Source: Escherichia phage 55
Direction: 5' to 3' (one strand)
DNA: 64,000 nt
Sequence record: OQ599310
Part shown: positions 1 through 64,000 of the stretch, in pieces
Numbering within the stretch: position 1 is the stretch's first letter
Layout of the letters: the number at the start of each line of letters is the position of its first letter
Program-made: the position numbers and the translations under genes
Notes under the pieces: generated by a model
Told to the model about the DNA's origin: nothing
The model's input: the letters and a program-made list of their open reading frames with translations, nothing else
Databases searched by the model: none

Positions 1-402
1 AGTATGTACTTGAACACCGGGCATTATTCTCACGGTGATGCAGGATTCATTGCGCCTAATGATGTGTTGATTCATATTAGTCGTTCTGGTAAAACTGAAG
101 AAATGATAGGCGTGGCTAAGCATCTTAAAATGATTCGACCGAACGTCAAACAGATTCTGTTGCATTGTAACCCAGACATTCCACAAGAAAATGAAGCCCT
201 TTTTGATTACTCTTTCTGTACAGGCATCGCGGTAGAGGTTGATGAGAATTCTCTGGCTCCGACCATGTCCACTACATTGTTGTTAGCGCTTATCGATACG
301 TTTGCTATCAACCTTTCGTCTGAACGTGGATTTACCTCTAATGACTTCCTTAAGTTCCATCCAGGCGGTGCACTAGGTGCCATGTTACGAGGCGAGCAAT
401 GA
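1..402 (+). CDS. SIS-domain sugar-phosphate isomerase, KpsF/KdsD-like (arabinose-5-phosphate isomerase family); 5' end lies outside the window
   Basis: Translation aligns to the C-terminal half of the KdsD SIS domain (HGD.G, ISRSG, APT.STT, HPGGALG motifs); no CBS domains follow; the Met at 4 is internal to the alignment so the gene starts upstream. Confidence 0.7.
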   Translation, partial: SMYLNTGHYSHGDAGFIAPNDVLIHISRSGKTEEMIGVAKHLKMIRPNVKQILLHCNPDIPQENEALFDYSFCTGIAVEVDENSLAPTMSTTLLLALIDTFAINLSSERGFTSNDFLKFHPGGALGAMLRGEQ

Positions 403-542
403 AAGCAATAACAATAGGACTTTTACTATTGATGCTTGCCATGACTATCTACTGGAGCTTAACGGCTCCAGTAATGATTCCAACACTTGTAATTGGATGG
501 ATTATGATTGGTCTACAGGCAAAGTATGAATGCTTTAACTAG
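399..542 (+). CDS. small hydrophobic protein (47 aa, two predicted TM helices)
   Basis: ATG overlaps the stop of the upstream gene (ATGA); continuous ORF with strongly hydrophobic translation; below the ORF-track length cutoff. Confidence 0.3.
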   Translation: MKAITIGLLLLMLAMTIYWSLTAPVMIPTLVIGWIMIGLQAKYECFN

Positions 543-555
543 AATAGTGTACAAT
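531..555 (+). promoter_or_regulatory. candidate MotA-dependent middle promoter (MotA box TGCTTTA, then TACAAT -10 about 12 bp downstream)
   Basis: TGCTTTA at 531-537 and TACAAT at 550-555 upstream of the 584 ORF. Confidence 0.3.
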
Positions 556-583
556 ACACCTACTTACCAATGAGGACTTCAAC

Positions 584-2269
584 ATGAAAAAAGCTGTTAT
601 TCTTGGTGCTGGATTAGCAACTCGTTTATATCCAATTACTCACCATATTCCTAAGGTGCTTGTTAACTATAAACAAGACACTATTCTGAGCAATTTGTAT
701 ACAATTTATTCTGACCTTGGCGCAGATGAAATTATTGTAGTAGTTCATTCAAAATTTGCTGAAACTGTTCGAGCTTATTGTGAGCAAGAAGGGTTCAATG
801 TGACTATTCGTACAGTTGATGAAGCGTATGGATCTGCTTATGCTCTTGCTAAATTACACAAAGATTTAGACGGCCATAATGTAATTGTTAACTGGTGTGA
901 TATTATTCCTGATTTTGGTTCATGGTCTTGGAATGTCAACGCAATCTATGTTAAGGGTGATGAATGTCGATATAATTTCGACGGTGAAAATATCACTAAC
1001 GTAGGTTCAACAGGCGGTAATGTTGTAGGAATTTATCAGTTCAAAGACTGGGAATTCTATATGGGTTCTACCGATGAGGAAATTCATGAATACTGCAAAG
1101 GACGTGATTTCGTAGAATTCCTTTACAGCGGCGCATTCAATAAATCAGAGCTTATGAATATAATTGATTTAGGTGATATGCCTAAACTTGAAAAAGCTCA
1201 TGAAGTTCGTGAACTTAATCGTAGTTTTAATGCAGTTGAAATTGGTGAAGAAACTGTAACTAAATTCGCATTAACCGAACAGGGACGAGCTCTTCAGAAA
1301 GATGAGATTTCATGGTATTTGAAAGTGAAATCAGATTCAGTTCCTCAGTTAGTTTCTGTTAATGAAAACAATTTTGAAATGGAACGTATTAAAGGTAAGC
1401 CGGCATTTGAATATATTAAATCCAAATCAAGTCTTGCTCGTCCACAAATTGTTGATGCAATTTTAGATGCACTGAAATTCAGCACAGACACGTATTTTGT
1501 AAGTCCTGAAACTGTTCGTCGTGATTTCACTAAAGAATTCTATACGAAAGTTATTGATCGTTGTGAAAGCATTCAACCATTGATTGATTCATTTGGTAAA
1601 ATCACACATGTGAACTACACTAAGATTGGACGTCTGAAGCCAATGTTGAAACAAGCTTTAGAACATCTTATTCGTTATCATAACCGTTCTCAGGGACAGT
1701 ACTCTGTTATTCATGGTGACCCGAACTTCAGTAATACTATGATTACTGATAACGGCGAAGTCAAGTTTATCGACCCTCGTGGATATTTTGGCGAAACCAA
1801 GATTTACGGGCCAAAATTGTATGACGAAGCTAAAGTGCTTTATGCTGTTTCAGGTTATGATGAATTCAATGCTAATCCGACCTGGGGACAGTTTACTATT
1901 GATGAAACAACTTGTAATGTGACTATTAACATCAATCCATTAATTTACAAATATGGAAAGATGAGTTCGTTTAACGAGTATCATCATTTGGCGGTGGCAA
2001 TTATCTGGATTGCATTAGGTGGTTATTTCAAGAATAATCCACTTAAAGCGGTAGCCGCATATTATAAAGGTATGGAACTTCTGACTAAGCAATTACGTAA
2101 CATGGGCCGTGTACTTCAAGACGGCTCTATTAGTTATGACGTAGCAGAACCTGTAACGGCTACTCTGATTACAAAAAATCCTGGTAAATGGGTACTAACT
2201 GATAAAGAAACTGGTGTTTCCTATCGTCCAATCGGTGGCGATATCACTCACCAATGGGAACGAATCTAA
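584..2269 (+). CDS. bifunctional sugar-1-phosphate nucleotidyltransferase (N-terminal, RmlA/GalU-like) fused to APH/NahK-like anomeric sugar kinase (C-terminal)
   Basis: N-terminus ILGAGLATRLYPIT..PKVLV matches the G-x-G-T-R-L-Y-P-I-T nucleotidyltransferase signature; C-terminal region has HGDPNFSN catalytic loop and FIDPRG typical of aminoglycoside-phosphotransferase-fold kinases; GAGGA RBS upstream. Confidence 0.65.
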   Translation: MKKAVILGAGLATRLYPITHHIPKVLVNYKQDTILSNLYTIYSDLGADEIIVVVHSKFAETVRAYCEQEGFNVTIRTVDEAYGSAYALAKLHKDLDGHNVIVNWCDIIPDFGSWSWNVNAIYVKGDECRYNFDGENITNVGSTGGNVVGIYQFKDWEFYMGSTDEEIHEYCKGRDFVEFLYSGAFNKSELMNIIDLGDMPKLEKAHEVRELNRSFNAVEIGEETVTKFALTEQGRALQKDEISWYLKVKSDSVPQLVSVNENNFEMERIKGKPAFEYIKSKSSLARPQIVDAILDALKFSTDTYFVSPETVRRDFTKEFYTKVIDRCESIQPLIDSFGKITHVNYTKIGRLKPMLKQALEHLIRYHNRSQGQYSVIHGDPNFSNTMITDNGEVKFIDPRGYFGETKIYGPKLYDEAKVLYAVSGYDEFNANPTWGQFTIDETTCNVTININPLIYKYGKMSSFNEYHHLAVAIIWIALGGYFKNNPLKAVAAYYKGMELLTKQLRNMGRVLQDGSISYDVAEPVTATLITKNPGKWVLTDKETGVSYRPIGGDITHQWERI

Positions 2270-2655
2270 TGCACCGTGTAGAAAACATGCTTAATCTTTG
2301 TTTTGATGTCGATGATTGTATAACAGAGTGGAATAACAATCGTGATTACGTGAACTTCAAACCAGACGTCGAAATGGTGTCTGCCATTAATGCCTTGTAT
2401 GATGCAGGGCATACCATAACGCTTTACACTGCTCGCGGTATGAAGTCAGTAGGTCCCGGTCGTATAGCAATTGACATTCTCCCGAGTCTGATTCAGAACT
2501 TGGAAAACATTGGCTTGAAGTACCATAATTTGCTAACACATAAACCAGTATATGATTGGATTATCGACGACAAAGCTATGCGTCCTGACGAATTCAAAGC
2601 TCTTATGAATAAAGGCGAATTCGAAACATTTAAATCATATAAACCGAATCTATAA
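2254..2655 (+). CDS. HAD-superfamily phosphatase (small, resembling the phosphatase domain of polynucleotide kinase)
   Basis: Motifs CFDVDDCIT (motif I), AGHTITLYTARG, YDWIIDDKA parallel the pseT phosphatase-domain motifs [21 protein letters not shown] in the same window; alternative start at 2269 (TAATG overlap). Confidence 0.55.
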   Translation: MGTNLMHRVENMLNLCFDVDDCITEWNNNRDYVNFKPDVEMVSAINALYDAGHTITLYTARGMKSVGPGRIAIDILPSLIQNLENIGLKYHNLLTHKPVYDWIIDDKAMRPDEFKALMNKGEFETFKSYKPNL

Positions 2656-2709
2656 TAATTTAAGTAAGACCTGCAAAAACCATCGCATCAATTAACGCGA
2701 GATGCAAAA

Positions 2710-3870
2710 ATGAACACTTTTAAAATCGGAACGAATTTTGATTTAGCTCTTCTTGATAAAATCGTAGAGCTCAATAAAACCTATCCTAATAGCTTGATAA
2801 ACGAAGTATATGGCTCTACAAGAGAAATGGCTTTTGTAGCAGCCAGACCTGATTTTAGGCTTCCTGACGTTGACAAAAAGATGTTAGAAGACTACGTTAA
2901 ACGTTGTAACGAATTAGGTATTTGCTTTAACTATACACTCAACACGATAAATCCTGGTTCAAAAAGAGAACTAGTTGAGTGGAAGAAGAAAGCTATTCAG
3001 GATTATGTTCAGTATCTTTGGTCAATAGGCGTATGGCGTATTACTATCGCTAACCCTGTTGTTATGGAAATTGTTCGTGAAGTCAATAAAGATATTGAGA
3101 TTGAAGTTTCAACAATTCTACATGTCGATGCTGTAACTCAAATCAAATACTTGCACGACCAATATAACATCAAAAAAGTCTGTTGCGGAATTCATAAGAA
3201 CCGTTCAGTTTCTTTCCTGAAGCGTGCAGCAGAGTTTTGCAATAAGAACAATATAATATTTGAAGTTCTTGTAAATGAGTTCTGTTCTAATGCTGGTAAA
3301 GGGTATACAACACATTGTAGTTATCGTGACTCTTGCTATATTTTCCATAGTACTGATGTTACCGCTGATGATGCTAAATCCTTAAATGGATATCCAATGC
3401 AGCACTGTATTAAAGCTCGTGATACAGATCCATTTAACTGGTTGAGAACTCGTTTTGTTCGTCCTCAAGATTTGAAACTTTATAATGATATTGGTATCAC
3501 TCAATTCAAAGTTTCAGGACGTACAGGTAGCACAGACTACATTTTGAAAGTTCTTGAAGCATACGCTTCTGAAAAGTTTGAAGGTAATTTGTTAGAACTG
3601 TGGAAGCCTTTAGAGACTATTTTCACTCTTGAAAACGAAACTGAGTTTTCACATACAGTAAATATTGAAACCTCTTTGTTAGATGGCTTTTTAGAAAAAA
3701 GGTGGTTCAGACATCCAGATTTTGATTGTGCTAATGAAATCTGTGGGTCAACGTGTACATATTGTGAAAGGTATTATAAACGTCAATTATCTAAAAACGG
3801 GTTAGCAGAAAACTCCATATCTATTATTGATATAACTAGCTCTGATGACGCTTTGAGATACCCGGAATGA
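2710..3870 (+). CDS. Cys-rich protein with divergent peptidase-U32-like motifs (family that includes Fe-S dependent hydroxylases RlhA/TrhP/UbiU-V); function unknown
   Basis: Segments FNYTLNTI, EVLVNEFCSNAGKGYTTHCSYRDSC and FKVSGRTGSTDY resemble the U32 core and GR motifs; assignment is from memory of the family signature and is tentative. Confidence 0.4.
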   Translation: MNTFKIGTNFDLALLDKIVELNKTYPNSLINEVYGSTREMAFVAARPDFRLPDVDKKMLEDYVKRCNELGICFNYTLNTINPGSKRELVEWKKKAIQDYVQYLWSIGVWRITIANPVVMEIVREVNKDIEIEVSTILHVDAVTQIKYLHDQYNIKKVCCGIHKNRSVSFLKRAAEFCNKNNIIFEVLVNEFCSNAGKGYTTHCSYRDSCYIFHSTDVTADDAKSLNGYPMQHCIKARDTDPFNWLRTRFVRPQDLKLYNDIGITQFKVSGRTGSTDYILKVLEAYASEKFEGNLLELWKPLETIFTLENETEFSHTVNIETSLLDGFLEKRWFRHPDFDCANEICGSTCTYCERYYKRQLSKNGLAENSISIIDITSSDDALRYPE

Positions 3871-4106
3871 TTTCTAGAAAAAGTTTTAATTATAAACTTA
3901 ACGAAGAGATTTTGACTATGAAACTGAACACTAACGAACAAATTCTTAAAAAGGCCCTTATGGGCCTGTTTGAAACCAAAGCGGCTAAAGTGATTAAAGA
4001 ACCTGTTCAATTGGAATACTACACTGATGCATTCCTTCATAGTGTTCTTGGAAGTATAGATTCTGAAGCTTTACGTTATATCAACATTGCCAAGAAATTC
4101 AAATAA
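3867..4106 (+). CDS. hypothetical protein (79 aa)
   Basis: ORF with ATGA start overlap to upstream gene. Confidence 0.4.
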   Translation: MISRKSFNYKLNEEILTMKLNTNEQILKKALMGLFETKAAKVIKEPVQLEYYTDAFLHSVLGSIDSEALRYINIAKKFK

Positions 4107-4148
4107 GCTTTATGAATTGAGTATATAATAAATTGTATTGAGGTAAAC

Positions 4149-4865
4149 ATGGGAAAACATAACACAATGAAATATATCAAAGCCGCAGATTTTCAAACCG
4201 CATTTAAAGCAGTCAATCGTGAAATTTTAGAAAACCCGGAATTCGTAACCGATTCTCGTATTGGACGTTGTAATGAAATTGGGTCTATGACAGTAGTTGT
4301 TGACAATCCATCATCATTCAAAATGACCGACCCACGTATTAACCGCATCTCTTATGAATATGCCGAAGACTTCTGGAAGTTTATGATTTCTGGTGGTACT
4401 GATGCAGAAGAAGCGTTTAAGGCATATCCTAATGTCGCTAAATTTATTTCTAAACCTAAATCAGACGCTTTGCCTGCAAACTTCAACACTTTCTACGGTC
4501 CTCGCATTGCGGCCCAATTACCAGCTCTTCTAAAAGAACTTAAAGAGAAACCTAACTCTCGAAGAGTTGTGTTCCAAATTCTAGAAAGTTCTGATCAGGC
4601 TTTGCTTGATTCGGACGAAACACTTGAATATCCATGTACTGACTCAGTAACTTATTATATTCGTGATGGTAAGCTTTATACCCACTGCCATATGCGTTCT
4701 CAGAACTGTGCTGTTGTTATGCAGTTGGATTTTTATCTCCAAGGAAAATTACTTCATTATATCGCTAACGAATGCGGTGTAGAAGTTGGTGATTATACTC
4801 ATACCATGGTAAGTGCCCATGTGTTTGAACGTGATTTTGATTATGTTAAAGGATTCCTTGACTAA
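4149..4865 (+). CDS. 42: dCMP hydroxymethylase (thymidylate-synthase-fold), gene 42
   Basis: TS-family core YPCTD...GKLYTHCHMRSQN with Cys nucleophile; size 238 aa; sits upstream of uvsX as gene 42 does in T4. Confidence 0.7.
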   Translation: MGKHNTMKYIKAADFQTAFKAVNREILENPEFVTDSRIGRCNEIGSMTVVVDNPSSFKMTDPRINRISYEYAEDFWKFMISGGTDAEEAFKAYPNVAKFISKPKSDALPANFNTFYGPRIAAQLPALLKELKEKPNSRRVVFQILESSDQALLDSDETLEYPCTDSVTYYIRDGKLYTHCHMRSQNCAVVMQLDFYLQGKLLHYIANECGVEVGDYTHTMVSAHVFERDFDYVKGFLD

Positions 4866-5764
4866 TGGCTATTTTCCGCGTACCAATCTTGAGTATGCGG
4901 TCTTATGAAACTGGACAGTATGCTATCCTTAAGGATGGCAACTTCCAACTTCATTTGCACCGTGCTAATCCAGGTGATGTGATTACATATCCACGTAATG
5001 CATCTGATATTAAAGAATGCGAACGTCTTTTCCCAGAATTTAAGTTTGTTCCATTATGGTATAAAGATAACGCGTATAACACTCGTAAATATTTCTGGTC
5101 TGAAAATGAATTTGTGGTTGATTCATTAATTGCTTATTATGATTGTGATTTTCTAATCACAGATATCACCGGATATGACGGCGCTTTTGATGTTGAATTC
5201 AATTTCAATATCACTGCAGACCCTAATAAACCACGTTTTTATATTGACGAATTCTTAAAAACCGATATGTTGTCGGTTAATCGTTCACTTCAAACTACTG
5301 TGTTGAATGAACGTCAAAAAGAAGTGCTGGTTAACGCAGGTGCAGATGGTAATAAGATTATCGTAACGCAGAAAGTTATACGTCCTTCCATCATGCAGCG
5401 TCTTGTAGGTGATTTGGCCCCTATTCATCTAGATGGTATTTTTCATCCATTTCGAATTAGTGACCCATGCTATCGTTTTGAACAAGTGGTTGAATGTGCA
5501 ATTCAATTAGGTCAACCGCTTTATATAACCGATCCAAATAATAGTTTCGACAGAAATAAGTATCCTGAAGAAGCGCTGATTCGAATTTTTAAACCAACTA
5601 AAACTGAGTACTATCAAATTCTTAAAGGACGACCGAAGATTCAATATTTCGAAAATCCTGAAGAAGTATTCCATCCAGGTCTTGGCGAGTTCATCTACTT
5701 TAATGCTTTAATTTCTTCGCCGTATAATATACCTAAATACGAAGATGTCGTAATCGAGGAATAA
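4865..5764 (+). CDS. hypothetical protein occupying the locus of T4 beta-glucosyltransferase; candidate DNA-modifying transferase
   Basis: 299-aa ORF, TAATG overlap with gene 42; no similarity I can recognise to T4 beta-gt. Confidence 0.45.
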   Translation: MAIFRVPILSMRSYETGQYAILKDGNFQLHLHRANPGDVITYPRNASDIKECERLFPEFKFVPLWYKDNAYNTRKYFWSENEFVVDSLIAYYDCDFLITDITGYDGAFDVEFNFNITADPNKPRFYIDEFLKTDMLSVNRSLQTTVLNERQKEVLVNAGADGNKIIVTQKVIRPSIMQRLVGDLAPIHLDGIFHPFRISDPCYRFEQVVECAIQLGQPLYITDPNNSFDRNKYPEEALIRIFKPTKTEYYQILKGRPKIQYFENPEEVFHPGLGEFIYFNALISSPYNIPKYEDVVIEE

Positions 5765-5765
5765 A

Positions 5766-6314
5766 ATGGCTAAAATTATTTTAGTAGATGGCCCAGATAA
5801 TGCCGGTAAAACAACTTTCATTAATGACATAATGGAAATTAGTGAAAGATACGTAAAGATTGATTTCCCTAAACGAACAGTTGATGGACGTTTCGATGTT
5901 AAGTCTCGAAATGAAGTTGGTTGTTTCGAAACGATGTTGAATTATTTAGACCCTACTAAGATTTATCTGTTAGACCGTGGATATATTAGTAACTGGGTTT
6001 ATGGACGTATTCGACAAGATGCGGACTCTGTTCTTGATGTTTATGAGCAGGATTATGTTCGTCTTTGCCAAAACCATGATGTGTTCACAATTATTTTAAC
6101 ACGTAACGAAATGACTGAAAGTTTTGAAGACGACCTTATTACTTTGTCTTCATTCGGTTTTAATACAGTCATTTCACATTTTGAAGAGTTTGCAATTCAT
6201 AACAAAATCCAAACGTATCAATTACTTAATCATGATGGTGCTAACAAAGTTATAGGATTTAATGCAAGCGAACGTAATGGTTTGATTATAGAAATCATCA
6301 AATGGGCTCGTTAA
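5766..6314 (+). CDS. thymidylate-kinase-like P-loop nucleotide kinase
   Basis: P-loop VDGPDNAGKTT and LDRGYISNWVYG resembling the TMK DR(Y/H)..S..AYQ motif. Confidence 0.5.
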   Translation: MAKIILVDGPDNAGKTTFINDIMEISERYVKIDFPKRTVDGRFDVKSRNEVGCFETMLNYLDPTKIYLLDRGYISNWVYGRIRQDADSVLDVYEQDYVRLCQNHDVFTIILTRNEMTESFEDDLITLSSFGFNTVISHFEEFAIHNKIQTYQLLNHDGANKVIGFNASERNGLIIEIIKWAR

Positions 6315-6332
6315 GAGCCATTTAAAGTTTTA

Positions 6333-6359
6333 AATGCTGTATAACCCTTAGTATATAAT
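6333..6359 (+). promoter_or_regulatory. candidate middle (MotA-type) promoter upstream of uvsX
   Basis: TGCTGTA (near MotA box) followed about 12 bp later by TATATAAT. Confidence 0.3.
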
Positions 6360-6412
6360 CATCTTATCTTTTAAACATGAGTAAAATATAATGACGCCTA
6401 TGGAAAAATACA

Positions 6413-7585
6413 ATGTCTGATTTAAAATCTCGTCTGATTAAAGCTTCTACTTCTAAAATGACTGCAGACTTGACTAAGTCTAAGCTGTTTAATAATCGTG
6501 ATGAAGTCCCTACTCGTATTCCGATGTTGAATATCGCACTAGGTGGTGCTCTGAATGCAGGATTGCAATCAGGCTTGACTATTTTTGCTGCACCTTCTAA
6601 ACATTTTAAAACATTGTTTGGACTAACTATGGTTGCAGCGTATATGAAGAAATATAAAGATGCAATCTGTTTGTTCTATGACTCAGAATTTGGTGCTTCA
6701 GAATCTTATTTTCGTTCAATGGGTGTTGATTTAGACCGTGTAGTTCATACACCAATTCAGTCCGTCGAACAACTTAAAGTTGATATGACTAATCAGCTTG
6801 ACGCGATTGAACGCGGTGATAAAGTTATTATCTTTATCGATTCAATCGGTAATACTGCATCTAAGAAAGAAACCGAAGATGCATTGAACGAGAAAGTCGT
6901 AGGTGATATGTCTCGTGCTAAGGCACTTAAATCTCTGTTCCGTATTGTGACCCCGTATCTGACTATTAAAGATATTCCATGTGTTGCAATTAACCATACA
7001 GCAATGGAAATCGGCGGACTATATCCTAAAGAGATTATGGGTGGTGGTACAGGTATTCTTTACTCTGCTAACACTGTATTCTTTATCTCTAAACGTCAGG
7101 TTAAAGAAGGTACAGAATTGACCGGTTATGACTTCACGTTGAAAGCAGAAAAATCTCGTACAGTTAAAGAAAAATCTACTTTCCCAATCACAGTTAATTT
7201 TGATGGTGGTATCGACCCATTCAGTGGCTTGTTAGAAATGGCAACTGAAATTGGATTTGTTGTTAAGCCTAAAGCCGGGTGGTACGCTCGCGAATTCCTT
7301 GACGAAGAAACAGGCGAAATGATTCGTGAAGAGAAATCGTGGCGTGCTAAAGCTACTGATTGTGTAGAATTCTGGGGACCTTTGTTTAAACACAAACCTT
7401 TCAGAGATGCAATTGAAACTAAATATAAACTAGGTGCTATCTCTTCTATTAAAGAAGTTGATGACGCTGTTAACGACCTTATTAATTGCAAAGCAACAAC
7501 TAAAGTTCCTGTTAAAGCTTCTGATGCTCCGTCTGCAGCAGATATTGAAAACGACCTTGACGAAATGGAAGATTTCGATGAATAA
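6413..7585 (+). CDS. uvsX: UvsX RecA-like recombinase
   Basis: 390 aa; near-identity over long stretches with T4 UvsX (MSDLKSRLIKASTSK..., FVVKPK.GWYAREFLDEETGEMIREEKSWRAK). Confidence 0.95.
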   Translation: MSDLKSRLIKASTSKMTADLTKSKLFNNRDEVPTRIPMLNIALGGALNAGLQSGLTIFAAPSKHFKTLFGLTMVAAYMKKYKDAICLFYDSEFGASESYFRSMGVDLDRVVHTPIQSVEQLKVDMTNQLDAIERGDKVIIFIDSIGNTASKKETEDALNEKVVGDMSRAKALKSLFRIVTPYLTIKDIPCVAINHTAMEIGGLYPKEIMGGGTGILYSANTVFFISKRQVKEGTELTGYDFTLKAEKSRTVKEKSTFPITVNFDGGIDPFSGLLEMATEIGFVVKPKAGWYAREFLDEETGEMIREEKSWRAKATDCVEFWGPLFKHKPFRDAIETKYKLGAISSIKEVDDAVNDLINCKATTKVPVKASDAPSAADIENDLDEMEDFDE

Positions 7586-7919
7586 TCTCGATGATTTAAA
7601 TCTAGAAATCGTTGATGAATCCCCTTCTTCGGAAGGGGAAGACATTCGCAAAGAACGAGTGTTTAATGAATCTCTTAAAATTATCCGTTCAGCAATGGAA
7701 AATGTCATTCAAGAGATTCTGATTACACTTGAAGATGGTTCTCATCATATAGTCTATATTACAAAACTAGACTGGGTTGATGGTAAAATCGTAATGGACT
7801 TTGCAGTTCTTGACCAGGACAGAAAAGCAGAACTTGCACCGCATGTTGAAAAATGTGTTACAATGCAAGTACAACAAGCTTTTAATGAACGGGCCAAGAA
7901 AAAATTTAAATTCTTTTAA
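7578..7919 (+). CDS. 40: gp40 head vertex assembly chaperone
   Basis: 114-aa ORF starting at ATG overlapping uvsX stop (ATGAATAA); position between uvsX and 41 as in T4. Confidence 0.55.
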   Translation: MNNLDDLNLEIVDESPSSEGEDIRKERVFNESLKIIRSAMENVIQEILITLEDGSHHIVYITKLDWVDGKIVMDFAVLDQDRKAELAPHVEKCVTMQVQQAFNERAKKKFKFF

Positions 7920-7928
7920 GGAGTTATC

Positions 7929-9371
7929 GTGGTAGAAATTATTTTGTCTCATCTAGTATATGACCAGGCTTATTTTTCTAAGGTCTGGCCTTATATGGAT
8001 TCTGATTACTTTGAGCGTGGACCGGCAAAAAACGTCTTTAAAATTATAAAGAGCCACGTTAACGAATATAATGCAATGCCATCTATCAATGCATTAAAGG
8101 TGGCTTTAGATAACAGTTCTTTAACTGAAGCTGAATATAAAGGAACTTCAGACCTAATTGAAAAATTGGCTGATACTCCTGAAGACCATGAATGGCTGGT
8201 TAAAGAAACTGAGAAATATGTCCAGCAAAAAGCGATGTATAATGCTACATCCAAAATCATTGAGATTCAGTCTAATGCTGAACTACCTCCAGAACAACGT
8301 AACAAGAAAATGCCTGACGTAGGAGCTATTCCTGATATTATGCGTCAAGCACTTTCAATTTCGTTCGATAGTTATGTTGGACATGACTGGATGGAAGACT
8401 ACGAAGCACGCTGGCTTTCTTATCTAAATAAAGCACGTAAGGTCCCGTTCAAATTAAACATTTTGAATAAAATCACCAAAGGCGGTGCAGAAACAGGTAC
8501 ACTAAACGTTTTAATGGCTGGTGTTAACGTTGGTAAATCTTTAGGCCTTTGTTCACTTGCTGCAGATTATCTTCAAACAGGACATAATGTTCTTTATATT
8601 TCCATGGAAATGGCTGAAGAAGTTTGTGCTAAGCGTATAGATGCAAATATGCTTGACGTATCGCTCGATGATATCGATGATGGTAACGTATCTTATGCTG
8701 AATATAAAGCCAAGATGGAAAAATGGCGTTCAAAATCCACATTAGGACGTTTAGTAGTTAAACAGTATCCTACCGGCGGAGCTAATGCTAATACATTCCG
8801 TGCATTGCTTAATGAATTGAAACTCAAGAAGAACTTTGTGCCATCTGTAATCATGGTTGATTACTTAGGTATTTGTGGGTCTTGTCGTATCAGAGTTTAC
8901 ACTGAAAATAGCTACACATTAGTTAAAGCTATCGCAGAAGAACTTCGTGCATTAGCAGTAGAATCTGAAACAGTTCTATGGACTGCAGCTCAAGTAGGAC
9001 GTGCAGCATGGGATGCTTCGGACATGAACATGAGTGATATCGCAGAATCAGCAGGTTTACCAGCAACGGCAGATTTCATGTTGGCCGTAATTGAAACCGA
9101 AGAACTTGCACAAGCTGAACAACAACTTATCAAACAAATCAAATCACGATATGGCGATAAGAATAAGTGGAACAAGTTCTTGATGGGTGTACGTAAAGGC
9201 AACCAGAAATGGATTGAGATTGAGCAAGAAGGCGTGAACACCCCTAACACCGTAAATGAAAACGCAGGTGCTCAGATGCGTCAGGCAGAGGTGAATCGTA
9301 CGGAACGCGTAGGTAAAGCCAAAGCAACACGTGCTGACCTAGATAGCTTAGCCAATGAGTTAAAATTTTAA
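7929..9371 (+). CDS. 41: gp41 replicative DnaB-like helicase
   Basis: N-terminus MVEIILSHL..DQAYFSKVWPYMDS matches T4 gp41; Walker A GVNVGKS. Confidence 0.95.
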   Translation: MVEIILSHLVYDQAYFSKVWPYMDSDYFERGPAKNVFKIIKSHVNEYNAMPSINALKVALDNSSLTEAEYKGTSDLIEKLADTPEDHEWLVKETEKYVQQKAMYNATSKIIEIQSNAELPPEQRNKKMPDVGAIPDIMRQALSISFDSYVGHDWMEDYEARWLSYLNKARKVPFKLNILNKITKGGAETGTLNVLMAGVNVGKSLGLCSLAADYLQTGHNVLYISMEMAEEVCAKRIDANMLDVSLDDIDDGNVSYAEYKAKMEKWRSKSTLGRLVVKQYPTGGANANTFRALLNELKLKKNFVPSVIMVDYLGICGSCRIRVYTENSYTLVKAIAEELRALAVESETVLWTAAQVGRAAWDASDMNMSDIAESAGLPATADFMLAVIETEELAQAEQQLIKQIKSRYGDKNKWNKFLMGVRKGNQKWIEIEQEGVNTPNTVNENAGAQMRQAEVNRTERVGKAKATRADLDSLANELKF

Positions 9372-9376
9372 TAAAA

Positions 9377-9396
9377 AGGAGACTTCGGTCTCCTTT
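9377..9396 (+). terminator. stem-loop GGAGACTTCGGTCTCC after gene 41 (weak U-run)
   Basis: perfect hairpin with UUCG loop. Confidence 0.4.
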
Positions 9397-9400
9397 CGGG

Positions 9401-9430
9401 GTTTACATCTTCCTCTAGGCATGATATGAT
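9401..9430 (+). promoter_or_regulatory. T4-type early promoter
   Basis: GTTTAC then TATGAT with about 18 bp spacer. Confidence 0.45.
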
Positions 9431-9458
9431 GAACTTACACAAACCAAGAGGAAACATT

Positions 9459-9833
9459 ATGAATATGTCTCAAGCAATTTTTACTGCAATCACCGAAAAC
9501 ACAACTGTTGAAGTAGTTTCTCCGCTGGCAACCTACGTTATTCTTGCTCCTAAAACTATTGTATCTCGTATGGAAAACATGGGCAAACGTATCGTACAAA
9601 TCGTTGGAGCCGGAAATCAAAAACTTGATTATCTGCGAACCATCAAAGCTTATGAACATTTCCAACTCGAAAAAGGTTCTCCTATCCAGGTAGAACTCGT
9701 AAATGGTGATATCGTTCGAGCAATGTTCCATCATTTCTATGCATTGAATGACCCATCTAAAGCGGTTCGTTTAATTGCATACGACGCAAACCAAAACGAA
9801 ATCAATGCAGATATATCTAAATTACGTTTTTAA
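9459..9833 (+). CDS. hypothetical protein
   Basis: ORF with AGAGGAAA RBS. Confidence 0.5.
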   Translation: MNMSQAIFTAITENTTVEVVSPLATYVILAPKTIVSRMENMGKRIVQIVGAGNQKLDYLRTIKAYEHFQLEKGSPIQVELVNGDIVRAMFHHFYALNDPSKAVRLIAYDANQNEINADISKLRF

Positions 9834-9866
9834 GTTTACTTCTCCAGTAGTTGTGTTATTATAGAC
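9834..9866 (+). promoter_or_regulatory. T4-type early promoter with flanking 10-bp inverted repeat (CCAGTAGTTG / CAACTACTGG)
   Basis: GTTTAC at 9834-9839, TATTAT -10 at 17 bp; inverted repeat 9844-9853 and 9871-9880. Confidence 0.5.
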
Positions 9867-9888
9867 CTATCAACTACTGGAGAACAAA

Positions 9889-10206
9889 ATGAAAACCATC
9901 GATTGTAAAGCAGAATTTAAGATTTTTTATCACGGTTCAAGTAGTTCAGTTAACATCGAAAACATGCTTTGTCCTCCTGAAGAAACAGGAGTTCTGTCTG
10001 AAACTGGACGTAAGAAAAACTTGGATCGTGTATTCTTTACTGAAGATATCGGTTTAGCAAAGATTTATGCAGGACGAGCAGCACGCTCTTATGGAGGTGA
10101 ACCACGTCTCTATCGAGTAATTTCTCCGGTAGACGTAGTTCAAATGAATGATACTAAAGGTGCTACAGTTTATCACGCTGAATGGGCCTTCTGTGAGGAA
10201 ATCTAA
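9889..10206 (+). CDS. hypothetical protein
   Basis: ORF downstream of early promoter. Confidence 0.5.
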   Translation: MKTIDCKAEFKIFYHGSSSSVNIENMLCPPEETGVLSETGRKKNLDRVFFTEDIGLAKIYAGRAARSYGGEPRLYRVISPVDVVQMNDTKGATVYHAEWAFCEEI

Positions 10207-10207
10207 A

Positions 10208-10411
10208 ATGGAAAATATGGCTAAAGTGTTGTTTATTGGTTGGTTTGAAAATGGGAATATGTTTACCAAAGAAGTTACCATGGACGTGTCTGATAAAGAC
10301 CAAATCCTACGGGCCACTTCTCAATTTGCTGAAGTAAATAAAGCTTTAGTTGAAGCATTTGTTGATGATAAGAAAGTTTTTGAATCCGATTGGCGTAAAG
10401 AGGAAATCTAA
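10208..10411 (+). CDS. hypothetical protein
   Basis: ORF; start inside repeated junction GAGGAAATCTAAAATGGAA. Confidence 0.45.
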   Translation: MENMAKVLFIGWFENGNMFTKEVTMDVSDKDQILRATSQFAEVNKALVEAFVDDKKVFESDWRKEEI

Positions 10412-10412
10412 A

Positions 10413-10553
10413 ATGGAAGAAGTAGAATGTGTAGTGTGTGGTTGTAGCGTCTATGAAGACGAAGCTGTTTTCGATGCATATGATAATGCGACTTGTTTAG
10501 ACTGCGACCGTGAATCTGAAGAACATGCTTACGAGCATGAAGACGAGGAATAA
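10413..10553 (+). CDS. small acidic Cys-x-x-Cys protein (putative zinc ribbon)
   Basis: CVVCGC...CLDC motif pair; same repeated junction context as previous gene. Confidence 0.35.
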   Translation: MEEVECVVCGCSVYEDEAVFDAYDNATCLDCDRESEEHAYEHEDEE

Positions 10554-10565
10554 AATAAAATAATT

Positions 10566-10598
10566 GTTTACAGGGGTCTATGGTAGTGATACTATAGA
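10566..10598 (+). promoter_or_regulatory. T4-type early promoter (with GGTCTAT/ATAGACC inverted repeat)
   Basis: GTTTAC at 10566-10571, TACTATAG -10 region. Confidence 0.5.
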
Positions 10599-10623
10599 CC
10601 TATCAACTATAGAGGAAATTGAA

Positions 10624-10992
10624 ATGAAAAAATTAATCGCTTTAGCAATGGTATTTGGATTAACCGGATGTGGTGCTCATGGCTTTATCCCTAATAACGT
10701 TGGCCAATTGATTTATAACCCGAATGTTAAACAGTATAACCAACCTAAAGTTGAAGTGGAAGACCCGGTTACTGTAGGTAATCGAATGATTCAAGCTGAT
10801 GCTCATGCTCAACGTTATCGTGACTCTGATACTGTAGCTATGTCAAAAGAACAACGCGTTAAAGAACATTGTCTACAGGCTACTGAAATCGCATTTATTC
10901 GCTATGTTGAAACAACTGGTAAAGAGCCTACCCAGAAACAAATCGCGAATAACTACGTCCAGTGTATTGAACGTTTAAACAAATTTAATTAA
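10624..10992 (+). CDS. putative lipoprotein
   Basis: N-terminus MKKLIALAMVFGLTGC has signal peptide plus lipobox. Confidence 0.5.
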   Translation: MKKLIALAMVFGLTGCGAHGFIPNNVGQLIYNPNVKQYNQPKVEVEDPVTVGNRMIQADAHAQRYRDSDTVAMSKEQRVKEHCLQATEIAFIRYVETTGKEPTQKQIANNYVQCIERLNKFN

Positions 10993-10995
10993 TTG

Positions 10996-11028
10996 GTTTA
11001 CACCAAAGTTAAACCAAGATACTATAAA
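10996..11028 (+). promoter_or_regulatory. T4-type early promoter
   Basis: GTTTAC then GATACTATAAA. Confidence 0.45.
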
Positions 11029-11053
11029 CATAACAAATCAAGAGGAAATTAAC

Positions 11054-11302
11054 ATGGAATTATTCGTGGCTAGTTCAGTAGCAGTTTTAATCGCAGGTAT
11101 TGGTTCAATCATCATTTACATGTTGCCTTGGGTAATCGCACTTATTCGTGGCACAAAAAGCACAACAGCAATCTTCTTTGTATCTTTACTCTTTAACTGG
11201 ACGATGGTTGGTTGGATTGGAACTTTAATTTGGTCTATCGTTGCCGAAAAGAAATCGGCTCAGCAGCCTCAACAAGTAATTATTATTCGCGAAAAAGAAT
11301 AA
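11054..11302 (+). CDS. small integral membrane protein (two TM helices)
   Basis: strongly hydrophobic 82-aa translation. Confidence 0.5.
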   Translation: MELFVASSVAVLIAGIGSIIIYMLPWVIALIRGTKSTTAIFFVSLLFNWTMVGWIGTLIWSIVAEKKSAQQPQQVIIIREKE

Positions 11303-11306
11303 ACTT

Positions 11307-11340
11307 GTTTACATTATAGATGGACTATAGTATAGTAGTC
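11307..11340 (+). promoter_or_regulatory. T4-type early promoter
   Basis: GTTTAC then TATAGTATAGTAG. Confidence 0.45.
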
Positions 11341-11365
11341 CTATCAAATCAACTAAGGAGTTAAA

Positions 11366-11659
11366 ATGAAAAAGTTATCATTGGCAGCAATCCTACTTGC
11401 AGTATCATGTGCACCGGCTCCAGTTACGGCAGGTTATGATAAAGACCTCTGTGAGTGGTCAATGACTGCAAATCAAGAAGATGTTGAACAACAAATCTTC
11501 TCTGATATCATGAACATCACTAAACGAGACCGTCCTAATATGGTTAATAAAGTTGTTGAACAACTTAAGTCTGGCGGTATCATGCAGTACAACTATGTTT
11601 TGTATTGTGACCCTAATTTCGATAACAAAGATATCGTAACCGAAATCACAGGTGAATAA
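11366..11659 (+). CDS. secreted or lipoprotein-like small protein
   Basis: signal peptide MKKLSLAAILLAVSCAPAP. Confidence 0.5.
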   Translation: MKKLSLAAILLAVSCAPAPVTAGYDKDLCEWSMTANQEDVEQQIFSDIMNITKRDRPNMVNKVVEQLKSGGIMQYNYVLYCDPNFDNKDIVTEITGE

Positions 11660-11660
11660 T

Positions 11661-12311
11661 ATGATTTATTATATGCACAAAAACGCACCATTTAAATATG
11701 GTAAATTTCCTAATGCACAATGTTATAATATAACGCCGAATGAAAATAATAACGGATACCATATTGGTGTAATTTTTGTAATTGTTAAAGATAACGAAAT
11801 TGTTGCCTGGGCAGATTTTAAAGGTACAACATATGATGTTAATCCAGTGCCTTTCACATATTATAATTTAATGGATTTAGCATACGACTATAATTGGTTT
11901 ACTCATGATACTCTAGCACATGTTGAAGGCGTAGGATTTGACATCTCTTATTCTAGTTATTCATTATGTCCTATGAGCCGAGCTCACGGTAAAGATGTAT
12001 CATATCTTTCAATTCGGAAACGTGTAAACTTCAAACGTAGTACAGAGTATGTTGGTGGACTCTTTGTTAAAGATAATAAAATAACTCGTATTAGTTATCC
12101 TTTAAGTGTAGGTCAAAAAGATGTTGATGTTGATTTAGACTTAACTGAAAGTAACATTAATCGTATTGCTTCTGTATATTTTGATATCGATGAAAAAATT
12201 GTAGTGTGTGGATACGAATTACCACCTGAAGAAAAGGTTGAAGCAATTGAAGTCGAATTAGAAATTTCTGTTGATGACCAAATATTTAATGCATTTATGA
12301 ATCGAGGTTAA
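11661..12311 (+). CDS. hypothetical protein
   Basis: ORF; TAATATG junction with AGGTGA RBS. Confidence 0.45.
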   Translation: MIYYMHKNAPFKYGKFPNAQCYNITPNENNNGYHIGVIFVIVKDNEIVAWADFKGTTYDVNPVPFTYYNLMDLAYDYNWFTHDTLAHVEGVGFDISYSSYSLCPMSRAHGKDVSYLSIRKRVNFKRSTEYVGGLFVKDNKITRISYPLSVGQKDVDVDLDLTESNINRIASVYFDIDEKIVVCGYELPPEEKVEAIEVELEISVDDQIFNAFMNRG

Positions 12312-12312
12312 A

Positions 12313-12510
12313 ATGACTACTGCAATTTGCACTGGTTCTAAAATTAGTGTTTTTACAAGTTTTGAAGATTATGAAGTTGTTTCAAAACACCAATACAATA
12401 TTAGCGTAAAAGCTAATGATGGTGTAATTTGGAATATTCCACACTATGAAGACACTACATATGAAGTCACAGATGCGAACGGTGATAAAGCGATCTTTGT
12501 GATTGATTAA
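12313..12510 (+). CDS. hypothetical protein
   Basis: ORF tightly packed after previous gene. Confidence 0.4.
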   Translation: MTTAICTGSKISVFTSFEDYEVVSKHQYNISVKANDGVIWNIPHYEDTTYEVTDANGDKAIFVID

Positions 12511-12529
12511 ATATACTCAGGAGGTACCT

Positions 12530-12997
12530 ATGGGTATTATTAACACTGCAATAGATTCTGTTTACGCATATAAGTTTATTCGACTAATGCAAAAACCTTT
12601 TACCGAATGGAAAGCGTACGAAGCCAAAATAATCGACGAACGTGGAAGTGTTCTTAAACGTCCTTCTACTCCCGAAGAGAAAGCGGCTTATACACCTTTT
12701 CATGCTTCAGTTCGTTCAATGAAGCGAATGATGAGTACTGTTCCAGGTCTTAATGGAATGGCCTCAATGATGTCTGCCTGGAGTGCTGTAGCTTCACGCT
12801 ATAACATTACTGAAGAACAACAGAAAGAAATATTTAAAGAACTCCCTTTATTTGAGGATATGGTTGCTGGTGATTCAGGTGGCAGTCCTCAAGCTATTGC
12901 ATCAGGAACAACTACAGGTGCAGTCGTAAATAAAGGTCCAGAACAAATTCCTTCCAAGAAAAGAAAGCGAATTAAAGTAAATATTAATAAGTTGTGA
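12530..12997 (+). CDS. hypothetical protein
   Basis: ORF with AGGAGG RBS. Confidence 0.5.
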   Translation: MGIINTAIDSVYAYKFIRLMQKPFTEWKAYEAKIIDERGSVLKRPSTPEEKAAYTPFHASVRSMKRMMSTVPGLNGMASMMSAWSAVASRYNITEEQQKEIFKELPLFEDMVAGDSGGSPQAIASGTTTGAVVNKGPEQIPSKKRKRIKVNINKL

Positions 12998-13036
12998 TAA
13001 GATGGCCTTATTAATTTAAGGCCTCTGGAGAATACT

Positions 13037-14059
13037 ATGGCTGAATGGATAGATAATGAATTTGCTTATCGTGCGTTTTCTCACCTACCTCGTTTTAGAC
13101 AAATCAATAATTCAAGCACATTTAAATTAACATTTCGATGCCCAGTTTGTGGCGACTCTCAGACAGATGCAATGAAAGCCCGCGGATGGTATTATGGCGG
13201 TACTCCAGGTAATGTGCATTGCTATAACTGTCAATATCATAATACAATTTCTGGATACTTAAAAGAGTACGATGAAGAGCTTTATCGCGAGTATCTAATG
13301 GAAGTTCGTAAAGAAAAAGCTAGAATGGAACCAAAGATTGAAAAGGTTCCTGAAGCTAAGCCGGAGCCAGAGAAAAAGACTATAAATTCTTTGCCGTCTT
13401 GTTCTCGTCTGGACAAGCTGCCTGAAGAGCATCCTATTGTGAAATATGTTAAGTCTCGGTGTATTCCTAAAGAATCGTGGAACAGATTATGGTTCACATT
13501 AGAATGGCCCAAATTGGTCAACAAGATTCAACCTGGTACGTATAAGAAAGAGATTCCCGAACCACGTTTAGTGATTCCTATTTTTAATAAAGACGGGAAG
13601 GCCGAGTCATTCCAAGGACGTGCACTTCGTAAAGATGCTCCTCAGAAATATATCACTATTAAAGCGTTTGAGTCTGCAACAAAAATTTATGGTGTTGAAC
13701 GTGTTAAGGAAGGGGACGTCTGGGTAATGGAAGGCCCTATTGATAGTTTATTCATACCCAATGCAATCGCTATTACAGGCGGCTCAATAGATTTAGATGT
13801 GGTACCATTTAAAGAACGTCGGGTATGGGTAATGGATAATGAACCTAGGCATCCGGATACTATAGCTCGTATGAAGCGATTAGTTGATGCAGGCGAACGT
13901 GTCATGTTCTGGGACCGAGCTCCATGGAGATCAAAGGATGTGAATGATATGGTAATGAAAGAAAATGCAACACCACAAGAAATTTTAGAATATATGAAAC
14001 AGAATATTTCAAGTGGGTTGCATGCTAAAATGAGATTATCTCGTTATTCGAAGATTTAA
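13037..14059 (+). CDS. 61: gp61 DNA primase
   Basis: 340 aa; N-terminal zinc ribbon CPVCGDS...CYNCQ; TOPRIM-like EGPIDSL and DNEPRHPD motifs; position next to 41. Confidence 0.9.
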   Translation: MAEWIDNEFAYRAFSHLPRFRQINNSSTFKLTFRCPVCGDSQTDAMKARGWYYGGTPGNVHCYNCQYHNTISGYLKEYDEELYREYLMEVRKEKARMEPKIEKVPEAKPEPEKKTINSLPSCSRLDKLPEEHPIVKYVKSRCIPKESWNRLWFTLEWPKLVNKIQPGTYKKEIPEPRLVIPIFNKDGKAESFQGRALRKDAPQKYITIKAFESATKIYGVERVKEGDVWVMEGPIDSLFIPNAIAITGGSIDLDVVPFKERRVWVMDNEPRHPDTIARMKRLVDAGERVMFWDRAPWRSKDVNDMVMKENATPQEILEYMKQNISSGLHAKMRLSRYSKI

Positions 14060-14253
14060 ACAAGCCCTATAATAGCAAAGGCCAAATCAACTACAGTATC
14101 CAATGGAACAGAAGGAACCATAACACCATGGGCAACTAACAATGGTGCAATCCCGAAGTTCCATGAAATAATGCCACCTACAACTATTGCAGCGATAGCA
14201 GTTTTCTTTTTATTGCCTTTAATAGCGTTGATTAACGATGGAAGTTTAAACAT
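14056..14253 (-). CDS. small hydrophobic membrane protein on the opposite strand to the surrounding early genes
   Basis: 65-aa ORF, mostly hydrophobic (AIAAIVVGGIISWNFGIAPLLVAHGV); fills the gap between 61 and 56. Confidence 0.35.
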   Translation of the reverse strand: MFKLPSLINAIKGNKKKTAIAAIVVGGIISWNFGIAPLLVAHGVMVPSVPLDTVVDLAFAIIGLV

Positions 14254-14341
14254 AATATCTCCTTAGTTACCTATTATTTATTACGCTTTATAAAATTAAT
14301 GGTAGAATTAACTTTCTTATACTGAATTGAAAGGAAAAATA

Positions 14342-14863
14342 ATGGCACACTTTAACGAATGTTCACAACTTATTTCTGGTGTTGATAAAGCAGAAGAAGC
14401 TTATTTTAATGCTCTGATTCACGAAGATAAAGACCCACTGCAGGTAATGCTTGATATGCAGAAATCTTTACAGGTTCGTCTGGCAAATGACAAGCCTGAA
14501 CATAACAAACATCCTGATGAATTGGCTACTGCTGGTGATGTTGTTGATTGGCTGCGTAATCAGAAAGATTATATTGATGATGAATTCCGTGAACTGCTGA
14601 CTTCACTTGGTGGTATGAGCAATGGTGAAAAAGCCGCTAGCTCTGTATGGAAGCCATGGAAAGCACAACATGCTGAATATCGTAATCGTCGTATTGATGA
14701 ACTGTCTCCTGAAGACCAACTGGAAATTAAGTTTGAAATGATTGATATTCTCCATTTCGTTCTGAACATGTTCCAAGGTCTTGGTCTTACAGCAGAAGAA
14801 ATCTTTAAACTTTATTACCTGAAAAATGCTGAAAATTTCGCACGTCAAGACCGAGGTTATTAA
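14342..14863 (+). CDS. 56: dCTP pyrophosphatase (dCTPase-dUTPase), gene 56
   Basis: MAHFNEC...PLQVMLDMQ...ETAGDVVDW...EIFKLYYLKN..NFARQDRGY matches T4 gp56. Confidence 0.85.
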   Translation: MAHFNECSQLISGVDKAEEAYFNALIHEDKDPLQVMLDMQKSLQVRLANDKPEHNKHPDELATAGDVVDWLRNQKDYIDDEFRELLTSLGGMSNGEKAASSVWKPWKAQHAEYRNRRIDELSPEDQLEIKFEMIDILHFVLNMFQGLGLTAEEIFKLYYLKNAENFARQDRGY

Positions 14864-15030
14864 TGGCTCGTTTAAATAAACGCCAGCTCAAGAAAGCCCA
14901 TAAGAAACGTATTGACCAGCTATTTAAAGATTATAACAAAGAGCTCGTGTGTGAGCTCTTAACTAATCAACTTCGTATGGTTGAAGTTATAGAAGGTCCT
15001 GACGAAATTTTGTCAGTGAAGAAGCTTTAA
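14863..15030 (+). CDS. small basic hypothetical protein (55 aa)
   Basis: TAATG overlap with gene 56 stop; below ORF-track cutoff. Confidence 0.3.
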   Translation: MARLNKRQLKKAHKKRIDQLFKDYNKELVCELLTNQLRMVEVIEGPDEILSVKKL

Positions 15031-15052
15031 AATTAATTATAGAGCATTCAAA

Positions 15053-15277
15053 ATGAAATTTGATTTCTACGCATGGCAAAAAGCCGGGAGACCGGCTAAT
15101 AAAGCATTCGGCTCTGATGGATATAATACTAGACTCCACTGGAAATTTAATACTCCAGATGATTATTCTCCGGTAATAATTAACGGCGGTGTTGTTATAT
15201 TAGCTAAATTCGGATATTTTATTGTCCCGAAGAAATTCATTATAAATACACCTGTAATTAAACAACAAAGGAGTTAA
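15053..15277 (+). CDS. hypothetical protein
   Basis: ORF. Confidence 0.4.
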   Translation: MKFDFYAWQKAGRPANKAFGSDGYNTRLHWKFNTPDDYSPVIINGGVVILAKFGYFIVPKKFIINTPVIKQQRS

Positions 15278-15279
15278 TT

Positions 15280-15516
15280 ATGGGTGGTTATGTAAACATC
15301 AAAACCTTTACGCATCCTGCTGGTGAAGGTAAAGAAGTTAAAGGTATGGAAGTTTCTGTGCCGTTTGAGATTTATTCAAACGAACATCGGATCGCAGATT
15401 CTCATTACCAAATCTTTCCATCAGAAAAGGCAGCTTATTCTACTGTAGTTTCTGATGCAGCTGACTGGAAAACTAAGAACGCTGCAATGTTTACCCCTAC
15501 ACCAGTAAGTGGTTAA
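15280..15516 (+). CDS. soc: small outer capsid protein Soc
   Basis: GYVNIKTF...HYQ.FPSEKAAYSTV matches T4 Soc; 78 aa. Confidence 0.8.
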   Translation: MGGYVNIKTFTHPAGEGKEVKGMEVSVPFEIYSNEHRIADSHYQIFPSEKAAYSTVVSDAADWKTKNAAMFTPTPVSG

Positions 15517-15523
15517 ATAATTT

Positions 15524-15552
15524 AAGGAATCCTTCGGGATTCCTTTTTTTTG
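15524..15552 (+). terminator. rho-independent terminator after soc
   Basis: AAGGAATCCTTCGGGATTCCTT hairpin then 8 T. Confidence 0.7.
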
Positions 15553-15560
15553 TTTATACA

Positions 15561-15590
15561 GTTTACAACCACTAAAAACTGTGTTAAGAT
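15561..15590 (+). promoter_or_regulatory. T4-type early promoter
   Basis: GTTTAC then TAAGAT at 18 bp. Confidence 0.45.
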
Positions 15591-15618
15591 ATTCTTACTT
15601 ACTCAAGAGGAGAACAAT

Positions 15619-15846
15619 ATGTTAAATCGTTGGATTAAACCTAATAACACATTAGGTGCTTTGATTGCTCAAGAAGTTTCGTTGAAATACGGTCTTGGAT
15701 ATTACGATGATGTAGTCATACACTCATTCATGATGGATGGTGAAGACGTCAAATTTAATGCTGAAATCCGTTGGGATGATGGTGGTGTTCGTTTTGTTCG
15801 AGGAACAATTAATGCTTACGATACTGAAGAAGTTATTTGCTGTTAA
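15619..15846 (+). CDS. hypothetical protein
   Basis: ORF with AGAGGAG RBS. Confidence 0.45.
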   Translation: MLNRWIKPNNTLGALIAQEVSLKYGLGYYDDVVIHSFMMDGEDVKFNAEIRWDDGGVRFVRGTINAYDTEEVICC

Positions 15847-15859
15847 ACCAGGCGAAGGG

Positions 15860-16048
15860 ATGATGCCTATTCCTGATACACACGAAAAAAGTTGGGAATA
15901 CATTGGTGACGGCATGATGGAAGAAGTTATTCGTCCTAAGTCTGCTTCAAGCTCTTCAAGTTATAATCATTCATACGTATCGTCTTGGCCTGGTGATTCC
16001 GGGTCAAGTTATTCTGATTGTGGTTCAAGCTCAGGGAGCTGCGAATGA
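15860..16048 (+). CDS. hypothetical Ser-rich small protein
   Basis: ORF; start chosen at internal Met after GAAGGG. Confidence 0.3.
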   Translation: MMPIPDTHEKSWEYIGDGMMEEVIRPKSASSSSSYNHSYVSSWPGDSGSSYSDCGSSSGSCE

Positions 16049-16224
16049 ACAAGTTAGTTAAATGGTTTAAAAGCTGGGACGATGGTGTCGGTCCAGAAGA
16101 TTGGCTGGATGTTCTTGAAGAGAATATGGCTAAAGAATTCCAGAAACATGAAGAAAAGCTCGTCGAAGATGAAGGCGAACGTATTGTAAAACTTTATATG
16201 GGTGAACCATCGAGGAAATTATAA
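16045..16224 (+). CDS. hypothetical protein
   Basis: ATGA overlap start. Confidence 0.35.
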   Translation: MNKLVKWFKSWDDGVGPEDWLDVLEENMAKEFQKHEEKLVEDEGERIVKLYMGEPSRKL

Positions 16225-16688
16225 TGGATGCTATGCTATTTAAAATGTATTTGCTTGAAGCCAAGTCATTTAAACATATACCAGTAGAAGATAAGACTCC
16301 ACTAGAAATAGCTATTCTCATTAACAAAAGTCTAAATAATCCGCAATATATCGTAGAAGAATTCTGCAAATTGCAGATTCCTAAAGGTTACAAAATTCGT
16401 GTAGAGCGAGTTGGAGCTATTACTCGTTCTAAAAATTCTCCGTTTAGTCTTGAAGAAGGCATAAAGGACTTAGGTTATGAATCCACGGAAAATGCTGTTT
16501 ATGTGAATCCTGAAAAGCGTTTAGACCTGTTTGAAAAGCGGGACCATAAGTATTTTGCCAAAAAATACTTTATTACATCATTAGCAGATTTAGTCCATTT
16601 GCAACGAGCTATTTGGAAATTTTTTAAGACAAAAGGTGTAGCGCTAGAAACATTCTCCGAGCAGCCTAGTTTTTATTTAGGTGAATAA
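16224..16688 (+). CDS. hypothetical protein (in the position of T4 mrh)
   Basis: 154-aa ORF; assignment by position only. Confidence 0.4.
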   Translation: MDAMLFKMYLLEAKSFKHIPVEDKTPLEIAILINKSLNNPQYIVEEFCKLQIPKGYKIRVERVGAITRSKNSPFSLEEGIKDLGYESTENAVYVNPEKRLDLFEKRDHKYFAKKYFITSLADLVHLQRAIWKFFKTKGVALETFSEQPSFYLGE

Positions 16689-16689
16689 T

Positions 16690-16869
16690 ATGGACCTTAT
16701 GAGTATGTTTGACGAGCCTGAAGTTGAGGCTCCTAAAGTGCATCGTAGTGAACTTGTTGATGAACTAGATAGTATTATACAACGACACGGCTTTAGTTTA
16801 CCTGTTGAAGCCCTGAAAGACCTTGCCTCTTATTATGACGACCCTCCGCCATGGAGTCCTTGGAAATGA
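16690..16869 (+). CDS. hypothetical protein
   Basis: TAATATG junction. Confidence 0.4.
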   Translation: MDLMSMFDEPEVEAPKVHRSELVDELDSIIQRHGFSLPVEALKDLASYYDDPPPWSPWK

Positions 16870-17029
16870 AAGAGAAATTTAAAGAGAAATTCTTACTAGA
16901 AATCAAGGAAAAAGACTTTGAGACATGGTATCGAATGGTGAAAGGGTTGACATTGCTTTTTAAAGCATCTTTATTCATGTTAGAACAACCCGGTCCTGAT
17001 GGTCCTTTAGTAGGAAAGCTTAAAAAGTA

Positions 17030-17058
17030 GTTTACATTCCCTCCTCTCGTGTTATGAT
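17030..17058 (+). promoter_or_regulatory. T4-type early promoter
   Basis: GTTTAC then TATGAT at 17 bp. Confidence 0.5.
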
Positions 17059-17085
17059 AGGCTTATCTTTAAATGGAGGTCTATC

Positions 17086-17667
17086 ATGACATGTCAATCT
17101 GAACTTCAAGAACGCGAGTATCTCGCAGCACTAATTAACGATAAATTCACTAAACAAGAACAAAACATTCTCTGGGCTTGCACCGATTCTAAGGAAGACC
17201 CGGATTTCCACTATGAATTAGACCATCTTGTTCGTAAGCATATGACTTCTACAGTACCAGTAGAACTCTACCGTGGTGTAACTCCAGAAGAAGTAGAACA
17301 TCTTTCCCTTCTTTCTGTTGGATGCCATTGGTCTCCTGGACGAGTAACATCGTTCACAACTGATTTCAGTACGGCTCGTCAATTCTCTGGGAGATGGGAA
17401 TATCAGACGTACACTATTCTTAGTCTCAGGAATGCTCCATTCATTTTTGATTACTACCAAAACATGGTTAACATTGTACTCGCCGGAAAGAATCCTAAGC
17501 ATGTTATGGAAGAAACGCGCGTTGACGTCCTAGATATGATTGAATCTGAACAAGAGTACATGGTCTCAGGCATCTCTAGATTTGAGATTGTGGAAATTGA
17601 AGACTTAGAATATGACCCTTTATCTCGATTATACAAAATCATTCATTTGAAAATGTTGAATTTTTAG
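17086..17667 (+). CDS. modB: ADP-ribosyltransferase, ModA/ModB family (first of two paralogs)
   Basis: R-S-E type motifs (YRG, TTDFS, E-x-E); order relative to dda matches T4 modB. Confidence 0.55.
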   Translation: MTCQSELQEREYLAALINDKFTKQEQNILWACTDSKEDPDFHYELDHLVRKHMTSTVPVELYRGVTPEEVEHLSLLSVGCHWSPGRVTSFTTDFSTARQFSGRWEYQTYTILSLRNAPFIFDYYQNMVNIVLAGKNPKHVMEETRVDVLDMIESEQEYMVSGISRFEIVEIEDLEYDPLSRLYKIIHLKMLNF

Positions 17668-17698
17668 TGTACAAACTCTTCCTATGATGATACTATAC
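17667..17698 (+). promoter_or_regulatory. possible early promoter
   Basis: GTGTAC then TATGAT/TACTAT. Confidence 0.35.
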
Positions 17699-17724
17699 CT
17701 TTATCAACAACAGGAGAAACCAAA

Positions 17725-18333
17725 ATGTTTATGCCGTATAACGAGTGTGAAATTGAAGAAATGGTTCGTCGTGCTCAAAACCCCGAATATCAAGATGTAT
17801 TGCAGTACGAAATTGATAGTCAATTCAGCGACATTGAACAAAGTGTACTGTGGCAGTGTATGGAAAACAAGCCAGACTGTATTCAACAGGAGTTAAGTTC
17901 AATCGTTCGTAGAAATTGGACGTCTTCTGTTCCTGAGACAATGTATCGTGGAATCTCTAAGAAAACTATGGCCACACTTGATGATAAAGGCATCGGTAGT
18001 ATTATTAAATTTGACAGAGTAATGAGCTTCAGTCCAGTGTTCGGTGTAGCACGTAACTTTGCTTCGTATAATTTTTACGGAACATTTAATATGTTCTGCA
18101 TCAAAGATGCACCATTTGCTTTCAACTTCCGTGAACATATGCTTAACATGATTCTGGCTGCGCCATCTTGTGAGTTCAATGGAGCTTTCCCTGAAGCGAC
18201 AAGACGGTCTAATGCTAGACTTATATCTGACGAATGTGAATTTATGCTCCCTATAGGGACTACACTGCGTGTAGATTCTATTATTCAAGATGGACGTTAT
18301 ACAATCTGGAATCTGTCTATTGTCGGTTACTGA
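17725..18333 (+). CDS. modA: ADP-ribosyltransferase, ModA/ModB family (second paralog)
   Basis: YRG, S-x-S (MSFSPV), ECEF motifs; paralogous to previous gene. Confidence 0.55.
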   Translation: MFMPYNECEIEEMVRRAQNPEYQDVLQYEIDSQFSDIEQSVLWQCMENKPDCIQQELSSIVRRNWTSSVPETMYRGISKKTMATLDDKGIGSIIKFDRVMSFSPVFGVARNFASYNFYGTFNMFCIKDAPFAFNFREHMLNMILAAPSCEFNGAFPEATRRSNARLISDECEFMLPIGTTLRVDSIIQDGRYTIWNLSIVGY

Positions 18334-18407
18334 CTGGATTGGAATAACCGGATGGAACTCAGAACCATTATAACACATAAAAAATTAAAGCATTTTATGA
18401 AAAAAGA

Positions 18408-18438
18408 GTGTACACTACCTGAGGGCATGATATTATAA
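18408..18438 (+). promoter_or_regulatory. T4-type early promoter
   Basis: GTGTAC then TATTATAA at 17 bp. Confidence 0.45.
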
Positions 18439-18486
18439 GCTTATCAGCTAAATGACCTTAACGTCCGTAAGACAGAGGAAAATATT

Positions 18487-19233
18487 ATGTTATCAAATAA
18501 TAAAATTAACAAAATCAATCGTCGTCTTGACCACACCAGAGCTTCTGCGAAGAGACGCTCTAAGGATTTTAACTTAGACTTTAATTACCTTAAAAACATT
18601 CTTGATCAAAAGGTCTGCGCTTACTCAGGTGAATCTTTTAATAACTCTGTTGAAGGTGAGAAATTATCCTTAGAACGTTTTAATAATGATATAGGCTACA
18701 TTAAAGGTAATGTTATCCCAGTTAAGAAAAAATATAACACGGCTCGTTCTGATTTAACACTAGAAGAACTTATTGAGAAACGTGACGCTGTTGCAAGACG
18801 TATTGCTAATCCTTCTGCCCGTAAAGTAGAGAAACTTAATCTCGACGAGAAGAAATGGGCCCAAATTAAAAAGGTTTATGATACTATTTTAAAAATCCGA
18901 GCAAAACGTGAAAATCGTGTTAAGCATATGGCGAACATGATGAAAAATCAACCTTTATCTAACGAATCTAAACTTAGAATTGTTGCTTTGAAAGCACGCA
19001 TTAATGGCTCACATCAAGCAGAAGGCCATGAACTTACTAAACTCAACGTTCTTCTTAAAGGCTCTGACTGGAAAACTAAAACTAAATTAACTGACGCTGA
19101 ATCGCTTTTCGATACATATGATAAAGTTATCCAAGGTCTGCGACGTTTTGAAAAGATTGGTTTCATTGGTAAATTAAAATTGAAACGTGGCTTACCACTT
19201 AGCGCATCATTATTCCAACTGATTAAAGGTTAA
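18487..19233 (+). CDS. hypothetical basic protein in the position of T4 srd
   Basis: 248-aa ORF between modA and dda; assignment by position only. Confidence 0.4.
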   Translation: MLSNNKINKINRRLDHTRASAKRRSKDFNLDFNYLKNILDQKVCAYSGESFNNSVEGEKLSLERFNNDIGYIKGNVIPVKKKYNTARSDLTLEELIEKRDAVARRIANPSARKVEKLNLDEKKWAQIKKVYDTILKIRAKRENRVKHMANMMKNQPLSNESKLRIVALKARINGSHQAEGHELTKLNVLLKGSDWKTKTKLTDAESLFDTYDKVIQGLRRFEKIGFIGKLKLKRGLPLSASLFQLIKG

Positions 19234-19235
19234 TT

Positions 19236-19547
19236 ATGGTTTATGTATATGCAATAGTTTATCGAGATATGGAAGGATTTACTGTCCCGGTTCCACTTGA
19301 TGAGCATCGTCCTGCAGTATTTTTTAGAAAGGATATTGCAGATAAAGTTTTCGATACTTTGAAAACACAGTATAAAACAGATTTAAAAATGGGAGTTCTA
19401 AGAATGGTCGAAACTCCGCGTAAGTTCTGGTTTAATAAGCTTGAAATGAAACACGTTAAACTAGATGCGGAGACGCAAAGATTGTATCAACGAATTCTGG
19501 ACACAGGCCGTATTGTTAGTATTCCAATTGCAGGGACTTTACGATGA
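19236..19547 (+). CDS. hypothetical protein (dda.1 position)
   Basis: ORF overlapping dda start. Confidence 0.4.
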   Translation: MVYVYAIVYRDMEGFTVPVPLDEHRPAVFFRKDIADKVFDTLKTQYKTDLKMGVLRMVETPRKFWFNKLEMKHVKLDAETQRLYQRILDTGRIVSIPIAGTLR

Positions 19548-20857
19548 CATTTGATGATTTGACTGAAGGCCAGAAAAACGCCTTCAACGTTGTTATGAAC
19601 GCTATTAAAGAAAAGAAACATCACGTAACTATTAATGGGCCTGCTGGTACAGGTAAAACAACCCTTACTAGATTCATCGTTGAAGCTCTTATTTCTGCCG
19701 GAGAATCAGGTATTATTTTAGCAGCCCCTACACATGCTGCTAAAAAGGTTCTAAGCAAACTTGCGGGTCAAGAAGCATCGACTATTCATAGCATTCTTAA
19801 AATCAACCCAACTACATACGAAGAAAACGTATTGTTTGAACAGAAAAAGGTTCCCGACTTAGCCTTGTGTCGTGTACTGTTATTTGATGAAGCGTCAATG
19901 TGTGACCGTTCTCTGTTTAAAATAATGTTAGCTAGTATCCCTAAATGGTGCACAGTAATTGGAATTGGTGACCGATGTCAGATTCGACCGGTAGACCCAG
20001 GCGAATCAACTGCGTATCTAAGTCCTTTCTTCACTCACAAAGACTTTGTGCAATGCGACCTTACAGAAGTTAAACGTAGCAATGCACCAATTATTGATGT
20101 TGCGACTGATATTCGTAATGGCAAATGGATTTATGATAAAGTAGTTGATGGGCATGGTGTTCATGGATATACAGACCTTAAATCGTATATGATGAATTAT
20201 TTTAATGTCGTTAAAACTCCTGAAGACCTTTTCGAAAATCGAATGATGGCATTCACAAATAAGTCAGTAGATAAGTTGAATTCAATTATTCGCCGAAAAC
20301 TTCTTGAAACAGAAAAACCATTTATTAAAGACGAAGTCATTGTTCTACAAGAGCCGTTTACCAAGACATATAAGCTAGATGGCAAAAATATGACCGAAAT
20401 GCTTTTCAATAACGGGCAGTTCGTTCGTATTCGAGACGCTGTAGAAACGTCTACATTCGTTAAAGCACGTGGTGTTTCAGGCGAATATATGATACGATAC
20501 TGGAATCTTACAGTAGAAACATATGGCGATGATGAAGAATACGTCCGCGAGGATATAAAGGTTATTTCTTCTGAAGAAGAGCTTTATAAATTCAATTTGT
20601 TTTTGGCTAAGACCGCAGAAACATATAAATTCTGGAATAAAGGCGGTAAAGCTCCATGGAGCGAATTCTGGGATGCTAAACGTATGTTCACTAAGGTGAA
20701 GGCATTACCAGTATCAACCTTCCATAAGGCCCAGGGTATGTCTGTTGACACGGCCTTTGTTTATACACCGTGTATCCATTATGCCGATTCAGAATTAGCC
20801 AAACAATTACTATATGTCGGCACAACTCGTGGTCGTTTTGACGTCCATTTTATTTGA
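19544..20857 (+). CDS. dda: Dda SF1 DNA helicase
   Basis: 437 aa; Walker A GPAGTGKTT; SF1 motifs; T4 Dda-like length. Confidence 0.9.
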   Translation: MTFDDLTEGQKNAFNVVMNAIKEKKHHVTINGPAGTGKTTLTRFIVEALISAGESGIILAAPTHAAKKVLSKLAGQEASTIHSILKINPTTYEENVLFEQKKVPDLALCRVLLFDEASMCDRSLFKIMLASIPKWCTVIGIGDRCQIRPVDPGESTAYLSPFFTHKDFVQCDLTEVKRSNAPIIDVATDIRNGKWIYDKVVDGHGVHGYTDLKSYMMNYFNVVKTPEDLFENRMMAFTNKSVDKLNSIIRRKLLETEKPFIKDEVIVLQEPFTKTYKLDGKNMTEMLFNNGQFVRIRDAVETSTFVKARGVSGEYMIRYWNLTVETYGDDEEYVREDIKVISSEEELYKFNLFLAKTAETYKFWNKGGKAPWSEFWDAKRMFTKVKALPVSTFHKAQGMSVDTAFVYTPCIHYADSELAKQLLYVGTTRGRFDVHFI

Positions 20858-20866
20858 GAGAAAATT

Positions 20867-21544
20867 ATGAGCACTGATGTTATTATAGATTTTGAAACAT
20901 TCGGCAATACATCAAAAGCGGCTGTTATTGACCTTGCGGTTATTGCATATAATTCGGACCCTGAAGTTGTTGAAACATTTGAAGAACTTGTTCAACGAGG
21001 TAAGCGAATTAAATTTAATTTAGCTTCTCAAAAAGGGAAGCGAGTTTTCGCTAAATCCACTATGAAATGGTGGAAAGAACAATCAGCAGAAGCACGTAAA
21101 AACCTGGCTCCGTCTGAAGACGATGTCACTACGCTTGAAGGCATTAAAATCTTTTTAGACTATTGCCGAGCTAATAAAGTTGACCAATGGAAATCACAGA
21201 TGTGGTGCCGTGGTATGAGCTTTGACTTCCCGATCTTGGTCGATTTGATTCGTGACCTCTATCGTGATGAAGGTGTTCTTGAACCAGATATTGATACTGA
21301 TAAATTAGAACCTGTTAAATTCTGGGCTCAACGTGATATTCGTACGGCAATCGAAGCTTACTCGTTGACACGAGGATTAAGTATGTGTCCATTACCGATG
21401 GGTACGCTAAAAGGATTCGTTGCCCATGATAGTATTCATGATTGTGCTAAAGATATTTTGATGTTAAAATATGCTCAGCGTTATGCGCTTGGCCTTGAAG
21501 ATGTCCCTGAGAATCCTGACCCGTTAAGTGTAAAACAGCGATAA
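20867..21544 (+). CDS. dexA: exonuclease A (DnaQ-like 3'-5' exonuclease)
   Basis: N-terminal IIDFETFG, WCRGMSFDFPILVDLIRD resemble T4 DexA; 225 aa. Confidence 0.75.
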   Translation: MSTDVIIDFETFGNTSKAAVIDLAVIAYNSDPEVVETFEELVQRGKRIKFNLASQKGKRVFAKSTMKWWKEQSAEARKNLAPSEDDVTTLEGIKIFLDYCRANKVDQWKSQMWCRGMSFDFPILVDLIRDLYRDEGVLEPDIDTDKLEPVKFWAQRDIRTAIEAYSLTRGLSMCPLPMGTLKGFVAHDSIHDCAKDILMLKYAQRYALGLEDVPENPDPLSVKQR

Positions 21545-21549
21545 AACCA

Positions 21550-21579
21550 GTTTACAACCAAGGATGGTTGGAGTATAAT
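21550..21579 (+). promoter_or_regulatory. T4-type early promoter with inverted repeat (ACAACCA/TGGTTGG)
   Basis: GTTTAC then TATAAT at 18 bp. Confidence 0.55.
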
Positions 21580-21609
21580 CTTTCTATCTTAACCAAACAG
21601 GAAAACATT

Positions 21610-22104
21610 ATGAATATCAATACTACGGCTACTTACATCCTGAAAGATGAAAAACAAATCAACTGGTATGGTGCTTCAGTGCGAGCTTATGAAAAGTTTT
21701 GTGAAATTTTAGGTGCCACTCAAGGTAATAGTTTCACTATTGTTAACTTCATCAAACAAGTTGAAGGCCCTTGGTTATTCTTAGAAATTAAAAATTCATA
21801 TGGTACAATTTCTACTACCGCCCTTCCAAGCACCGACTTTGAACTGCTGATTGAAGAAGTAGAACCCGTTAAAGATATCTGTATTGATATGGATATCGCT
21901 TGTATGTACGGTACTCTTATTAAGCCTATTGAGCCTACTGATTTGCTGTGTAAATATGTTTCAATTCGACGCCCATTCGCTGGTCCAGTAAATGGATGGG
22001 TAACTGATCAGTGGATTGAAGACGGTGTTGAACTTCTGAACGTTGTTCATGCCGGTGATTTTAGTGTGGTTCCACGTAGTGCAGTAGTTAATATTCTAAA
22101 TTAA
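21610..22104 (+). CDS. hypothetical protein, member of a three-gene tandem paralog family
   Basis: C-terminus TDQWIEDGVELLNVVHAGDFSVV shared with the next two ORFs. Confidence 0.45.
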   Translation: MNINTTATYILKDEKQINWYGASVRAYEKFCEILGATQGNSFTIVNFIKQVEGPWLFLEIKNSYGTISTTALPSTDFELLIEEVEPVKDICIDMDIACMYGTLIKPIEPTDLLCKYVSIRRPFAGPVNGWVTDQWIEDGVELLNVVHAGDFSVVPRSAVVNILN

Positions 22105-22105
22105 T

Positions 22106-22136
22106 GTTGTACATCCAAGGATGGATGGAGTATAGT
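22106..22136 (+). promoter_or_regulatory. early promoter with inverted repeat (CATCCA/TGGATG)
   Basis: TTGTAC then TATAGT. Confidence 0.45.
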
Positions 22137-22168
22137 GAATTCAATTTAAACAAAGAGAGAGAGAAATT

Positions 22169-22624
22169 ATGATTACTATTGGTGAAATTAAGCGTGTATC
22201 GTCTGCATCTCGTTCTAAAGCTGCAGGTCGTCTAGTTGAAGTGGTAGGACTTCGTACTAATGGTACTGGACGTGTTAAAGAAGTTAAAGTTCGAATCATT
22301 CCTAGTTCTGGAAAAACTGAAACTCAGTACGCTTACGTAAGTCCTAAATTCTTGGAAACTCATGTGAGCGCTCATTTTGCTTCTACTGAACCTAATGTAC
22401 AGTTCAAATGGGCCCTTTGCAAAGGCGTTGAATTCCGGACTGATAAAGAATTTGATTTCATCGACGAATATGGTTATCCAAACAAAACTGATATTATGTG
22501 CGGCTTCATCACTGACCAATGGGTTGAAGATGGTGAAAAGTTATACAATATCGTATTCTTAGGTGACTTCCGAGTTGTTAAAGAATCTGAAATCACTCGC
22601 TATGTGTCTCCTCGTAAAGCTTAA
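22169..22624 (+). CDS. hypothetical protein, tandem paralog
   Basis: SASRSKAAGRLVEV... and DQWVEDGEKLYNIVFLGDFRVV shared with neighbours. Confidence 0.5.
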   Translation: MITIGEIKRVSSASRSKAAGRLVEVVGLRTNGTGRVKEVKVRIIPSSGKTETQYAYVSPKFLETHVSAHFASTEPNVQFKWALCKGVEFRTDKEFDFIDEYGYPNKTDIMCGFITDQWVEDGEKLYNIVFLGDFRVVKESEITRYVSPRKA

Positions 22625-22633
22625 GGAATTATT

Positions 22634-23053
22634 ATGAATATTGTAAATCTCTCTACAGGTGATTACGTATATGTATCTGTTGCTTCTCGCTCTAAAGTTG
22701 CCGGGAAGTTGGTTGAAGTTCTTTCTGTGAGTGATCCGGTTTTTGGTCGTAACCAAGTTAAAGTTCGTGATGCTAATGGTAATATTGGCTACGTCTCAAG
22801 CCAGTTCATTGAGCCAGAAGAAAAAGCGTTCAAATGGGGACTATGCAGATCAGTTTCTGTTGAAAAAGACCATGAATTCACTATTGCCGCGGCAACTGAT
22901 GGAACGCCATGGAAAACTAAGCAAATCGCCGGATTTATTAGCGACCGTTGGGTAGAAGATGGTGTTAAGCTTTATAACATCGTTTTCGCTGGTCAGTTCA
23001 TGGTAGTTCCTGAATTCCAAATTAAAAAATATAGCCCAGCTGCTTTCGCATAA
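22634..23053 (+). CDS. hypothetical protein, tandem paralog
   Basis: VASRSKVAGKLVEV... and DRWVEDGVKLYNIVFAGQFMVV. Confidence 0.5.
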   Translation: MNIVNLSTGDYVYVSVASRSKVAGKLVEVLSVSDPVFGRNQVKVRDANGNIGYVSSQFIEPEEKAFKWGLCRSVSVEKDHEFTIAAATDGTPWKTKQIAGFISDRWVEDGVKLYNIVFAGQFMVVPEFQIKKYSPAAFA

Positions 23054-23057
23054 AGTT

Positions 23058-23089
23058 GTTTACTTCTCCTCTGGTTTTGATATTATAAC
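23058..23089 (+). promoter_or_regulatory. T4-type early promoter with 11-bp inverted repeat (CTCCTCTGGTT / AACCAGAGGAG)
   Basis: GTTTAC, TATTAT at 17 bp; repeat arms 23066-23076 and 23096-23106. Confidence 0.5.
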
Positions 23090-23112
23090 CATATCAACCA
23101 GAGGAGAATAAT

Positions 23113-23637
23113 ATGTTAGTTTACCGCGTAGAACGTAGTTTTTGTACTCAACGTGAATCATTACCAGGAATTGTTATCGAAGACGGTAAAGCCGTCAGAA
23201 TTTGGGAAACCTCTTGGAATAAAGAACCTCGCTCACCTTACGGTTGGTCTGGCACTGACAACTCTGAAGAAACATGGGAGTTCCTTGATAAGCATGGAAT
23301 ACTCTCAGGTAACTTCTACCATCACGGCGACAACTATAATGTCCCTAATCGTCCTACTGTAAATGAGGACAAACTTCTTGAACAAAATATCTTAAGATAC
23401 TACAGAATTGAGCACACATTTGAATTGAACGAAGATTGGGCTCAAGGGTTCTATTTTGGATTTGAAAGTGTTGACGCGGTTTATGCATGGTTTGATGACC
23501 AGGTGGATGTTGAACTCTTGAAAGCTAAAGGATACTACATCGCGGTCTATGAAGCACCTGATTTCATCCTCGGAAGTTGTCAATTAATGTTTAGACGTTC
23601 ATTGGCAGAACAAGTTGATTTTATTTTGCTAAAATGA
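23113..23637 (+). CDS. hypothetical protein
   Basis: 174-aa ORF. Confidence 0.5.
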   Translation: MLVYRVERSFCTQRESLPGIVIEDGKAVRIWETSWNKEPRSPYGWSGTDNSEETWEFLDKHGILSGNFYHHGDNYNVPNRPTVNEDKLLEQNILRYYRIEHTFELNEDWAQGFYFGFESVDAVYAWFDDQVDVELLKAKGYYIAVYEAPDFILGSCQLMFRRSLAEQVDFILLK

Positions 23638-23668
23638 TGTACAACAACTATGGTCTATGATACTATAG
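23636..23668 (+). promoter_or_regulatory. possible early promoter with GGTCTAT/ATAGACC inverted repeat
   Basis: ATGTAC then TACTATAG. Confidence 0.4.
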
Positions 23669-23694
23669 ACCTATCAAAACAAGAGGAGAATATT

Positions 23695-23922
23695 ATGAAA
23701 CGTCAAATCATTAAAAACGTAACTACTGATTCAAACATCGATGAGTTTGAAGATGTTCTGTTTAATCCTGATTTAGTTGTTGTACAGAAAAACTGGACCG
23801 AATTTTTATGCTACACTGAAGTGGTTTACGTTTACGAAAAACTCGGCGATGAAATGCCTATCTACGGTATCTTCCGTGAAATCACTGAAAACGGTACAAC
23901 TTATTGGAAGGAAACTTACTAA
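23695..23922 (+). CDS. hypothetical protein
   Basis: ORF with AAGAGGAG RBS. Confidence 0.45.
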
Positions 23923-24332
23923 TGGCTAATAAATTCCGCATTAACTCATGGTACCAATTTAAAGATAAACGTGCCCAAGAAGAGTTTATTAAAGACCATA
24001 CTGATAATGGGATTTATGCACGACGTCTTGGCCTGGAACCATTTAAAGTATTAGATGTTGACCATCTTGGTCGTCCTACTAAAATTGTGACATCTACTGG
24101 CATGGTTGGATACGCAACAGGCGGTGATATCCTTGATGAAAACTTTATCTGGCTCTCCACGAATGAAGCAGAGTTCTTTGACGAAGTTGGAAATCCATAT
24201 CAAGAGTCTGAAGAGCAAGATTCTAGTGAACTTGGTGAATTGTCTGAATTTCCGGTGATGTCGATTACTATCGAAAATAACGACCAGGCATGGTCTTTGT
24301 ATCAAATGTTGAAAGCACATTTTAAGGAATAA
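23922..24332 (+). CDS. hypothetical acidic protein
   Basis: TAATG overlap. Confidence 0.45.
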
Positions 24333-24337
24333 TAATA

Positions 24338-24517
24338 ATGCCGTTATACGACTATAAATGTCAATCTGAAGATTGTGGTCATGAATATGAAAAAATTAAA
24401 AGAATTTCTGAACGAGAAAACGATGTTTGCCCTGAATGTCATCGTCTGTCTACTCGTCGGGTTTCTGCTCCTAAACATGTGAACGGTGGTTTTTACGACT
24501 TACTTAAGAAGGGATAA
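24338..24517 (+). CDS. FmdB-like zinc-ribbon protein (59 aa)
   Basis: MPLYDYKC..CGH...CPEC pattern; below ORF-track cutoff. Confidence 0.45.
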   Translation: MPLYDYKCQSEDCGHEYEKIKRISERENDVCPECHRLSTRRVSAPKHVNGGFYDLLKKG

Positions 24518-24519
24518 TT

Positions 24520-24942
24520 ATGGCTTTTAAAGGTTTTGAAGTTGGTAAGAAATATCGTATTATCAAAGGTCAAGAAGATAATTTCTTGAGAATTCTTAAT
24601 ACAACTGGTAAACGTCTTAACACTACTCTGCATACAGTTTTATTATCAAGAGATTTTATTGTAGAAGAGATGATTGGTTACGGTGTTTCAATGATTGCCG
24701 CTGAAACCGATGGACCTGGACGTACAATCATTAGTATGCAAGGTGATATTCTGCTTTATGGTGCAGAATTTAAATTCTTTGAAGAAGTTAAGGAACCAGA
24801 TACAGCTGTCGATTTCAAAAAAGGCTCTATAGAATTTGTTGATGGTTCGGTTATCGTATCAGGCGATGTGGTCATTACAGTTAAAAGTGAACAAGGGCGT
24901 TTGGCTGCAATTGATGCACTTCAGAAAATTAAATTTAAATAA
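24520..24942 (+). CDS. hypothetical protein
   Basis: 140-aa ORF followed by terminator. Confidence 0.5.
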   Translation: MAFKGFEVGKKYRIIKGQEDNFLRILNTTGKRLNTTLHTVLLSRDFIVEEMIGYGVSMIAAETDGPGRTIISMQGDILLYGAEFKFFEEVKEPDTAVDFKKGSIEFVDGSVIVSGDVVITVKSEQGRLAAIDALQKIKFK

Positions 24943-24960
24943 GGGCTTCGGCCCTTTTTG
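24941..24960 (+). terminator. rho-independent terminator
   Basis: GGGCTTCGGCCC then TTTTT. Confidence 0.7.
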
Positions 24961-25005
24961 CTTTAGATTTCGGATGATAGAATACCTTCATAACGAGGAG
25001 ACAAC

Positions 25006-26823
25006 ATGATTAAAAATGAAATTAAGGTATTGTCAGATGTAGAACATATTAAGAAACGTAGTGGTATGTATATTGGTTCTTCTGCTAAAGAAGCCCACGA
25101 GCGTTTTTTGTTTGGTAAATATCAACAAGTTGAATATGTTCCTGGCCTGGTTAAATTAATCGATGAGATTATTGACAACTCGGTTGATGAAGCTATTCGT
25201 ACATCATTTAAGTTTGCAAATAAAATTGATGTGCAAATTAAAAATAATCAAGTTTCGGTGGAAGATAACGGACGTGGTATTCCTCAAGGTTTAGTTACCG
25301 ACCAAACAGGTGAACAAATTCCTGGGCCTGTAGCAGCCTGGACTATTCCAAAGGCCGGTGGTAACTTTGGTGATGATTCTGAACGCAAGACTGGTGGTAT
25401 GAACGGCGTCGGGAGTAGTTTAACTAATATCTTCTCTACGTTGTTTACAGGCATCACGTCAGATGGCGAAAATGAAATCACTGTTAACTGTTCAAACGGA
25501 ATGGAAAACAAATCATGGTCTTCTAAGAAATCTAAAGGTAAAGGCACTAAAGTAATCTTCACTCCTGATTTCACTTCATTTGAAGAGCATAATTTATCTC
25601 AAATTTATTTAGATATTACTTTAGACCGACTTCAAACATTGGCAGTCGTTTATCCTGATATCAAGTTCACATTTAATGGTAAAAAGGTTGATGGTAATTT
25701 TAAACGATTTGCTAAACAATTTGGTGAAGATAACATCATTCAAGAAAATGATAAAGTCTCTATAGCATTCACAACATCACCAGATGGCTTCCGTCATTTA
25801 ACTTATGTGAATAACATCCATACTAAAAATGGTGGTCATCATGTTGAATGTGTAATGGATGATATCTGCGAACATCTTTTGCCGGGTATTAAAAAGAAAT
25901 ATAAGGGTATTGAAGTCACTAAAGCTCGTGTTAAAGAATGTCTCACAATGTTGATGTTTATTAGAGACATGAGCAACATGCGTTTTGATTCTCAGACTAA
26001 AGAACGTTTAACGTCAACGTATGGTGATATTCGTAATCATATCCAATTAGATACTAAGAAAATTGCTCAGGCACTTCTTAAAAACGAAGCCTTGATTATG
26101 CCTATTGTTGAAGCAGCATTAGCTCGTAAATTGGCGGCAGAAAAGGCTGCAGAAACTAAAGCAGCTAAAAAGGCAACTAAAGCTAAGGTTCATAAGCATA
26201 TTAAAGCTAACCAATGTGGTAAAGATGCAGATACGACATTGTTTTTAACAGAAGGTGATTCGGCAATTGGTTATCTCATTGATGTTCGTGACCGTGAACT
26301 ACACGGTGGATTCCCATTACGTGGTAAGGTGATGAATAGCTGGGGTATGTCATATGCTGATATGATGAAGAACAAAGAGCTCTTTGATATCTGTGCTATC
26401 ACGGGTCTTATTCTTGGTGAAAAGGCAGAGAATACGAACTATCGTAATATTGCAATTATGACTGATGCCGATCATGACGGTCTTGGAAGCATTTATCCGG
26501 CTTTGCTTGCTTTCTTTAGTAATTGGCCTGAATTGTTTGAACAAGGACGTATTCGCTTTGTTAAAACACCTGTAATTATTGCACAAATTGGCAAAACTCA
26601 AAAATGGTTTTATACTGTAGCTGAGTATGAAGAAGTTAAAGATACACTGCCTAAGCATAGTATTCGATACATCAAGGGATTAGGCTCACTTGAAAAGTCA
26701 GAATATCGTGAAATGATTCAGAACCCTGTGTACGACGTAGTTAAACTTCCTGAAAATTGGAAAGAACTCTTTGAAATGTTGATGGGTGATGATTCAGAAC
26801 TTCGTAAAGAATGGATGTCCTAA
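25006..26823 (+). CDS. 39: topoisomerase II large (ATPase, GyrB-like) subunit, uninterrupted gene 39 (covers T4 39+60)
   Basis: 605 aa; GHKL ATPase motifs IDNSVDEA, GRGIP; TOPRIM region; single continuous ORF. Confidence 0.9.
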   Translation: MIKNEIKVLSDVEHIKKRSGMYIGSSAKEAHERFLFGKYQQVEYVPGLVKLIDEIIDNSVDEAIRTSFKFANKIDVQIKNNQVSVEDNGRGIPQGLVTDQTGEQIPGPVAAWTIPKAGGNFGDDSERKTGGMNGVGSSLTNIFSTLFTGITSDGENEITVNCSNGMENKSWSSKKSKGKGTKVIFTPDFTSFEEHNLSQIYLDITLDRLQTLAVVYPDIKFTFNGKKVDGNFKRFAKQFGEDNIIQENDKVSIAFTTSPDGFRHLTYVNNIHTKNGGHHVECVMDDICEHLLPGIKKKYKGIEVTKARVKECLTMLMFIRDMSNMRFDSQTKERLTSTYGDIRNHIQLDTKKIAQALLKNEALIMPIVEAALARKLAAEKAAETKAAKKATKAKVHKHIKANQCGKDADTTLFLTEGDSAIGYLIDVRDRELHGGFPLRGKVMNSWGMSYADMMKNKELFDICAITGLILGEKAENTNYRNIAIMTDADHDGLGSIYPALLAFFSNWPELFEQGRIRFVKTPVIIAQIGKTQKWFYTVAEYEEVKDTLPKHSIRYIKGLGSLEKSEYREMIQNPVYDVVKLPENWKELFEMLMGDDSELRKEWMS

Positions 26824-26846
26824 GCTCCTTCGGGAGCTTCATTTTA
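26823..26846 (+). terminator. stem-loop AGCTCCTTCGGGAGCT after gene 39
   Basis: hairpin with UUCG loop, T-rich tail. Confidence 0.5.
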
Positions 26847-26865
26847 ATTTTAATAAGGCTTAATT

Positions 26866-27966
26866 ATGAAAGTTATGTTTATCCCATCTCGTGCAGTCCC
26901 ATTTAATCCTGACCGTGTACAAGGTGGTCTTGAAGCAGTACATTTAAATGTGTTGAAATATTTAGTTTCTATCGGTGCCGATATTGATTATATTGGTTTT
27001 GATAATGACACATTTGGTGATTGGAAGGTTAATCATCATCCTGTTGGTCATCTGACTAAATTCAGTCTAGGTATGAGTTATACTATGGCTCGTAAGATTG
27101 TTGAACTAGCCGGCATCCATGAATACGATTTTGTTGTTACTATGGAACCGACTAAACTAACCGTTCAGGCAATTAAAGACGCAGGTCTCTCTAAAGTTCA
27201 TAAGAATTTTATGGCAACACCATTTGAACCGGTATCTCGTGGCATTGTTCAAATTTGGGACCAGACTATTCAAATTCATAAGAACGGTGGTAAGAGTTAT
27301 GCTCCTACTAAAGCCTTCCGTGAATTTGAACGTAAATATTGTTATATGACTTCAGGTCTGACTGACAAAATTGATTATGATTATTGGCGAGCAAATCCGT
27401 TGTTTGAAGCCGAAGATTATCCGGTTATTTGTTTGAATGAGAAACCTGAAGTTCTTCCGGCGACTGATCTGATTATTAGTGCACAACGTTATGACACTAA
27501 AATGCGTCGTACTGATGTTGCTCTTGAAGCGATTAAAGCACTAGGCGAAAATGGTGCAGGATACTGTCCTAGTAAATGGGCACCACCAGCTAAATATCCT
27601 GTTATTATTGATGCTCCACACAGTGAAATTATGGAACGTCTTAAAACAGCTAAAGCACTTATTAATACGTGTCCTGACACAGGTACGGTAGAGAATAGTT
27701 CTATTGAAGCCATCTCTAAAGGTGTCCCTGTAATCCAGCTAGTTTTTAAGGATTATCCTCATGCGACATTTGAATACGACCCAGATACTGTGCGTGTAGA
27801 AATTGATTCCTCTACTCCTAAGAAAGAAGTAGTTGCGCTTTACACAAAAGCTGTATTAGAATTCACTGACACATACGAAGCTCGAGTTAAACGTGCTGAA
27901 GCAGTATGGAAGAAGTATAACCGAGATGCGGTTGTTGCGATGTGGGATAAAATCTTCACAGCGTAA
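26866..27966 (+). CDS. candidate GT-B fold glycosyltransferase (possible DNA hmC glycosyltransferase)
   Basis: N-terminus MKVMFIPSRA...GG and C-terminal GTVENSSIEAISKGVPVIQ resemble GT4-type motifs; lies between gene 39 and rIIA. Confidence 0.5.
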   Translation: MKVMFIPSRAVPFNPDRVQGGLEAVHLNVLKYLVSIGADIDYIGFDNDTFGDWKVNHHPVGHLTKFSLGMSYTMARKIVELAGIHEYDFVVTMEPTKLTVQAIKDAGLSKVHKNFMATPFEPVSRGIVQIWDQTIQIHKNGGKSYAPTKAFREFERKYCYMTSGLTDKIDYDYWRANPLFEAEDYPVICLNEKPEVLPATDLIISAQRYDTKMRRTDVALEAIKALGENGAGYCPSKWAPPAKYPVIIDAPHSEIMERLKTAKALINTCPDTGTVENSSIEAISKGVPVIQLVFKDYPHATFEYDPDTVRVEIDSSTPKKEVVALYTKAVLEFTDTYEARVKRAEAVWKKYNRDAVVAMWDKIFTA

Positions 27967-28058
27967 ATCCTGAATCGCCTGAGGCACTATTACACATAAG
28001 ATGATAGATTATATGGTCTTTAGTAATAGTGCCCTAGGAATCTACTGAAGAGAATATT

Positions 28059-28259
28059 ATGAGAACATATAACGTGGACTTGGAACTTTTTGATAAAGCA
28101 GTGCTCCGGGAATTCCGGCTTATCCAAAGATTTTTTGATATCGAGTCAGCAGAGTCCTTTAAAGAACGCTTTAAAGAAATTCGATATAAAATACAAACCG
28201 ATACAGCTACTAAAGAAGAACTTCTTGAAGTAGCAGAAATTTTTAAACGTAACTTGTGA
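28059..28259 (+). CDS. hypothetical small protein
   Basis: 66-aa ORF. Confidence 0.35.
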   Translation: MRTYNVDLELFDKAVLREFRLIQRFFDIESAESFKERFKEIRYKIQTDTATKEELLEVAEIFKRNL

Positions 28260-28271
28260 TGAGAGAAAAAT

Positions 28272-30485
28272 ATGATTATTGAAACGGCTAAAGAAACGAT
28301 TATTGGTTCAGGCGGTAAGAGCACAGCATTCACTATTCAAGGCAATAGCAAAGTTTATAAGATTTTGTCTAATGACCTTTATACAAACAAAGAATTGGCT
28401 TGTGTACGTGAATTAATTACAAACTGTATCGATGGACAAATTCTTAACGGTTGCACTGATAAGTTTATTGTTCAGGCTCCAGGTCGTTTAGACCCACGTT
28501 TTGTAGTTCGTGATTTTGGACCTGGTATGAGCGATTTCACCATTCGAGGTAATGACGAAGAGCCAGGAATTTATAACTCATATTTTGCTTCAACTAAAAC
28601 ATCGAGTAACGATTTCATTGGTGGATTCGGACTCGGCTCTAAAGCTCCATTAGCATATACCGATACGTTTAACCTTACGTCTTATCACAACGGTGAAGTT
28701 CGTGGTTACGTAATCTACCAAGATGACACAGGTCCACAAATTAAGCCGACCTTTGTAGATAAGATGGGTCCTGATGACCGTACGGGTGTAGAAGTAGTTG
28801 TACCGGTTAACCCGGAAGATTTTGAAAAGTTTGCATCCGAAATTGCATATGTTATGCGTCCTCTAGGTGATATTGCAGAAGTTCGTGGTGTTAAAGATAT
28901 TAAATACTTCCCAGAATTTGATGATGTATATTTGGCCAAGGAAGCTCCATGGGGTGAACGTGGTAATATCATGGCTGTTTATGGTGGTATTGTATATCCA
29001 ATCGGAAGTGTTATTAAAGAACAAACATGGATGATGACGCGATGCACTACAGCTTATATTAAATTCCCTATGGGTGAACTAGACGTAGCTCCGTCTCGTG
29101 AAGCATTGTCATTTGATAAACGTACAGTAGCAAATATCCATAAACGCGTTGCAGAAATCGATGCTAAATTGTTCGCTGAAGATTCTAAGAAATGGATTGA
29201 TTGTAAATACCCACGTCATGTGTTCCGTGAAATTGATTCTCTTGGCTATACCGCTCGTAAATACATGGAAAAGGCCGGGTCTAATATTGAATCACTGAAA
29301 TACTCTAAAGAACAACTAACTTATTCTGAGTTGTACAAACGTTTTAAAATGGGGCCTGAGTGGTGTAATCTTGGCGTCGTATATGATATCGTTGAATCCC
29401 CTCGTCTTCGTCGTATTCGTGAAAGTGGTAGCTCAACGGCAACCATTTCAATTAACAGTCTGATTGGCATTAACATTAAAAATGTTGAAATTGTTATTGA
29501 CGACGTTAAGGGACGCGTTCCATTAATGCGAGCTCTTAATTCAATTGAAATGTCTAAAGACGAGGTTAAATTAACTGGTAAAGTTCCACGCGGTTTTGGT
29601 AAAAGTGTACTATTCGTTGACCCTACAGACGAAGATGCAATGAAACTTCTGGAACGCCTTAAAGTTATCTTTGATGGCGACAACATTAACATGTACAAGA
29701 CTTCAGAGCTTTTACAAATCGTTAAGCCATGGATTGAAGTCAGGAAACGAACTAATGAGCCTCGTCCTAAATCCCCAAGTGCTCATCGGTTCTTTAAGAA
29801 TGAAAACGATGTTTGGGTATCAGAAGATCTCTTTATTCCAGCGAGTGAAGCAGATGAAATCCAAGGTTATGCTGTAATTCGTAATCGTTCTAATGCTGAA
29901 TGTCTTGACGCAGATAAAGGTTGGTTGAACTATGACTCCAATTTCTTGACCCGTATTGCTGATTTGTCAGGTATTAAAGAGTTCACTGTAGTTCGTCCAC
30001 AGATTGCTAAGAAAGTTCGTAAACTTGGTGAAGTAGAATGCTTGTTCGAAAAATCAATTAATGACTATATTACGCTAATCGATAAAGTGGATTATGATGA
30101 GTATGTATCACCAAGTCGTAGAGCACAGCCTTATTTGAATCATATTACTCGTAACGAAGAGCTTAACTTCCTTAGTAAGTATTTTAGCTCTAAGAACAAA
30201 GAAATCAGTAAAGACTTTGCAAAACTCTCAACAGTAAATAATCGTTGGGGATGGAATCGATTCGCAGGTGCTACTAATACAGACCTGAATAAGAAGTTAG
30301 AATTGTGTGCTAAAATTTTCGATAAGCTTAAAGATAATGCTTACGATAATGATGATAAAATGGTTATTGAATTCGAAACCAATTATCATATTGTGTCAGA
30401 CTACATGGGACGACGTGGTACTCTTTCTAAAGAACAAGTCGCTCAAATCGTTAAATTCATGAAGGCCGTGGAAGCGGCCAAATAA
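28272..30485 (+). CDS. rIIA: rIIA protein
   Basis: 737 aa; N-terminal GHKL-like ATPase motifs (ELITNCIDG, DFGPGMS, GGFGLGSK); followed by rIIB. Confidence 0.85.
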   Translation: MIIETAKETIIGSGGKSTAFTIQGNSKVYKILSNDLYTNKELACVRELITNCIDGQILNGCTDKFIVQAPGRLDPRFVVRDFGPGMSDFTIRGNDEEPGIYNSYFASTKTSSNDFIGGFGLGSKAPLAYTDTFNLTSYHNGEVRGYVIYQDDTGPQIKPTFVDKMGPDDRTGVEVVVPVNPEDFEKFASEIAYVMRPLGDIAEVRGVKDIKYFPEFDDVYLAKEAPWGERGNIMAVYGGIVYPIGSVIKEQTWMMTRCTTAYIKFPMGELDVAPSREALSFDKRTVANIHKRVAEIDAKLFAEDSKKWIDCKYPRHVFREIDSLGYTARKYMEKAGSNIESLKYSKEQLTYSELYKRFKMGPEWCNLGVVYDIVESPRLRRIRESGSSTATISINSLIGINIKNVEIVIDDVKGRVPLMRALNSIEMSKDEVKLTGKVPRGFGKSVLFVDPTDEDAMKLLERLKVIFDGDNINMYKTSELLQIVKPWIEVRKRTNEPRPKSPSAHRFFKNENDVWVSEDLFIPASEADEIQGYAVIRNRSNAECLDADKGWLNYDSNFLTRIADLSGIKEFTVVRPQIAKKVRKLGEVECLFEKSINDYITLIDKVDYDEYVSPSRRAQPYLNHITRNEELNFLSKYFSSKNKEISKDFAKLSTVNNRWGWNRFAGATNTDLNKKLELCAKIFDKLKDNAYDNDDKMVIEFETNYHIVSDYMGRRGTLSKEQVAQIVKFMKAVEAAK

Positions 30486-30494
30486 GGAAACATT

Positions 30495-31430
30495 ATGTAC
30501 AATATCAAATGCTTGTCCCAAGAAGAACAGTTAGAAGCTTACGGCCTGGTTGAATCAGGCAAATGGACTCGTAAAGAAATTGCCGATTACTTCAATATTT
30601 CTACTGACACTCTTCGTAAGATTGTTAAGAACTTTAAAGCTGAAGAGAAAGCAGCTGAATTTGAAGACGAAGAACAGGTCCAAGAAAATGATGAACCTAT
30701 TATCGGCGGACATCGTCCTGAAATCGTATGGAACGCGTCATCTAAATTTATTTCAATCATTGAAGGACGCGTAGCATACAATGCGACCCCATCAAGTCAT
30801 GCAAATTTTGAAGAAATTAAAGCTAATCTGGTCGCAGGAAACCTTAGTAAAGCTGTCGAACTTATTAACATCAAGAAAGCTATTACTAAGTTTGTTGATG
30901 GTAATGTTACTATTGAAGGTGGTAGTTTATTTTATCAAGGTATAGAGATTCGTTCAGGGCTGGTTAACCGTATTATTGATTCCATGGAAAAAGGCGAAGA
31001 CTTTAAATTCTATCTGCCATTCCTTGAAAACTTGTTAGAAAACCCAAGCGAAAAAGCTGTACAACGTTTATTCGACTTCTTGGTTGCAAACGATATTGAA
31101 ATCACTGAAGATGGGTATTTCTATGCGTGGAAAGTAGTTCGTAAGGACTATTTAGACTGCTATAGTGGTACATTTGATAACTCCCCAGGTAAAGTTGTTT
31201 CAATGCCTCGTACTCGAGTTAACGACGATGATACTCAAACCTGTTCTCGCGGTCTCCACGTTTGTGCTAAATCTTATATTCGCCACTTTGGTTCAAGCTC
31301 AGATAAAGTTGTTAAGGTTAAAGTTCATCCACGTGATGTTGTATCCATCCCGGTTGACTATGGTGATGCTAAGATGCGTACTTGTCGTTATGAAGTAATT
31401 TCAGACGTTACTGAATTATTTGCAGAATAA
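30495..31430 (+). CDS. rIIB: rIIB protein
   Basis: 311 aa, adjacent to rIIA. Confidence 0.8.
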   Translation: MYNIKCLSQEEQLEAYGLVESGKWTRKEIADYFNISTDTLRKIVKNFKAEEKAAEFEDEEQVQENDEPIIGGHRPEIVWNASSKFISIIEGRVAYNATPSSHANFEEIKANLVAGNLSKAVELINIKKAITKFVDGNVTIEGGSLFYQGIEIRSGLVNRIIDSMEKGEDFKFYLPFLENLLENPSEKAVQRLFDFLVANDIEITEDGYFYAWKVVRKDYLDCYSGTFDNSPGKVVSMPRTRVNDDDTQTCSRGLHVCAKSYIRHFGSSSDKVVKVKVHPRDVVSIPVDYGDAKMRTCRYEVISDVTELFAE

Positions 31431-31434
31431 TAAT

Positions 31435-31460
31435 TGGGGACTTCGGTCCCCTTTTTTTCT
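31435..31460 (+). terminator. rho-independent terminator after rIIB
   Basis: GGGGACTTCGGTCCCC then TTTTTTT. Confidence 0.75.
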
Positions 31461-31472
31461 TTAGGGGTAATT

Positions 31473-31760
31473 ATGATTCATCCATTTGACGTATCAGAAT
31501 CCAAAATTGCTAATCTTCGTGGTCATCATAAGTGTAAATCAGTTTATTGTGCTAAATTGGTAAAACATCCTGGTGATGCACACTATGGCTGGTTAGAATG
31601 CGACGAAGTTGTTAATGAAATTCCACCGGTAGATGCTAACTATCTTGAAGAAGGAGACCGCATTTATTTTGGCGAACTACACATCAGAGGTATCTATGGT
31701 AAAGACGAACTTGGGACTGTTGAGACTGAAGAATCTTCCGACATTTATCCTGTCGAATGA
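31473..31760 (+). CDS. hypothetical protein
   Basis: ORF. Confidence 0.4.
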   Translation: MIHPFDVSESKIANLRGHHKCKSVYCAKLVKHPGDAHYGWLECDEVVNEIPPVDANYLEEGDRIYFGELHIRGIYGKDELGTVETEESSDIYPVE

Positions 31761-31776
31761 GTTTTTGACTAGTGAA

Positions 31777-32253
31777 ATGAAAGTGAAGATTGCTAACACC
31801 GCTCGGTATTCCCTGAGCCAAAATCCAGACCAAAACAAAGAAGATGTAGTTCGACGTTGTAAGGTTGCAGTCTTTGCAGAGTATGTAGTAGCAAATTGGC
31901 TAGACGGATATGTTAATAAAGGTATTGAAGATGTAGAAGACCCGTATACGTATGCATGGGACGTGTTAGCTCATCCTAAGTACTGTGGTCTACGCGTAGA
32001 AGTAAAGACCCATCAGATGGGTTCTAAATGGATTTCTGTTACCACAGGATACAGTGGTGATTATCCAGGCGGCAACGGAATCAACATAGGGCCCTTCTTG
32101 AACCATCGAGTCGCAGATTGCATTATTATATTAGATGTCAAAGAAACCTCACCTGACGTCTTCTCTTATTCTATAAAGTTCGTGGGAGACCATGAAGACC
32201 TAAAGAAAATCGTCCGCAAGAGCAACTACAACGGGTGGTATCTTCATCTTTAA
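31777..32253 (+). CDS. hypothetical protein (position of T4 denB; not verifiable from sequence)
   Basis: ORF; start uncertain (in-frame ORF opens at 31633). Confidence 0.35.
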   Translation: MKVKIANTARYSLSQNPDQNKEDVVRRCKVAVFAEYVVANWLDGYVNKGIEDVEDPYTYAWDVLAHPKYCGLRVEVKTHQMGSKWISVTTGYSGDYPGGNGINIGPFLNHRVADCIIILDVKETSPDVFSYSIKFVGDHEDLKKIVRKSNYNGWYLHL

Positions 32254-32265
32254 TTTCACAAAAGT

Positions 32266-32296
32266 GTTTACAACTAAGTAGGACTATGATATAGTA
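32266..32296 (+). promoter_or_regulatory. T4-type early promoter with TAGGACTAT/ATAGTAGTCCTA inverted repeat
   Basis: GTTTAC then TATGATATAGT. Confidence 0.45.
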
Positions 32297-32321
32297 GTCC
32301 TATCTAAAAGAGGATAACATC

Positions 32322-32585
32322 ATGAAATTTAAATTTTTCTACGCAAAACATAAAGTAACAGGCGAATTTGTTTCAATGTACAACACTGCAGATGACGAAG
32401 GGATGATTTATACCCATTTGGGTCTATCTCATTGGGACTCAGACGTGCCTTATATGTCATCTGAAGCCGAAATAACTCGTTTAGTTAATGGACATATGAA
32501 TGACCATTTTGGTGTTATTCTTTCTAAAGACCTTAAAGAGGTTATCAACAAAGGATATATGGAACTCGCGGAAGTTGAGATATGA
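32322..32585 (+). CDS. hypothetical protein
   Basis: 87-aa ORF. Confidence 0.45.
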   Translation: MKFKFFYAKHKVTGEFVSMYNTADDEGMIYTHLGLSHWDSDVPYMSSEAEITRLVNGHMNDHFGVILSKDLKEVINKGYMELAEVEI

Positions 32586-32777
32586 GCTCTAAAATGTGGA
32601 TAGGAATATGGTTGCTTAGTATCCCAATGATTTGTATAATATTTTCAATTGTGTTGAGGTACTTATGAAAAATGCACTTCTTATTGTACTAAGAACAATT
32701 TGTGATACGGGTTTTTACATTGCATGTTCGTTCACTGGAACATGGTTGGCTTTAACATATTTTAATGTAATTTAATT

Positions 32778-32808
32778 GTTTACAACAAGGTAGGATTATG
32801 GTATAGTA
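32778..32808 (+). promoter_or_regulatory. T4-type early promoter with GTAGGA/TCCTAC inverted repeat
   Basis: GTTTAC then TATAGT. Confidence 0.45.
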
Positions 32809-32835
32809 GTCCTACTGAAACATGAGGAACACAAA

Positions 32836-33036
32836 ATGGCTAAGCTTTTTAAAGATGTTGAAATTGGTGAAAAATTTGTTCTGAATAATGGTCAGCAGCT
32901 TATTCGTGTAGCTTCTATCACCGGACAAACTCATAACTGTATCGCCCCAACGTGTTGGACTCGATTCTTTATTGAGGATGACACTGAATGTTTAACTGTT
33001 GAAGAGCTTTTTGAACGTTCTGATATAACCGAATAA
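32836..33036 (+). CDS. hypothetical protein
   Basis: 66-aa ORF. Confidence 0.4.
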   Translation: MAKLFKDVEIGEKFVLNNGQQLIRVASITGQTHNCIAPTCWTRFFIEDDTECLTVEELFERSDITE

Positions 33037-33038
33037 AA

Positions 33039-33068
33039 TTGTACAAACTCTTGAGAGCAGAGTATAAT
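33039..33068 (+). promoter_or_regulatory. early promoter; -10 TATAAT inside GAGAGCA/TGCTCTC inverted repeat
   Basis: TTGTAC at 33039-33044, TATAAT at 33063-33068. Confidence 0.55.
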
Positions 33069-33112
33069 GCTCTCATGGATTACAAAAACATTAATCAATT
33101 GAGGAAATTAGC

Positions 33113-33559
33113 ATGTCCAAATATTTAACTCGTAAAGACCTTCTAGCAGTTGGCGGTGAAGTTGTTGCAGTAGTTCGTAATGGTGAATACGGTTCTGAAG
33201 TTTCTAAAGAGTTTCGTTCTCGTGAAGGTTTTTACTTCTTTGTTAAAGGTTCATCTGATTGGCGACAAGTAGCAGCACGATTCTTTGTAGGACGTCAACG
33301 TTCTAAACAAGGGTTGGATGCAATTCTTTCTCACATTCGTCAAGGCCGTTCGCAACTAGCCCGTACCATGGGCACTAACAATATTGAATATGATGTAATC
33401 TTTGTTGCAGCTAAGAACATGAAACCACTGACTACTGGTTATGGTAAAGGACAATTGGCTCTGGCATTCACTCGCAACCATACATCAGAATATCAAACAC
33501 TCACTGAAATGAACCGTCTTCTGGCTGATAATTTCAAATTCATTCTGCAGAGTTACTAA
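33113..33559 (+). CDS. ndd: nucleoid disruption protein Ndd-like
   Basis: 148 aa; position between rIIB and 52; recalled similarity to T4 Ndd ([37 protein letters not shown]). Confidence 0.5.
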
Positions 33560-33611
33560 TTTATACGGGCCTATTAAGTTGGGCCTTTAATTTATTTTTG
33601 AGGTAATTAAA

Positions 33612-33758
33612 ATGATAGCATGGATTATTGCATTGCTGTGTTGGTCGTTTTTATTCGTTAACACTTTAGTTACAGGCGAAACAACAGTATTTCAACAGGC
33701 TGTATCACAAGGCACCTTAGCGGTCTTAGCTCTTCTTAACGTGTTAAAAGGCGAGTAA
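33612..33758 (+). CDS. small membrane peptide (48 aa)
   Basis: GAGGT RBS; hydrophobic translation. Confidence 0.35.
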   Translation: MIAWIIALLCWSFLFVNTLVTGETTVFQQAVSQGTLAVLALLNVLKGE

Positions 33759-33898
33759 TGATTAAGAAAATCTTAGCAGGAGCCTTAGGGCTCTTGTTGT
33801 TGCTTACGGTTCTGTACTATGGTGTGATGTTTGGACTAATCCAAGTAGTGCTTTTCATTTCAGATGTTATAATGGTTATTCGTTCATTAATATGGTGA
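33758..33898 (+). CDS. small membrane peptide (46 aa)
   Basis: TAATG overlap; hydrophobic translation. Confidence 0.35.
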   Translation: MIKKILAGALGLLLLLTVLYYGVMFGLIQVVLFISDVIMVIRSLIW

Positions 33899-33902
33899 AA
33901 AT

Positions 33903-35228
33903 ATGCAATTGAATTCTCGTAATCTAAAAAGTATTATTGATAACGAAGCCTTAGCATATGCGATGTACACCGTTGAAAACCGTGCAATCCCAAACATGAT
34001 TGATGGATTTAAGCCGGTTCAACGTTTTGTGGTTCATCGTGCGTTAGATTTGGCTCGTGGTAATAAAGAAAAATTTCATAAACTTGCGTCAATTGCAGGC
34101 GGTGTTGCAGATTTAGGTTATCATCATGGCGAATCTTCTGCACAAGATGCAGGTGCATTGATGGCTAATACGTGGAACAACAACTATCCACTGTTAGACG
34201 GCCAAGGTAACTTTGGTTCTCGAACAGTCCAAAAAGCTGCAGCATCTCGTTATATTTTTGCTCGTGTAAGTAAAAATTTCTATAATGTCTATAAAGATAC
34301 TGAATATGCTCCAGTACATGAAGATAAAGAACACGTTCCACCAAAATTCTATCTTCCTATTATTCCGACAGTTCTTTTGAATGGCGTCTCTGGTATTGCA
34401 ACCGGTTACGCAACAAATATTCTGCCTCATAGTTTCAAATCAGTCAAAAAGGCTGTGTTACAAGCTCTTCAAGGTAAAAATGTCACTAAGCCAAAAGTTG
34501 AATTCCCGGAATTCCGCGGTGAAGTGCATGAAGTTGATGGGCGTTATGAGATTCACGGAACATATAAGTTCACATCTCGCACTCAAATGCAGATAACTGA
34601 AATCCCGTATAAATTCGACCGTGAAACATATGTGAGTAAGGTTCTTGACCCGTTGGAAGACAAAGGTCTAATCTCGTGGGAAGATGATTGCGGTGAACAC
34701 GGCTTTGGGTTTAAGGTGAAGTTCCGTAAAGAGTACTCGCTTCCTGATGATGAAGAGCTACGTCATGAAAAAATCATGAAAGATTTTAGTCTCATCGAAC
34801 GTCGTTCACAAAACATCACAGTGATTAATGAAAAGGGTAAATTAGCTGTCTACGATAACGTAGTGGACTTAATCAAAGATTTTGTTGAAGTCCGTAAGAC
34901 TTACGTTCAGAAACGTATTGACAACAAAATCCTTGAATCTGAAAAAGCATTTAAACTTGCTTTTGCTAAGGCACACTTCATCAAAAAAGTTATCAGTGGC
35001 GAAATTGTGATTCAAGGCAAGACTCGTAAAGCTTTGACCGAAGAGCTAGCACAAATCGAAATGTATAAAGAACATGTCGATAAACTGGTAGGTCTTAACA
35101 TCTTCCATATCACTTCCGATGAAGCACGTAAACTAGCAGAAGAAGCTAAAGCTAAGAAAGAAGAAAATGAGTATTGGAAGTCTACTGATGTTGTGACAGA
35201 GTACACTAAAGACTTGGAGGCACTTTGA
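33903..35228 (+). CDS. 52: topoisomerase II medium subunit (GyrA-like cleavage domain), gene 52
   Basis: 441 aa; GFKPVQRFVVH and GyrA-like core. Confidence 0.9.
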   Translation: MQLNSRNLKSIIDNEALAYAMYTVENRAIPNMIDGFKPVQRFVVHRALDLARGNKEKFHKLASIAGGVADLGYHHGESSAQDAGALMANTWNNNYPLLDGQGNFGSRTVQKAAASRYIFARVSKNFYNVYKDTEYAPVHEDKEHVPPKFYLPIIPTVLLNGVSGIATGYATNILPHSFKSVKKAVLQALQGKNVTKPKVEFPEFRGEVHEVDGRYEIHGTYKFTSRTQMQITEIPYKFDRETYVSKVLDPLEDKGLISWEDDCGEHGFGFKVKFRKEYSLPDDEELRHEKIMKDFSLIERRSQNITVINEKGKLAVYDNVVDLIKDFVEVRKTYVQKRIDNKILESEKAFKLAFAKAHFIKKVISGEIVIQGKTRKALTEELAQIEMYKEHVDKLVGLNIFHITSDEARKLAEEAKAKKEENEYWKSTDVVTEYTKDLEAL

Positions 35229-35304
35229 GTGCCCTAGCCTTAGGATTTCTCAGTGCAATAGCTGCACTAGTGATTTGGCTGTATTGGTTGGACAAACATG
35301 ATTA

Positions 35305-35330
35305 GGGAGCCGAAGCTCCCTTTTGTGCAT
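35305..35330 (+). terminator. stem-loop GGGAGCCGAAGCTCCC followed by T-run
   Basis: hairpin then TTTTGTGCATTTTT. Confidence 0.55.
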
Positions 35331-35339
35331 TTTTCCTCA

Positions 35340-35414
35340 CAAAACAGTTTACATGTGCTTCAAACATGATATTATAGACCTATCAAAACAAAACAACCAA
35401 ATTGGAGAAATAAA
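35340..35414 (+). repeat. promoter/5'UTR cassette, copy 1 (GTTTAC..GCTTCAAACATGATATTATAGACCTATCAAAA..TTGGAGAAATAAAATG)
   Basis: near-identical to 35660-35733. Confidence 0.6.
35347..35376 (+). promoter_or_regulatory. T4-type early promoter
   Basis: GTTTAC, TATTAT at 17 bp. Confidence 0.5.
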
Positions 35415-35630
35415 ATGTCTAAAATGAAATTAACCCAAAACACAACTACTCGTTTCGGTAAAGTTAAACCTGGTATGAATGCTCCCCGTAAAGCACTTGT
35501 TGAAGAATTAAATTTCTTAGAAGTTGAAATCAATTCTTTAGTTGTTCGCGGTTCAAACGGGTATCATTTAGAAAAGCTTCGTTCTAAAAAGGCAAAACTT
35601 ATTAGCCTTATTAAAGAAATGAGTTTGTAA
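35415..35630 (+). CDS. hypothetical basic protein
   Basis: 71-aa ORF behind duplicated promoter cassette. Confidence 0.45.
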   Translation: MSKMKLTQNTTTRFGKVKPGMNAPRKALVEELNFLEVEINSLVVRGSNGYHLEKLRSKKAKLISLIKEMSL

Positions 35631-35659
35631 ATTTTACCAGGGCTTTTGAAAAAGAGCCC

Positions 35660-35733
35660 AAAATAAAGTTTACTTTTGCTTCAAACATGATATTATAGAC
35701 CTATCAAAAAAAATACTAATTTGGAGAAATAAA
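35660..35733 (+). repeat. promoter/5'UTR cassette, copy 2
   Basis: near-identical to 35340-35414. Confidence 0.6.
35668..35697 (+). promoter_or_regulatory. T4-type early promoter (motA)
   Basis: GTTTAC, TATTAT at 17 bp. Confidence 0.5.
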
Positions 35734-36366
35734 ATGTCTAAAGTTACTTACATCATCAAAGCTTCTGAAAACACTCTGAATGAAAAAACTGCTGCAATAA
35801 TGGTTTATATCATTAAGAACAACTTCACCACTGCTGCCAATGTCCGTGAAGCTCTGGAAGCAGAATACAGCGCATCAGTTGTTAACTCTAACATTGGTGT
35901 ATTGATTAAGAAAGGTTTAGTCGAAAAATCCGGTGATGGACTTATAGCAACAGGCGAAGCAATGGATATTATCCAAAAAGCTGCAGACCTCTTTGCCCAA
36001 GAAAATGCTCCAGAACTTCTTCAGAAACGTAACACCAGAAAAGCACGTGGAGTTACTCCTGAAATGCATGAATTAGCAAACTTTGTTTTTGAAAATATTA
36101 AAGATAAAGTTGAAGTTAAAGAAATTGGTGAAAACCGTAGTAACTTAGAAGTTCGATTCGCTAAACGAGTTCTAGGCATTCGCCAAATTGAAATTCGACG
36201 AAATGGCGCTCTTAGAATCTTTGCATACAACATGTCAGAAACTGAATCAAAGCTGTTTACTTCTCTTGAAAATGATGTTAAGATTAAGATCGGTGGTAAA
36301 TATACTTACATTGACTTCCCTAATGTGTCCAAAGAAATCATTACCCTTGTAACTAACGTACTGTGA
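35734..36366 (+). CDS. motA: MotA middle-transcription activator
   Basis: MSKVTYIIKAS...LNEKTA, NSNIGVLIKKGLVEKSGDGLI match T4 MotA; 210 aa. Confidence 0.9.
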   Translation: MSKVTYIIKASENTLNEKTAAIMVYIIKNNFTTAANVREALEAEYSASVVNSNIGVLIKKGLVEKSGDGLIATGEAMDIIQKAADLFAQENAPELLQKRNTRKARGVTPEMHELANFVFENIKDKVEVKEIGENRSNLEVRFAKRVLGIRQIEIRRNGALRIFAYNMSETESKLFTSLENDVKIKIGGKYTYIDFPNVSKEIITLVTNVL

Positions 36367-36376
36367 GGAATACATA

Positions 36377-36706
36377 ATGAATAAGCTGAATATTATTAAC
36401 GAACTTCGTAAATGTGCAGAACCTACTCAGGAAGGATGGGATATTTGGTACCACGGGGCTTATTTAGGGACAATTGTAAAGATTAAAGCAGGCCAATATA
36501 TGGTTATTCGTGAAAATAATGACGCGCCATTTGGCCTTCGTAAAAACTACATGGCAGCGATCAGTTCATTTGTTGATGCAGCTTACGAAATCTATAAAGA
36601 AGATTATAAAGAATATCAGCAGTCACAACCGGTTATTCGTTCGATTGGTGTAAATAAACAAGCACAAAAATCTATTTGGCAACGTATTAAGGAATGGTTT
36701 AAATGA
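36377..36706 (+). CDS. hypothetical protein
   Basis: ORF. Confidence 0.45.
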
Positions 36707-37164
36707 AATCATTTAAAGAACGTTTAGAGCTATTAGATTTGGCCTTGTCTCGTGAGACTCCTGAAAGTTTAGCAGAAAAATTCCAGTCCTACGGTTATAA
36801 TTATTCTGCTGATGATATAATGAATGAAGTTCCTGAAATCTGTTGGCAAACGTGCTATTGGAATAATGACCAAAAAGTTCAACGTGTTATAGTATGTGCA
36901 GCTAATAGGTTTAAATTGAAGAGCGGTGGAACTCTGGTTATTCCTGGAGTTCGTCATTACTCTAAAGATATGGCTGAAGTACTTGATATAGTTGGTCCTC
37001 AATTAGTCTCGCAACAAGTTTGTGGCGATGACCAAGGCTTTATCGACCAATACTCTAATTACTGGACTCGTGAAGAAGCAATGATTATTGCAACATATGC
37101 TGGACAGGTACGTATTGAACGTGGCGGAAGTGAGAAAGAACTTTATTCAGAGGACCTTTATTAA
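36703..37164 (+). CDS. hypothetical protein
   Basis: ORF with ATGA overlap. Confidence 0.45.
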
Positions 37165-37445
37165 TGAATATTAAACAACTCCAGAAAGATGCTATTGAAT
37201 CACGTATCCAAGATATCAAACGTCTTAATCATATGATGGAAGAAAACTATGGTATGTATGCTAATCAGCCTGGTTGGGATGCTTTAGACCATCCTTATTT
37301 GGTTAATTTATGTAAAGGTGATACGTTAGCAATTATTCGTGACGGGTTAAAACCTTTCTTGCGCGACATGTATATTAAAATGAACGAAGAAATTATTAGC
37401 TCGTTGCAGTATCAATTAAGGAAATTAGATGATGAGAATAATTGA
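37164..37445 (+). CDS. hypothetical protein
   Basis: ORF. Confidence 0.4.
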   Translation: MNIKQLQKDAIESRIQDIKRLNHMMEENYGMYANQPGWDALDHPYLVNLCKGDTLAIIRDGLKPFLRDMYIKMNEEIISSLQYQLRKLDDENN

Positions 37446-37656
37446 TTCTAAAGCAGATTATTTTAATTCTGTTAATGATAAGAATAAAGCTTTAATTCGT
37501 CACTTTATTACTGAGATGGGTTATACCGACCCTAAAGATTTGAAAGAACACATTATCGAATGTTCTGTGGCTAAAAAGTTTTCTTTCACAGACAAATGTT
37601 TAAACGAGGTTATAAATCATTATGAACAATCTTGTAGCAAAACACGATTTCAATAA
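37429..37656 (+). CDS. hypothetical protein
   Basis: ORF. Confidence 0.35.
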   Translation: MMRIIDSKADYFNSVNDKNKALIRHFITEMGYTDPKDLKEHIIECSVAKKFSFTDKCLNEVINHYEQSCSKTRFQ

Positions 37657-37730
37657 GGCTTCTGTCCATAAGGACAAGAAGAAATCAGAACTTCAATCTA
37701 AACGCAAACAAAAACATAAGGGTAAAGACT

Positions 37731-38030
37731 ATGTTTACTAAAATCAAAGAAAATCCTGCCACTGAACTTGTTATTCGTTGTGAAGAACTTGCAGAGCTTT
37801 ATCAGGTTAACCGAGAAGTGTGTCGTAGTGTTATCGTAGATATGGCAGACGAAGTATGTTCTCGTATTCCTTTTAGTGTCGATTTCAATCATATGAAGCC
37901 CGGTGAAATCACTATCGTCTTTGGTTCTGACTATACTGAAGAACGGGCTCTTAATGTCCTAGAATATGAAATGTCATTCTTCGACATACAGGACTACATT
38001 GATAGTTATAAGGAACAATATGAGTCATAA
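37731..38030 (+). CDS. hypothetical protein
   Basis: ORF. Confidence 0.4.
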   Translation: MFTKIKENPATELVIRCEELAELYQVNREVCRSVIVDMADEVCSRIPFSVDFNHMKPGEITIVFGSDYTEERALNVLEYEMSFFDIQDYIDSYKEQYES

Positions 38031-38181
38031 TCTTCAGAACGTAGTAGAGGCCGAACGTGAGCGTGAGGCTTTAGTCTATAATGAACTATTAGCTCCGTTC
38101 TTAGCCTTACACTCGTACGAACAGGAAGACTACATTGATTATGTTAAAAGCGTAGAAAAAGCCGTTTACAATCAACACTGA
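38020..38181 (+). CDS. hypothetical small protein
   Basis: AAGGA RBS; overlaps previous ORF end. Confidence 0.3.
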   Translation: MSHNLQNVVEAEREREALVYNELLAPFLALHSYEQEDYIDYVKSVEKAVYNQH

Positions 38182-38227
38182 TAATGGTACTATATCCATA
38201 TCAACTAAGTGGAATGAATAAAACGTT

Positions 38228-38500
38228 ATGAATAAAGACATTGAAATCGTACGCGAAATTATTACTATTGCTTCTATTTTGATTAAATTCTCTAGGGAAG
38301 ATATTGTTGAAGACCGAGCAAGTTTTATCGGTTTCTTGAATGAGATTGGAATTAAAAAAGATGGTCGGCAGCTAAATCAGAATTCTTTTAGAAAACTAAT
38401 TACAAATTTAACTGCCGAAGAAAAGAAAACACTGATTAGTGAATTCAATGAAGGTTTTGAAAATATTTATCGTCATTTAGCGATGTATTCTAACAACTAA
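38228..38500 (+). CDS. asiA: AsiA anti-sigma-70 factor
   Basis: 90 aa; VREIIT.ASILIKFSREDIVE..A.FI.FLNEIG...NQNSFRK match T4 AsiA. Confidence 0.9.
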   Translation: MNKDIEIVREIITIASILIKFSREDIVEDRASFIGFLNEIGIKKDGRQLNQNSFRKLITNLTAEEKKTLISEFNEGFENIYRHLAMYSNN

Positions 38501-39160
38501 TTATTTAGCCCTTCCTAGTATTCGGACCGCTTGGTTGCATATAGCTGCTAAGCGATCTTCCTCAAGTATATTACTCCCCTTATACCAATACATCGTCACA
38601 GTTCCAGCGTAGATGTTATCCAAATTAAAGTATGGACAACTATACATATAAGAAAGTTCGGCAGTCTTAGATTTTGTAGGCAAAAATGCAAATTCTGATT
38701 TAGATGAGAAATGACGGCCACTTAAATGAATTATATATTCATTGGCCGTTTTATCCACTGGGAATCCGCCAAGGGACTTTTCAGAAATTGTGCTAGGTAG
38801 TTTGCCTTCATAAGCTATAAGGTCGACAAAATAATTTAAGTTTTTAGGTCTGAAAGAATACACAGCACTAAAATCTGCACCAGATGAGATATGAACTATT
38901 TGCAGTTGTTCTAGAGCCGCAGATTCAAAACGTAAAGCTCGTTCTTTTTGGATTATTTCAGTATAAGTATCATACTTAGCTCTTACATAATAATCCAGCA
39001 AAATACTTCCTTTGTACCATATTAGTGCCATTAGGAACAAAAGAATAATTACCGCTACTCGGGACATTAAAACCTTTCCAGTAGCGTTATCTTTGAAAAT
39101 ACGATCTAGCAACCCAAATAGAATATCACTAAGCGAAAATGATACTTTTGGTGTTGCCAT
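38501..39160 (-). CDS. t: holin T
   Basis: 219 aa; SDILFG.LDR.FKDNATGKVL.SRVAV, YMYSCPYFNLDNIYAGT.TMYWY match T4 holin. Confidence 0.9.
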   Translation of the reverse strand: MATPKVSFSLSDILFGLLDRIFKDNATGKVLMSRVAVIILLFLMALIWYKGSILLDYYVRAKYDTYTEIIQKERALRFESAALEQLQIVHISSGADFSAVYSFRPKNLNYFVDLIAYEGKLPSTISEKSLGGFPVDKTANEYIIHLSGRHFSSKSEFAFLPTKSKTAELSYMYSCPYFNLDNIYAGTVTMYWYKGSNILEEDRLAAICNQAVRILGRAK

Positions 39161-39169
39161 AATACCTCC

Positions 39170-39721
39170 TTACTTAAAGATATTTATAATCGCTTTGATA
39201 ATAGATTTGTTTTCAAGGTCAGGGAATTTAGGGAATTCGCCGCCAAGATGTTCATGTTTTTCTAAAAGGGCAAAGAATTTTTTGAGCTCTTTAAATTTTC
39301 GTTTTTCTTCTCTATTAGCAACCTCTGCGTCAATAAGAGAACTTAAAACACTGAATAATTTATAGAGTTCATGAATTTTCTTATCACGTTGAACTACGCG
39401 TTTATATGCTTCATCTTCCTTCCACCCGTCGTCGGTCCAAAGGTCAAATTCACCAGGTTCTTCTGTAGTAACATTTTGAAGAGCACCTGGAGTGTCAATA
39501 ACAATTTTTTGCTTATCATATGTCCATACTGTTTTTCCTCGATGGTCTTCAACATATACCCATTCTTGCTCGCGTTCGTCAAATATAACAGCATAGCCTT
39601 CTTTAGGGTCTAAAGGTTTTTTTGGTGTCGAATGAGCCGGAAATCCTACGCCTTTTAATGGTTTATAATTTTCTTCTTTGTAAAATTCTTTAGTGTCAAA
39701 ATAATAGTGATAGAGTTTCAT
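39170..39721 (-). CDS. 38: gp38 tail-fibre assembly chaperone / adhesin
   Basis: 183 aa; M..YHYYFDTKEFYKEENYKP...FFALLEKHEHLGGEFP match T4 gp38. Confidence 0.85.
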   Translation of the reverse strand: MKLYHYYFDTKEFYKEENYKPLKGVGFPAHSTPKKPLDPKEGYAVIFDEREQEWVYVEDHRGKTVWTYDKQKIVIDTPGALQNVTTEEPGEFDLWTDDGWKEDEAYKRVVQRDKKIHELYKLFSVLSSLIDAEVANREEKRKFKELKKFFALLEKHEHLGGEFPKFPDLENKSIIKAIINIFK

Positions 39722-39751
39722 ATTATAAAAAGGGACCGAAGCCCCTTCTCC
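39722..39751 (-). promoter_or_regulatory. hairpin between Shine-Dalgarno and start codon of gene 38 (split ribosome-binding site); may also terminate gene 37 transcripts
   Basis: minus strand reads GGAG-AA-GGGGCUUCGGUCCC-UUUUUAUAAU-AUG. Confidence 0.5.
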
Positions 39752-42700
39752 TTATGCTAAACGAACGATATAGTTAAAAGCAACGTTTTTAACTGTGTTT
39801 TCTGTATTTCCTGTGGCATTTACAGTTATTGTATGTCCATGGGAACCAATTGCAACAGTATGAGAATGAGCACCAATACCTACCGAATGGGTATGAGCAC
39901 CAATACCTACCGTATGAGCATGGTTACCCGTAGAGCTAGTAGTTCCTGACCAACTATGGGTGTGGGCACCGTCATTTGATGTTTTACCGACCTTAGTTGC
40001 TAAAGTCGAACCAGTGATACCTGAGTTAATTTTAGCATATGAGTTTGCACCTATCGTAGTAACCCCGTCTCTAAACAAACCGTCTGCCCATGCAGCAATG
40101 ACCTGTGGACCTGAACGCGCGTGTTGGTGAGCTCCTGCGGAACTAGTATTACCACTCACTGTATGGGTATGGTTACCAGTGGTATTACTGGTCTTAGTAC
40201 CATAATCAAATCTTGAAGTCGTTTTGCTACCGTAATCAAAACTAGAAGTGGTCTTAGTACCCAAATCTGTGCTTGATGCACTTGCACTATGGCTATGTGA
40301 CTTAACACCGTCTGCTTCTGTACTTAATACAGCGCGCCCAGATGGTTTACCCTTGATAGTTTGACCACGCATATCAGGCAGAGCGCCAGAAGGATACACC
40401 GCAGCTAACTTAGGATACAAGCCAGTATCAAATGTTTGGCCTTCCATTATGGCATAACCTTCAGGAGGTGTATCAGTAGGCCAAGGAATCGGAGCACCAA
40501 TTGGATAACTTGAGACAATATCAGTTTTAAGTGATTCAATTGTACTATTTAAGTTGGCAAAATTACCAGAACCACCAGTAATGTTACCGTCTGTACCTAA
40601 ATAAACTGAACCCCCAGCAGAAATGCGCTTAGGAGATATAAAATCACCAGAACGTGTAAATTCCCAGCCTAAATCTTTTATAGTTGCGCCTGTTGAACTT
40701 CCGTCTCCACCTTCATGATAATGAACTCTGAAGTTACCGCCATTTATTAAAGTACCTAAAGAATAACAGCTATTTCCTTGAACATAACGTTGTTTTAAAA
40801 TAGGAACGTAAGTACTTGTATCTGTGCGATTAATATTCATATAGAACGGAGCACGAACGTTTTCATTATTTTGTGAAGCAAAAGACCCTGCACCAGCCGG
40901 GCGAACGGTGTCAGTACATTCAGCATCAATATAAGCTGCTTGTCCTACCTGCATACGGTAATTAGGAGAAATACGACTATGACTAGTAACAACAACAAGT
41001 TTGTTATCATTGTCCACAGTAATCATATTACCGCCAGCGCCATCATCGCCTAACGTGACAGAATGGCGCATTTGTACCATACCATTATTAAGACTAATAC
41101 TTAATGGACGGAGATTGCTTATTCCACCTGATTCTCCAGCATCTTTAGGAGTCGGGATAATATGCAATGCCGCCTCTGAACGACGGAAAATAGCACCATA
41201 TTCAGCATTCCAAATTCTTAACGCATCTGCAGTTCCGCCAAACTTAGCCTGGCCATTTACTGTCATGCCATTATTAACACTCAAAGAAGATTCAGTTGTA
41301 ATAGAACCAGAAGCAACAATACTACCTGAAGTTAATAAACCGCCATTAACTCGGAATTGAATAGGTCCGACAGTAGAACCTACACCAGGAGCAACTCGTT
41401 GAGAATAAAAATGGTAACCTTGTCCATCTGATACTTCAAAAACTGTTTCACGGGAATGATCGCCAGATGCGTTAAAGGCATTACCCCATGCTTTAACAGT
41501 TACATAACTCTTATTCTGGCCTGCTCGAGTGCCGCCTTCCCAAAGGATTTGTTTGGTGCCATCAATCGTGGTAGTTGCTGAAAAAGTCAAACCTGCTGTT
41601 GAGTTATTAGCTGCTAAATATACGCCGTTATATATTGAAAGCTGCTTAACAGATGTAATACCGCCATCAGCATAAAACCTTACATTATTAGCGCCTGTTA
41701 CTAGTTTAAGAACACCGGGGTTAATTTCCATACCTTCTTGGGTATTAATATTCATTTGGCCTTTACCGCGGAAATAGTGCGACATTTTTCCACCAGAGTT
41801 ATAGCCAATATGCGTCCGACCGTCCCCTGCGTTATTCACATCCGCTTGAGTTTGGACTGATAAAAATGCAGCATTAGTACCAGGCATAATCCATGTAGTG
41901 CCTTGGTCTTCTGAACGTCCAAATAACGCTTTACGAGTACTACGGAAACTGTCAGGAGTAATAGAAGCAACAGAATAACCACCGCCAACTAAATCATAAA
42001 CTCCTTGTTTAATATATTTCAGACCTGTTACAGTGTCACCGAGAACAAGATACTTATCGCCCATTACACCGACGTTACCATAATCGCTAGACGGGAAATC
42101 TGTAGTGAATGTACCTAATGCAAGGCTATTACGGCCAGCCATTCGACCATCATTACGAATACCATACTGTTTTGACTGTGGAGTATTACCTGTCCACCAA
42201 GACATTTCATCAGCTTGGCCTAATTGAGCAGTACAAAGCTCATGCCACATAGTGCCACCGGATTTGGCACGAACTCTACGAAGATAGTTTACACCATTCG
42301 TTTCACCGGTGCCTGGGTATACATAGTTAACTAATGAATCCGTATCATATACACCAAAGGCTTTTCCACCGTGAATAACTGTATCAACTGCAATGCGTTT
42401 AGTTACTAACGAATCTGATGCTAAAATACGGTTAGCCTGAAATTCGCCTCCATTTATAGAACGGAAATAGAATTCACTATTAGTAGTGCTTCCTGTTCCT
42501 TGTCTAACCCTAAGGCGTATTTCACCATCAGTTGTAGTTTGAGGACGAGCATATATAACGCCTCGTTCAGTGCCATCGGCATTTTCAAACCATAAATGGG
42601 CATTTGCAGTATCGTTTGTTGCTCTTGTATAAAATGAACCCTGTGTAGATCTGAAAACTTTTGCAGTTACGCCATCAGTAGAACCAATTGGTCCGTTTAC

Positions 42701-42943
42701 AGTCATTCCACCTGTTTGTACATAATCGCCATTTAATCTCAAAAGTCCGTTAATAGTAACGTTGCCGTCAACTTGCCCGCCCTTAGCAAAGCCTAGGCTA
42801 ATAATATTACCGAGGTCATCTTTAGTAAAAAGAGTTCGATCCTTTAAGTTTATCGCTAATTCGCCTTCGGCTAATTGTGCTGCAGTAGGATTAACTCCTG
42901 CCACTTTGCTTCTTTTAAATTGTATCTGTTTTAATGTAGCCAT
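39752..42943 (-). CDS. 37: gp37 long tail fibre distal subunit
   Basis: 1063 aa; C-terminal His-x-His repeat region ([24 protein letters not shown]) typical of the gp37 tip. Confidence 0.9.
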
Positions 42944-42951
42944 AAGTCCTC

Positions 42952-43617
42952 TTAATAATAGCCGAAATCTTGAACAGAATCTTTAATTACAATCTGGTCG
43001 AAACGAGGAACATGATTAGCCTCAGACGCCGGATTCTGTGAGAAAAAGTTTGGTGCTGTTAAAGTACCAGTCATGGTATCGCCTTTACGCAATACACGGG
43101 AATTTGCGTTATCCGTAACAATATTTATTCGTCCATCAACATAGTCCTTTCTAGTAAGGTCATTCGCTGCTATAGGAGCAGCTGCATCACTTCTTACTTG
43201 ACCTGCCGCAGACACAACACCTTTTGTATTAATATCACCATTACGTGCATTAATTACAACAGTTCGGGCTGCTGAACCTTGCGATGATTTAAAACCAATA
43301 CCATTCCATGAAACAATATCGATATTTGCTACAGCAAAAGTAGCATTATCACCGTTACCTGGATAAATACCGCACGGGTTTGTGTTGTTTACAGCATACG
43401 GGACTTGAACGCCGCCGTTAAATGTTACCTTTGATGCATACGTACCACCATTAGCTTTAGAAACGAAATCGTTATCAGCCGCTTGTGGTTTATTATATTC
43501 TGAATAGAGTTTAAACGTTTTATACAGGACGTCATCACCTGCTGGCATTAAAGGGAAATTACCTTGATGCCATATAACAGCACCGCCAGTTGTACTACCA
43601 GCTTTTAAATCGGCCAT
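42952..43617 (-). CDS. 36: gp36 long tail fibre hinge connector
   Basis: 221 aa, between 35 and 37. Confidence 0.8.
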
Positions 43618-43641
43618 AGTTGTCTCCTTATATGTATACCA

Positions 43642-43649
43642 TATTTATA
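43642..43649 (-). promoter_or_regulatory. late promoter TATAAATA upstream of gene 36
   Basis: plus strand TATTTATA equals TATAAATA on minus. Confidence 0.5.
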
Positions 43650-43674
43650 CAAAAATGGGAGACCGAAGTCTCCC
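43650..43674 (-). terminator. terminator hairpin after gene 35
   Basis: GGGAGACTTCGGTCTCCC on minus strand followed by T-run. Confidence 0.55.
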
Positions 43675-43679
43675 TAAAT

Positions 43680-44807
43680 TTATTCTGATGCTTCTTTAAA
43701 TTCTTGTCCAAATACCTTACCAGTATTAGTTGAAGATTGAGTAGGTAATGTCATTATGTCTGGAGCACTTAAAGATTCTGAAACATAATTTACACGAATA
43801 CCATTTATACCAAACTCAGCAGGTTTTGAAACGCTTCCATTGCATGATACTTCAGTGAATATAACGTTTCTTAATCCACCTTGCCCGACTGGAGCTGTAC
43901 GATAACAATAAATCGTGAACCCGTCAGCACCAGCAGGAATTTCTATGTAGTCTTCATATATCTTCCATTCACCTGCAGCCCCATCAAAGTTTGTATCCTT
44001 AAATGAAATAGGTGAAGTAGAAGGAGATTTAAAGAAACGAATAGAAAGTCGTGTCGTCCCTTGTGCTAACAAATCGGCATCAGCCATTAGTTGGAATTTC
44101 ATATAAAGGAAATCTCCAGGCTTCAATTTATACCCAGCGAGAGGTGTAATAACGGACGTTGTAGGCATCCTTTTAATTTCGTTATTAGTACCTCCAATGG
44201 CAGATAAAAATGTGTCTGACGATTCATATGTACGTCTAGGGAAGCCGGTCGCACCAATATCATCGATCGTGTCGTACACAACATCAAGTGGTGTACTATA
44301 GTCGGTTGAAGTTTTCTTATTACTATACTTAATATGTTCTAGCGCTATAGCATTCTTACCAGAAATATAAAATGCAGAATAAGAAATGTCCACTATATTT
44401 AAAACTTGTTGAGCTAATGGAATAGCAGAACTCCCAGCTTTAGTAAACCATGCAAGAACTTCTGGTGGAAAGTTTGTTTTAGCGTTAGTAACAAGAGCAA
44501 ATATAAAATTTGAAGCATATGTGTCCATGAAAGTAACAAATGCACTTGACGTGGCGTCGTTTTCAGTAGAGAAATTATATGACTTAGATTCAACTACTGC
44601 ACCTGTTGTAGGATTTATTACACGAACGTTTAATCCAACGGAAAAAACCTGGGACCCAAGTGGATTATCTTGGAACTTAATATAAGTAGGAGATGTTGAT
44701 AGCGGACAAGAGCCCGCTATGCTTAATTTAAATCGTACTGAATTGCTTTCCGATAAAAATGGCGTTTGGACGTATCCTTGTCCAAACTTAGCCATAAATT
44801 TTTCCAT
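43680..44807 (-). CDS. 35: gp35 long tail fibre hinge
   Basis: 375 aa, between 34 and 36. Confidence 0.8.
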   Translation of the reverse strand: MEKFMAKFGQGYVQTPFLSESNSVRFKLSIAGSCPLSTSPTYIKFQDNPLGSQVFSVGLNVRVINPTTGAVVESKSYNFSTENDATSSAFVTFMDTYASNFIFALVTNAKTNFPPEVLAWFTKAGSSAIPLAQQVLNIVDISYSAFYISGKNAIALEHIKYSNKKTSTDYSTPLDVVYDTIDDIGATGFPRRTYESSDTFLSAIGGTNNEIKRMPTTSVITPLAGYKLKPGDFLYMKFQLMADADLLAQGTTRLSIRFFKSPSTSPISFKDTNFDGAAGEWKIYEDYIEIPAGADGFTIYCYRTAPVGQGGLRNVIFTEVSCNGSVSKPAEFGINGIRVNYVSESLSAPDIMTLPTQSSTNTGKVFGQEFKEASE

Positions 44808-44815
44808 AATACCTC

Positions 44816-47800
44816 TTATTCAATCCACTCAAATTTAACAGATTTATTCACAGGGTCTGGAATAATGCGGACATTACCAATCCTTAAGAAATCCCTTATT
44901 GTCAAGTTTCCGATTGTTGCATTATCAGAAGGTAAAGCACCAATATCAGAAGGTTGAGGAGGGTTTCCACCATCAAATACCTGAACAAAACTTGACCAAG
45001 AATTTTTAGTTTTCTGCCATGTACGAGTCCAACGGGTTGTACGTGCTTCCGGTGTCGTTGGATAAGTAATCCAATCTTGGTAAAGAGAATCAAGCGTATT
45101 ACCAAATTGAGTCAAAGTACCAGGAGATTTAACTTCTTCACCACGTTCTAAATATGGAAGCCCAGTCACTTCATTAGTTTTTTCAACCATTTTAAAATAA
45201 CCCGGGAACTGGTTATAAGTGGCTGAATCGTTAATATCGATTGACCAGAATCCTACATTATCAGATGTTGGCGCACGGGTATATAAATCGGATGTTTTAG
45301 TACCCTGAGAACGAATTCTCGAGTTAACAGTCAAACCGCCAGAATTTATAGTAGCACCATTGGCAATGATTAAGCCTTCACCAATTGTAATCTGACCGGA
45401 TTTGTTATTAATTGATAATGGACGTAATCCATTAAATCCACCAGTCTGATCACCAGATGCAGTAAGCATAAAATATGTGCTGCCGCCATCATTGCGAATA
45501 AAGAATCCGTAATCACCACTAATTACTCTGAAAGCATTTGCAGACTTGCTAATGAATTCACCATTGGCTGTAACTGAACGACCAAATGTTGCAACGCCAT
45601 TCGCATTTAACGTGCCTGAAGCGTTAACATTTATTGGCATCACAGTACCATTGATACTAAACGTTATATTCCCAGCTTTATTACGTTGAGAATAAAAGTG
45701 ATTAGATGTTTCATCGCCGACTTCAAATACAGTAGAACGCGTTGTATCTGAACCACCACCAAATTCATTTCCCCAAACTCTGATAGTCATCGTTTGAGCA
45801 GGATTTGTTCCAGTTTGAGGTCCTTTCTCAAAAATCAGACGAGTTGCCGTTCCAGTATTAGAAATAGTTAATGTACTATTTGCCGAAACTGAACCACCAA
45901 ACGTAGCAGTACTAGATGATACAAGAGGGGCACTCAGATTCGTTTGTTGGGTTAAGGTTAGTGAACCATTAACCGTCTGTGCAATGTCCCTACGAATGAA
46001 CTGAGATGAATCTAGACCATCTAATAAATTACTATCTACGGCTTTAGCTTTCAATGGCAAATAGTTAGCAAGTACACGGTTTAATTCATATGGAGATATA
46101 GCATAGCTATTTTTTTCATATGATTCTAAAGGTTGTGTTGAACCAACTGTATCATTACCAACGAATGTAATAGAACCAGATGAAGTTTTAACGAATCCAC
46201 GAATCGCCGTAGTAGCAGCCCATGTTGGTTCAGACTGGACAATCCATTTTAAATTCTTAGGAGATACAGCAGTATTAGCAGAAGTTCCTGTTACAGTTTC
46301 AGCCCGAGTAGCAACCTTAATTACGCCTTCAGACGTTTCAGTGGACTTAGTCCCTAAAAGCTTTTTAGGAGTAATAAGAACATCATCTAAAGTTCCTGCA
46401 TTAGATTCTGCCTGGGTCGCTACGCGAAGCGTACCACGTTGTGTTTCATTTGCTTTAGAAATATCAAGAGTATAATGGTTCCACAAGGTTCCTTCTTCAA
46501 TAAGTCCGGAATCAGAATTAACACTGGTACGGTCAGAAGAATCAAAATGAGTTTTAATTTTCAGTGGAGTTGAGATACGAGTATCGTCAGTTCCAGTATC
46601 AAATTCAACTTGCGTAGCAAGTTCGGCTATGCCGGATAATCCTTCCGTAGCTTTCCTATCATTTAATGTCTTAGGCGTTACTGCACGTGTATAATCAGTC
46701 CCAGCATTAGTTTCTGCTTGCGTAGCAATTTCAATTAAACCAATACGTCCATCAGTAGAAGTTTTCTTATGTAGTGTTTCAGGAGTTACTACAGCGTGAG
46801 AATAACCTGCTTGTGATTGACCAGCAATTACTTCACTATCAACAGCTAAAATTACTGCACCTTGTTGAGCATAAGTTGCTTTATATTGGTCAAGGGCTTT
46901 AGGAGAAATAGTTAACGTGGTTGTGTCTTTATTATAAACATTAGTGCCTGCAGCTCCACGAGTCGCGGCAGGTGTAGCAGAAGTAGTTGATACATATTTA
47001 ACTATACCAGATAGTGTTTCAGAACCCTGACGTGCCTGTAATTTCTTAGGTGTAATAATCGTTGTGTCATCAAGACCAGCATCTGTTTCAACCTGAGTAG
47101 CAATTTCAGCAAGACCGCGACGAGTTTCAGTTGCTGTACGCTCATTTAGTTTTTTAGGCGTAACAATAGTATCATCTACAAATGTTGCTGTGGAATTCTG
47201 GTTAACTTGTGCTGTTGTAGCAATTTTAGCGATACCACGTCGAGCTTCAGTTGCTGTACGATTTGCCAATGTTTCAGGAGTAATAGCCACTTCTTTAGCT
47301 GGAGTATTCTCTAAATCAACATTTGCTTGCGCTTGAGTAGCAAGAGCAATAACACCTAAACGAGCTCGTGTAGCATCAGTTCCAGCATCAACACGTTCTA
47401 CCGTAGGGACATTCTGTTGCACAACCCAATAACGTGTACCAGCAACGGTGTCTTCGATATACGCTAATTCTAATACAGGAACATATGAAGTAGTGCCATT
47501 GAATTCTAGTTCAGTAACAGAGACCCATTGAGCATCAGGTGGATATTCAGAACGTTTAGGGAACTGAAGCAATGCAACAGTGGAAGCAATTGTATCACCT
47601 TCGGCAGCTTTAATTTTTACTGTTTGGCCTTTACGCATGTAGTTCATTGAAATTTTAACAGTGTCACCACTCAAAATTCCGGTAGGCAGCGTAAGATTAA
47701 TAGTTCCGGTTGTAGCGTTATTTGTGCCAAAGATAAGAACTTCTTCATTTGGACGAATATTTGAATCCGCACGGATAATACGAAGACGCGATTTCTGGTC

Positions 47801-48691
47801 GCCTTCCCATATACGCCATAAACTATTTGCAGCATCAAAAACAAAAAACGCGTCAGAGTCATTTCTGCCTTCGGCAATATGAGTCCCGACTTCACCAATA
47901 GACGTTGTATCATCAAATGTTTTAACAATTGTATGATACAGTGGGTTTAATCTATCTAAATCGACTAGGCTGATTATATCACCATTGTTAGCATTACGTG
48001 GAAGTGTAATGTTGATTGGTGCTGCACTAGTAAAACGACGAACGATAAAATCATTTGCTTGTGCTTGATATGGTGTCGCAGGTGTAACAGTGATTGATTC
48101 TTTACCATAATCGGTAATATACATCTGCCACAAACGATTACTAAACACAAACAATAGTTGTGAACGTGGGCGCGTCATTAAAACCGTACGAACTTGTTCA
48201 CCTCTAAAGTTTAAAATACTCTGTACAGACGCGTTAATCTGTACTTTAACTGTCCCGGTTCGTCCACCAATATCAGCCAAAACAACAGTATCACCATCAA
48301 CTGGAGTATTTGGCAATGTAAAAACCATATCATTGCCGGCACCAGTGTTAACCGAAATCGATTCACCTGAAGAAAGTTGACAAGTCCCAGAAGCGACAGT
48401 TATCCATTGTGCATCAGTACGAACTGCACGCCATTGTAAAAGGTTAAATGCCCCGGAAGGAGACACGATATCATTTATTGCTTGATATAAACGGTTGTCA
48501 TAAAGAACAACAAATCCTTTGTTATATCCACGCGTAGAATCATATACTTGAACGGTGTTTTCTTGTACCAGGAAGTCAACGTTTACGCCATCAGTACCTA
48601 CTGTACGGTCGGCTAATGCTACGTTAACAATCTTGTCGCCACCGGCGTCCAGACCGTCTTCGGCTCTGAACTTACGTTTGATGTCGGCCAT
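44816..48691 (-). CDS. 34: gp34 long tail fibre proximal subunit
   Basis: 1291 aa, first gene of the tail fibre block. Confidence 0.9.
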   Translation of the reverse strand: MADIKRKFRAEDGLDAGGDKIVNVALADRTVGTDGVNVDFLVQENTVQVYDSTRGYNKGFVVLYDNRLYQAINDIVSPSGAFNLLQWRAVRTDAQWITVASGTCQLSSGESISVNTGAGNDMVFTLPNTPVDGDTVVLADIGGRTGTVKVQINASVQSILNFRGEQVRTVLMTRPRSQLLFVFSNRLWQMYITDYGKESITVTPATPYQAQANDFIVRRFTSAAPINITLPRNANNGDIISLVDLDRLNPLYHTIVKTFDDTTSIGEVGTHIAEGRNDSDAFFVFDAANSLWRIWEGDQKSRLRIIRADSNIRPNEEVLIFGTNNATTGTINLTLPTGILSGDTVKISMNYMRKGQTVKIKAAEGDTIASTVALLQFPKRSEYPPDAQWVSVTELEFNGTTSYVPVLELAYIEDTVAGTRYWVVQQNVPTVERVDAGTDATRARLGVIALATQAQANVDLENTPAKEVAITPETLANRTATEARRGIAKIATTAQVNQNSTATFVDDTIVTPKKLNERTATETRRGLAEIATQVETDAGLDDTTIITPKKLQARQGSETLSGIVKYVSTTSATPAATRGAAGTNVYNKDTTTLTISPKALDQYKATYAQQGAVILAVDSEVIAGQSQAGYSHAVVTPETLHKKTSTDGRIGLIEIATQAETNAGTDYTRAVTPKTLNDRKATEGLSGIAELATQVEFDTGTDDTRISTPLKIKTHFDSSDRTSVNSDSGLIEEGTLWNHYTLDISKANETQRGTLRVATQAESNAGTLDDVLITPKKLLGTKSTETSEGVIKVATRAETVTGTSANTAVSPKNLKWIVQSEPTWAATTAIRGFVKTSSGSITFVGNDTVGSTQPLESYEKNSYAISPYELNRVLANYLPLKAKAVDSNLLDGLDSSQFIRRDIAQTVNGSLTLTQQTNLSAPLVSSSTATFGGSVSANSTLTISNTGTATRLIFEKGPQTGTNPAQTMTIRVWGNEFGGGSDTTRSTVFEVGDETSNHFYSQRNKAGNITFSINGTVMPINVNASGTLNANGVATFGRSVTANGEFISKSANAFRVISGDYGFFIRNDGGSTYFMLTASGDQTGGFNGLRPLSINNKSGQITIGEGLIIANGATINSGGLTVNSRIRSQGTKTSDLYTRAPTSDNVGFWSIDINDSATYNQFPGYFKMVEKTNEVTGLPYLERGEEVKSPGTLTQFGNTLDSLYQDWITYPTTPEARTTRWTRTWQKTKNSWSSFVQVFDGGNPPQPSDIGALPSDNATIGNLTIRDFLRIGNVRIIPDPVNKSVKFEWIE

Positions 48692-48721
48692 TCGTTTTTC
48701 CTTTATTGTTTCAATAATACT

Positions 48722-48729
48722 TATTTATA
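48722..48729 (-). promoter_or_regulatory. late promoter TATAAATA for gene 34
   Basis: plus strand TATTTATA at 48722-48729. Confidence 0.5.
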
Positions 48730-48733
48730 CCAG

Positions 48734-48762
48734 TTTACGCTTTCAAATGAGTGTGTTACTAT
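48734..48762 (+). promoter_or_regulatory. T4-type early promoter for rnh (divergent from the gene 34 late promoter)
   Basis: GTTTAC then TACTAT at 17 bp. Confidence 0.45.
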
Positions 48763-48794
48763 AGTCAAGTTGACTAACTGAACAAGAGGTTCAT

Positions 48795-49712
48795 ATGGAT
48801 TTAGAAATGATGTTGGATGAAGATTACAAAGAAGGTATTGCACTTGCTGACTTTAGTAACATTGCATTGGCAGCCGCATTAAACAACTTTGAAGACGGCG
48901 ATAAAATTACTGTTCCAATGGTTCGACATGTAATCTTGAACTCAATTCGTAAAAACGTAGTGATGTTCCGTAAGCAAGGCTACACAAAATTTGTATTGTG
49001 TATGGATAATGCTACTTCAGGTTATTGGCGTCGTGACTTTGCTTACTATTACAAGAAAAATCGTAAAACCGATCGTGAAGCTTCAAAGTGGGATTGGGAA
49101 GGATATTTTACTGCACTCCATCAAGTTGTTGATGAGATTAAGAAATACATGCCATACGTTGTAATGGATATTGACAAGTATGAAGCGGATGACCATATTG
49201 GTGTATTAACTAAATATTTGTCATTAGCTGGTCATAAGGTATGTATTGTTGCATCAGATGGTGACTTTACACAATTACACAAATATCCTAACGTTAAACA
49301 GTGGTCGCCACCACAGAAAAAATGGGTTAAAATTAAGAACGGTTCTGCTGAAATTGATTGCATGACTAAAATTCTTAAAGGTGACCGTAAGGATGGTGTT
49401 GCATCTGTTCGAGTTCGTGGCGACTTCCGGTTTACCAGAGTTGATGGTGAACGAACTCCAAGCATGAAAACATCAATTATTGAAGCAATTGCTAATGACC
49501 GTTCTCAAGCTGAAGTATTATTAAGTGCAGAAGAATATAAACGGTATCAAGAAAATTTGGTTCTCATTGATTTTGATTATATCCCTGATAATATTGCTTC
49601 AACCATTATAGAGTATTATAACTCATATAAACAACAACCTAAAGGCAAGATTTATTCATACTTTGTAAAATCTGGTCTTTCTAAATTAACAAGTGTAATT
49701 AATGAATTCTGA
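48795..49712 (+). CDS. rnh: RNase H (FEN-like 5'-3' exonuclease)
   Basis: 305 aa; MDLEMMLDEDYKEGI, SDGDFTQLHKYPNVKQWSP match T4 RNase H. Confidence 0.9.
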   Translation: MDLEMMLDEDYKEGIALADFSNIALAAALNNFEDGDKITVPMVRHVILNSIRKNVVMFRKQGYTKFVLCMDNATSGYWRRDFAYYYKKNRKTDREASKWDWEGYFTALHQVVDEIKKYMPYVVMDIDKYEADDHIGVLTKYLSLAGHKVCIVASDGDFTQLHKYPNVKQWSPPQKKWVKIKNGSAEIDCMTKILKGDRKDGVASVRVRGDFRFTRVDGERTPSMKTSIIEAIANDRSQAEVLLSAEEYKRYQENLVLIDFDYIPDNIASTIIEYYNSYKQQPKGKIYSYFVKSGLSKLTSVINEF

Positions 49713-49719
49713 GGTAAAC

Positions 49720-49989
49720 ATGGCTAAGAAAGAAGCAGTTGAATTTAATCAAGATGTGCATGGTGAAGAACTGGCTAAACTAGTCAAGGAAGCTTCCGAT
49801 AACAAACTTAAAATTTCTGGTTATAATGAACTGATTAAAGACATTCGTACTCGTGCTAAAGAAGAGCTTGGCGTCGATGGAAAAATGTTTAATCGTTTGT
49901 TAGCTCTTTATCATAAAGACGCTCGTGACCAATTTGAAGCTGAAAACGAAGAGGTAGTCGAGCTTTATGACACAGTTTTCACTAAGTGA
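49720..49989 (+). CDS. dsbA: DsbA dsDNA-binding late transcription protein
   Basis: 89 aa from internal ATG with GAGGT RBS; position after rnh. Confidence 0.65.
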   Translation: MAKKEAVEFNQDVHGEELAKLVKEASDNKLKISGYNELIKDIRTRAKEELGVDGKMFNRLLALYHKDARDQFEAENEEVVELYDTVFTK

Positions 49990-50305
49990 TATTAAACCGG
50001 TTGATGAGGCCGGTTTATCTGAACAAGAATTAGCAGTAAAACACGATAAAGATGATATCGCTAAATTGCTTGACCGACAAGAAAACGGATTCATTATCGA
50101 ATCCATGGTTGAACAATTTGGTATGTCTTATTTAGAAGCAACAACTGCTTTCTTGGAAGAAAATTCTATTCCAGAAACACAATTTGCTAAATTTATTCCT
50201 ACAGGAATTGTTGAAAAAATTACAAGCGAAGCAATTGACGAAAACATGCTTCGCCCATCAGTTGCTCGTGGTGAAAAAACTAATACGTTAGATTTCTTAT
50301 TATGA
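49967..50305 (+). CDS. 33: gp33 late-transcription co-activator
   Basis: 112 aa; position between dsbA and 59. Confidence 0.6.
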   Translation: MTQFSLSDIKPVDEAGLSEQELAVKHDKDDIAKLLDRQENGFIIESMVEQFGMSYLEATTAFLEENSIPETQFAKFIPTGIVEKITSEAIDENMLRPSVARGEKTNTLDFLL

Positions 50306-50985
50306 AATACGTTGTGTATAAAACTACCAATAAAATAAATGGTAAAATTTATATAGGCGTACACAAAAAACATAAAGAGAAAGATTGGTATATTGGATCA
50401 GGCCGCGCTATATTAGCGGCCAAAGCTAAATATGGACTAAAAAATTTTTATACCGAAATTCTTTATGAATATGATAATGACAAGGACGCCTATAAAAAAG
50501 AAGCAGAATTGGTTAACGAAGATTTTGTTTTGCGAGATGATACTTATAACTTAGTTCCCGGTGGTAAAGGTGGTCCTGGTAAAAAACAAAGTGATGAAGC
50601 TAAAAGGTCTATTTCACTTTCTAAATTAGGTAAACCTAGATCTGAAGAGACTAAGGCTAAAGTATCTAAAACAAGACTAGAAAGAAAAATACCGTCACCT
50701 AATAAGGGTAAGAAACTATCTGAAGCTCACAAATTGGCCTTGAGTAAAGTCCGAAAAGGGCGAAAAACGAATAAGCCGATGCCTGATTCAACCAAAGAAG
50801 CTCTTAGAATAGCAAATTCAAAGCCGCATTCTAAAGAAAGAACTATTAAAAAACAAAAACCTATAATTATTGATGGTATAAAATACGCCTCGTGTAAAGA
50901 AGTTTCAAATGTTTTTAATATTTCTGCGTCTTTAGTTACATATAGACTTAAATCTTCAAAATGGTCCGGATGGAAATATGATTAA
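50302..50985 (+). CDS. free-standing GIY-YIG homing endonuclease (Seg-like)
   Basis: N-terminal VVYKTTNKINGKIYIGV GIY-YIG motif; basic C-terminal half with NUMOD-like repeats; overlaps both neighbours. Confidence 0.7.
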   Translation: MKYVVYKTTNKINGKIYIGVHKKHKEKDWYIGSGRAILAAKAKYGLKNFYTEILYEYDNDKDAYKKEAELVNEDFVLRDDTYNLVPGGKGGPGKKQSDEAKRSISLSKLGKPRSEETKAKVSKTRLERKIPSPNKGKKLSEAHKLALSKVRKGRKTNKPMPDSTKEALRIANSKPHSKERTIKKQKPIIIDGIKYASCKEVSNVFNISASLVTYRLKSSKWSGWKYD

Positions 50986-51631
50986 AATACGCATGCCTCC
51001 TGATGGAGAACGTTATATTAATGGAAAATCGGTATATAAACTATACTTGATGTGCAAAAACCATTTTGGTGGTCGGTATGACGTAATCAAATATAACTGG
51101 TGCATGCGTGTTTCGGATAATGCGTATCAAAAACGCCGAGATAAATATTTCTTTGAGAAACTAGCAGAGAAATATAAGTTAAAGGAACTCACCTTGATAT
51201 TCATCAGTAACTTAGTTGCTAACCAAGATGCATGGATTGGTGAGATATCAGACGCTGATGCATTAGTTTTCTATAGGGAATATATTGGACGTCTCAAACA
51301 AGCCAAGGAGACGTTTGCCGAAGACATACGTAACATCTACTATTTCAGTAAGAAAGTGGAAGTTAGTGCGCTTCAAGAGATATTTGATTATAATAATAAA
51401 GTTCAGTCGAGCTACATATTTAAATTGCTACAAAGCAATATAATTTCATTTGAAACCTTCTTGTTGTTGGATTCATTCTTGAATATTATAGATAAGCATG
51501 ACGAACTTACTGACAATTTAGTCTGGCAAAATTATTCTACCAAATTAAAGGCATATCGAAAAATACTTCAAATCGATGGAAATGCTGCTAAGAAATTGTT
51601 CATAGAAACAATCAAATCATGTAAGTATTAA
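50978..51631 (+). CDS. 59: gp59 helicase loader
   Basis: 217 aa; strong match to T4 gp59 (YKLYLM.K, DVIKYNWCMRVSD, SYIFKLLQSNIISFETF). Confidence 0.85.
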   Translation: MIKIRMPPDGERYINGKSVYKLYLMCKNHFGGRYDVIKYNWCMRVSDNAYQKRRDKYFFEKLAEKYKLKELTLIFISNLVANQDAWIGEISDADALVFYREYIGRLKQAKETFAEDIRNIYYFSKKVEVSALQEIFDYNNKVQSSYIFKLLQSNIISFETFLLLDSFLNIIDKHDELTDNLVWQNYSTKLKAYRKILQIDGNAAKKLFIETIKSCKY

Positions 51632-51660
51632 GCTTTATTTCTTGTGTGTTAAAATTACTT

Positions 51661-51668
51661 TATAAATA
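51661..51668 (+). promoter_or_regulatory. possible late promoter TATAAATA upstream of gene 32
   Basis: exact TATAAATA about 80 bp upstream of gene 32 start. Confidence 0.35.
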
Positions 51669-51747
51669 AATCATACCAGCTACGAGGTATAAGTGTCGTA
51701 GCAACCAACTGTAAATAAATTAAATAATCTAAATAAAGGTAAATATA

Positions 51748-52695
51748 ATGTTTAAACGTAAATCTACTGCTGACCTCGCTGCTCAAATGGCTAAACTGAA
51801 CGGTAACAAAGGTTTCTCTTCAGAAGATAAAGGCGAATGGAAGCTGAAGCTAGATGCATCCGGTAATGGTCAAGCGGTAATTCGTTTCTTGCCAGCAAAA
51901 ACTGATGATGCACTACCATTTGCAATTCTTGTTAACCATGGTTTCAAGAAAAATGGTAAATGGTATATTGAAAATTGCTCTTCTACACATGGTGATTATG
52001 ACTCTTGTCCTGTATGTCAGTACATTATTAAAAATGACCTGTACAATACCAACAAAACTGAATATTCTCAACTGAAACGTAAAACTTCTTATTGGGCTAA
52101 TATTCTGGTTGTTAAAGACCCTCAAGCTCCAGATAATGAAGGTAAAGTATTTAAATATCGTTTCGGTAAAAAGATTTGGGACAAAATCAATGCAATGATT
52201 GCAGTTGATACCGAAATGGGTGAAACTCCAGTTGATGTTACTTGTCCGTTTGAAGGTGCTAACTTCGTTCTGAAAGCTAAGCAGGTTTCTGGTTTTAGCA
52301 ACTATGACGAATCTAAATTCTTGGGTCAATCTGAAATTCCTCGTATTAATGACGAAGCATTCCAGAAAGAACTATATGACCAGATGGTAGACCTTACTAC
52401 TTTGACGGCTAAAGACCAGTTCAAATCCTTTGAAAAATTAAATGAATCTTTCGCTAAGGTTCTTGGTACTGCCGCTCTTGGTGGTGCAGCAGCTGCAGCA
52501 GCTTCTGTTGCAGCAGCTGCAGCAGCTTCTGTTGCAGCTGCTGCAGCTTCTGTTGCAGATAAAGTTGCTTCTGACCTTGACGATTTTGATAAAGACATGG
52601 AAGCCTTTAGTTCTGCAAAAACTGAAGACGACTTCATGAGCTCTACCTCATCTTCTGATGACGGCGACCTCGATGACCTGTTAGCTGGTCTATAA
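51748..52695 (+). CDS. 32: gp32 single-stranded DNA-binding protein
   Basis: 315 aa; N-terminal [23 protein letters not shown]; zinc site [15 protein letters not shown]. Confidence 0.9.
52486..52560 (+). repeat. in-frame tandem repeat (about 27 bp, roughly three copies) encoding [23 protein letters not shown] inside gene 32
   Basis: GCAGCAGCTGCAGCAGCTTCTGTTGCA repeated. Confidence 0.7.
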
Positions 52696-52701
52696 TAAAT
52701 T

Positions 52702-52724
52702 GGGAGACTTCGGTCTCCCTTTTG
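52702..52724 (+). terminator. rho-independent terminator after gene 32
   Basis: GGGAGACTTCGGTCTCCC then TTTT. Confidence 0.7.
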
Positions 52725-52751
52725 AGTATCTGTAAATTGCCGAAAAAAGTT

Positions 52752-52781
52752 GTTTACTTCTTTCCTAGATGTGTTACTATA
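52752..52781 (+). promoter_or_regulatory. T4-type early promoter
   Basis: GTTTAC then TACTAT at 17 bp. Confidence 0.5.
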
Positions 52782-52810
52782 GACCTATCAAAACAAATGA
52801 GGAAATCATA

Positions 52811-53173
52811 ATGGAAACCGGAAAAACGTACATCATCAACCCTGCATTTAAAGCTACCTTCGCTAACGAATGCCCACAAAATGCTGAAATGCTGTCTTTG
52901 ATTGAGCTTCATGGCCCTAGTTTTGTTGTAAAAGACATGAACACAGAGTACGACGATGATAAATGTGTAACACGTGTAACTATGCGAGACGGCACTGAAT
53001 TGGGTTTTGACGGTAAGCCGGGTTCATATTTTGAGCTTTATGACGATGAGTTCAAATACTTCATCGAGGTATCCCCAGAGTCTATTTCTAAACAGTCACT
53101 CATCTTTGAAGTTACTGAAGATAACGCCCGTGATGTGATTGCAGAAATTAAAGAAATTTTTGGAATAAAATAA
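52811..53173 (+). CDS. hypothetical protein, tandem paralog A
   Basis: METGKTYIINPAFK...LIELHGPSFVV...EFKYFIE shared with next ORF; identical RBS context. Confidence 0.5.
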   Translation: METGKTYIINPAFKATFANECPQNAEMLSLIELHGPSFVVKDMNTEYDDDKCVTRVTMRDGTELGFDGKPGSYFELYDDEFKYFIEVSPESISKQSLIFEVTEDNARDVIAEIKEIFGIK

Positions 53174-53198
53174 GTACAGCACAAATGAGGAAATCAAA

Positions 53199-53603
53199 AT
53201 GGAAATCGGAAAATCTTATATCATTAGCCCTTTATTTAAAGACGACTTTGTTCAAGAAGCACCACATAATAACGCTAAGATGTTAAAACTGATTGAACTC
53301 CATGGGCCTAGTTTTGTTGTAAACGGAATGGAACCTGATTATGATAGCGATACGTCAAACGTAGTAAGTGTAACTATGGAAGATGGTACTGTATGTTCTG
53401 CCGGTGGTGGAATTGAAACTTATTTTGAGATTTATCCTGACGAGTTTAAATACTTTATTGAGTACTTTACTGAGGTAGATTTAGTAAAGCCTCAACCTAC
53501 TAACGAAGGTATAACTTTAGGTGTAACAAAAATCCATTGTATCGTAGATGAAACCAACGTCGACGAAATCATCAAACTTTTGCAAAAAACTTTTAAAAAG
53601 TAG
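53199..53603 (+). CDS. hypothetical protein, tandem paralog B
   Basis: MEIGKSYIISPLFK...LIELHGPSFVV...EFKYFIE. Confidence 0.5.
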   Translation: MEIGKSYIISPLFKDDFVQEAPHNNAKMLKLIELHGPSFVVNGMEPDYDSDTSNVVSVTMEDGTVCSAGGGIETYFEIYPDEFKYFIEYFTEVDLVKPQPTNEGITLGVTKIHCIVDETNVDEIIKLLQKTFKK

Positions 53604-53632
53604 TGTACAATCAGATAGGGCTATGTTATAGT
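53604..53632 (+). promoter_or_regulatory. early promoter with TAGGGCTA/TAGCCCTA inverted repeat
   Basis: GTGTAC then TATAGT at 17 bp. Confidence 0.45.
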
Positions 53633-53665
53633 AGCCCTATCAAATCAAAAGTGAAGGAGAATAAA

Positions 53666-53914
53666 ATGAGATTGCAACGACAGAGCATCAAAGATTCTGA
53701 AGTTAGAGGTAAATGGTACTTCAACGTCATTGGTAAAGATGCTGAACTCCTTGAACAAGCTGAAGAAGCTTTACGTGAAATGGGATGGAATGAAGAATGT
53801 GATGGATGTCCGCTCTACGAAGATGGTGAAAGCGCAGGATTCTGGATTCACCATTCTGATGTTGAATCGTTTAAAGCCGATTGGAAAGTTGTTAAGAAAA
53901 ATCTGAGGAAATAA
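53666..53914 (+). CDS. hypothetical protein
   Basis: AAGGAG RBS. Confidence 0.4.
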   Translation: MRLQRQSIKDSEVRGKWYFNVIGKDAELLEQAEEALREMGWNEECDGCPLYEDGESAGFWIHHSDVESFKADWKVVKKNLRK

Positions 53915-53916
53915 TT

Positions 53917-54109
53917 ATGATTAACTGTCTATTTTTCCGTTATCTTAGAACTTTGCTTTCAGAAATAGAAAAGAAACAATATCATGAACTTGCGTTTGGA
54001 TGTTCAGCTGTACGATTAAATGAATGCCCAAGAAAACAAATTTTTGTTATTGATTCAAGAATGTTTGAATTCCAATACTATATGATCAAAAAATATCTGA
54101 GGAAACAAT

Positions 54110-54126
<17 letters not shown>
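53917..54126 (+). CDS. hypothetical protein (questionable)
   Basis: ORF between two copies of a repeated junction sequence. Confidence 0.25.
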
Positions 54127-55792
<1,666 letters not shown>

Positions 55793-55794
55793 AA

Positions 55795-56048
55795 TGATTT
55801 TACGTTTTATTAATTCATATGGCACCACAATTTTTGAAATGAAAAATCCAAGTGAACTGGATATCCCTTCACCGAATAGTGAAATCACAGTTAAAGGTGA
55901 ACGATTCATTTGCCATTCACATGAACGAATTTATGAATATCGTGAATTCTGTGGTGGATTCGGTATGGAAAAAGAGCCTCTGGTTTATTTCGATATTACA
56001 GTCTTGACTCCTAAAGAATATGAAGAAATTATTGCTGAGGATAATTAA
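55795..56048 (+). CDS. hypothetical protein
   Basis: ORF starting just after td stop. Confidence 0.4.
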
Positions 56049-56135
56049 CGCTTCAGTTTAAAAGTGTATAATAAATTAACGGGATAAATACTATCCCGTT
56101 TGGAGTAATGTCTATCAACCTATACTGAGGAATAT

Positions 56136-58391
56136 ATGCAAGTAACTAAGAGCAGTGGTGTATCCCAAAATTTTGATGCACAGAAAATTATTCAAGTCTT
56201 AACTTGGCAATGTGAAGGAACACAAATTGACCCATATGAATTGTACGAAGAAATTAAGACCCATCTTGTCGACGGGATGAGCACCAAAGATATCCAGAAG
56301 ATTTGTATTAAAGTTGCAGCTAACTTGATTTCTGTCGAAGAACCTGACTATCAATATGTTGCCGCTAAAGGATTAATGTTTGCACTTCGTAAAGATGTGT
56401 ATGGGCAGTTTGAACCGCCTGCTTTTATCGACCATATTTCTTATTGTGTTAATGAAGGCAAATACGACCCTGAGCTGTTGTCTCAATATTCAGCAGAAGA
56501 AATCATTTATCTCGATTCACAGATTAAACATGAACGAGACTTTGACCTGACTTATGCTGGTGCTATGCAGCTTAAAGAAAAATATCTAGTTAAAGATAAA
56601 ACAACTGGGAAGATTTATGAAACTCCACAGTTTGCTATCATGGCTATTGGCATGGCCTTACATCAAGACGAAACTCATGACCGTTTGAAACATATTATTC
56701 GTTTTTATGATGCCGTTTCTACTCATCAAGTTTCATTGCCAACCCCAATTATGGCAGGTGCTCGTACTCCAACTCGCCAGTTCTCTAGTTGTGTAGTTAT
56801 TGAAGCCGGTGATTCGTTAAAATCTATTAACAAAACTTCAGCATCAATTATTGAATATATTTCTAAACGAGCTGGTATTGGTATCAACGTTGGTATGCTT
56901 CGTGCAGAAGGTTCTAAGATTGGTATGGGTGAAGTTCGACATACAGGTGTTATTCCATTCTGGAAACATTTCCAAACTGCAGTAAAATCTTGTTCTCAAG
57001 GTGGTATTCGTGGTGGTGCTGCTACAGCATATTATCCGATGTGGCACTTAGAAGTAGAGAACCTATTAGTTCTGAAAAATAACAAAGGTGTGGATGAAAA
57101 CCGTATTCGACATATGGACTACGGAATTCAGATTAATGACCTTATGATGGAACGCCTTGGTAAAAATGATTATATTACTTTATTTAGCCCTCACGAAATG
57201 TCAGGCGAACTATACTACTCGTTCTTTGAAGATCAAGATAAATTCCGTGAGCTTTATGAGAAAGCTGAAAAAGACCCAACAATCAGAAAGAAAAGAATCA
57301 AAGCACTAGAACTCTTTGAATTGTTCATGACTGAACGCTCTGGTACTGCTCGAATTTATCCACAATTCGTTGATAACACGAACAACTACACTCCATTTAT
57401 TCGTGAAAAAGCTCCAATTCGACAGAGTAACTTATGTTGTGAAATCGCTATTCCAACTAATGATGTGAATGGTCCTGATGCTGAAATTGGTTTATGCACA
57501 TTATCTGCATTCGTGTTAGATAAATTTGATTGGCAAGACCAAGATAAAATTAATGAACTTGCTGAAGTACAAGTACGTGCACTTGATAACCTGTTAGACT
57601 ATCAAGACTATCCGGTTCCAGAAGCTTTAAAAGCTAAAAAGCGTCGTAATCTTGGTATTGGTGTTACGAACTATGCTGCATGGTTAGCTTCTAACTTTGC
57701 TTCATATGAAGACGCTAACGATTTGACTCATGAATTGTTTGAGAGATTGCAATATGGCCTTATCAAAGCATCAATCAAACTCGCCAAAGAAAAAGGACGT
57801 TGCGAGTATTATTCAGACACTAAATGGTCTAGAGGCGAATTACCTATCGACTGGTACAATAAAAAGATTGACCAAATCGCAGCCCCAAACTATGTCTGTG
57901 ACTGGGAAGAACTTCGAGCTGAACTCAAAGAACATGGAATTCGTAACTCAACGTTATCTGCACTCATGCCTTGTGAGTCAAGCAGTCAAGTATCAAACTC
58001 TACAAACGGGATTGAACCGCCGCGTGGTCCAGTAAGTATTAAAGAATCTAAAGAAGGCAACTTCCGACAAGTAGTTCCTAATATTGAACACAACATGGGT
58101 CTTTATGACTATGCGTGGAAACTCGCTAAGAAAGGTAATAAGCCTTATCTGACACAAGTTGTTATCATGTTAAAATGGGTGTGCCAATCTGCTTCTGCTA
58201 ATACATACTACGACCCTTCAGTCTTTGAGAAAGGCAAAGTGCCAATGTCTGTAATGCTTGATGACTTGCTTTACTTCTGGTACTTTGGTGGTAAGAACCT
58301 TTACTATCATAACACTCGAGATGGTTCTGGTACAGATGACTATGAGTTAGAAACGCCTAAAGCTGAAGATTGCTCCGCTTGTAAGCTTTAA
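56136..58391 (+). CDS. nrdA: ribonucleotide reductase class Ia alpha subunit
   Basis: 751 aa; NLCCEIAIP active-site motif; C-terminal CSAC-like tail. Confidence 0.95.
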   Translation: MQVTKSSGVSQNFDAQKIIQVLTWQCEGTQIDPYELYEEIKTHLVDGMSTKDIQKICIKVAANLISVEEPDYQYVAAKGLMFALRKDVYGQFEPPAFIDHISYCVNEGKYDPELLSQYSAEEIIYLDSQIKHERDFDLTYAGAMQLKEKYLVKDKTTGKIYETPQFAIMAIGMALHQDETHDRLKHIIRFYDAVSTHQVSLPTPIMAGARTPTRQFSSCVVIEAGDSLKSINKTSASIIEYISKRAGIGINVGMLRAEGSKIGMGEVRHTGVIPFWKHFQTAVKSCSQGGIRGGAATAYYPMWHLEVENLLVLKNNKGVDENRIRHMDYGIQINDLMMERLGKNDYITLFSPHEMSGELYYSFFEDQDKFRELYEKAEKDPTIRKKRIKALELFELFMTERSGTARIYPQFVDNTNNYTPFIREKAPIRQSNLCCEIAIPTNDVNGPDAEIGLCTLSAFVLDKFDWQDQDKINELAEVQVRALDNLLDYQDYPVPEALKAKKRRNLGIGVTNYAAWLASNFASYEDANDLTHELFERLQYGLIKASIKLAKEKGRCEYYSDTKWSRGELPIDWYNKKIDQIAAPNYVCDWEELRAELKEHGIRNSTLSALMPCESSSQVSNSTNGIEPPRGPVSIKESKEGNFRQVVPNIEHNMGLYDYAWKLAKKGNKPYLTQVVIMLKWVCQSASANTYYDPSVFEKGKVPMSVMLDDLLYFWYFGGKNLYYHNTRDGSGTDDYELETPKAEDCSACKL

Positions 58392-58441
58392 GAATTTTGT
58401 TTATAATTGACTCATGGATGAGTCACTATTGAGAGAATATA

Positions 58442-59620
58442 ATGAGTACAGTTTTTAATACCCAAAAAGTTGATGTTTTGAATGAACCAATGTTCTTTGG
58501 TTCCGGTCTTGGCCTTGCGCGTTACGATATTCAACGCCATAAAGTTTTTGAAGAGCTTATTGAAAAGCAATTGTCGTTTTTTTGGCGCCCTGAAGAGGTA
58601 AACTTGATGTTGGACTCTGCGCAGTTCAATAAGCTTCCACAGTTCCAACAGAACATCTTTACGAACAACCTTAAGTATCAATCATTATTGGATTCTATCC
58701 AAGGCAGGGCACCATCTGCGGTACTTATGGCATTGCTTTCCGACCCTTCATTAGATACATGGGTTGCTACATGGACATTCAGTGAAACCATTCACTCTCG
58801 TTCATATACTCATATCATGCGAAATCTTTATACTGATCCATCGAAGGTATTTGATGAGATTGTATTAGATGAAGCAATTATGAAACGTGCGGAATCAATC
58901 GGCAAATATTATGATGATGTTCTAGTTAAAACACGTGAATGGGAAAATGCTAAAGAAATTTTTAAATGTTTTTCCGAAAATGAATATGATTTGGATGCAT
59001 ATTCAAATAGTCTTATGCATGTGGAAGAATGTAAACGTGCATTAATGAAGTCTCTTTATCTCTGCTTACACGTTATTAACGCCTTAGAAGCTATTCGTTT
59101 TTACGTATCATTTGCATGTACTTTCAACTTCCATAAGAACATGGAAATCATGGAAGGTAATGCAAAGATTATGAAGTTTATCGCTCGTGACGAACAACTC
59201 CACCTTAAAGGCACTCAGTACATTATTCGACAGCTCCAACTTGGTGTTGATGGGGATGAATGGGTTCAAATTGCTAAAGAGTGTGAGCAAGAAGCAGTAG
59301 ATATCTTTATGGAAGTAAATAGTCAAGAGAAGGAATGGGCTGCACACCTCTTTAAAGACGGTACATGTCCAGGTATCAATACGCAGAGTATGTGTGCTTT
59401 TGTTGATTACTTGACTGTGTCTCGTATGAAACAGTGCGGTTTGCCATGCCCAATCACTGATGCTCCGACCAAGCATCCGTATCCTTGGATTCGTGAATAT
59501 CTGAACTCTGATTTAGTTCAAGCAGCTCCTCAGGAAGTTGAAATCAGTTCTTATCTTGTCGCACAAATTGATAATGATGTAGACCAAAATGTAATCAATT
59601 CATACAAAAAATATTTCTAA
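58442..59620 (+). CDS. nrdB: ribonucleotide reductase class Ia beta subunit, uninterrupted
   Basis: 392 aa ferritin-like diiron protein (SETIHSRSYTHI); continuous ORF. Confidence 0.95.
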   Translation: MSTVFNTQKVDVLNEPMFFGSGLGLARYDIQRHKVFEELIEKQLSFFWRPEEVNLMLDSAQFNKLPQFQQNIFTNNLKYQSLLDSIQGRAPSAVLMALLSDPSLDTWVATWTFSETIHSRSYTHIMRNLYTDPSKVFDEIVLDEAIMKRAESIGKYYDDVLVKTREWENAKEIFKCFSENEYDLDAYSNSLMHVEECKRALMKSLYLCLHVINALEAIRFYVSFACTFNFHKNMEIMEGNAKIMKFIARDEQLHLKGTQYIIRQLQLGVDGDEWVQIAKECEQEAVDIFMEVNSQEKEWAAHLFKDGTCPGINTQSMCAFVDYLTVSRMKQCGLPCPITDAPTKHPYPWIREYLNSDLVQAAPQEVEISSYLVAQIDNDVDQNVINSYKKYF

Positions 59621-59624
59621 GGAC

Positions 59625-59646
59625 GGGACTTCGGTCCCACTTTATT
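59625..59646 (+). terminator. stem-loop GGGACTTCGGTCCC after nrdB
   Basis: hairpin with UUCG loop, weak T tail. Confidence 0.45.
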
Positions 59647-60057
59647 ATGAAAGATATTGCCGCCGAATATTCCTTTATTAAATATACAGAATTGGAGCTA
59701 TTAGAAGATGCAACAATTAAAACAGTTGATGTCCCTAATAAGAAAAATGTCATATATGCTATTGCTATAGACGATGAACTTGTGTATATTGGTAAAACCA
59801 AGAATTTAAAGAAACGCATTAACTATTATCGAACAGCCATAAATCGAAAAGACCAGACTTCAGATTCAAGAAAATCACTTATGATTTTGGATGCCTTAAT
59901 GCAAGGCAAAAAGGTTGAATTCTGGGCCCGCCAATGTTTTGACCTTTCAGTCACCAACGAACTTGGTTCAATGACCATCGCAACAATGGACCTTGAAGAA
60001 CCGCTTTTTATCAAAAAGTTCAACCCGCCTTGGAATATCCAACATAAGAAAAAGTAG
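59647..60057 (+). CDS. denA: endonuclease II (GIY-YIG family)
   Basis: 136 aa; position after nrdB; VIYAIAIDDELVYIGKT GIY-YIG-like. Confidence 0.75.
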   Translation: MKDIAAEYSFIKYTELELLEDATIKTVDVPNKKNVIYAIAIDDELVYIGKTKNLKKRINYYRTAINRKDQTSDSRKSLMILDALMQGKKVEFWARQCFDLSVTNELGSMTIATMDLEEPLFIKKFNPPWNIQHKKK

Positions 60058-60086
60058 TTTACACACCACAAGGATTGTGGTACAAT
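60057..60086 (+). promoter_or_regulatory. T4-type early promoter with CCACAA/TTGTGG inverted repeat
   Basis: GTTTAC then TACAAT at 18 bp. Confidence 0.5.
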
Positions 60087-60102
60087 TTAAAAAACTAACT
60101 GA

Positions 60103-61236
<1,134 letters not shown>

Positions 61237-61238
61237 TG

Positions 61239-61268
61239 GTTTACAAACACCAAGGAAGGTGTTACTAT
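61239..61268 (+). promoter_or_regulatory. T4-type early promoter with ACACC/GGTGT inverted repeat
   Basis: GTTTAC then TACTAT at 18 bp. Confidence 0.5.
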
Positions 61269-61298
61269 GGCTTTTATCAATAACACGAGGAGAAAATT

Positions 61299-61799
61299 AT
61301 GAATATGCAATTGATTACTAACGATATGGTCGTAACCGCTTTTGGAGACACAACTGACGGAATCCGGGTCTTTAAGAAAGGACGTCCAGTTGGTTATCTT
61401 ACTGACCTACGTGTTACACTGGCCAAAAATCTTAAAAAGAAAGTAAAACAAAAAGAGTATTCCACCCGATACGTTGAAGAGAAACGTGAAGCAATGCCGG
61501 AAGCAGTTAATGCTATGGTAGAATTTCTTCAAAACAATTTGACTAAATATGACGCTAATGTGTTCATTAATATTAGTCAACCAAACGTACATATCGCAGG
61601 TATAAAATTCTACATTATTTGCGACCCTCTTACTGACAAATTTAATCGTCTTGGAATCTCAAGTCCATATCATACAGCAGAAGAGTTGTGTGTATTGTTT
61701 GAATCATACAAAATCCAGTGTGATGGGCCTAAAACGGTTCTTATCAATGGATTATCCCGAGACGAAATCATTGAGATTATTCAAACATGCTTAAAGTAA
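61299..61799 (+). CDS. alc: Alc-like protein (assignment by position)
   Basis: 166 aa directly after gene 63 as alc is in T4; no motif-level confirmation. Confidence 0.45.
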   Translation: MNMQLITNDMVVTAFGDTTDGIRVFKKGRPVGYLTDLRVTLAKNLKKKVKQKEYSTRYVEEKREAMPEAVNAMVEFLQNNLTKYDANVFINISQPNVHIAGIKFYIICDPLTDKFNRLGISSPYHTAEELCVLFESYKIQCDGPKTVLINGLSRDEIIEIIQTCLK

Positions 61800-62143
61800 A
61801 TGCATCATATATTGTAGTGGCAGCTTTTGCGGTTGTTGCTACTGTAACAATAGCATTTCTGAACCATAAAGTCGATTCGCTGAATACCGAATTGGCTACA
61901 GTAAAAGAGACTGCTAATAACAACGCTAAAGCGTTAGATGACTTCAAAGCTCAATATCAGTCAATCGAAGAAATGACTTATAAGAATCGTGTTTTAGTTG
62001 ACCAACTTAAGGCTGAAAATGAAAAGCTCCGTAAGGATTCGAAGAAGAAGAACGTGGTGGCAAGTAAACCAGGATTGGTCGAAAAACAAATCAACAAGTC
62101 CTTCGATTCCTTTGCAGAAGACCTCAGGAAGCTCTCAGAATGA
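61787..62143 (+). CDS. membrane-anchored coiled-coil protein
   Basis: N-terminal hydrophobic helix then charged helical region. Confidence 0.4.
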   Translation: MLKVNASYIVVAAFAVVATVTIAFLNHKVDSLNTELATVKETANNNAKALDDFKAQYQSIEEMTYKNRVLVDQLKAENEKLRKDSKKKNVVASKPGLVEKQINKSFDSFAEDLRKLSE

Positions 62144-62430
62144 TTAAATTAACCGCAGTTGTATTATCTATTGGTATTTTGGCTGGATGTGCCCAGGCTG
62201 TGCCCTTAAGCCCTAAAGAAACTTTACATCCGCCATGGCCTGAATCTATTGTTGAATATAACCAGAAATGGCAAGTAAAGGTTATTGATGGTAATCCATG
62301 GGTTGGAATGCCATTTGAAGACTCTCAAGAATTTCGTATCTGGTTAAACGACGTAAAAAGATATGTACATGACCAGAAGACTATGTTATGTTATTATCGT
62401 AGTGGTTTAAAAGAGGAAAAATGCCAATGA
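62140..62430 (+). CDS. putative lipoprotein
   Basis: MIKLTAVVLSIGILAGC signal peptide plus lipobox. Confidence 0.5.
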   Translation: MIKLTAVVLSIGILAGCAQAVPLSPKETLHPPWPESIVEYNQKWQVKVIDGNPWVGMPFEDSQEFRIWLNDVKRYVHDQKTMLCYYRSGLKEEKCQ

Positions 62431-62645
62431 CTAAAGAACAGCATGAATACATTAAAGGGCTTATCTATGAATCTGAAATGGCGGCTATGATTTATGGGCG
62501 CCAGATTCAACGATTAGAATCTTTGCCTCCGACTAATGACCGATTGTTAGTTCAGTCTCGTGCTAATCTGAAAAATGAATATCAGAATAAGTGGGCAGTA
62601 GCGACTAAAGCTCTTCACGAGTATATTGAATCTTTAGTAAAATAG
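62421..62645 (+). CDS. hypothetical protein
   Basis: ORF. Confidence 0.4.
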   Translation: MPMTKEQHEYIKGLIYESEMAAMIYGRQIQRLESLPPTNDRLLVQSRANLKNEYQNKWAVATKALHEYIESLVK

Positions 62646-62674
62646 TTTACAAACTCTCAGGAGCAGAGTATAAT
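62645..62674 (+). promoter_or_regulatory. early promoter; -10 TATAAT inside AGGAGCA/TGCTCCT inverted repeat (paralog of the 33039 promoter)
   Basis: GTTTAC at 62645-62650, TATAAT at 62669-62674. Confidence 0.55.
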
Positions 62675-62702
62675 GCTCCTATGGATAATTGAGGAAATCT
62701 AA

Positions 62703-63001
62703 ATGAAAACATTACTAGAGAATTACATCAAACGGTCTGATGAGTATATTGTTATCTGTCGTGGAATGTCACTTGGCAATTATGACAAAGATGCAGCAAA
62801 GGCACTAGATGAAGCAGGTAAAGCTCTTCGTAAAGCTGCTAAAGAAAAAGGGTTGGATTTGCAACAACTCAAAAGTCATATGATTAAATTTATTTCTTCA
62901 AACGTTAGAAGTACGTCAATTAATAAAAACGTTGCTGAAATTAATAAAGACCGGCGCGAGCATAACATTCGTATTCTTGAAATTTTCTTAGGAATAAAAT
63001 A

Positions 63002-63002
<1 letters not shown>
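62703..63002 (+). CDS. hypothetical protein
   Basis: ORF. Confidence 0.4.

Positions 63003-64000
<998 letters not shown>

Follow-up and report, generated by a model that had tools for sequence, protein, structure and literature searches.

A conserved small membrane protein gene of the dam.1 type, probably transcribed late, lies antisense within the early region of a Mosigvirus phage

The 65-codon open reading frame (ORF) on the minus strand at positions 14056-14253 of Escherichia phage 55 (record OQ599310), in the gap between gene 61 and gene 56, was found to be a genuine protein-coding phage gene under purifying selection. It was analysed within the window, the whole stretch of 64,000 nucleotides, which is from a Mosigvirus, an RB69-like T-even phage. 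The ORF is orthologous to RB69ORF029w and T4 dam.1 (PHROG 2024). We put at about 0.8 the probability of the joint reading that the ORF is a real gene, that it is expressed late and that it encodes a bitopic membrane protein. Many T-even genome records already list the product as hypothetical, and a transmembrane (TM) segment was predicted for the RB69 protein in 2006.

An ORF scan returned the same coordinates, strand and location as the first-pass annotation. The ORF is convergent with gene 61 (DNA primase, 13037-14059, plus strand), which was identified from the ORF scan, the annotation of relatives and family matches, and divergent from gene 56 (dCTPase, 14342-14863, plus strand), identified from relatives' annotation and family matches. 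The stop codons of the ORF and gene 61 overlap in a TTAA palindrome (14056-14059), and the same 4-nt overlap with gene 61 is present in T4, RB69, CkP1, KM16, P545 and the metagenomic contig L024. All other annotated genes from about 11.3 to 16.7 kb are on the plus strand; the setting is nevertheless not purely an early one, as the minus-strand ORF has a late-type promoter motif. The accompanying statement that T4 carries the small genes 61.1 to dmd between genes 61 and 56 was mistaken, as these lie upstream of gene 61 both in T4 and in the relatives of the window, and what T4 has between 61 and 56 is dam together with an unannotated homolog of the ORF. In T4 the dam methyltransferase gene stands between dam.1 and gene 56, whereas here the ORF faces gene 56 directly. 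Otherwise T4 dam.1 and RB69ORF029w share the arrangement of the ORF, being convergent with gene 61 through a TTAA stop overlap and preceded by a late motif and a Shine-Dalgarno (SD) sequence.

The predicted product, initiated at ATG, is MFKLPSLINAIKGNKKKTAIAAIVVGGIISWNFGIAPLLVAHGVMVPSVPLDTVVDLAFAIIGLV. An SD sequence, AAGGAG, lies 5 nt 5' of the ATG (14259-14264, minus strand); AGGAGG or AAGGAG precedes the ATG in all eight genus-level homologs inspected, and a ribosome-binding site is annotated for the counterpart ORF in the record of phage Mizar. Codon usage, which would have told against the gene if atypical, was typical of phage genes, with an in-frame log-likelihood of 0.63 per codon as against 0.58 +/- 0.20 for real genes; none of the out-of-frame controls reached the score of the ORF. 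GC content by codon position was likewise 0.49/0.37/0.29, compared with 0.49/0.37/0.28 for phage genes.

The window protein matched phrog_2024 over its entire length (E=2.6e-27, all 65 residues on all 65 profile positions), and the T4, Gaprivervirus and Karamvirus homologs matched the same family. Several Mosigvirus records in GenBank annotate a hypothetical protein of exactly this sequence (100% identity); identity is 95% with RB69ORF029w (NP_861719; 3 of 65 residues different) and 55% with the T4 homolog, which has the same length. Names in the family include T4 dam.1 (ADJ39749.1 in T4T, HM137666), RB69ORF029w, RB32ORF030w and VR7ORF033w, while the T4 reference record NC_000866 leaves dam.1 without annotation. 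Conservation in related phages, whose absence was to count as refutation, was evident in tblastn searches, which recovered a homologous ORF from between 692 and 948 phage records, the figure varying with the query. Synteny was kept in Mosigvirus, Tequatrovirus, Gaprivervirus, Karamvirus, Jiaodavirus, Moonvirus and Marfavirus, as well as on a single T4-like contig from a metagenome; the position and orientation, convergent with gene 61, are fixed in at least seven Tevenvirinae genera. In Mosigvirus and Tequatrovirus, the two best-sampled genera, dN/dS was 0.05-0.22 (about 0.1) for those pairs that had synonymous differences; Gaprivervirus pairs gave 0.14-0.74, values derived from very few substitutions. 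The Gapriverviruses carry tandem diverged paralogs of the ORF, one of which has decayed in vB_YenM_P8.

Outside the T4-like phages, distant homologs close operons of tail genes and share their strand, a placement that counts in favour of late expression; on siphophage and prophage contigs the homolog directly follows tail-tip genes or sits where the prophage ends. An exhaustive profile search of 1.84 billion representatives yielded only 17 proteins at E<=0.001. All were small and had one hydrophobic segment each, and none of the 17 provided a bridge to a characterised family. Neither Pfam nor NCBIfam gave a match for the window protein or its T4 and Gaprivervirus homologs, word-indexed homology searches returned phage hypothetical proteins only, and a locus scan of IMG/VR recovered nine loci, all close relatives. 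A match of the CkP1 homolog to the Borrelia P13 porin was at noise level and was rejected. A search of the published literature on dam.1 or phrog_2024 found no paper on the gene; searching for HM137666 gave genome surveys only, and a search for T4 ribosome profiling gave nothing relevant.

The ORF is probably transcribed late, as judged from the sequence upstream of it. Motif scans identified a motif of the T4-type, gp55/gp33/gp45-dependent late promoters, AATAAATA, at 14275-14282 on the minus strand, the A(-13) variant of TATAAATA, with its first base 29 nt 5' of the A of the ATG. The late motif covers -13 to -6 relative to the start (PMC1524935), a span that places the predicted late transcription start at 14269 on the minus strand, 6 nt 3' of the motif. 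NATAAATA or ATTAAATA was found 20-41 nt 5' of the ATG in nine of nine lineage representatives, against a background expectation of 0.006 such late motifs per locus in an interval of equal size, and Marfavirus has a perfect TATAAATA upstream of its homolog. Only 11 copies of NATAAATA occur in the 64-kb window, and five of these lie 28-39 nt before an SD and ATG, at genes 34, 36, t and soc and at the ORF itself, where promoter motif, SD and ATG are arranged almost exactly as at the t gene. A(-13) is found at 9 of 50 listed T4 late promoters and is the commonest variant, and one TA->AT variant is also listed (PMC2988020), while conservation of T(-13) is poor in RB69 and the phages close to it (PMC1524935). 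An HMM scan of RB69 reported 31 late promoters, none of them at ORF029w (Nolan et al. 2006). A sigma-70 scan around the ORF gave nothing meaningful.

On the plus strand a MotA-box middle promoter of gene 56, GCTTTA-12 nt-TAGAAT, was read at 14285-14308; it matches the predicted RB69 middle promoter Pm:16038 (score 21.6; supplement of Nolan 2006), the counterpart of the gene 56 promoter, and stands back-to-back with the late motif of the ORF. We infer that the gp55-RNA polymerase would start late at AATAAATA and produce a monocistronic mRNA with a short leader, a step for which the motif evidence offers strong support. Since no intrinsic terminator was found 3' of the ORF on the minus strand in a scan through position 11300, this mRNA would be expected to continue antisense into gene 61.

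The mostly hydrophobic character noted at first pass was borne out, Kyte-Doolittle means over 19 residues reaching 1.9 across residues 18-41. The proposed membrane peptide was likewise upheld as the product of a genuine small membrane protein gene with a predicted TM segment: TMHMM on RB69ORF029w placed one at residues 21-41 with no signal peptide, a single TM is noted in the Mizar record, and hydropathy and an AlphaFold2 (AF2) model (mean pLDDT 84.6; helices at 4-11, 15-41 and 51-61) agreed. The protein has a basic N-tail, then one long hydrophobic helix (about residues 18-41), and ends in a short helix that is both acidic and amphipathic. The charge is +5 in the N-tail and -2 in the C-tail, the same bias recurs throughout the family, and insertion into the inner membrane is predicted to be N-in/C-out. 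The C-terminal 22 residues are also hydrophobic (Kyte-Doolittle about 1.7-1.8), so that the protein may instead form a two-helix hairpin. In an alignment of 35 sequences W31, N32, P37 and G43 were invariant and P47 and G63 nearly so, and the family core, W-N-[FYL]-x3/4-P-x5-G-x3-P-x4-[DE] with a basic N-tail, is present in the window protein, including D52. The invariant Trp-Asn in the middle of the TM segment and the invariant Pro-x5-Gly-x3-Pro kink and loop led us to propose that the protein would work inside the membrane by helix-helix association, either between its own copies or with a partner protein. A Foldseek search of the AF2 model retrieved nothing from the PDB and family members only from BFVD.

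As to function, the likeliest role, advanced here tentatively and at well below even odds, would be that of an accessory protein that modulates envelope or lysis events late in infection. With its single TM it would be related to the last TM and tail of GTA-type three-TM holins, and it would not be a stand-alone holin. Distant members of the family showed similarity to phrog_3427, annotated 'holin' (E=5e-4 and 2e-3), and four of ten matched PF11351 (GTA_holin_3TM) at profile positions of about 66-117 with E of 0.03-0.1, the alignments falling on the last TM and C-terminal tail of that family, the match of P0129 beginning at position 30. Their PF11351 scores were 13.6-15.3 bits (14.8 bits for Pan1_96), below the gathering threshold of 24.8. 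Aligned by hhalign with a Pan1 protein annotated 'GTA-like holin', the family profile gave a probability of 88%. Transmembrane segments also draw spurious matches, a caveat on the holin link. GTA-type holins are small membrane proteins made late, as the dam.1 proteins are predicted to be; they differ in having three TMs, whereas dam.1 proteins have one by TMHMM and AF2 and are about half the length. The GTA-type holin rcc00556 of RcGTA is required for lysis and release (PMC5026251). Resemblance to T4 T and RI is in kind, these being late, bitopic or SAR-anchored inner-membrane proteins and the ORF product a predicted single-pass N-in/C-out protein. In contrast to T, the ORF product has no PF11031 match, hence no sequence similarity to that holin, and a predicted periplasmic part of about 23 residues in place of a large periplasmic domain; unlike T and RI, the dam.1 family is without a known genetic link to r or t phenotypes. 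That the dam.1 family as a whole is a late single-TM offshoot of GTA-type holins, and has a part in controlling lysis or the envelope that has so far gone unrecognised, is a more speculative proposal still, which we regard as rather improbable; on this view its invariant Trp-Asn TM motif could, for example, serve to tune lysis inhibition, membrane integrity or the triggering of the T holin.

Some GenBank and UniProt labels go further and name the protein a holin outright ('holin family protein' in EAWsc9, 'Holin' in OE5505), and its small size, membrane character, late promoter and the sub-threshold similarity of distant members to phrog_3427 and PF11351 would fit such a label. However, neither PF11351 nor any other holin model matched the window protein itself, the protein has one TM and not the three of PF11351, and no endolysin gene lies next to the ORF in T-even phages, although holin genes usually adjoin one. 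The phage moreover has its own canonical T holin (38501-39160 in the window; PF11031, E=1e-90), and the 'holin' label on these records is therefore unsupported. T4 t-null mutants fail to lyse though dam.1 is present, and dam.1 is therefore not sufficient as a holin. A stand-alone holin was rejected on these grounds, and we consider a bona fide holin very unlikely. A doubtful but more plausible alternative is a membrane factor made late that serves in immunity, in superinfection exclusion or in counter-defence, directed at a membrane component of the host or of an incoming phage and not at the lysis machinery of the phage itself. It would suit the small size and bitopic inner-membrane placement of the protein and its invariant polar TM motif, and the Gaprivervirus paralogs and the decay in vB_YenM_P8 are what a fast-turnover accessory gene would show. 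Exclusion genes and morons are often located after tail-tip genes or at prophage ends, where the siphophage and prophage homologs lie. The part of the window around the ORF also encodes Spackle (Sp), as a separate gene at 11366-11659, and relatives annotate Imm in the same region; these are small envelope proteins as well. Imm and Sp are, however, plus-direction genes of other families, expressed early in T-even phages, whereas the ORF is on the opposite strand under a late-type promoter and without a match in Pfam, NCBIfam or the annotated PHROG families, and a dN/dS of about 0.1 within genera is unusual for an arms-race gene. Among Pfam and NCBIfam models, no Hok-type type I toxin family matched the window protein.

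Two further readings would dispense with the protein. Late antisense RNA running into the primase gene could be the functional product, silencing early messages with the peptide incidental, as the convergent stop overlap and the lack of an intrinsic terminator beyond it on the minus strand, through position 11300, might suggest. Against this, purifying selection acts on the protein frame, the SD and start codon are conserved, and invariant residues persist across genera at 17-30% identity. The gene is moreover retained in the Gapriverviruses and vB_YenM_P8, where a gap, another paralog or a homing endonuclease parts it from gene 61, and some distant homologs are in phages with no primase gene in the vicinity. 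We thus hold this reading to be highly improbable, while an antisense effect could exist as a side role of the late mRNA. The other reading, offered in the first-pass annotation, was a functionless chance ORF in AT-rich spacer. When the 282-nt gap between genes 61 and 56 was shuffled, an ATG-ORF of at least 60 aa arose in 3.4% of shuffles, and ORF length alone is therefore weak evidence. Chance origin was nonetheless rejected because conservation, synteny, dN/dS, codon usage, SD and promoter all speak against it; conservation of the reading frame across genera in itself rules it out, and the probability left to it is negligible.

As a sequence feature the ORF is ordinary. Its interest lies in a strongly conserved small membrane protein that is annotated as hypothetical in the most studied phage family and is missing as a gene from the T4 reference genome, and in an apparent late gene placed antisense inside an early replication-gene cluster, its promoter back-to-back with the middle promoter of gene 56. 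If the family does prove to be an offshoot of GTA-type holins, T4, the best-studied lysis system, would be missing a player that its reference annotation omits.

The ORF occupies window positions 14056..14253 on the minus strand and encodes a 65-aa protein from an ATG start (MFKLPSLINAIKGNKKKTAIAAIVVGGIISWNFGIAPLLVAHGVMVPSVPLDTVVDLAFAIIGLV). The ORF scan put it exactly where the first-pass annotation had, between the convergent primase gene 61 (13037-14059, plus strand) and the dCTPase gene 56 (14342-14863, plus strand). A TTAA palindrome (14056-14059) is common to both convergent stop codons, and a Shine-Dalgarno sequence, AAGGAG (14259-14264, minus strand), stands 5 nt upstream of the start codon. 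Over 2.3 kb around the ORF the DNA is 97-98% identical to RB69-like T-even phages of the genus Mosigvirus, among them Shigella phage SHSML-52-1, and the records of these phages carry the ORF as a hypothetical protein (BI097_gp029, CPT_Mizar026, RB69ORF029w), annotated in the case of CPT_Mizar026 as 'single transmembrane domain'. Proteins 100% identical to it were found by tblastn in phages mobillu, SF and JK45. In the Mosigvirus group, homologs of imm and imm.1 lie between dmd and sp (sp at 11366-11659), upstream of gene 61 (window 11366-12997; 209-2998 in extracted locus L001), and are annotated at that place in SHSML-52-1 and RB69; the imm gene is absent from the corresponding place in the T4 stretch examined.

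The T4 genes 61.1 to dmd had been placed between genes 61 and 56 in the first-pass annotation, which was mistaken: 61.1, 61.2, sp, 61.4 and dmd all lie upstream of gene 61, as do the equivalent genes of the Mosigvirus group. T4 carries dam between 61 and 56, together with a 309-bp 'empty' gap between dam and gene 61. This gap holds a 66-aa homolog (NC_000866 17738-17938, plus strand; 2239-2439 in the T4 locus) which is 55% identical to the window protein and whose stop codon likewise overlaps that of gene 61 in TTAA. It is unannotated in the reference record NC_000866, is named dam.1 in the T4T record and RB32ORF030w in RB32/RB51, and appears in a recent T4 re-annotation as a hypothetical protein of phrog 2024.

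The window ORF is a real protein-coding gene. Its product matches PHROG family 2024, a family of unknown function, over its whole length (E=2.6e-27), and the homologs from T4, Gaprivervirus and Karamvirus match it likewise. Conservation had been proposed as a check, and it held: tblastn detected the protein in ~690-950 phage records, every one T-even-type and with listed hosts nearly all Enterobacteriaceae, and the corresponding small opposite-strand ORF adjoins the primase 3' end, on the gene 56 side, in seven genera (Mosigvirus, Tequatrovirus, Gaprivervirus, Karamvirus, Jiaodavirus, Moonvirus and Marfavirus) and in a metagenomic T4-like contig, with protein identity between these groups down to 17-30%. 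Nei-Gojobori dN/dS was 0.05-0.22 in Mosigvirus and Tequatrovirus, for pairs with synonymous differences, and 0.14-0.74, from few substitutions, in Gaprivervirus. Codon usage, also put forward as a check, was typical of phage genes, the in-frame log-likelihood being 0.63 per codon against 0.58 +/- 0.20 for 65-codon chunks of real genes and -0.81 +/- 0.28 for out-of-frame chunks, none of which scored above the ORF. GC by codon position was 0.49/0.37/0.29, compared with 0.49/0.37/0.28 for the phage's genes.

The ORF has the orientation of late genes, and its upstream layout is AATAAATA-12 nt-AAGGAG-5 nt-ATG, with the late motif at 14275-14282 on the minus strand. Only 11 NATAAATA octamers occur on both strands of the 64-kb window, five of them 28-39 nt before a Shine-Dalgarno sequence and ATG, at gene 34, gene 36, the T holin gene, soc and the window ORF; t is laid out almost like the ORF, as TATAAATA-11 nt-AAGGAGG-5 nt-ATG. 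Although the flanks diverge, a motif is kept 20-41 nt before the ATG in 9/9 lineage representatives, as GATAAATA in T4, CATAAATA in Gaprivervirus and the metagenomic contig, ATTAAATA in Karamvirus and Moonvirus, GATAAATA and CATAAATA in Jiaodavirus and a perfect TATAAATA in Marfavirus. At the background density of these loci, 0.006 motifs per locus would be expected in a stretch of equal size. Such variants are on record: of the 50 T4 late promoters listed by Geiduschek and Kassavetis (PMC2988020), 32 are perfect, 9 have A at -13 and 1 has TA->AT, and in RB69 and related phages T(-13) shows poor conservation (Nolan et al., PMC1524935). From motif, layout, conservation and published variants together we infer gp55-dependent late transcription, with a predicted start near 14269. 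Counting against this, none of the 31 late promoters that the HMM scan by Nolan et al. gave for RB69 is at ORF029w. The motif stands back-to-back with, and 2 nt from, the middle promoter (MotA box) of gene 56 on the plus strand (GCTTTA at 14285-14290, 12 nt, TAGAAT at 14303-14308), which corresponds to RB69 Pm:16038, score 21.6 (Nolan 2006); the pair spans 14275-14308, and thus the 88-bp intergenic region would carry promoters of two temporal classes.

The first-pass suggestion of a membrane peptide, to be checked by TM-helix prediction, was borne out by one predicted TM. TMHMM gave a single TM at residues 21-41 of RB69ORF029w and no signal peptide, hydropathy of the window protein was maximal at residues 18-41, and AlphaFold2 (35-sequence alignment, mean pLDDT 84.6) modelled a long helix at 15-41 between short N-terminal (4-11) and C-terminal (51-61) helices, with a loop at 42-50. 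The final 22 residues, too, are hydrophobic, yet include two Asp and two Pro. The N-tail carries a charge of +5 and the C-tail -2, a family-wide bias from which the positive-inside rule predicts an N-in/C-out topology. W31, N32, P37 and G43 are invariant in the alignment, P47 and G63 nearly so, and an acidic residue is conserved at position 52; a polar Asn beside Trp in mid-TM, with a Pro kink after it, suggests that helices associate specifically within the membrane.

When 1.84 billion cluster representatives were searched exhaustively with the family profile, no more than 17 proteins scored E<=0.001, and the W-N-x-x-x-x-P...G...P...[DE] pattern is preserved in the distant matches. In three contigs which are not typical T-even phages (two lambda-J-type, one T4-related; L023 3260-4210, L026 4272-5159, L028 4279-5213), a dam.1-like gene, co-directional with tail genes, closes a module that begins with a 94-98-aa TM plus coiled-coil protein and continues with endonuclease VII, whose gene end overlaps the dam.1-like start in L026 and L028. 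Large same-strand genes precede the module, tail-tip J-like in L023 and L028 and without a family match in L026. In another contig the dam.1-like gene is the final gene of a prophage. In a short metagenomic contig (L025 129-1383), 17 nt separate the gene for the 59-aa distant member P0125 from the downstream gene for a 352-aa protein with a RelA_SpoT domain, a pair which could be a small-alarmone-synthetase module. In Gapriverviruses the first copy is followed directly, in tandem, by a second paralog of Marfavirus type; in Yersinia phage vB_YenM_P8 this second copy is reduced to a truncated remnant, which is annotated as 'DNA packaging ATPase' and lies beside an inserted homing endonuclease (second-paralog coordinates L014 3207-3407, L018 ~3265-3405, L007 2709-2810).

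Taken as a whole, we give a probability of about 0.8 to a genuine gene that is transcribed late and encodes a bitopic protein of the inner membrane. ORF length alone is weak proof of a gene, as an ATG-ORF of 60 aa or more arises in 3.4% of shuffled versions of the 282-nt gap; set beside the codon usage and conservation, a chance ORF without function is scarcely credible. No intrinsic terminator was found downstream of the ORF on the minus strand, so a late transcript would run antisense into gene 61 and could plausibly affect its mRNA as a side role; that the locus acts solely through such RNA is very improbable for a sequence with the dN/dS values of a protein gene. The stop of the Gaprivervirus homolog in EAWsc9 is followed directly (L005 ~2693-2730) by a perfect hairpin of 8 bp, GGAATAAT-attcac-ATTATTCC, without a T-run; a comparable hairpin is absent after the gene in Mosigvirus and T4, whose stop overlaps gene 61.

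As for the function of the protein, a GenBank record (EAWsc9) and a UniProt entry (OE5505), one of each, label it a holin. No holin model was matched by the proteins of the window, T4 and Gaprivervirus. Two distant members matched phrog_3427 'holin' (E=5e-4 and 2e-3), and four of ten matched PF11351 GTA_holin_3TM with 13.6-15.3 bits, where the cut-off is 24.8, three aligning at profile ~66-117 (the last TM plus tail) and P0129 from position 30. The 'GTA-like holin' of Pseudanabaena phage Pan1, with a sub-threshold PF11351 match and a single predicted hydrophobic (TM-like) segment, gave 88% hhalign probability against the dam.1 family profile. Membership of PF11351 fails by score and by TM number, GTA-type holins having three TM and the window protein one predicted; remote, partial kinship with 3-TM holins is possible yet unproven. 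RcGTA rcc00556, the founding PF11351 member, is needed for lysis and release (PMC5026251). The phage under study also has a canonical T holin (PF11031, E=1e-90). T4 t-null mutants do not lyse, which rules out dam.1 as a sufficient holin, and a stand-alone holin is most unlikely. A late role in immunity, exclusion or counter-defence would suit a small membrane protein, and we consider it rather unlikely. Our best guess, itself tentative, is that a late membrane protein derived from a holin-like ancestor may assist, in an accessory role and through TM association, in envelope or lysis events late in infection.

Databases already list the ORF, and a table of 2006 includes its TM segment. What it probably represents is a conserved late membrane-protein gene which is absent from the reference T4 annotation, lies in an unusual position, antisense within the early replication cluster, and would be cheap to test by deletion in T4.

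What the first reader, a model, noticed from the sequence alone, without database searches (positions are those of the whole stretch)
21610..23053. Tandem array of three paralogous small genes downstream of dexA
All three proteins share the C-terminal block D(Q/R)W(I/V)EDG.(E/K)L.N(V/I)V..G.F.VV, and the second and third also share (S/V)ASRSK.AG.LVEV near the N-terminus. Each has its own promoter-like element. Tandem diversifying paralogs in phage early regions often encode host-takeover or anti-defence factors.
Basis: seen in the sequence. Interest (0 to 1): 0.45.

Follow-up and report, generated by a model that had tools for sequence, protein, structure and literature searches.

The report
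Known MotB-family gene trio of a T4-like phage
The three small neighbouring genes are real relatives of one another, but they are the already described motB.1 / motB / second-motB trio of RB69-like (T4-type) phages, whose T4 homologue is a DNA-binding early protein that alters how the host protein H-NS binds DNA, so the finding is correct but ordinary.

Summary
The window is a Mosigvirus (RB69-like T4-type phage, 98% identical to phage SA79RD). The three ORFs (21610-22104, 22169-22624, 22634-23053) are true paralogs. All three pass the Pfam motB (PF17613) threshold, and the shared C-terminal block and the ASRSK..AG.LVEV motif are exactly as described. They correspond to RB69 motB.1, motB and RB69ORF010c ("similar to motB"). 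Patterson-West et al. 2021 already reported that MotB and MotB.1 share a C-terminal domain, and that RB69 carries two motB plus one motB.1.

Two sub-claims fail. ORF3 has no promoter of its own (9-nt gap, bicistronic with ORF2). The genes are not diversifying (dN/dS 0.12-0.23; the duplication is old).

By homology to T4 MotB (49% identity to ORF2), the likely role is abundant, non-specific DNA binding that remodels H-NS-DNA complexes.

Small additions from this work:
- The models suggest both domains are SH3/Tudor/KOW-like barrels rather than an OB fold.
- The positive charge sits in the N-terminal domain of ORF2, while ORF1 is acidic.
- The 119-aa T4 reference MotB.1 is an artefact of a 1-nt insertion found only in the reference record; the intact protein is 143 aa.

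The parts
21551..21579 (+). Early (sigma-70-type) promoter-like site in front of ORF1: TTTACA-17-TATAAT, preceded by G (GTTTAC, the T4 early -35 form)
   Evidence: 11/12 match; conserved in all Mosigvirus relatives aligned
21610..22104 (+). ORF1, 164 aa, motB.1-type. It has an acidic N-terminal beta/alpha domain (aa ~1-88), a low-confidence linker carrying the motif DMDIACMYGTLIKP (aa ~93-108) and a MotB-family C-terminal barrel (aa ~109-164).
   Evidence: Pfam motB 35.1 bits, C-terminus only; phrog_2333, 1.7e-82; AF2 pLDDT 79; pI 4.5; 46% identity to intact T4 MotB.1, E 7e-43
22108..22136 (+). Promoter-like site in front of ORF2 (TGTACA-17-TATAGT). It is part of a 48-nt direct repeat (22110-22157) of the ORF1 promoter/leader cassette (21553-21600), 75% identical.
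   Evidence: family D1; TTTACA...TATAAT in JM10/MM02; T4 has a promoter-like site at the same place before motB
22169..22624 (+). ORF2, 151 aa, ortholog of T4 MotB / RB69 MotB. It has a basic KOW/SH3-like N-terminal barrel (aa ~1-62, pI 10.7), a disordered linker (aa 65-75) and a C-terminal barrel (aa ~78-151, pI 4.85).
   Evidence: Pfam motB 133 bits, full length; phrog_1671, 2.6e-64; 94% identical to RB69 MotB; AF2 pLDDT 83
22625..22633 (+). 9-nt ORF2-ORF3 spacer. The Shine-Dalgarno-like AAGGA overlaps the ORF2 stop, and there is no room for a promoter, so ORF2-ORF3 form a bicistronic unit. The same spacer is conserved in RB69, ime09, RB27, PHB12, JM10, MM02, F2 and PECP20.
22634..23053 (+). 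ORF3, 139 aa, second full-length MotB copy (RB69ORF010c type). It has a KOW-like N-terminal barrel, a very short linker and a C-terminal barrel with DRW instead of DQW.
   Evidence: 75.6 bits; phrog_1671, 6.6e-51; RB69ORF010c 'similar to motB'; 139-aa cluster P0030/P0037 on many contigs; 43% identity to ORF2, 37% to T4 MotB
23059..23108 (+). Boundary element just after the array. It is a promoter-like site (TTTACT-16-TATTAT, 23059-23086) embedded in a strong hairpin (23064-23108) whose 3' arm contains the Shine-Dalgarno GAGGAG of the next gene (ORF4 = motB.2 ortholog, 23113-23637). It looks like a promoter-early stem-loop (PeSL)-type cassette.
   Evidence: -23.9 kcal/mol, z -4.8; the equivalent T4 hairpin before motB.2 gives -27.1, z -6.7; phrog_1106

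Best explanation
The array is the motB.1 - motB - motB-like (RB69ORF010c) gene trio of an RB69-like (Mosigvirus) T4-type phage. Each product is a small two-domain protein: two SH3-like beta-barrels joined by a flexible linker. All three share the MotB-family C-terminal barrel. ORF2 and ORF3 also share a KOW-like N-terminal barrel, which is strongly basic in ORF2. ORF1 has a different, acidic N-terminal domain, of the type published as LSm/SH3-like in MotB.1, GoF and Frd.2.

The genes are probably transcribed early from two sigma-70-type promoters: ORF1 alone, and ORF2 plus ORF3 as one bicistronic message. By homology to T4 MotB, ORF2 (and probably ORF3) is made in large amounts, coats host and phage DNA without sequence specificity, and changes how H-NS/StpA sit on DNA. 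This de-represses H-NS-silenced genes and modestly raises phage yield. ORF1 has no established function; my inference is that it uses the shared C-terminal barrel on the same partner as MotB but does not bind DNA itself.

Shown here: paralogy, family membership, synteny with RB69, purifying selection, the promoter layout, and fold predictions from AF2 models. Taken from the literature on the T4 homologue: DNA binding, the H-NS effect and toxicity. Inferred: that the basic N-terminal barrel is the DNA-binding part, and the role of ORF1.
For: Family and orthology:
- Pfam motB is above threshold for all three, with PHROG MotB-like and phrog_2333 hits.
- ORF2 is 94% identical to RB69 MotB and 49% to T4 MotB. 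ORF1 is 46% identical to intact T4 MotB.1.
- The gene order is identical to RB69: motB.1, (ORF012c), motB, ORF010c, motB.2, cef, goF.
- All 384 and 220 database homologs carry PF17613.

Literature:
- MotB and MotB.1 share a C-terminal domain with different N-terminal domains, and RB69 has 2 motB + 1 motB.1 (PMC7827196).
- MotB binds DNA, is toxic, copurifies with H-NS/StpA and improves burst size (PMC6070864), and changes the H-NS footprint and the H-NS regulon.

Selection: dN/dS is 0.12-0.23.

Structure:
- The AF2 models have pLDDT 83 and 79 and are two-domain, all-beta, with a short helix between strands 4 and 5 of each barrel.

Charge: ORF2 N-terminal domain is +8 (pI 10.7) and its C-terminal domain is -3. 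ORF1 has pI 4.5.

Promoters.
Confidence: 0.78

Rival explanations
1. The paralogs are dedicated anti-defence proteins, each neutralising a different bacterial immune system. The array would then be an arms-race product.
For: They sit in a dispensable early region rich in host-takeover genes, and copy number varies between phages: two in T4 and VR26, three in RB69-like phages and some Tequatrovirus. H-NS itself acts as a xenogeneic silencer.
Against: dN/dS of 0.12-0.23 gives no sign of positive selection. The duplication is old. No published link to a defence system was found in the literature searches. T4 MotB acts on DNA in general and is toxic on its own.
Confidence: 0.08
2. They are RNA-binding or post-transcriptional regulators. 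KOW, LSm and Tudor-like barrels often bind RNA or RNA-processing proteins.
For: The fold hits include Spt5/NusG/RfaH KOW domains, ribosomal proteins and the SMN Tudor domain. The MotB.1 N-terminal domain is published as LSm-like, related to GoF, whose D25Y mutant stabilises an mRNA.
Against: T4 MotB copurifies with DNA and binds DNA tightly. MotB.1 had no effect in the mRNA reporter assay, although that construct may have been the truncated 119-aa form.
Confidence: 0.1
3. One or more copies are decaying duplicates without function, for example ORF3 as a redundant copy or ORF1 as a remnant.
For: Old database records show motB.1 split or truncated in T4 and RB69. T4 lacks the third copy. T4 delta-motB.1 has no phenotype.
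Against: All three are intact here and in every newer relative examined, and all are under purifying selection. The 'truncations' are indels confined to the old records. The 139-aa copy is conserved across two genera with the same 9-nt junction.
Confidence: 0.03

Closest known systems
T4 MotB (gene motB, Pfam PF17613 'Modifier of transcription'; Patterson-West et al. 2018, 2021)
   Same: ORF2 aligns end to end (49% identity, E 3e-41) and ORF3 at 37%. They share the same two-domain layout, the same invariant motifs (SRSK.AG.LVEV, FKW, DQWVEDG.KLYN.VF), the same position downstream of dexA and upstream of cef/goF/gene 39, and a promoter-like site at the same place.
   Different: Here there are two full-length copies in one bicistronic unit. 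Linkers are shorter (151 and 139 aa versus 162). ORF3 is close to neutral in charge and has DRW for DQW. Nothing has been tested experimentally for these copies.
T4 MotB.1 / RB69 MotB.1 (phrog_2333; 'LSm-like fold' family with GoF and Frd.2, Kim et al. 2025)
   Same: ORF1 is 46% identical over its full length to the intact 143-aa T4 MotB.1. It has the same acidic N-terminal domain and the same MotB-type C-terminal barrel (..GWVTDQWIEDGVELLNVVHAG..SVVPRSAV), and it lies immediately upstream of motB.
   Different: ORF1 carries a 21-residue linker insert (ICIDMDIACMYGTLIKP...) that the T4 protein lacks. The T4 reference protein (119 aa) and the RB69 record (132 aa + 29-aa ORF012c) are truncated or split by record-specific indels, whereas ORF1 is intact.
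RB69 gene block motB.1 - RB69ORF012c - motB - RB69ORF010c - motB.2 (GenBank AY303349, 2003)
   Same: Same genes in the same order with the same spacers. The window is a close relative, and its ORF2 is 94% identical in protein.
   Different: In the window motB.1 is one uninterrupted ORF. RB69ORF012c does not exist as a separate gene here; it is the C-terminus of ORF1.
PeSL (promoter-early stem-loop) cassettes of T4-type phages (Arbiol et al. 2010; Comeau et al. 2014)
   Same: The element at 23059-23108 combines an early promoter-like site with a strong stem-loop at a module boundary. The motB.2 module it heads sits at a different place in T4 than here. The ORF1 and ORF2 promoter/leader regions are 75% identical direct repeats, as would be expected if recombination between regulatory cassettes shaped the array.
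   Different: The ORF1 and ORF2 cassettes show no significant stem-loop (z -0.08 and -1.0). I did not compare them with the published PeSL consensus.

Membership tests
Pfam PF17613 motB (MotB family) | Profile HMM score above the curated gathering threshold (25 bits) | tested here: met
   ORF1 35.1, ORF2 133.1 and ORF3 75.6 bits. All database homologs are pre-annotated PF17613.
Pfam PF17613 motB (MotB family) | Full-length match: KOW-like N-terminal domain plus conserved C-terminal domain (MotB proper, 'category 1' of Patterson-West 2021) | tested here: met
   Met for ORF2 (profile positions 2-157 of 162) and ORF3 (phrog_1671, positions 2-166 of 166). NOT met for ORF1, which matches only profile positions 78-153 and belongs to the MotB.1 branch.
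Pfam PF17613 motB (MotB family) | Location in the dispensable early region between dexA and cef/goF/gene 39 of a Tevenvirinae genome | tested here: met
   dda, dexA, ORF1-3, motB.2, cef, goF, 39.2 and gp39 are in order. Nearest records are Mosigvirus.
Pfam PF17613 motB (MotB family) | Non-specific DNA binding, toxicity in E. coli, copurification with H-NS/StpA and altered H-NS footprint (the properties of T4 MotB) | not testable with these tools
   Only a charge argument is available: the ORF2 N-terminal domain has pI 10.7. Literature.
MotB.1 subfamily / GoF-MotB.1-Frd.2 'LSm-like fold' family (Kim et al. 2025) | Sequence orthology to T4 MotB.1 over the N-terminal domain | tested here: met
   ORF1 versus the intact T4 MotB.1: 46% identity over 162 columns, E 7e-43. 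phrog_2333: 1.7e-82.
MotB.1 subfamily / GoF-MotB.1-Frd.2 'LSm-like fold' family (Kim et al. 2025) | N-terminal bent five-stranded antiparallel sheet (LSm/SH3-like) | tested here: inconclusive
OB-fold, cold-shock DNA-binding-like (published HHpred assignment for the MotB C-terminal domain) | OB topology (helix between strands 3 and 4) and closest structural neighbours being OB-fold proteins | tested here: not met
PeSL (promoter-early stem-loop) cassette | Early promoter combined with a stable stem-loop at a module boundary | tested here: met
   Met for 23059-23108. Not met for the ORF1 and ORF2 upstream regions, which have a promoter-like site but no significant fold.

The most novel reading that the evidence does not exclude
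The C-terminal barrel shared by all three proteins would not be the DNA-binding (OB-fold) module, as published. It would be a Tudor/SH3-like protein-interaction module that docks all family members on one common partner, either a nucleoid protein or each other. Under this reading, MotB-type proteins bring a basic KOW-like DNA-binding domain to that partner. The acidic MotB.1-type protein brings a different domain, or acts as a competitor or modulator. The second MotB copy would extend the range of targets, for example StpA or H-NS paralogs. The published negative results for 'MotB.1' would then need repeating with the intact 143-aa protein.
Probability: 0.15. Interest if true: 0.45.

Novelty: already known. 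Interest (0 to 1): 0.15.

Why it matters
As a discovery it matters little. The family has a Pfam entry. The arrangement has been annotated in RB69 since 2003. The paralogy between MotB and MotB.1, and the extra RB69 copy, were described in 2021.

The useful by-products are corrections for people working on these proteins:
1. The T4 reference MotB.1 (119 aa, UniProt P39415) lacks the last third of the shared domain, because of a 1-nt insertion seen only in the reference record. Recent functional and AlphaFold work cites those reference coordinates.
2. The RB69 '29-aa peptide' is simply the C-terminus of MotB.1.
3. The models favour two SH3-like barrels over a KOW + OB architecture, and the charge distribution points to the N-terminal barrel as the DNA-binding part.

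Tried and rejected
- NCBIfam gave no hit for any of the three ORFs or for ORF4.
- The PDB sequence search with ORF2 gave only chance-level hits, E 0.7-1.1.
- An exhaustive HMM search with the C-terminal-domain profile against 1.84 billion representatives found only 29 clusters. All sampled credible hits are PF17613. The three long multi-stretch hits (MucBP/LPXTG, Ig-repeat and a 939-aa protein) are repetitive proteins and were rejected as spurious. So no relatives outside T4-like phages were detected by sequence.
- I looked for a promoter for ORF3 inside ORF2. There is only a weak MotA-box-like string at 22376, about 250 nt upstream, and no late promoter TATAAATA. Rejected.
- I tested whether the small palindromes in the ORF1 and ORF2 promoter spacers form significant RNA structures. 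They do not (z -0.08 and -1.0).
- The TTG at 21568 listed as the ORF1 start was rejected because it lies inside the promoter-like site. The ATG at 21610 has AGGAA upstream.
- The 172-aa N-terminally extended ORF2 annotated in some relatives (mobillu, JM10) was rejected, because the extension covers the promoter and is closed by a stop in the window.
- Loci fetched in parallel batches were often not available to Python. I worked around this through DNA alignment.

Full report
**What is there**

The region lies in the early, + strand transcribed block of a T4-type phage. The order is dda (19544-20857), dexA (20867-21544), three small ORFs, a motB.2 ortholog (23113-23637), cef (23650-23922), a goF-like gene, the 39.2 zinc ribbon, a second goF-like gene and topoisomerase gp39. 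The 3.6 kb around the finding is 98% identical to Escherichia phage vB_EcoM_SA79RD and many other Mosigvirus (RB69-like) phages.

The three ORFs are:
- ORF1, 21610-22104, 164 aa
- ORF2, 22169-22624, 151 aa
- ORF3, 22634-23053, 139 aa

I take the ATG at 21610, not the TTG at 21568, as the ORF1 start. The TTG lies inside the promoter-like site, and the ATG has AGGAA upstream.

**Check of the observation**

The core DxW[IV]EDG occurs only in these three ORFs in the whole six-frame translation of the window. The similarity is not chance and not low complexity:
- Smith-Waterman z-scores against shuffles are 14-15 for ORF1 versus ORF2/ORF3 and 44 for ORF2 versus ORF3.
- BLASTP E-values are about 1e-6 and 3e-27.
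- The entropy of the last 40 residues is 3.7-3.9 bits.

ORF2 and ORF3 are homologous over their full length (43% identity). ORF1 shares only the last ~55 residues.

The statement that each gene has its own promoter-like element holds for ORF1 (TTTACA-17-TATAAT, 21551-21579) and ORF2 (TGTACA-17-TATAGT, 22108-22136; a near-consensus TTTACA/TATAAT in relatives JM10 and MM02). It does not hold for ORF3. ORF3 begins 9 nt after the ORF2 stop, and nothing promoter-like lies upstream of it on the + strand within ORF2, apart from a weak MotA-box-like string about 250 nt away. The ORF1 and ORF2 promoter/leader segments are themselves a 48-nt direct repeat, 75% identical.

**Identity**

All three ORFs exceed the gathering threshold of Pfam PF17613 'motB, modifier of transcription'. 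ORF2 and ORF3 match over the full length, and ORF1 matches over the C-terminal part only. In PHROGs, ORF2 and ORF3 are 'MotB-like transcriptional regulator' (phrog_1671). ORF1 is phrog_2333, with a secondary hit to phrog_1671 restricted to residues 126-163.

The 2003 RB69 record annotates the same block as motB.1, RB69ORF012c (29 aa), motB, RB69ORF010c 'similar to motB', motB.2, cef, goF. ORF2 is 94% identical to RB69 MotB and 49% to T4 MotB. ORF3 is 37% identical to T4 MotB. ORF1 is 46% identical over its full length to the intact T4 MotB.1.

T4 has the order dexA, motB.2, motB.1, motB, cef. The window therefore differs from T4 in two ways: it carries a second motB copy, and the motB.2 module sits after the block rather than before it.

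The trio also occurs in other Mosigvirus phages (mobillu, PHB12, JM10, MM02), in the unclassified phage PECP20, and in some Tequatrovirus phages (ime09, RB27, Sf24, F2). T4 and the Gaprivervirus VR26 have only motB.1 + motB.

**What the literature already says**

Patterson-West et al. 2021 (PMC7827196) made the following points:
- MotB homologs fall into groups with a common C-terminal domain and different N-terminal domains.
- T4 MotB.1, encoded just upstream of motB, is one such protein.
- One gene probably arose by duplication of the other.

Kim et al. 2025 (PMC12152347) assign the MotB.1 N-terminal domain to an LSm/SH3-like fold family with GoF and Frd.2. The finding is therefore already known, both as annotation and as published analysis.

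**Function and mechanism**

For T4 MotB the experimental record is as follows. [quoted passage not shown] It copurifies with DNA and binds unmodified and glucosyl-hmC DNA without sequence specificity. It copurifies with H-NS and StpA only in the presence of DNA. It changes the H-NS DNase I footprint to a MotB-like pattern. It up-regulates 75 host genes, a third of them H-NS-repressed. It doubles burst size, while the T4 transcriptome is almost unchanged by a motB knock-down. I transfer this to ORF2 as the most likely mechanism, and with less confidence to ORF3.

New supporting detail comes from models and composition:
- AlphaFold2 models built on family alignments (pLDDT 83 and 79) show two all-beta domains joined by a low-confidence linker. 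In each domain a short helix sits between the fourth and fifth strand, which is the SH3-like small-barrel arrangement.
- The positive charge of ORF2 is concentrated in the KOW-like N-terminal barrel (+8, pI 10.7), whereas its C-terminal barrel is acidic (pI 4.85).
- ORF1 is acidic throughout (pI 4.5), like T4 MotB.1 (pI 4.6). ORF3 is near neutral.

This suggests that DNA binding resides in the N-terminal barrel of MotB proper. It also suggests that the conserved C-terminal barrel does something else common to all paralogs. That is an inference, not a result.

**Is it 'diversifying'?**

No. Nei-Gojobori estimates over 7-11 orthologs from Mosigvirus and Tequatrovirus give dN/dS of 0.12 (ORF1), 0.23 (ORF2) and 0.14 (ORF3), against 0.09 for the neighbouring motB.2. 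The highest sub-region, the N-terminal third of ORF2, is 0.37. ORF2 and ORF3 differ by dN 0.54 with saturated dS (~1.5), so the duplication is ancient. All copies are intact in all newer genomes examined. The paralogs are old, maintained and under purifying selection.

**Breadth of the family**

Two word-indexed searches returned 384 and 220 clusters, all PF17613. The named source records are almost all T4-like phages, with some labelled as bacterial. An exhaustive HMM search of 1.84 billion representatives with a profile of the C-terminal domain found only 29 clusters. The few non-family hits are repetitive proteins and not credible.

The same C-terminal barrel is combined with at least four N-terminal arrangements of about 144, 164-169, 177-183 and 245-252 aa. 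These include hybrids with a KOW-like N-terminus and a MotB.1-type C-terminus, in line with the categories of the 2021 paper.

**Things noticed on the way**

(a) The T4 reference MotB.1 is truncated by a record-specific insertion.
- In the T4 reference record, motB.1 ends at 119 aa, right after ..TDQWI.
- An alignment shows one extra G relative to a newer T4 assembly, in which the ORF is 143 aa and ends with the full block EDGVELLNVVHAGEYSVVPRSAVVAILN.
- A 67-nt probe with the extra G matches perfectly only AF158101.6 and NC_000866.4.
- The 66-nt probe without it matches perfectly 11 other T4 genome records plus RB55 and RB59.
- The intact 143-aa protein is on 256 contigs.
- The 2025 study cites NC_000866.4 coordinates and a 13.8-kDa MotB.1, and UniProt P39415 is the 119-aa form.

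(b) The RB69 record has two extra T's relative to the window. These split motB.1 into a 132-aa ORF and the 29-aa RB69ORF012c, so the 'category 3 peptide' is simply the MotB.1 C-terminus.

(c) A strong hairpin sits right after ORF3, at 23064-23108 (-23.9 kcal/mol, z -4.8). It encloses the -10 element of the motB.2 promoter-like site and pairs with the motB.2 Shine-Dalgarno sequence. T4 has an equivalent hairpin before its motB.2. This is the type of promoter-early stem-loop cassette described by Arbiol/Comeau/Krisch as mediating module shuffling, and the motB.2 module is indeed at a different position in T4.

(d) ORF1 has a linker motif DMDIACMYGTLIKP that is absent from T4 MotB.1. A related motif occurs at the N-terminus of the 179-aa and 250-aa MotB.1-like proteins of ime09 and VR26. 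Its meaning is unknown.

**Verdict**

However, the object is a named family in a published arrangement. Two embellishments are wrong: a promoter for each gene, and diversifying evolution. Novelty: already known. Interest: low.

Noticed in passing
L002 (T4 NC_000866.4) 2292-2651 minus strand; compare window 21934-22104: The T4 reference motB.1 (119 aa, UniProt P39415) is truncated by a single extra G that occurs only in AF158101.6/NC_000866.4. Eleven other T4 genome records plus RB55 and RB59 lack it and encode a 143-aa protein with the complete MotB-type C-terminal domain. Recent functional and AlphaFold work on 'MotB.1' cites the reference coordinates and a 13.8-kDa protein.
   Followed up: yes
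L003 (RB69 AY303349) 1947-2443; compare window 21610-22104: The RB69 record has two extra T's relative to the window. These split motB.1 into a 132-aa ORF plus the 29-aa 'RB69ORF012c'. The 29-aa 'category 3 peptide' of the 2021 paper is just the C-terminus of MotB.1.
   Followed up: yes
window 23059-23108: A strong hairpin (-23.9 kcal/mol, z -4.8) lies immediately after ORF3. It encloses the -10 of the promoter-like site of the next gene (motB.2 ortholog) and base-pairs with that gene's Shine-Dalgarno sequence GAGGAG. T4 has an equivalent hairpin before motB.2. It looks like a PeSL-type cassette: read-through transcripts would have the ribosome-binding site masked, while transcripts from the internal promoter would not.
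   Followed up: partly
window 21553-21600 and 22110-22157: The promoter/leader regions of ORF1 and ORF2 are a 48-nt direct repeat (75% identical). Each has a small palindrome in the promoter spacer (CAACC..GGTTG versus CATCC..GGATG). There is no significant RNA fold, so this may be a recombination substrate or a protein-binding site.
   Followed up: partly
window 21886-21927 (ORF1 aa ~93-106): The short motif DMDIACMYGTLIKP lies in the low-confidence linker of ORF1. It is absent from the 143-aa T4 MotB.1. A related motif (D-x-D-[IV]-x-x-[MT]-Y..P[IV]K) sits at the N-terminus of the 179-aa (ime09) and 250-aa (VR26) MotB.1-like proteins and in KOW-type hybrids. It may be a portable interaction motif.
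   Followed up: no
window 23113-23637 versus T4 (L002 2662-3162): The motB.2 module, with its promoter-hairpin cassette, lies after the motB genes here and in RB69. In T4, RB27, Sf24 and ime09 it lies directly after dexA. This is an example of module relocation within the hyperplastic region.
   Followed up: partly
window 23922-24332 and 24520-24942: Two goF-like paralogs (both phrog_622) flank the 39.2 zinc-ribbon gene. The second (the RB69ORF005c type) also gives a weak hit to the MotB.1 family phrog_2333 over its N-terminal part (E 0.005). This is consistent with the published GoF/MotB.1 N-terminal domain relationship.
   Followed up: no
L001 2806-3324 (mobillu), L007 1038-1556 (JM10), L011 1038-1598 (F2): Several GenBank records annotate MotB with a 21-residue N-terminal extension (MLYIQGWMEY...) that starts in the stop codon of motB.1 and runs through the promoter-like site. 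In the window this frame is closed, so the extension is most likely a mis-annotation.
   Followed up: partly

Follow-up and report, generated by a model that had tools for sequence, protein, structure and literature searches.

The gene that lies between the topoisomerase gene and rIIA in Escherichia phage 55 raises two linked questions: what kind of enzyme it encodes, and on which substrate that enzyme would act. An initial annotation of the stretch of DNA analysed here (64,000 nucleotides of sequence record OQ599310, hereafter the window) had placed a candidate glycosyltransferase (GT) at this position and proposed that it modifies hmC in DNA. Our analysis upholds the gene and its fold and replaces the proposed chemistry. 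With a probability of roughly 0.8, the product is a GT-B, GT4-like enzyme that adds a second arabinose to DNA carrying mono-arabinosylated 5-hydroxycytosine.

The open reading frame (ORF) at 26866..27966 (+) begins with ATG, encodes 366 amino acids and is the sole long ORF on either strand, the longest antisense ORF across it being 74 amino acids. Both sequence motifs quoted initially are present: the protein starts with MKVMFIPSRAVPFNPDRVQGG, and GTVENSSIEAISKGVPVIQ occupies residues 273-291. In tblastn searches 211 phage records match the protein, with coverage of at least 80% in 209 of them, and its Mosigvirus and Acinetobacter-phage versions share 60 or more invariant columns at 43% identity, which argues against a chance ORF. 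Megablast of positions 25000-30500 returned 141 phage records with at least 80% query coverage, nearly all of them Mosigvirus (RB69-like), with E. coli O157 typing phage 3 as the best match at 98.5%; judged by its sequence, the window comes from a Mosigvirus (RB69-like) phage.

An intercistronic hairpin (Table 1) overlaps the topoisomerase stop codon and is followed by an AAGG ribosome-binding site about 8 nt before the ATG at 26866. Terminator-like hairpins are in excess across 24900..28400 (6, versus 1.8 +/- 1.3 in shuffles), and another GC-rich UUCG-tetraloop hairpin, at 24941..24956, lies directly 3' of the ORF at 24520..24942. A sigma-70-like promoter scan around the gene found 7 sites versus 12 in shuffled sequence, which is below expectation. 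As the initial annotation stated, T4 lacks a counterpart here; genes 60, 60.1 and mobA are found in its place. The topoisomerase large subunit of the window is a single 605-aa protein, as in the '60plus39' gene of RB69, whereas in T4 genes 39 and 60 each encode a part of it and are separated by 60.1 and mobA, so that the glycosyltransferase gene adjoins the region of T4's topoisomerase-splitting insertion.

Table 1. Features of the window discussed in the text, with positions counted from its first nucleotide.
Feature	Position	Strand	Evidence or context
Arabinose-5-phosphate isomerase, C-terminal part (RB69 gp55)	1..402	+	Pfam SIS domain; gene starts upstream of the window
Sugar-1-phosphate nucleotidyltransferase (N-terminal) and kinase (C-terminal) fusion (RB69 gp52:53, HY126 AfhE)	584..2269	+	Pfam NTP_transferase, E 8e-10
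HAD-like sugar phosphatase (RB69 gp51, HY126 AfhF)	2254..2655	+	NCBIfam capsule biosynthesis phosphatase, E 2e-13
Peptidase_U32-family protein (RB69 gp50)	2710..3870	+	Pfam Peptidase_U32, E 7e-11; 382/386 identical to RB69 ORF050c
79-aa ORF (RB69ORF049c)	3867..4106	+	Between the U32 gene and the ThyA-like gene
Thymidylate-synthase-family 5-hydroxy-dCMP synthase	4149..4865	+	Pfam Thymidylat_synt, E 2e-15
Second GT-B glycosyltransferase (RB69 gp46:47, DLP3 gp79 family)	4865..5764	+	299 aa; no Pfam match
Small nucleotide kinase (RB69 gp45, DLP3 gp78)	5766..6314	+	179/182 identical to RB69 ORF045c; followed by uvsX
Topoisomerase II large-subunit gene	25006..26823	+	Upstream neighbour of the glycosyltransferase gene
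Intercistronic hairpin, UUCG tetraloop (AAGCUCC-UUCG-GGAGCUU)	26822..26839	+	Terminator-like scan and sequence
rIIA.1	28059..28259		Downstream of the glycosyltransferase gene; Pfam T4_RIIA1, E 2e-30
rIIA	28272..30485		Downstream of rIIA.1; followed by rIIB

RB69 ORF003c (gp3; NP_861693, AAP75905) is of equal length and identical at 365 of 366 positions, the sole substitution being T327 in the window and I in RB69, and is thus effectively the same gene. Its slot also matches, RB69 reading rIIA, rIIA.1, ORF003c and then the fused 60plus39 topoisomerase gene. The glycosyltransferase of phage HY126, solved in the apo form (PDB 9iqz) and with UDP (PDB 9ir0; both released 2025-07-16), is identical at 361 of 366 positions and differs by N56T, Y159H, G163A, A231V and S315F. 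In phage ChristianSchoenbein (Bas46) the counterpart, bas46_0103, is annotated 'putative hmC-arabinosyltransferase'.

Thomas et al. 2018 detected arabinose in the DNA of RB69 and, from HHpred matches to GT-B enzymes, suggested that ORF003c is an arabinosyltransferase (PMC6024577). Lee et al. 2026 name RB69 gp3 'beta-arabinosyltransferase 2' and gp46:47 'arabinosyltransferase 1', the gp3 assignment being a proposal only, and cite He et al. 2026 for the crystal structure of the HY126 hydroxylase (PMC13326640). The neighbouring codes 9iqz/9ir0 and 9iqc/9ir2/9iqu are consistent with a single HY126 study, that of He et al. 2026. The gene, fold, crystal structure and proposed role are therefore already known from the literature and the PDB, and the window gene itself is nothing new: its product differs by only 1-5 residues from a protein that was put forward in 2018, carries an annotation in the BASEL phage Bas46 and was crystallised together with UDP in 2025.

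The initial assignment to a two-Rossmann, GT4-like GT-B pattern is borne out by structure. The protein folds into two beta/alpha/beta domains of the Rossmann type, its C-terminal helix crosses over again to the N-domain, and its UDP-binding site is given by its identity to the solved complex. The HMM search suggested alongside that assignment (Glycos_transf_1/GT4) came back empty, although the fold is real: scanning the protein gave no Pfam family at E <= 10, Glycos_transf_1 and Glyco_transf_4 included, and no NCBIfam family at E <= 1. An HMM test alone would thus have wrongly dismissed the glycosyltransferase idea, and structure was needed. The fold is visible only in the structure and through a bridging homologue, the distant member P0015, which passes Glyco_transf_4 (31.9 bits versus a cut-off of 28.5) and links to the ORF003c family at E 8e-7.

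Across a 13-member alignment R208, R214, T268, T274, E281 and E303 are invariant, and G20, D88 and G141-G142 are nearly so. By analogy with GT4 enzymes, we equate R208-x5-R214 with the Arg/Lys pair responsible for binding the donor diphosphate, and E281 with the second, ribose-binding Glu of the E-x7-E motif. The description of this region as E-x7-E-like holds for its second half only. When aligned to P0015, P0016 and B. anthracis BA1558 (2jjm), all of which carry E-x7-E, the protein lacks the canonical motif and reads T272-G-T-V-E276-N-S-S-I-E281; the first Glu is replaced by Thr272 with a one-residue insertion, and only the second is invariant. Within the close family E276 is conserved, and it may compensate for the lost first Glu.

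GT4-type GT-B enzymes (PimA 2gej, BshA 3mbo/6n1x, MshA 3c4q, WaaG and sucrose-phosphate synthase 6kih) are 10-15% identical to the protein. They are retaining enzymes, whereas the linkage proposed for the window protein is beta and its proposed acceptor is a sugar on DNA. The alpha- and beta-glucosyltransferases of T4 (AGT 1y6f/1xv5; BGT) are among the closest known systems compared. At the sequence level, T4 a-gt and b-gt gave best E values of 5.5-13 against the protein (blastp, tblastn) and 2.6-4.0 against the window (tblastn), in agreement with the earlier statement that the window has no recognisable alpha- or beta-glucosyltransferase. No Tequatrovirus-type match occurs among the 211 tblastn records of the ORF003c family.

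Where the initial annotation departs from the evidence is the substrate. The ThyA-like protein of the window is identical at 237 of 238 positions to RB69 gp48, an experimentally confirmed 5-hydroxy-dCMP synthase that converts dCMP to 5-hydroxy-dCMP (PMC13326640 Table 1); it also matches PDB 9iqc/9ir2/9iqu at E 2e-161 and is only 25% identical to T4 gp42. MS/MS and NMR of RB69 DNA identified beta-D-Araf-(1->3)-alpha-D-Araf ether-linked to C5 of 5-hydroxy-dC, plus a mono-arabinosyl form. DNA of the Mosigvirus NP contains the same di- and mono-arabinosyl species, and the paper on NP calls the hmC assignment erroneous; the methylene bridge is absent from both RB69 and NP DNA. Double arabinosylation is cited for Bas46 and Bas47. 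On the strength of the near-identity to gp48, the distance from T4 gp42 and the chemistry of RB69 and NP DNA, we rejected hmC as the substrate base; sequence comparison indicates that the base modified by the window's pathway is 5-hydroxycytosine.

The genes at 1-6314, described initially as sugar-activation genes, do include nucleotide-sugar genes of the same DNA-glycosylation pathway, but a second GT-B glycosyltransferase (4865..5764, hereafter the cluster GT) lies among them. All are 97-100% identical to the RB69 arabinosylation cluster, ORF055c-045c. The isomerase fragment matches the C-terminus of the 211-aa RB69 ORF055c at 132 of 132 positions, and the phosphatase matches ORF051c at 126 of 128. 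The nucleotidyltransferase-kinase fusion is 98-99% identical to ORF053c and ORF052c together, with weak matches to kinase families in Pfam and matches to uridylyltransferase families in NCBIfam. By its correspondence to AfhE the fusion makes UDP-arabinofuranose, and the phosphatase, corresponding to AfhF, is reported to convert Araf-1,5-bisphosphate to Araf-1-phosphate (PMC13326640). The small kinase has a weak dTMP-kinase match in NCBIfam, and kinases of the RB69 gp45 type have structural matches to thymidylate kinase (PMC13326640 Table 1); it presumably acts on the modified nucleotide. Both the cluster GT (299 aa) and the fusion (561 aa) are single intact ORFs in the window, while the RB69 reference record splits them into ORF047c/046c and ORF053c/052c within flanking sequence that is 98-100% identical. 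This lends support to the published interpretation of the RB69 splits as sequencing errors.

With two glycosyltransferases in one pathway, the remaining question is which of them performs which step. In tblastn, 348 phage records each hold one copy of the cluster GT; they come from phages of Escherichia, Klebsiella, Serratia, Yersinia, Proteus, Edwardsiella and Acinetobacter and from Shewanella phage Thanatos. The ORF003c family occurs in 211 records at 267 places, with one copy in Mosigvirus and two in each of the 55 Acinetobacter records. By tblastn it is absent from the remaining cluster-GT phage groups, and its own records appear within cluster-GT groups, as judged by the host and organism breakdown rather than record by record. 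The window follows this pattern of co-occurrence, with the 5-hydroxy-dCMP synthase, the UDP-arabinofuranose synthesis genes and the base-proximal glycosyltransferase all at 1-6314. Thanatos is mono-arabinosylated with a single glycosyltransferase (PMC13326640), RB69, NP and Bas46/47 are di-arabinosylated, and DLP3 DNA is tri-arabinosylated. Among these few chemically analysed phages, 0, 1 and 2 copies of the ORF003c family thus go with 1, 2 and 3 arabinoses.

Biochemistry of the homologues in Acinetobacter phage DLP3 points the same way. DLP3 gp76 and gp77 together add a third arabinose from UDP-Araf onto RB69 virion DNA in vitro, each is inactive alone, and no glycosyltransferase acted on DNA with only 5hoC (PMC13326640). 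Based on the copy-number distribution, the DLP3 biochemistry and the published proposals, the window protein is most likely the second, chain-extending arabinofuranosyltransferase, and the cluster GT is the probable first, base-proximal (alpha) arabinosyltransferase. In Bas46, deletion of the 'arabinosyltransferase Aat' is reported to have sensitised the phage to a plasmid-borne defence; a viable Aat deletion fits a non-essential extension step, if Aat is the ORF003c orthologue.

The reverse order, in which the window protein places the first arabinose directly on the base and the cluster GT extends it, appears improbable. Both proteins have GT-B folds, so that fold alone leaves the order unsettled, and a primary role was proposed for ORF003c by Thomas et al. 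2018 on HHpred grounds (PMC6024577), in work that overlooked gp46:47 as a glycosyltransferase owing to its division in the RB69 record. Against this order, Thanatos, with its single pentose/arabinose, and many other genera have the ThyA-like gene and the cluster GT without the ORF003c family. The cluster GT also sits directly after the 5-hydroxy-dCMP synthase gene, in the position of T4 b-gt, and DLP3 gp76 and gp77 act on already arabinosylated DNA, not on 5hoC DNA. The initial view of the window protein as a transferase acting on the base is probably incorrect for a similar reason: the cluster GT is present in every arabinosylating phage, and the ORF003c family only in those with 2-3 arabinoses.

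The DLP3 proteins are informative relatives with differences of their own. DLP3 gp77 and gp76 are full-length homologues, 43% and 41% identical to the window protein, with which they have the invariant motifs in common. They form a tandem pair inside the DLP3 cluster and are 57% identical to each other, whereas the window has one copy of the family, about 20 kb from its arabinose cluster. Both members of the pair are required for activity and their product is tri-arabinosyl DNA; the window's relatives make only di-arabinosyl DNA. Since the two paralogues are closer to each other than to the window protein, their linkage specificity is not simply transferable, and since they are active only as a pair, the lone window enzyme may behave differently or need a partner.

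This dependence lends some weight to a further alternative, to which we nevertheless give little credence: that the window protein is a DNA arabinosyltransferase working only in complex with another glycosyltransferase, or at the nucleotide level before replication. Besides the inactivity of gp76 and gp77 when single, the crystal entries contain several chains (ids A and H; 4 chains over 2 entries). Mosigviruses, however, have one member of the ORF003c family, so that a paralogue pair is impossible and any partner would be the unrelated cluster GT. As for the nucleotide level, the third arabinose went onto purified virion DNA, which indicates that the family can act on DNA.

A target other than DNA (host lipopolysaccharide or lipid, a small molecule, or protein), with only a loose tie to the DNA-modification pathway, is very improbable. 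The closest structural relatives, PimA, WaaG, BshA, sucrose-phosphate synthase and tetrahydrobiopterin glucosyltransferase, do act on lipids, sugars or small molecules, the gene does lie apart from the arabinose cluster, and the literature searched, He et al. 2026 and Mahler et al. 2025 aside, yielded no direct activity assay of this orthologue.

In our preferred reading, with the window protein as a second, chain-extending transferase, the isomerase, the kinase/uridylyltransferase and the phosphatase (1-2655) would convert ribulose-5-phosphate to UDP-Araf, and the ThyA-like enzyme would make 5-hydroxy-dCMP. The cluster GT would then attach the first, alpha-linked arabinose. The window protein, a soluble GT-B enzyme, would bind UDP-D-arabinofuranose in its C-terminal Rossmann domain and add the second arabinose, giving the beta-D-Araf-(1->3)-alpha-D-Araf-O5-dC typical of Mosigvirus DNA. 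The thicker sugar coat would shield the DNA from nucleases and some other defences. The ORF, its near-identity to the RB69 and HY126 proteins, the fold, the pathway genes and the phylogenetic pattern are observed; that the acceptor is mono-arabinosylated DNA, which linkage arises and which transferase acts first are inferred.

As to stereochemistry, the nearest structural relatives are retaining GT4 enzymes, and both glycosyltransferases of the window most resemble retaining enzymes. With the second arabinose beta and the first alpha, one of the two steps must have a stereochemistry unusual for the fold class. A tentative and rather unlikely reading is that, if the donor is UDP-alpha-D-Araf, the window protein is an inverting enzyme that forms the beta-(1->3) arabinofuranosyl linkage on a GT4/GT5-like retaining scaffold, with T272 marking the switch. 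Among GT4-like enzymes it would then stand out as a mechanistic rarity, and it would be the first GT-B enzyme found to act, without help from a paralogue, on a furanose carried by DNA.

Arabinosylated 5-hydroxycytosine is a recently defined phage DNA hypermodification that blocks many restriction enzymes. According to the literature it guards the phage from the glycosylase Brig1 and from type I CRISPR-Cas and leaves it open to some type IV systems, BrxU among them. Arabinose number appears to change which defences work, which would make a chain-extending transferase a host-range determinant relevant to phage-therapy design. For the window, the useful outcome is the corrected chemistry, with 5hoC in place of hmC and a second sugar in place of the first, together with the recognition of a second glycosyltransferase.

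Sequence searches further show that the ORF003c family is very narrow. A word-index homologue search with the window protein gave 5 clusters, and a profile search run exhaustively over 1.84 billion representatives gave 12 matches at E <= 0.001. The protein matches PHROG 8302 over positions 1-366 of 366 (E 6e-223), a family labelled 'unknown function'. The distant members P0009 and P0010 lie on T4-like phage contigs with uninformative neighbours. In Shigella phage JK45 (MK962757.1, 1501..3104) an intact glycosyltransferase gene is followed by a 137-aa ORF that repeats its C-terminal part; this repeat would be due either to partial duplication in tandem, over about 500 bp, or to an artefact of assembly. 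The taxonomy line of this record reads Tequatrovirus despite its Mosigvirus-type genes. Among the 211 family records, one 'Tegunavirus' record (a Yersinia-phage genus) falls outside the Mosigvirus and Acinetobacter groups.

A separate observation concerns the Peptidase_U32-family gene of the cluster. Its product is unusually conserved, being 82-87% identical in Shewanella, Proteus, Klebsiella and Edwardsiella phages, versus only 47-72% for the adjacent glycosyltransferase in the same phages; Acinetobacter phages lack the gene. In Erwinia phage Virsaitis27 (compared locus 4992..6502) the U32 gene is followed directly by a type II chorismate mutase (Pfam CM_2, E 1.7e-11). The 79-aa ORF that occupies this slot in the window has no Pfam match at E <= 10 and no detectable similarity to the Virsaitis27 chorismate mutase. 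RlhA and TrhP are U32-family proteins. RlhA is an Fe-S enzyme that forms 5-hydroxycytidine in 23S rRNA with prephenate as hydroxyl donor, and TrhP, which forms ho5U in tRNA, likewise carries out a prephenate-dependent C5 hydroxylation of a pyrimidine. For the ThyA-like synthase of the phages, the oxygen source is O2 (PMC13326640). In view of the chorismate-mutase neighbour, the prephenate-using RlhA and TrhP and the O2-using synthase, the U32 protein may provide a prephenate-dependent, O2-independent second route to 5-hydroxycytosine beside an O2/flavin-dependent ThyA-like synthase. Lee et al. label gp50 only as 'sugar or heterocycle reductase', and neither their paper (PMC13326640) nor the literature searched mentions a prephenate route to 5-hydroxycytosine. 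The U32 gene may thus be the most interesting lead in the window.

Follow-up and report, generated by a model that had tools for sequence, protein, structure and literature searches.

Covarying stem-loops around the −10 box of two predicted early promoters in a Mosigvirus genome belong to a dispersed, PeSL-type cassette family

The DNA analysed here (hereafter, the window) is a stretch of 64,000 nt from Escherichia phage 55 (OQ599310). It is 97–98% identical to Mosigvirus phages, which are T4 relatives of the RB69/JS09/HX01 type, and is itself a Mosigvirus (RB69/JS09-like) genome. A preliminary description had pointed to two promoter cassettes in it, each with a stem around TATAAT. Both were found in the sequence as described, with the same stem arms, at 33039–33074 (cassette 1, TTGTACAAACTCTTGAGAGCAGAGTATAATGCTCTC) and at 62645–62680 (cassette 2, GTTTACAAACTCTCAGGAGCAGAGTATAATGCTCCT). 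Cassette 1 lies between ndd.1 (32836–33036, identified from the JS09 annotation) and ndd (33113–33559). Cassette 2 lies between pseT.1 (62421–62645) and an ORF of 99 aa (62703–63002), which is followed by ORF230c and then by pseT. The genes flanking both cassettes are all located on the + strand, the strand of early transcription. In each case the stop codon of the upstream gene falls inside an AT-rich stretch adjoining the −35 box, and a GAGGAAA ribosome-binding site with an ATG follows 26 nt (cassette 1) or 10 nt (cassette 2) past the stem. The 99-aa product matches phrog_2364 end to end (E = 3e-47), a family without an assigned function in PHROGs; the RefSeq record of ATK47 (NC_055708.1), a close relative, carries no annotation for the ORF and leaves a 356-bp gap instead. 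The features of the two cassettes are the following.

33020–33039, + strand: cassette 1, AT-rich stretch GAATAAAAT with the ndd.1 stop codon TAA (33034–33036); from the sequence, the ORF and the JS09 annotation
33040–33045, + strand: cassette 1, −35 hexamer TGTACA, followed by a 17-nt spacer; 10/12 matches
33049–33051, + strand: cassette 1, outer helix, UCU pairing with GGA at 33077–33079 with a 1-nt bulge; from the RNA minimum free energy fold
33052–33059, + strand: cassette 1, 5′ arm TGAGAGCA, within the spacer, at about −23 to −16 as counted from the predicted start
33063–33068, + strand: cassette 1, −10 hexamer TATAAT, of which TATAA belongs to the loop GAGTATAA (33060–33067, 8 nt)
33068–33075, + strand: cassette 1, 3′ arm TGCTCTCA, in the discriminator region, opening with the last T of the −10 hexamer
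33101–33115, + strand: cassette 1, GAGGAAA (33101–33107) and the start codon of ndd (33113–33115; phrog_1102, Ndd-like)
62636–62645, + strand: cassette 2, AT-rich stretch GTAAAATAG, in which the pseT.1 stop codon TAG (62643–62645) abuts the −35 hexamer
62646–62651, + strand: cassette 2, −35 hexamer TTTACA, followed by a 17-nt spacer; 11/12 matches
62658–62665, + strand: cassette 2, 5′ arm CAGGAGCA, of which AGGAGCA (62659–62665) is paired and the outermost C faces an A
62669–62674, + strand: cassette 2, −10 hexamer TATAAT, lying inside the loop GAGTATAA (62666–62673) except for its last T, which is the first base of the 3′ arm
62674–62681, + strand: cassette 2, 3′ arm TGCTCCTA, ending at the predicted start A62681
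62691–62705, + strand: cassette 2, GAGGAAA (62691–62697) and the start codon (62703–62705) of the 99-aa ORF (phrog_2364)

In linear order, cassette 1 reads GAATAAAAT-TGTACA-AACTCT-TGAGAGCA-GAGTATAA-TGCTCTCA-TGGAT and cassette 2 reads GTAAAATAG-TTTACA-AACTCT-CAGGAGCA-GAGTATAA-TGCTCCTA-TGGAT. Further sequences common to both are ATGGAT, following the stem, and AATTGAGGAAAT, at the ribosome-binding site. The σ70-like hexamers, TGTACA-17-TATAAT and TTTACA-17-TATAAT, together with the AT-rich upstream stretch carrying a stop codon and the downstream GAGGAAA and ATG, bear out the designation as promoter cassettes. Each cassette is predicted to be a strong σ70 early promoter. The promoter of cassette 1 would drive ndd, and that of cassette 2 would drive the 99-aa gene and then ORF230c and pseT. 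Two unannotated intergenic stretches would thus be tied to early expression of ndd and of the small gene block upstream of pseT.

The window contains two matches, and no more, to the core common to both cassettes, TACAAACTCT-N5-GCAGAGTATAATGC; 100 dinucleotide-preserving shuffles gave none. Local BLAST revealed no further full copy of the cassette in the window. A candidate third copy at 17665 was rejected: it shares only TGTACAAACTCTT, its −10 sequence is TACTAT, and no stem embraces that sequence. Scanned in full against Rfam at gathering thresholds, the window matched no family. Promoter-like hexamer pairs as such are no commoner here than in shuffles, as would be expected if two AT-rich promoter-like stretches had matched by coincidence. 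This explanation is already refuted, however, by the absence of the core from the shuffles, by the 26 variants of the family described below and by a 71-nt region to which 147 phage records show an identity of 95% or more.

The arms GAGAGCA/TGCTCTC of cassette 1 and AGGAGCA/TGCTCCT of cassette 2 are both perfect inverted repeats; the perfect arms extend over 8 bp in cassette 1 (TGAGAGCA/TGCTCTCA) and 7 bp in cassette 2. Two neighbouring pairs are not the same in the two cassettes (G-C/A-T versus A-T/G-C), and each change is compensated in the opposite arm. A stem does surround the −10 box, as had been described, but the loop is not exactly TATAAT: it reads GAGTATAA in both cassettes, and the 3′ arm begins with the final T of TATAAT. 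RNA folding gave −13.9 kcal/mol (z −3.8) for cassette 1 and −12.2 kcal/mol (z −3.0) for cassette 2. With four to five G-C pairs per stem of 7–8 bp the hairpin is G+C-rich, and in the RNA fold the stems reach 10–11 bp once the outer UCU/GGA helix is added.

The position of the transcription start was deduced from the usual distance of 7 nt past the −10 box. The predicted starts, A33075 in cassette 1 and A62681 in cassette 2, are the final base of the 3′ arm. In promoter coordinates, then, the spacer (about −23 to −16) would be complementary to the segment that begins with the final T of the −10 box and ends at +1. With the start predicted at the end of the 3′ arm, the hairpin would be missing from the promoter's own transcript, and therefore could form only in RNA initiated upstream (read-through RNA) or in DNA. 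The outer UCU/GGA helix, too, can be formed only by RNA that began upstream. A search of the literature for mapped RNA ends of early T4 transcripts gave nothing relevant.

An ATG is present at the predicted start of both cassettes (33075–33077 and 62681–62683), and a leaderless mini-ORF beginning there was considered and rejected: other family members have GTGGAG, ACGGAT or CTGGAG at this place, and the reading frames of the two cassettes are unlike. Not being conserved across the family, the ATG probably does not serve as a start; from it, cassette 2 would encode an ORF of 3 codons ending within the ribosome-binding site. Masking of the ribosome-binding site by the hairpin on read-through RNA, an arrangement seen at other promoters of the window, was likewise rejected for both cassettes. 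The ribosome-binding site is not within the conserved helix, which ends at +1, and lies 10–26 nt beyond it. In a longer fold of cassette 2 only, an alternative weak UCUCA/UGAGG pairing was found; it is absent from cassette 1.

The preliminary description had read the differing stem arms as covariation, which, from two copies alone, is weak evidence. To align homologs, public contigs were scanned with the arm-blind pattern TACAAACTCT-N8-GAGTATAAT, in which flanks and loop are fixed and both arms are free. A first scan requiring ATGGAT after the stem yielded 5 loci; with this requirement dropped, 65 loci were obtained. In all, the arm-blind scans gave 80 instances, which reduced to 26 distinct rows in T4-like contexts. 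Searches of IMG/VR with Ndd and PseT.1 found 3 and 6 close relatives, respectively. Five loci in unrelated contexts (L021, L024, L028, L029 and L044), taken as chance or non-family matches, were left out of the alignment; one pair of excluded matches lies upstream of a gene for a 440-aa membrane protein. None of the five has the stem. They served as an informal negative control and are probably matches by chance.

Pairing in the 8-bp helix holds for 98.6% of cells across the 26 rows, compared to 36–53% when the partner is slid by 1–3 columns. The rows are related, and cell counts are therefore higher than the independent events they represent; relatedness is retained in the slid-register control, which still falls far below the real register. 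Five of the eight stem pairs changed on both sides: pair 2 occurs as G-C, G·U or A-U, pair 3 as G-C or A-U, pair 5 as A-U or G-C, pair 6 as G-C, C-G, U-A or U·G, and pair 7 as C-G, A-U or U-A. Only one of the eight is invariant. The observed pairing or covariation score was reached in 0 of 500 column shuffles. Since the arms were absent from the search pattern, the covariation is not an artefact of ascertainment. The outer helix is a different matter: its GGA is present in 26/26 family rows, but its TCT formed part of the search pattern, and the covariation therefore says nothing about it. Covariation of the inner stem was thus found among homologs from related phages, and the claim that had been made from two copies held.

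The same architecture is found elsewhere in the window. Among 17 candidate + strand early promoters, six (11308, 32267, 32779, 33040, 53604 and 62646, all + strand, z −2.9 to −6.0) enclose the −10 box in a hairpin of the same register. Four of them constitute a second family with TATAGT as the −10 sequence (11308–11349, 32267–32308, 32779–32820 and 53604–53645), whose register is identical to that of the two cassettes. The stems of this family, TAGGACTA/TAGTCCTA, TAGGATTA/TAGTCCTA and TAGGGCTA/TAGCCCTA, covary too, and its most stable copy, at 53604, folds with −18.7 kcal/mol (z −6.0). In a fixed-register test every match to T[TG]TAC[AT]-N17-TAYWDT in the window and in all fetched loci was collected; at least 7 of 8 pairs were formed in 41 of 112 distinct promoter-like sequences, compared to 0–3 sequences in slid registers.

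Other structures were seen at further promoters of the window. A third class has a hairpin wholly within the spacer (21551–21592, 22108–22149, 60058–60099 and 61240–61268) with a conserved AGGA/AAGGA loop and covarying stems (CAACCA/TGGTTG, CATCCA/TGGATG, CCACAA/TTGTGG and ACACC/GGTGT); these promoters sit upstream of motB, rnlA, alc and one other gene. At 9402–9480, 9835–9915, 23059–23140 and 17031–17110 the spacer can pair with the Shine-Dalgarno region that follows (e.g. TTCCTCT/AGAGGAA), with stems of 13 bp at 9835 and 12 bp at 23059. Such stems can be formed only by upstream-initiated RNA and would therefore silence translation of read-through RNA, leaving the promoter's own transcript translatable. 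Canonical terminators consisting of a hairpin and a T-run were observed at 35304–35334 (after gene 52), 31436–31458 (upstream of denB, bidirectional) and 33567–33596 (after ndd). The promoter at 35348 has no embedded hairpin, and a textbook terminator lies 25 nt upstream of it. The ordinary terminators at 35304, 31436 and 33567 indicate that the phage uses them where promoter cassettes supply no stem. These arrangements fit a picture in which every early promoter has some structure ahead of it to deal with transcription arriving from upstream.

To ask on which strand the pairing is maintained, stems were selected by a rule that does not favour G·U over A·C: of the 8 pairs, 5 or more had to be Watson-Crick and 7 or more transition-compatible. 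The 49 distinct stems that passed, from the cassette family and the second family, contain 46 G·U and 4 A·C cells among the non-Watson-Crick ones; counted as distinct combinations of position and context, the numbers are 26 and 4. The mean folding energy is −12.8 kcal/mol on the + strand versus −9.3 kcal/mol on the − strand (Wilcoxon p = 3e-9), an average advantage of 3.5 kcal/mol for the + strand over its complement. Since G·U is tolerated and A·C is nearly absent, and a feature of the duplex would penalise both alike, the stem is maintained on the sense strand. Selection keeps the pairing on the + strand, most likely in read-through RNA. Taken by itself, the asymmetry would fit RNA or the non-template DNA strand alike.

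A palindrome centred on the −10 box could instead function as double-stranded DNA, by extruding a cruciform or by serving as a symmetric operator of a dimeric phage or host regulator, for which this would be an obvious place. Folds computed with DNA parameters (−6 to −7 kcal/mol, z about −3) are indeed better than those of shuffles. However, the arms vary among paralogs in one genome (GAGAGC, GGAGC, GGACT, GGGCT) with pairing kept, which disfavours a sequence-specific protein, and a search for the half-site expected of a palindromic operator revealed none conserved in both arms, which stay complementary as they vary. The roughly tenfold excess of G·T over A·C is also at odds with a duplex or cruciform, where both should be penalised. 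Arms of 7–8 bp with an 8-nt loop are, moreover, short for the extrusion of a cruciform. We consider a role of the DNA duplex very unlikely; the stem most likely acts in read-through RNA and not as a DNA palindrome.

If the hairpin acts in RNA, it could be a canonical rho-independent terminator of the upstream gene that overlaps the next promoter by chance. The site is intergenic, a stable RNA hairpin stands right after the stop codon, and the PeSL papers discussed below call their stem-loops terminators; in one of them, one RB49 stem-loop lowered lacZ expression to the same extent as rrnB T1 (PMC2839356). The present hairpins differ from rho-independent terminators in that the 8-nt loop carries the −10 box and a U-tract is missing: the tails are ATGGATTAC and ATGGATAAT, and among the 49 stems the 8 nt after the stem contain 0–4 T. 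A + strand terminator scan flagged neither cassette, while terminators at 31436, 33567 and 35304 were flagged or directly visible. Classical intrinsic termination is unlikely given the missing U-tract and the result of the scan, and we hold a canonical terminator to be improbable here.

The hairpin, which lacks a U-tract and is selected on the + strand, might also be an RNA signal of an uncharacterised kind. It could bring about factor-dependent termination, or 3′ ends generated by an endonuclease, in T4-type early transcripts specifically, or serve as a small decoy or pause RNA for σ70-containing polymerase passing through an internal promoter. Its loop always presents the −10 sequence, UAUAAU or UAUAGU. 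T4 early promoters have extra conserved positions of unexplained meaning (Hinton 2010, PMC2988021), and if this reading were true, an RNA function would explain them. We regard it as unlikely.

By BLAST the 71-nt cassette is present in 731 phage records. The repeated core, about 42 nt long, occupies 3–4 places per record in Mosigvirus, 2–3, at other places, in Dhakavirus and Gaprivervirus, and one (upstream of motB) in Tequatrovirus, in agreement with the earlier view of the two cassettes as paralogous. It is found upstream of at least nine different genes, six of which have no assigned function in PHROGs. The genes downstream of cassette copies are as follows.

ndd, motB, pseT, the 99-aa ORF and VR26 gp280
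an ORF of 109/110 aa in the gene 55-nrdH region, and ORFs of 197 aa, 160 aa and 153 aa

At the ndd locus, phage VR26 has the order ndd.1-cassette-gp280-cassette-ndd, compared to ndd.1-cassette-ndd in the window. VR26 gp280 is a 114-aa gene (phrog_10053) located between the tandem cassettes (L019 411–853, corresponding to window 33036–33113). Its insertion or deletion fits the pattern that recombination between cassette copies would be expected to produce. At the pseT locus, the order in phage ESCO47 is pseT.1-cassette-pseT; it lacks ORF99 and ORF63, which the window carries past cassette 2. No second cassette bounds the extra ORFs, so this insertion is not explained by recombination between cassettes alone. 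The motB promoter is of the cassette type studied here in the metagenome contig L025 and of the spacer-hairpin type in the window, an apparent promoter replacement. The first ~20 aa of motB and the end of its leader are alike in the two (window 22108–22190, L025 ~14676–14750).

Copies at three loci in Mosigvirus have the derived core GAGAG, and the same loci in other genera have GGGAG, GGGAC or GGGGT. In a Gaprivervirus-like contig (L054/L060) the ndd and motB copies both have the stem TGGGGTCA/TGACCCCA. Stem states common to the copies within one genome point to conversion or duplication between copies. The stem variants shared within genomes and the cassette-bounded insertions and deletions would both fit a role of the cassettes in module shuffling.

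That conversion or duplication occurs also lends something to a neutral explanation, in which the paired changes are by-products of quasi-palindrome template switching or of gene conversion between copies, with no selection for structure; the two pairs that differ between the cassettes are adjacent, as a single templated event would leave them. Template switching, however, predicts perfect palindromes and no strand bias, and many lineages keep G·U and almost never A·C. Compensated states arose independently at five pairs, across genera and loci, and the register recurs in the second promoter family, whose stem sequence is unrelated. A purely neutral origin is quite unlikely in our view.

Taken as a whole, the data are best explained, with high probability, by PeSL-type cassettes of Mosigvirus that combine an early promoter, a read-through hairpin maintained on the sense strand and a patch for recombination. 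Promoter anatomy, repetition, covariation, strand asymmetry and insertions and deletions bounded by cassettes are observed. Promoter activity and the start site are predicted from them, and so are termination or stabilisation by the hairpin and the mechanism of recombination. Read-through RNA from the upstream gene would form a hairpin of 8–11 bp with UAUAA in the loop. Such a hairpin may insulate adjacent early transcription units, either by attenuating or pausing the incoming polymerase or by forming a protective 3′ end on the upstream message; insulation would be achieved without a canonical U-tract terminator. Cassettes of ~40–60 bp at several loci would at the same time provide patches of homology, through which recombination could insert, delete or swap small genes together with their promoters. 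The cassettes then mark the boundaries of exchangeable modules and should be useful landmarks for the comparison of T4-like genomes. They also offer clean material for testing the role of a hairpin that lacks a U-tract and surrounds a −10 box.

Several known systems resemble the cassettes in part. In T4 genes e, soc and 49 a hairpin sequesters the ribosome-binding site on read-through RNA, and an internal promoter gives the translatable message. The cassettes are similar in that the promoter lies within the hairpin and only upstream-initiated RNA folds. They differ in that the ribosome-binding site is 10–26 nt past the stem, outside the conserved helix. An e/soc/49-like pairing of spacer and ribosome-binding site is found at other promoters of the window (9402, 9835 and 23059).

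Early promoters of RB69 and T4 were predicted by Nolan et al. 2006 (PMC1524935) and reviewed by Hinton 2010 (PMC2988021). Like them, the cassettes have a −35 box of the GTTTAC type, an A-rich UP-like region and a −10 box with the conserved A-11 and T-7. RB69 early promoters prefer C at −3 to −1, positions that in the present cassettes belong to the 3′ arm. Complementarity between spacer and discriminator, however, is described in neither paper, and a word search of PMC1524935 for stem, palindrome and inverted repeat found no mention of them.

The closest counterparts are the promoter-early stem-loop (PeSL) cassettes, described in RB49/phi1 by Arbiol et al. 2010 (PMC2839356) and extended to T4/PST and KVP40/nt-1 by Comeau et al. 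2014 (PMC4122927). PeSLs are repeated in variable regions beside orphan ORFs and are tied to insertions and deletions. For RB49/phi1 elements, promoter activity and a terminator-like effect were shown, and mini-circles arising from recombination between tandem PeSL copies were detected (PMC2839356). Judged by sequence, both sites in the window belong to the PeSL class, as all features that define it at this level are present. A stop codon of the upstream gene in an AT-rich stretch is followed by σ70 −35/N17/−10 boxes, and the −35 consensus TTTACW reported for T4/PST matches. The stem-loop overlaps the −10 box, one of the two commonest reported positions, and G·T pairs occur in the stems. A ribosome-binding site and an ATG stand at the 3′ end. 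Finally, the elements recur across the genome beside small genes of unassigned function, and they delimit insertions and deletions by which related phages differ.

There are also differences. The stems described here are of mixed sequence (GAGAGC/GGAGC), in contrast to the G-tract/C-tract stems of RB49, and may behave differently. Experimental work on PeSLs is confined to RB49/phi1 elements. The present copies are found in Mosigvirus, a genus that neither PeSL paper discusses; covariation statistics and an asymmetry between G·U and A·C are not stated in the parts of both papers considered here. This kind of element was thus already published in 2010, and the Mosigvirus copies are newly added to it. 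Our analysis contributes quantitative covariation, a fixed register common to two stem families and the sense-strand asymmetry, and with it the RB69-like phages join the T4-type phages that carry PeSL promoter/stem-loop modules.
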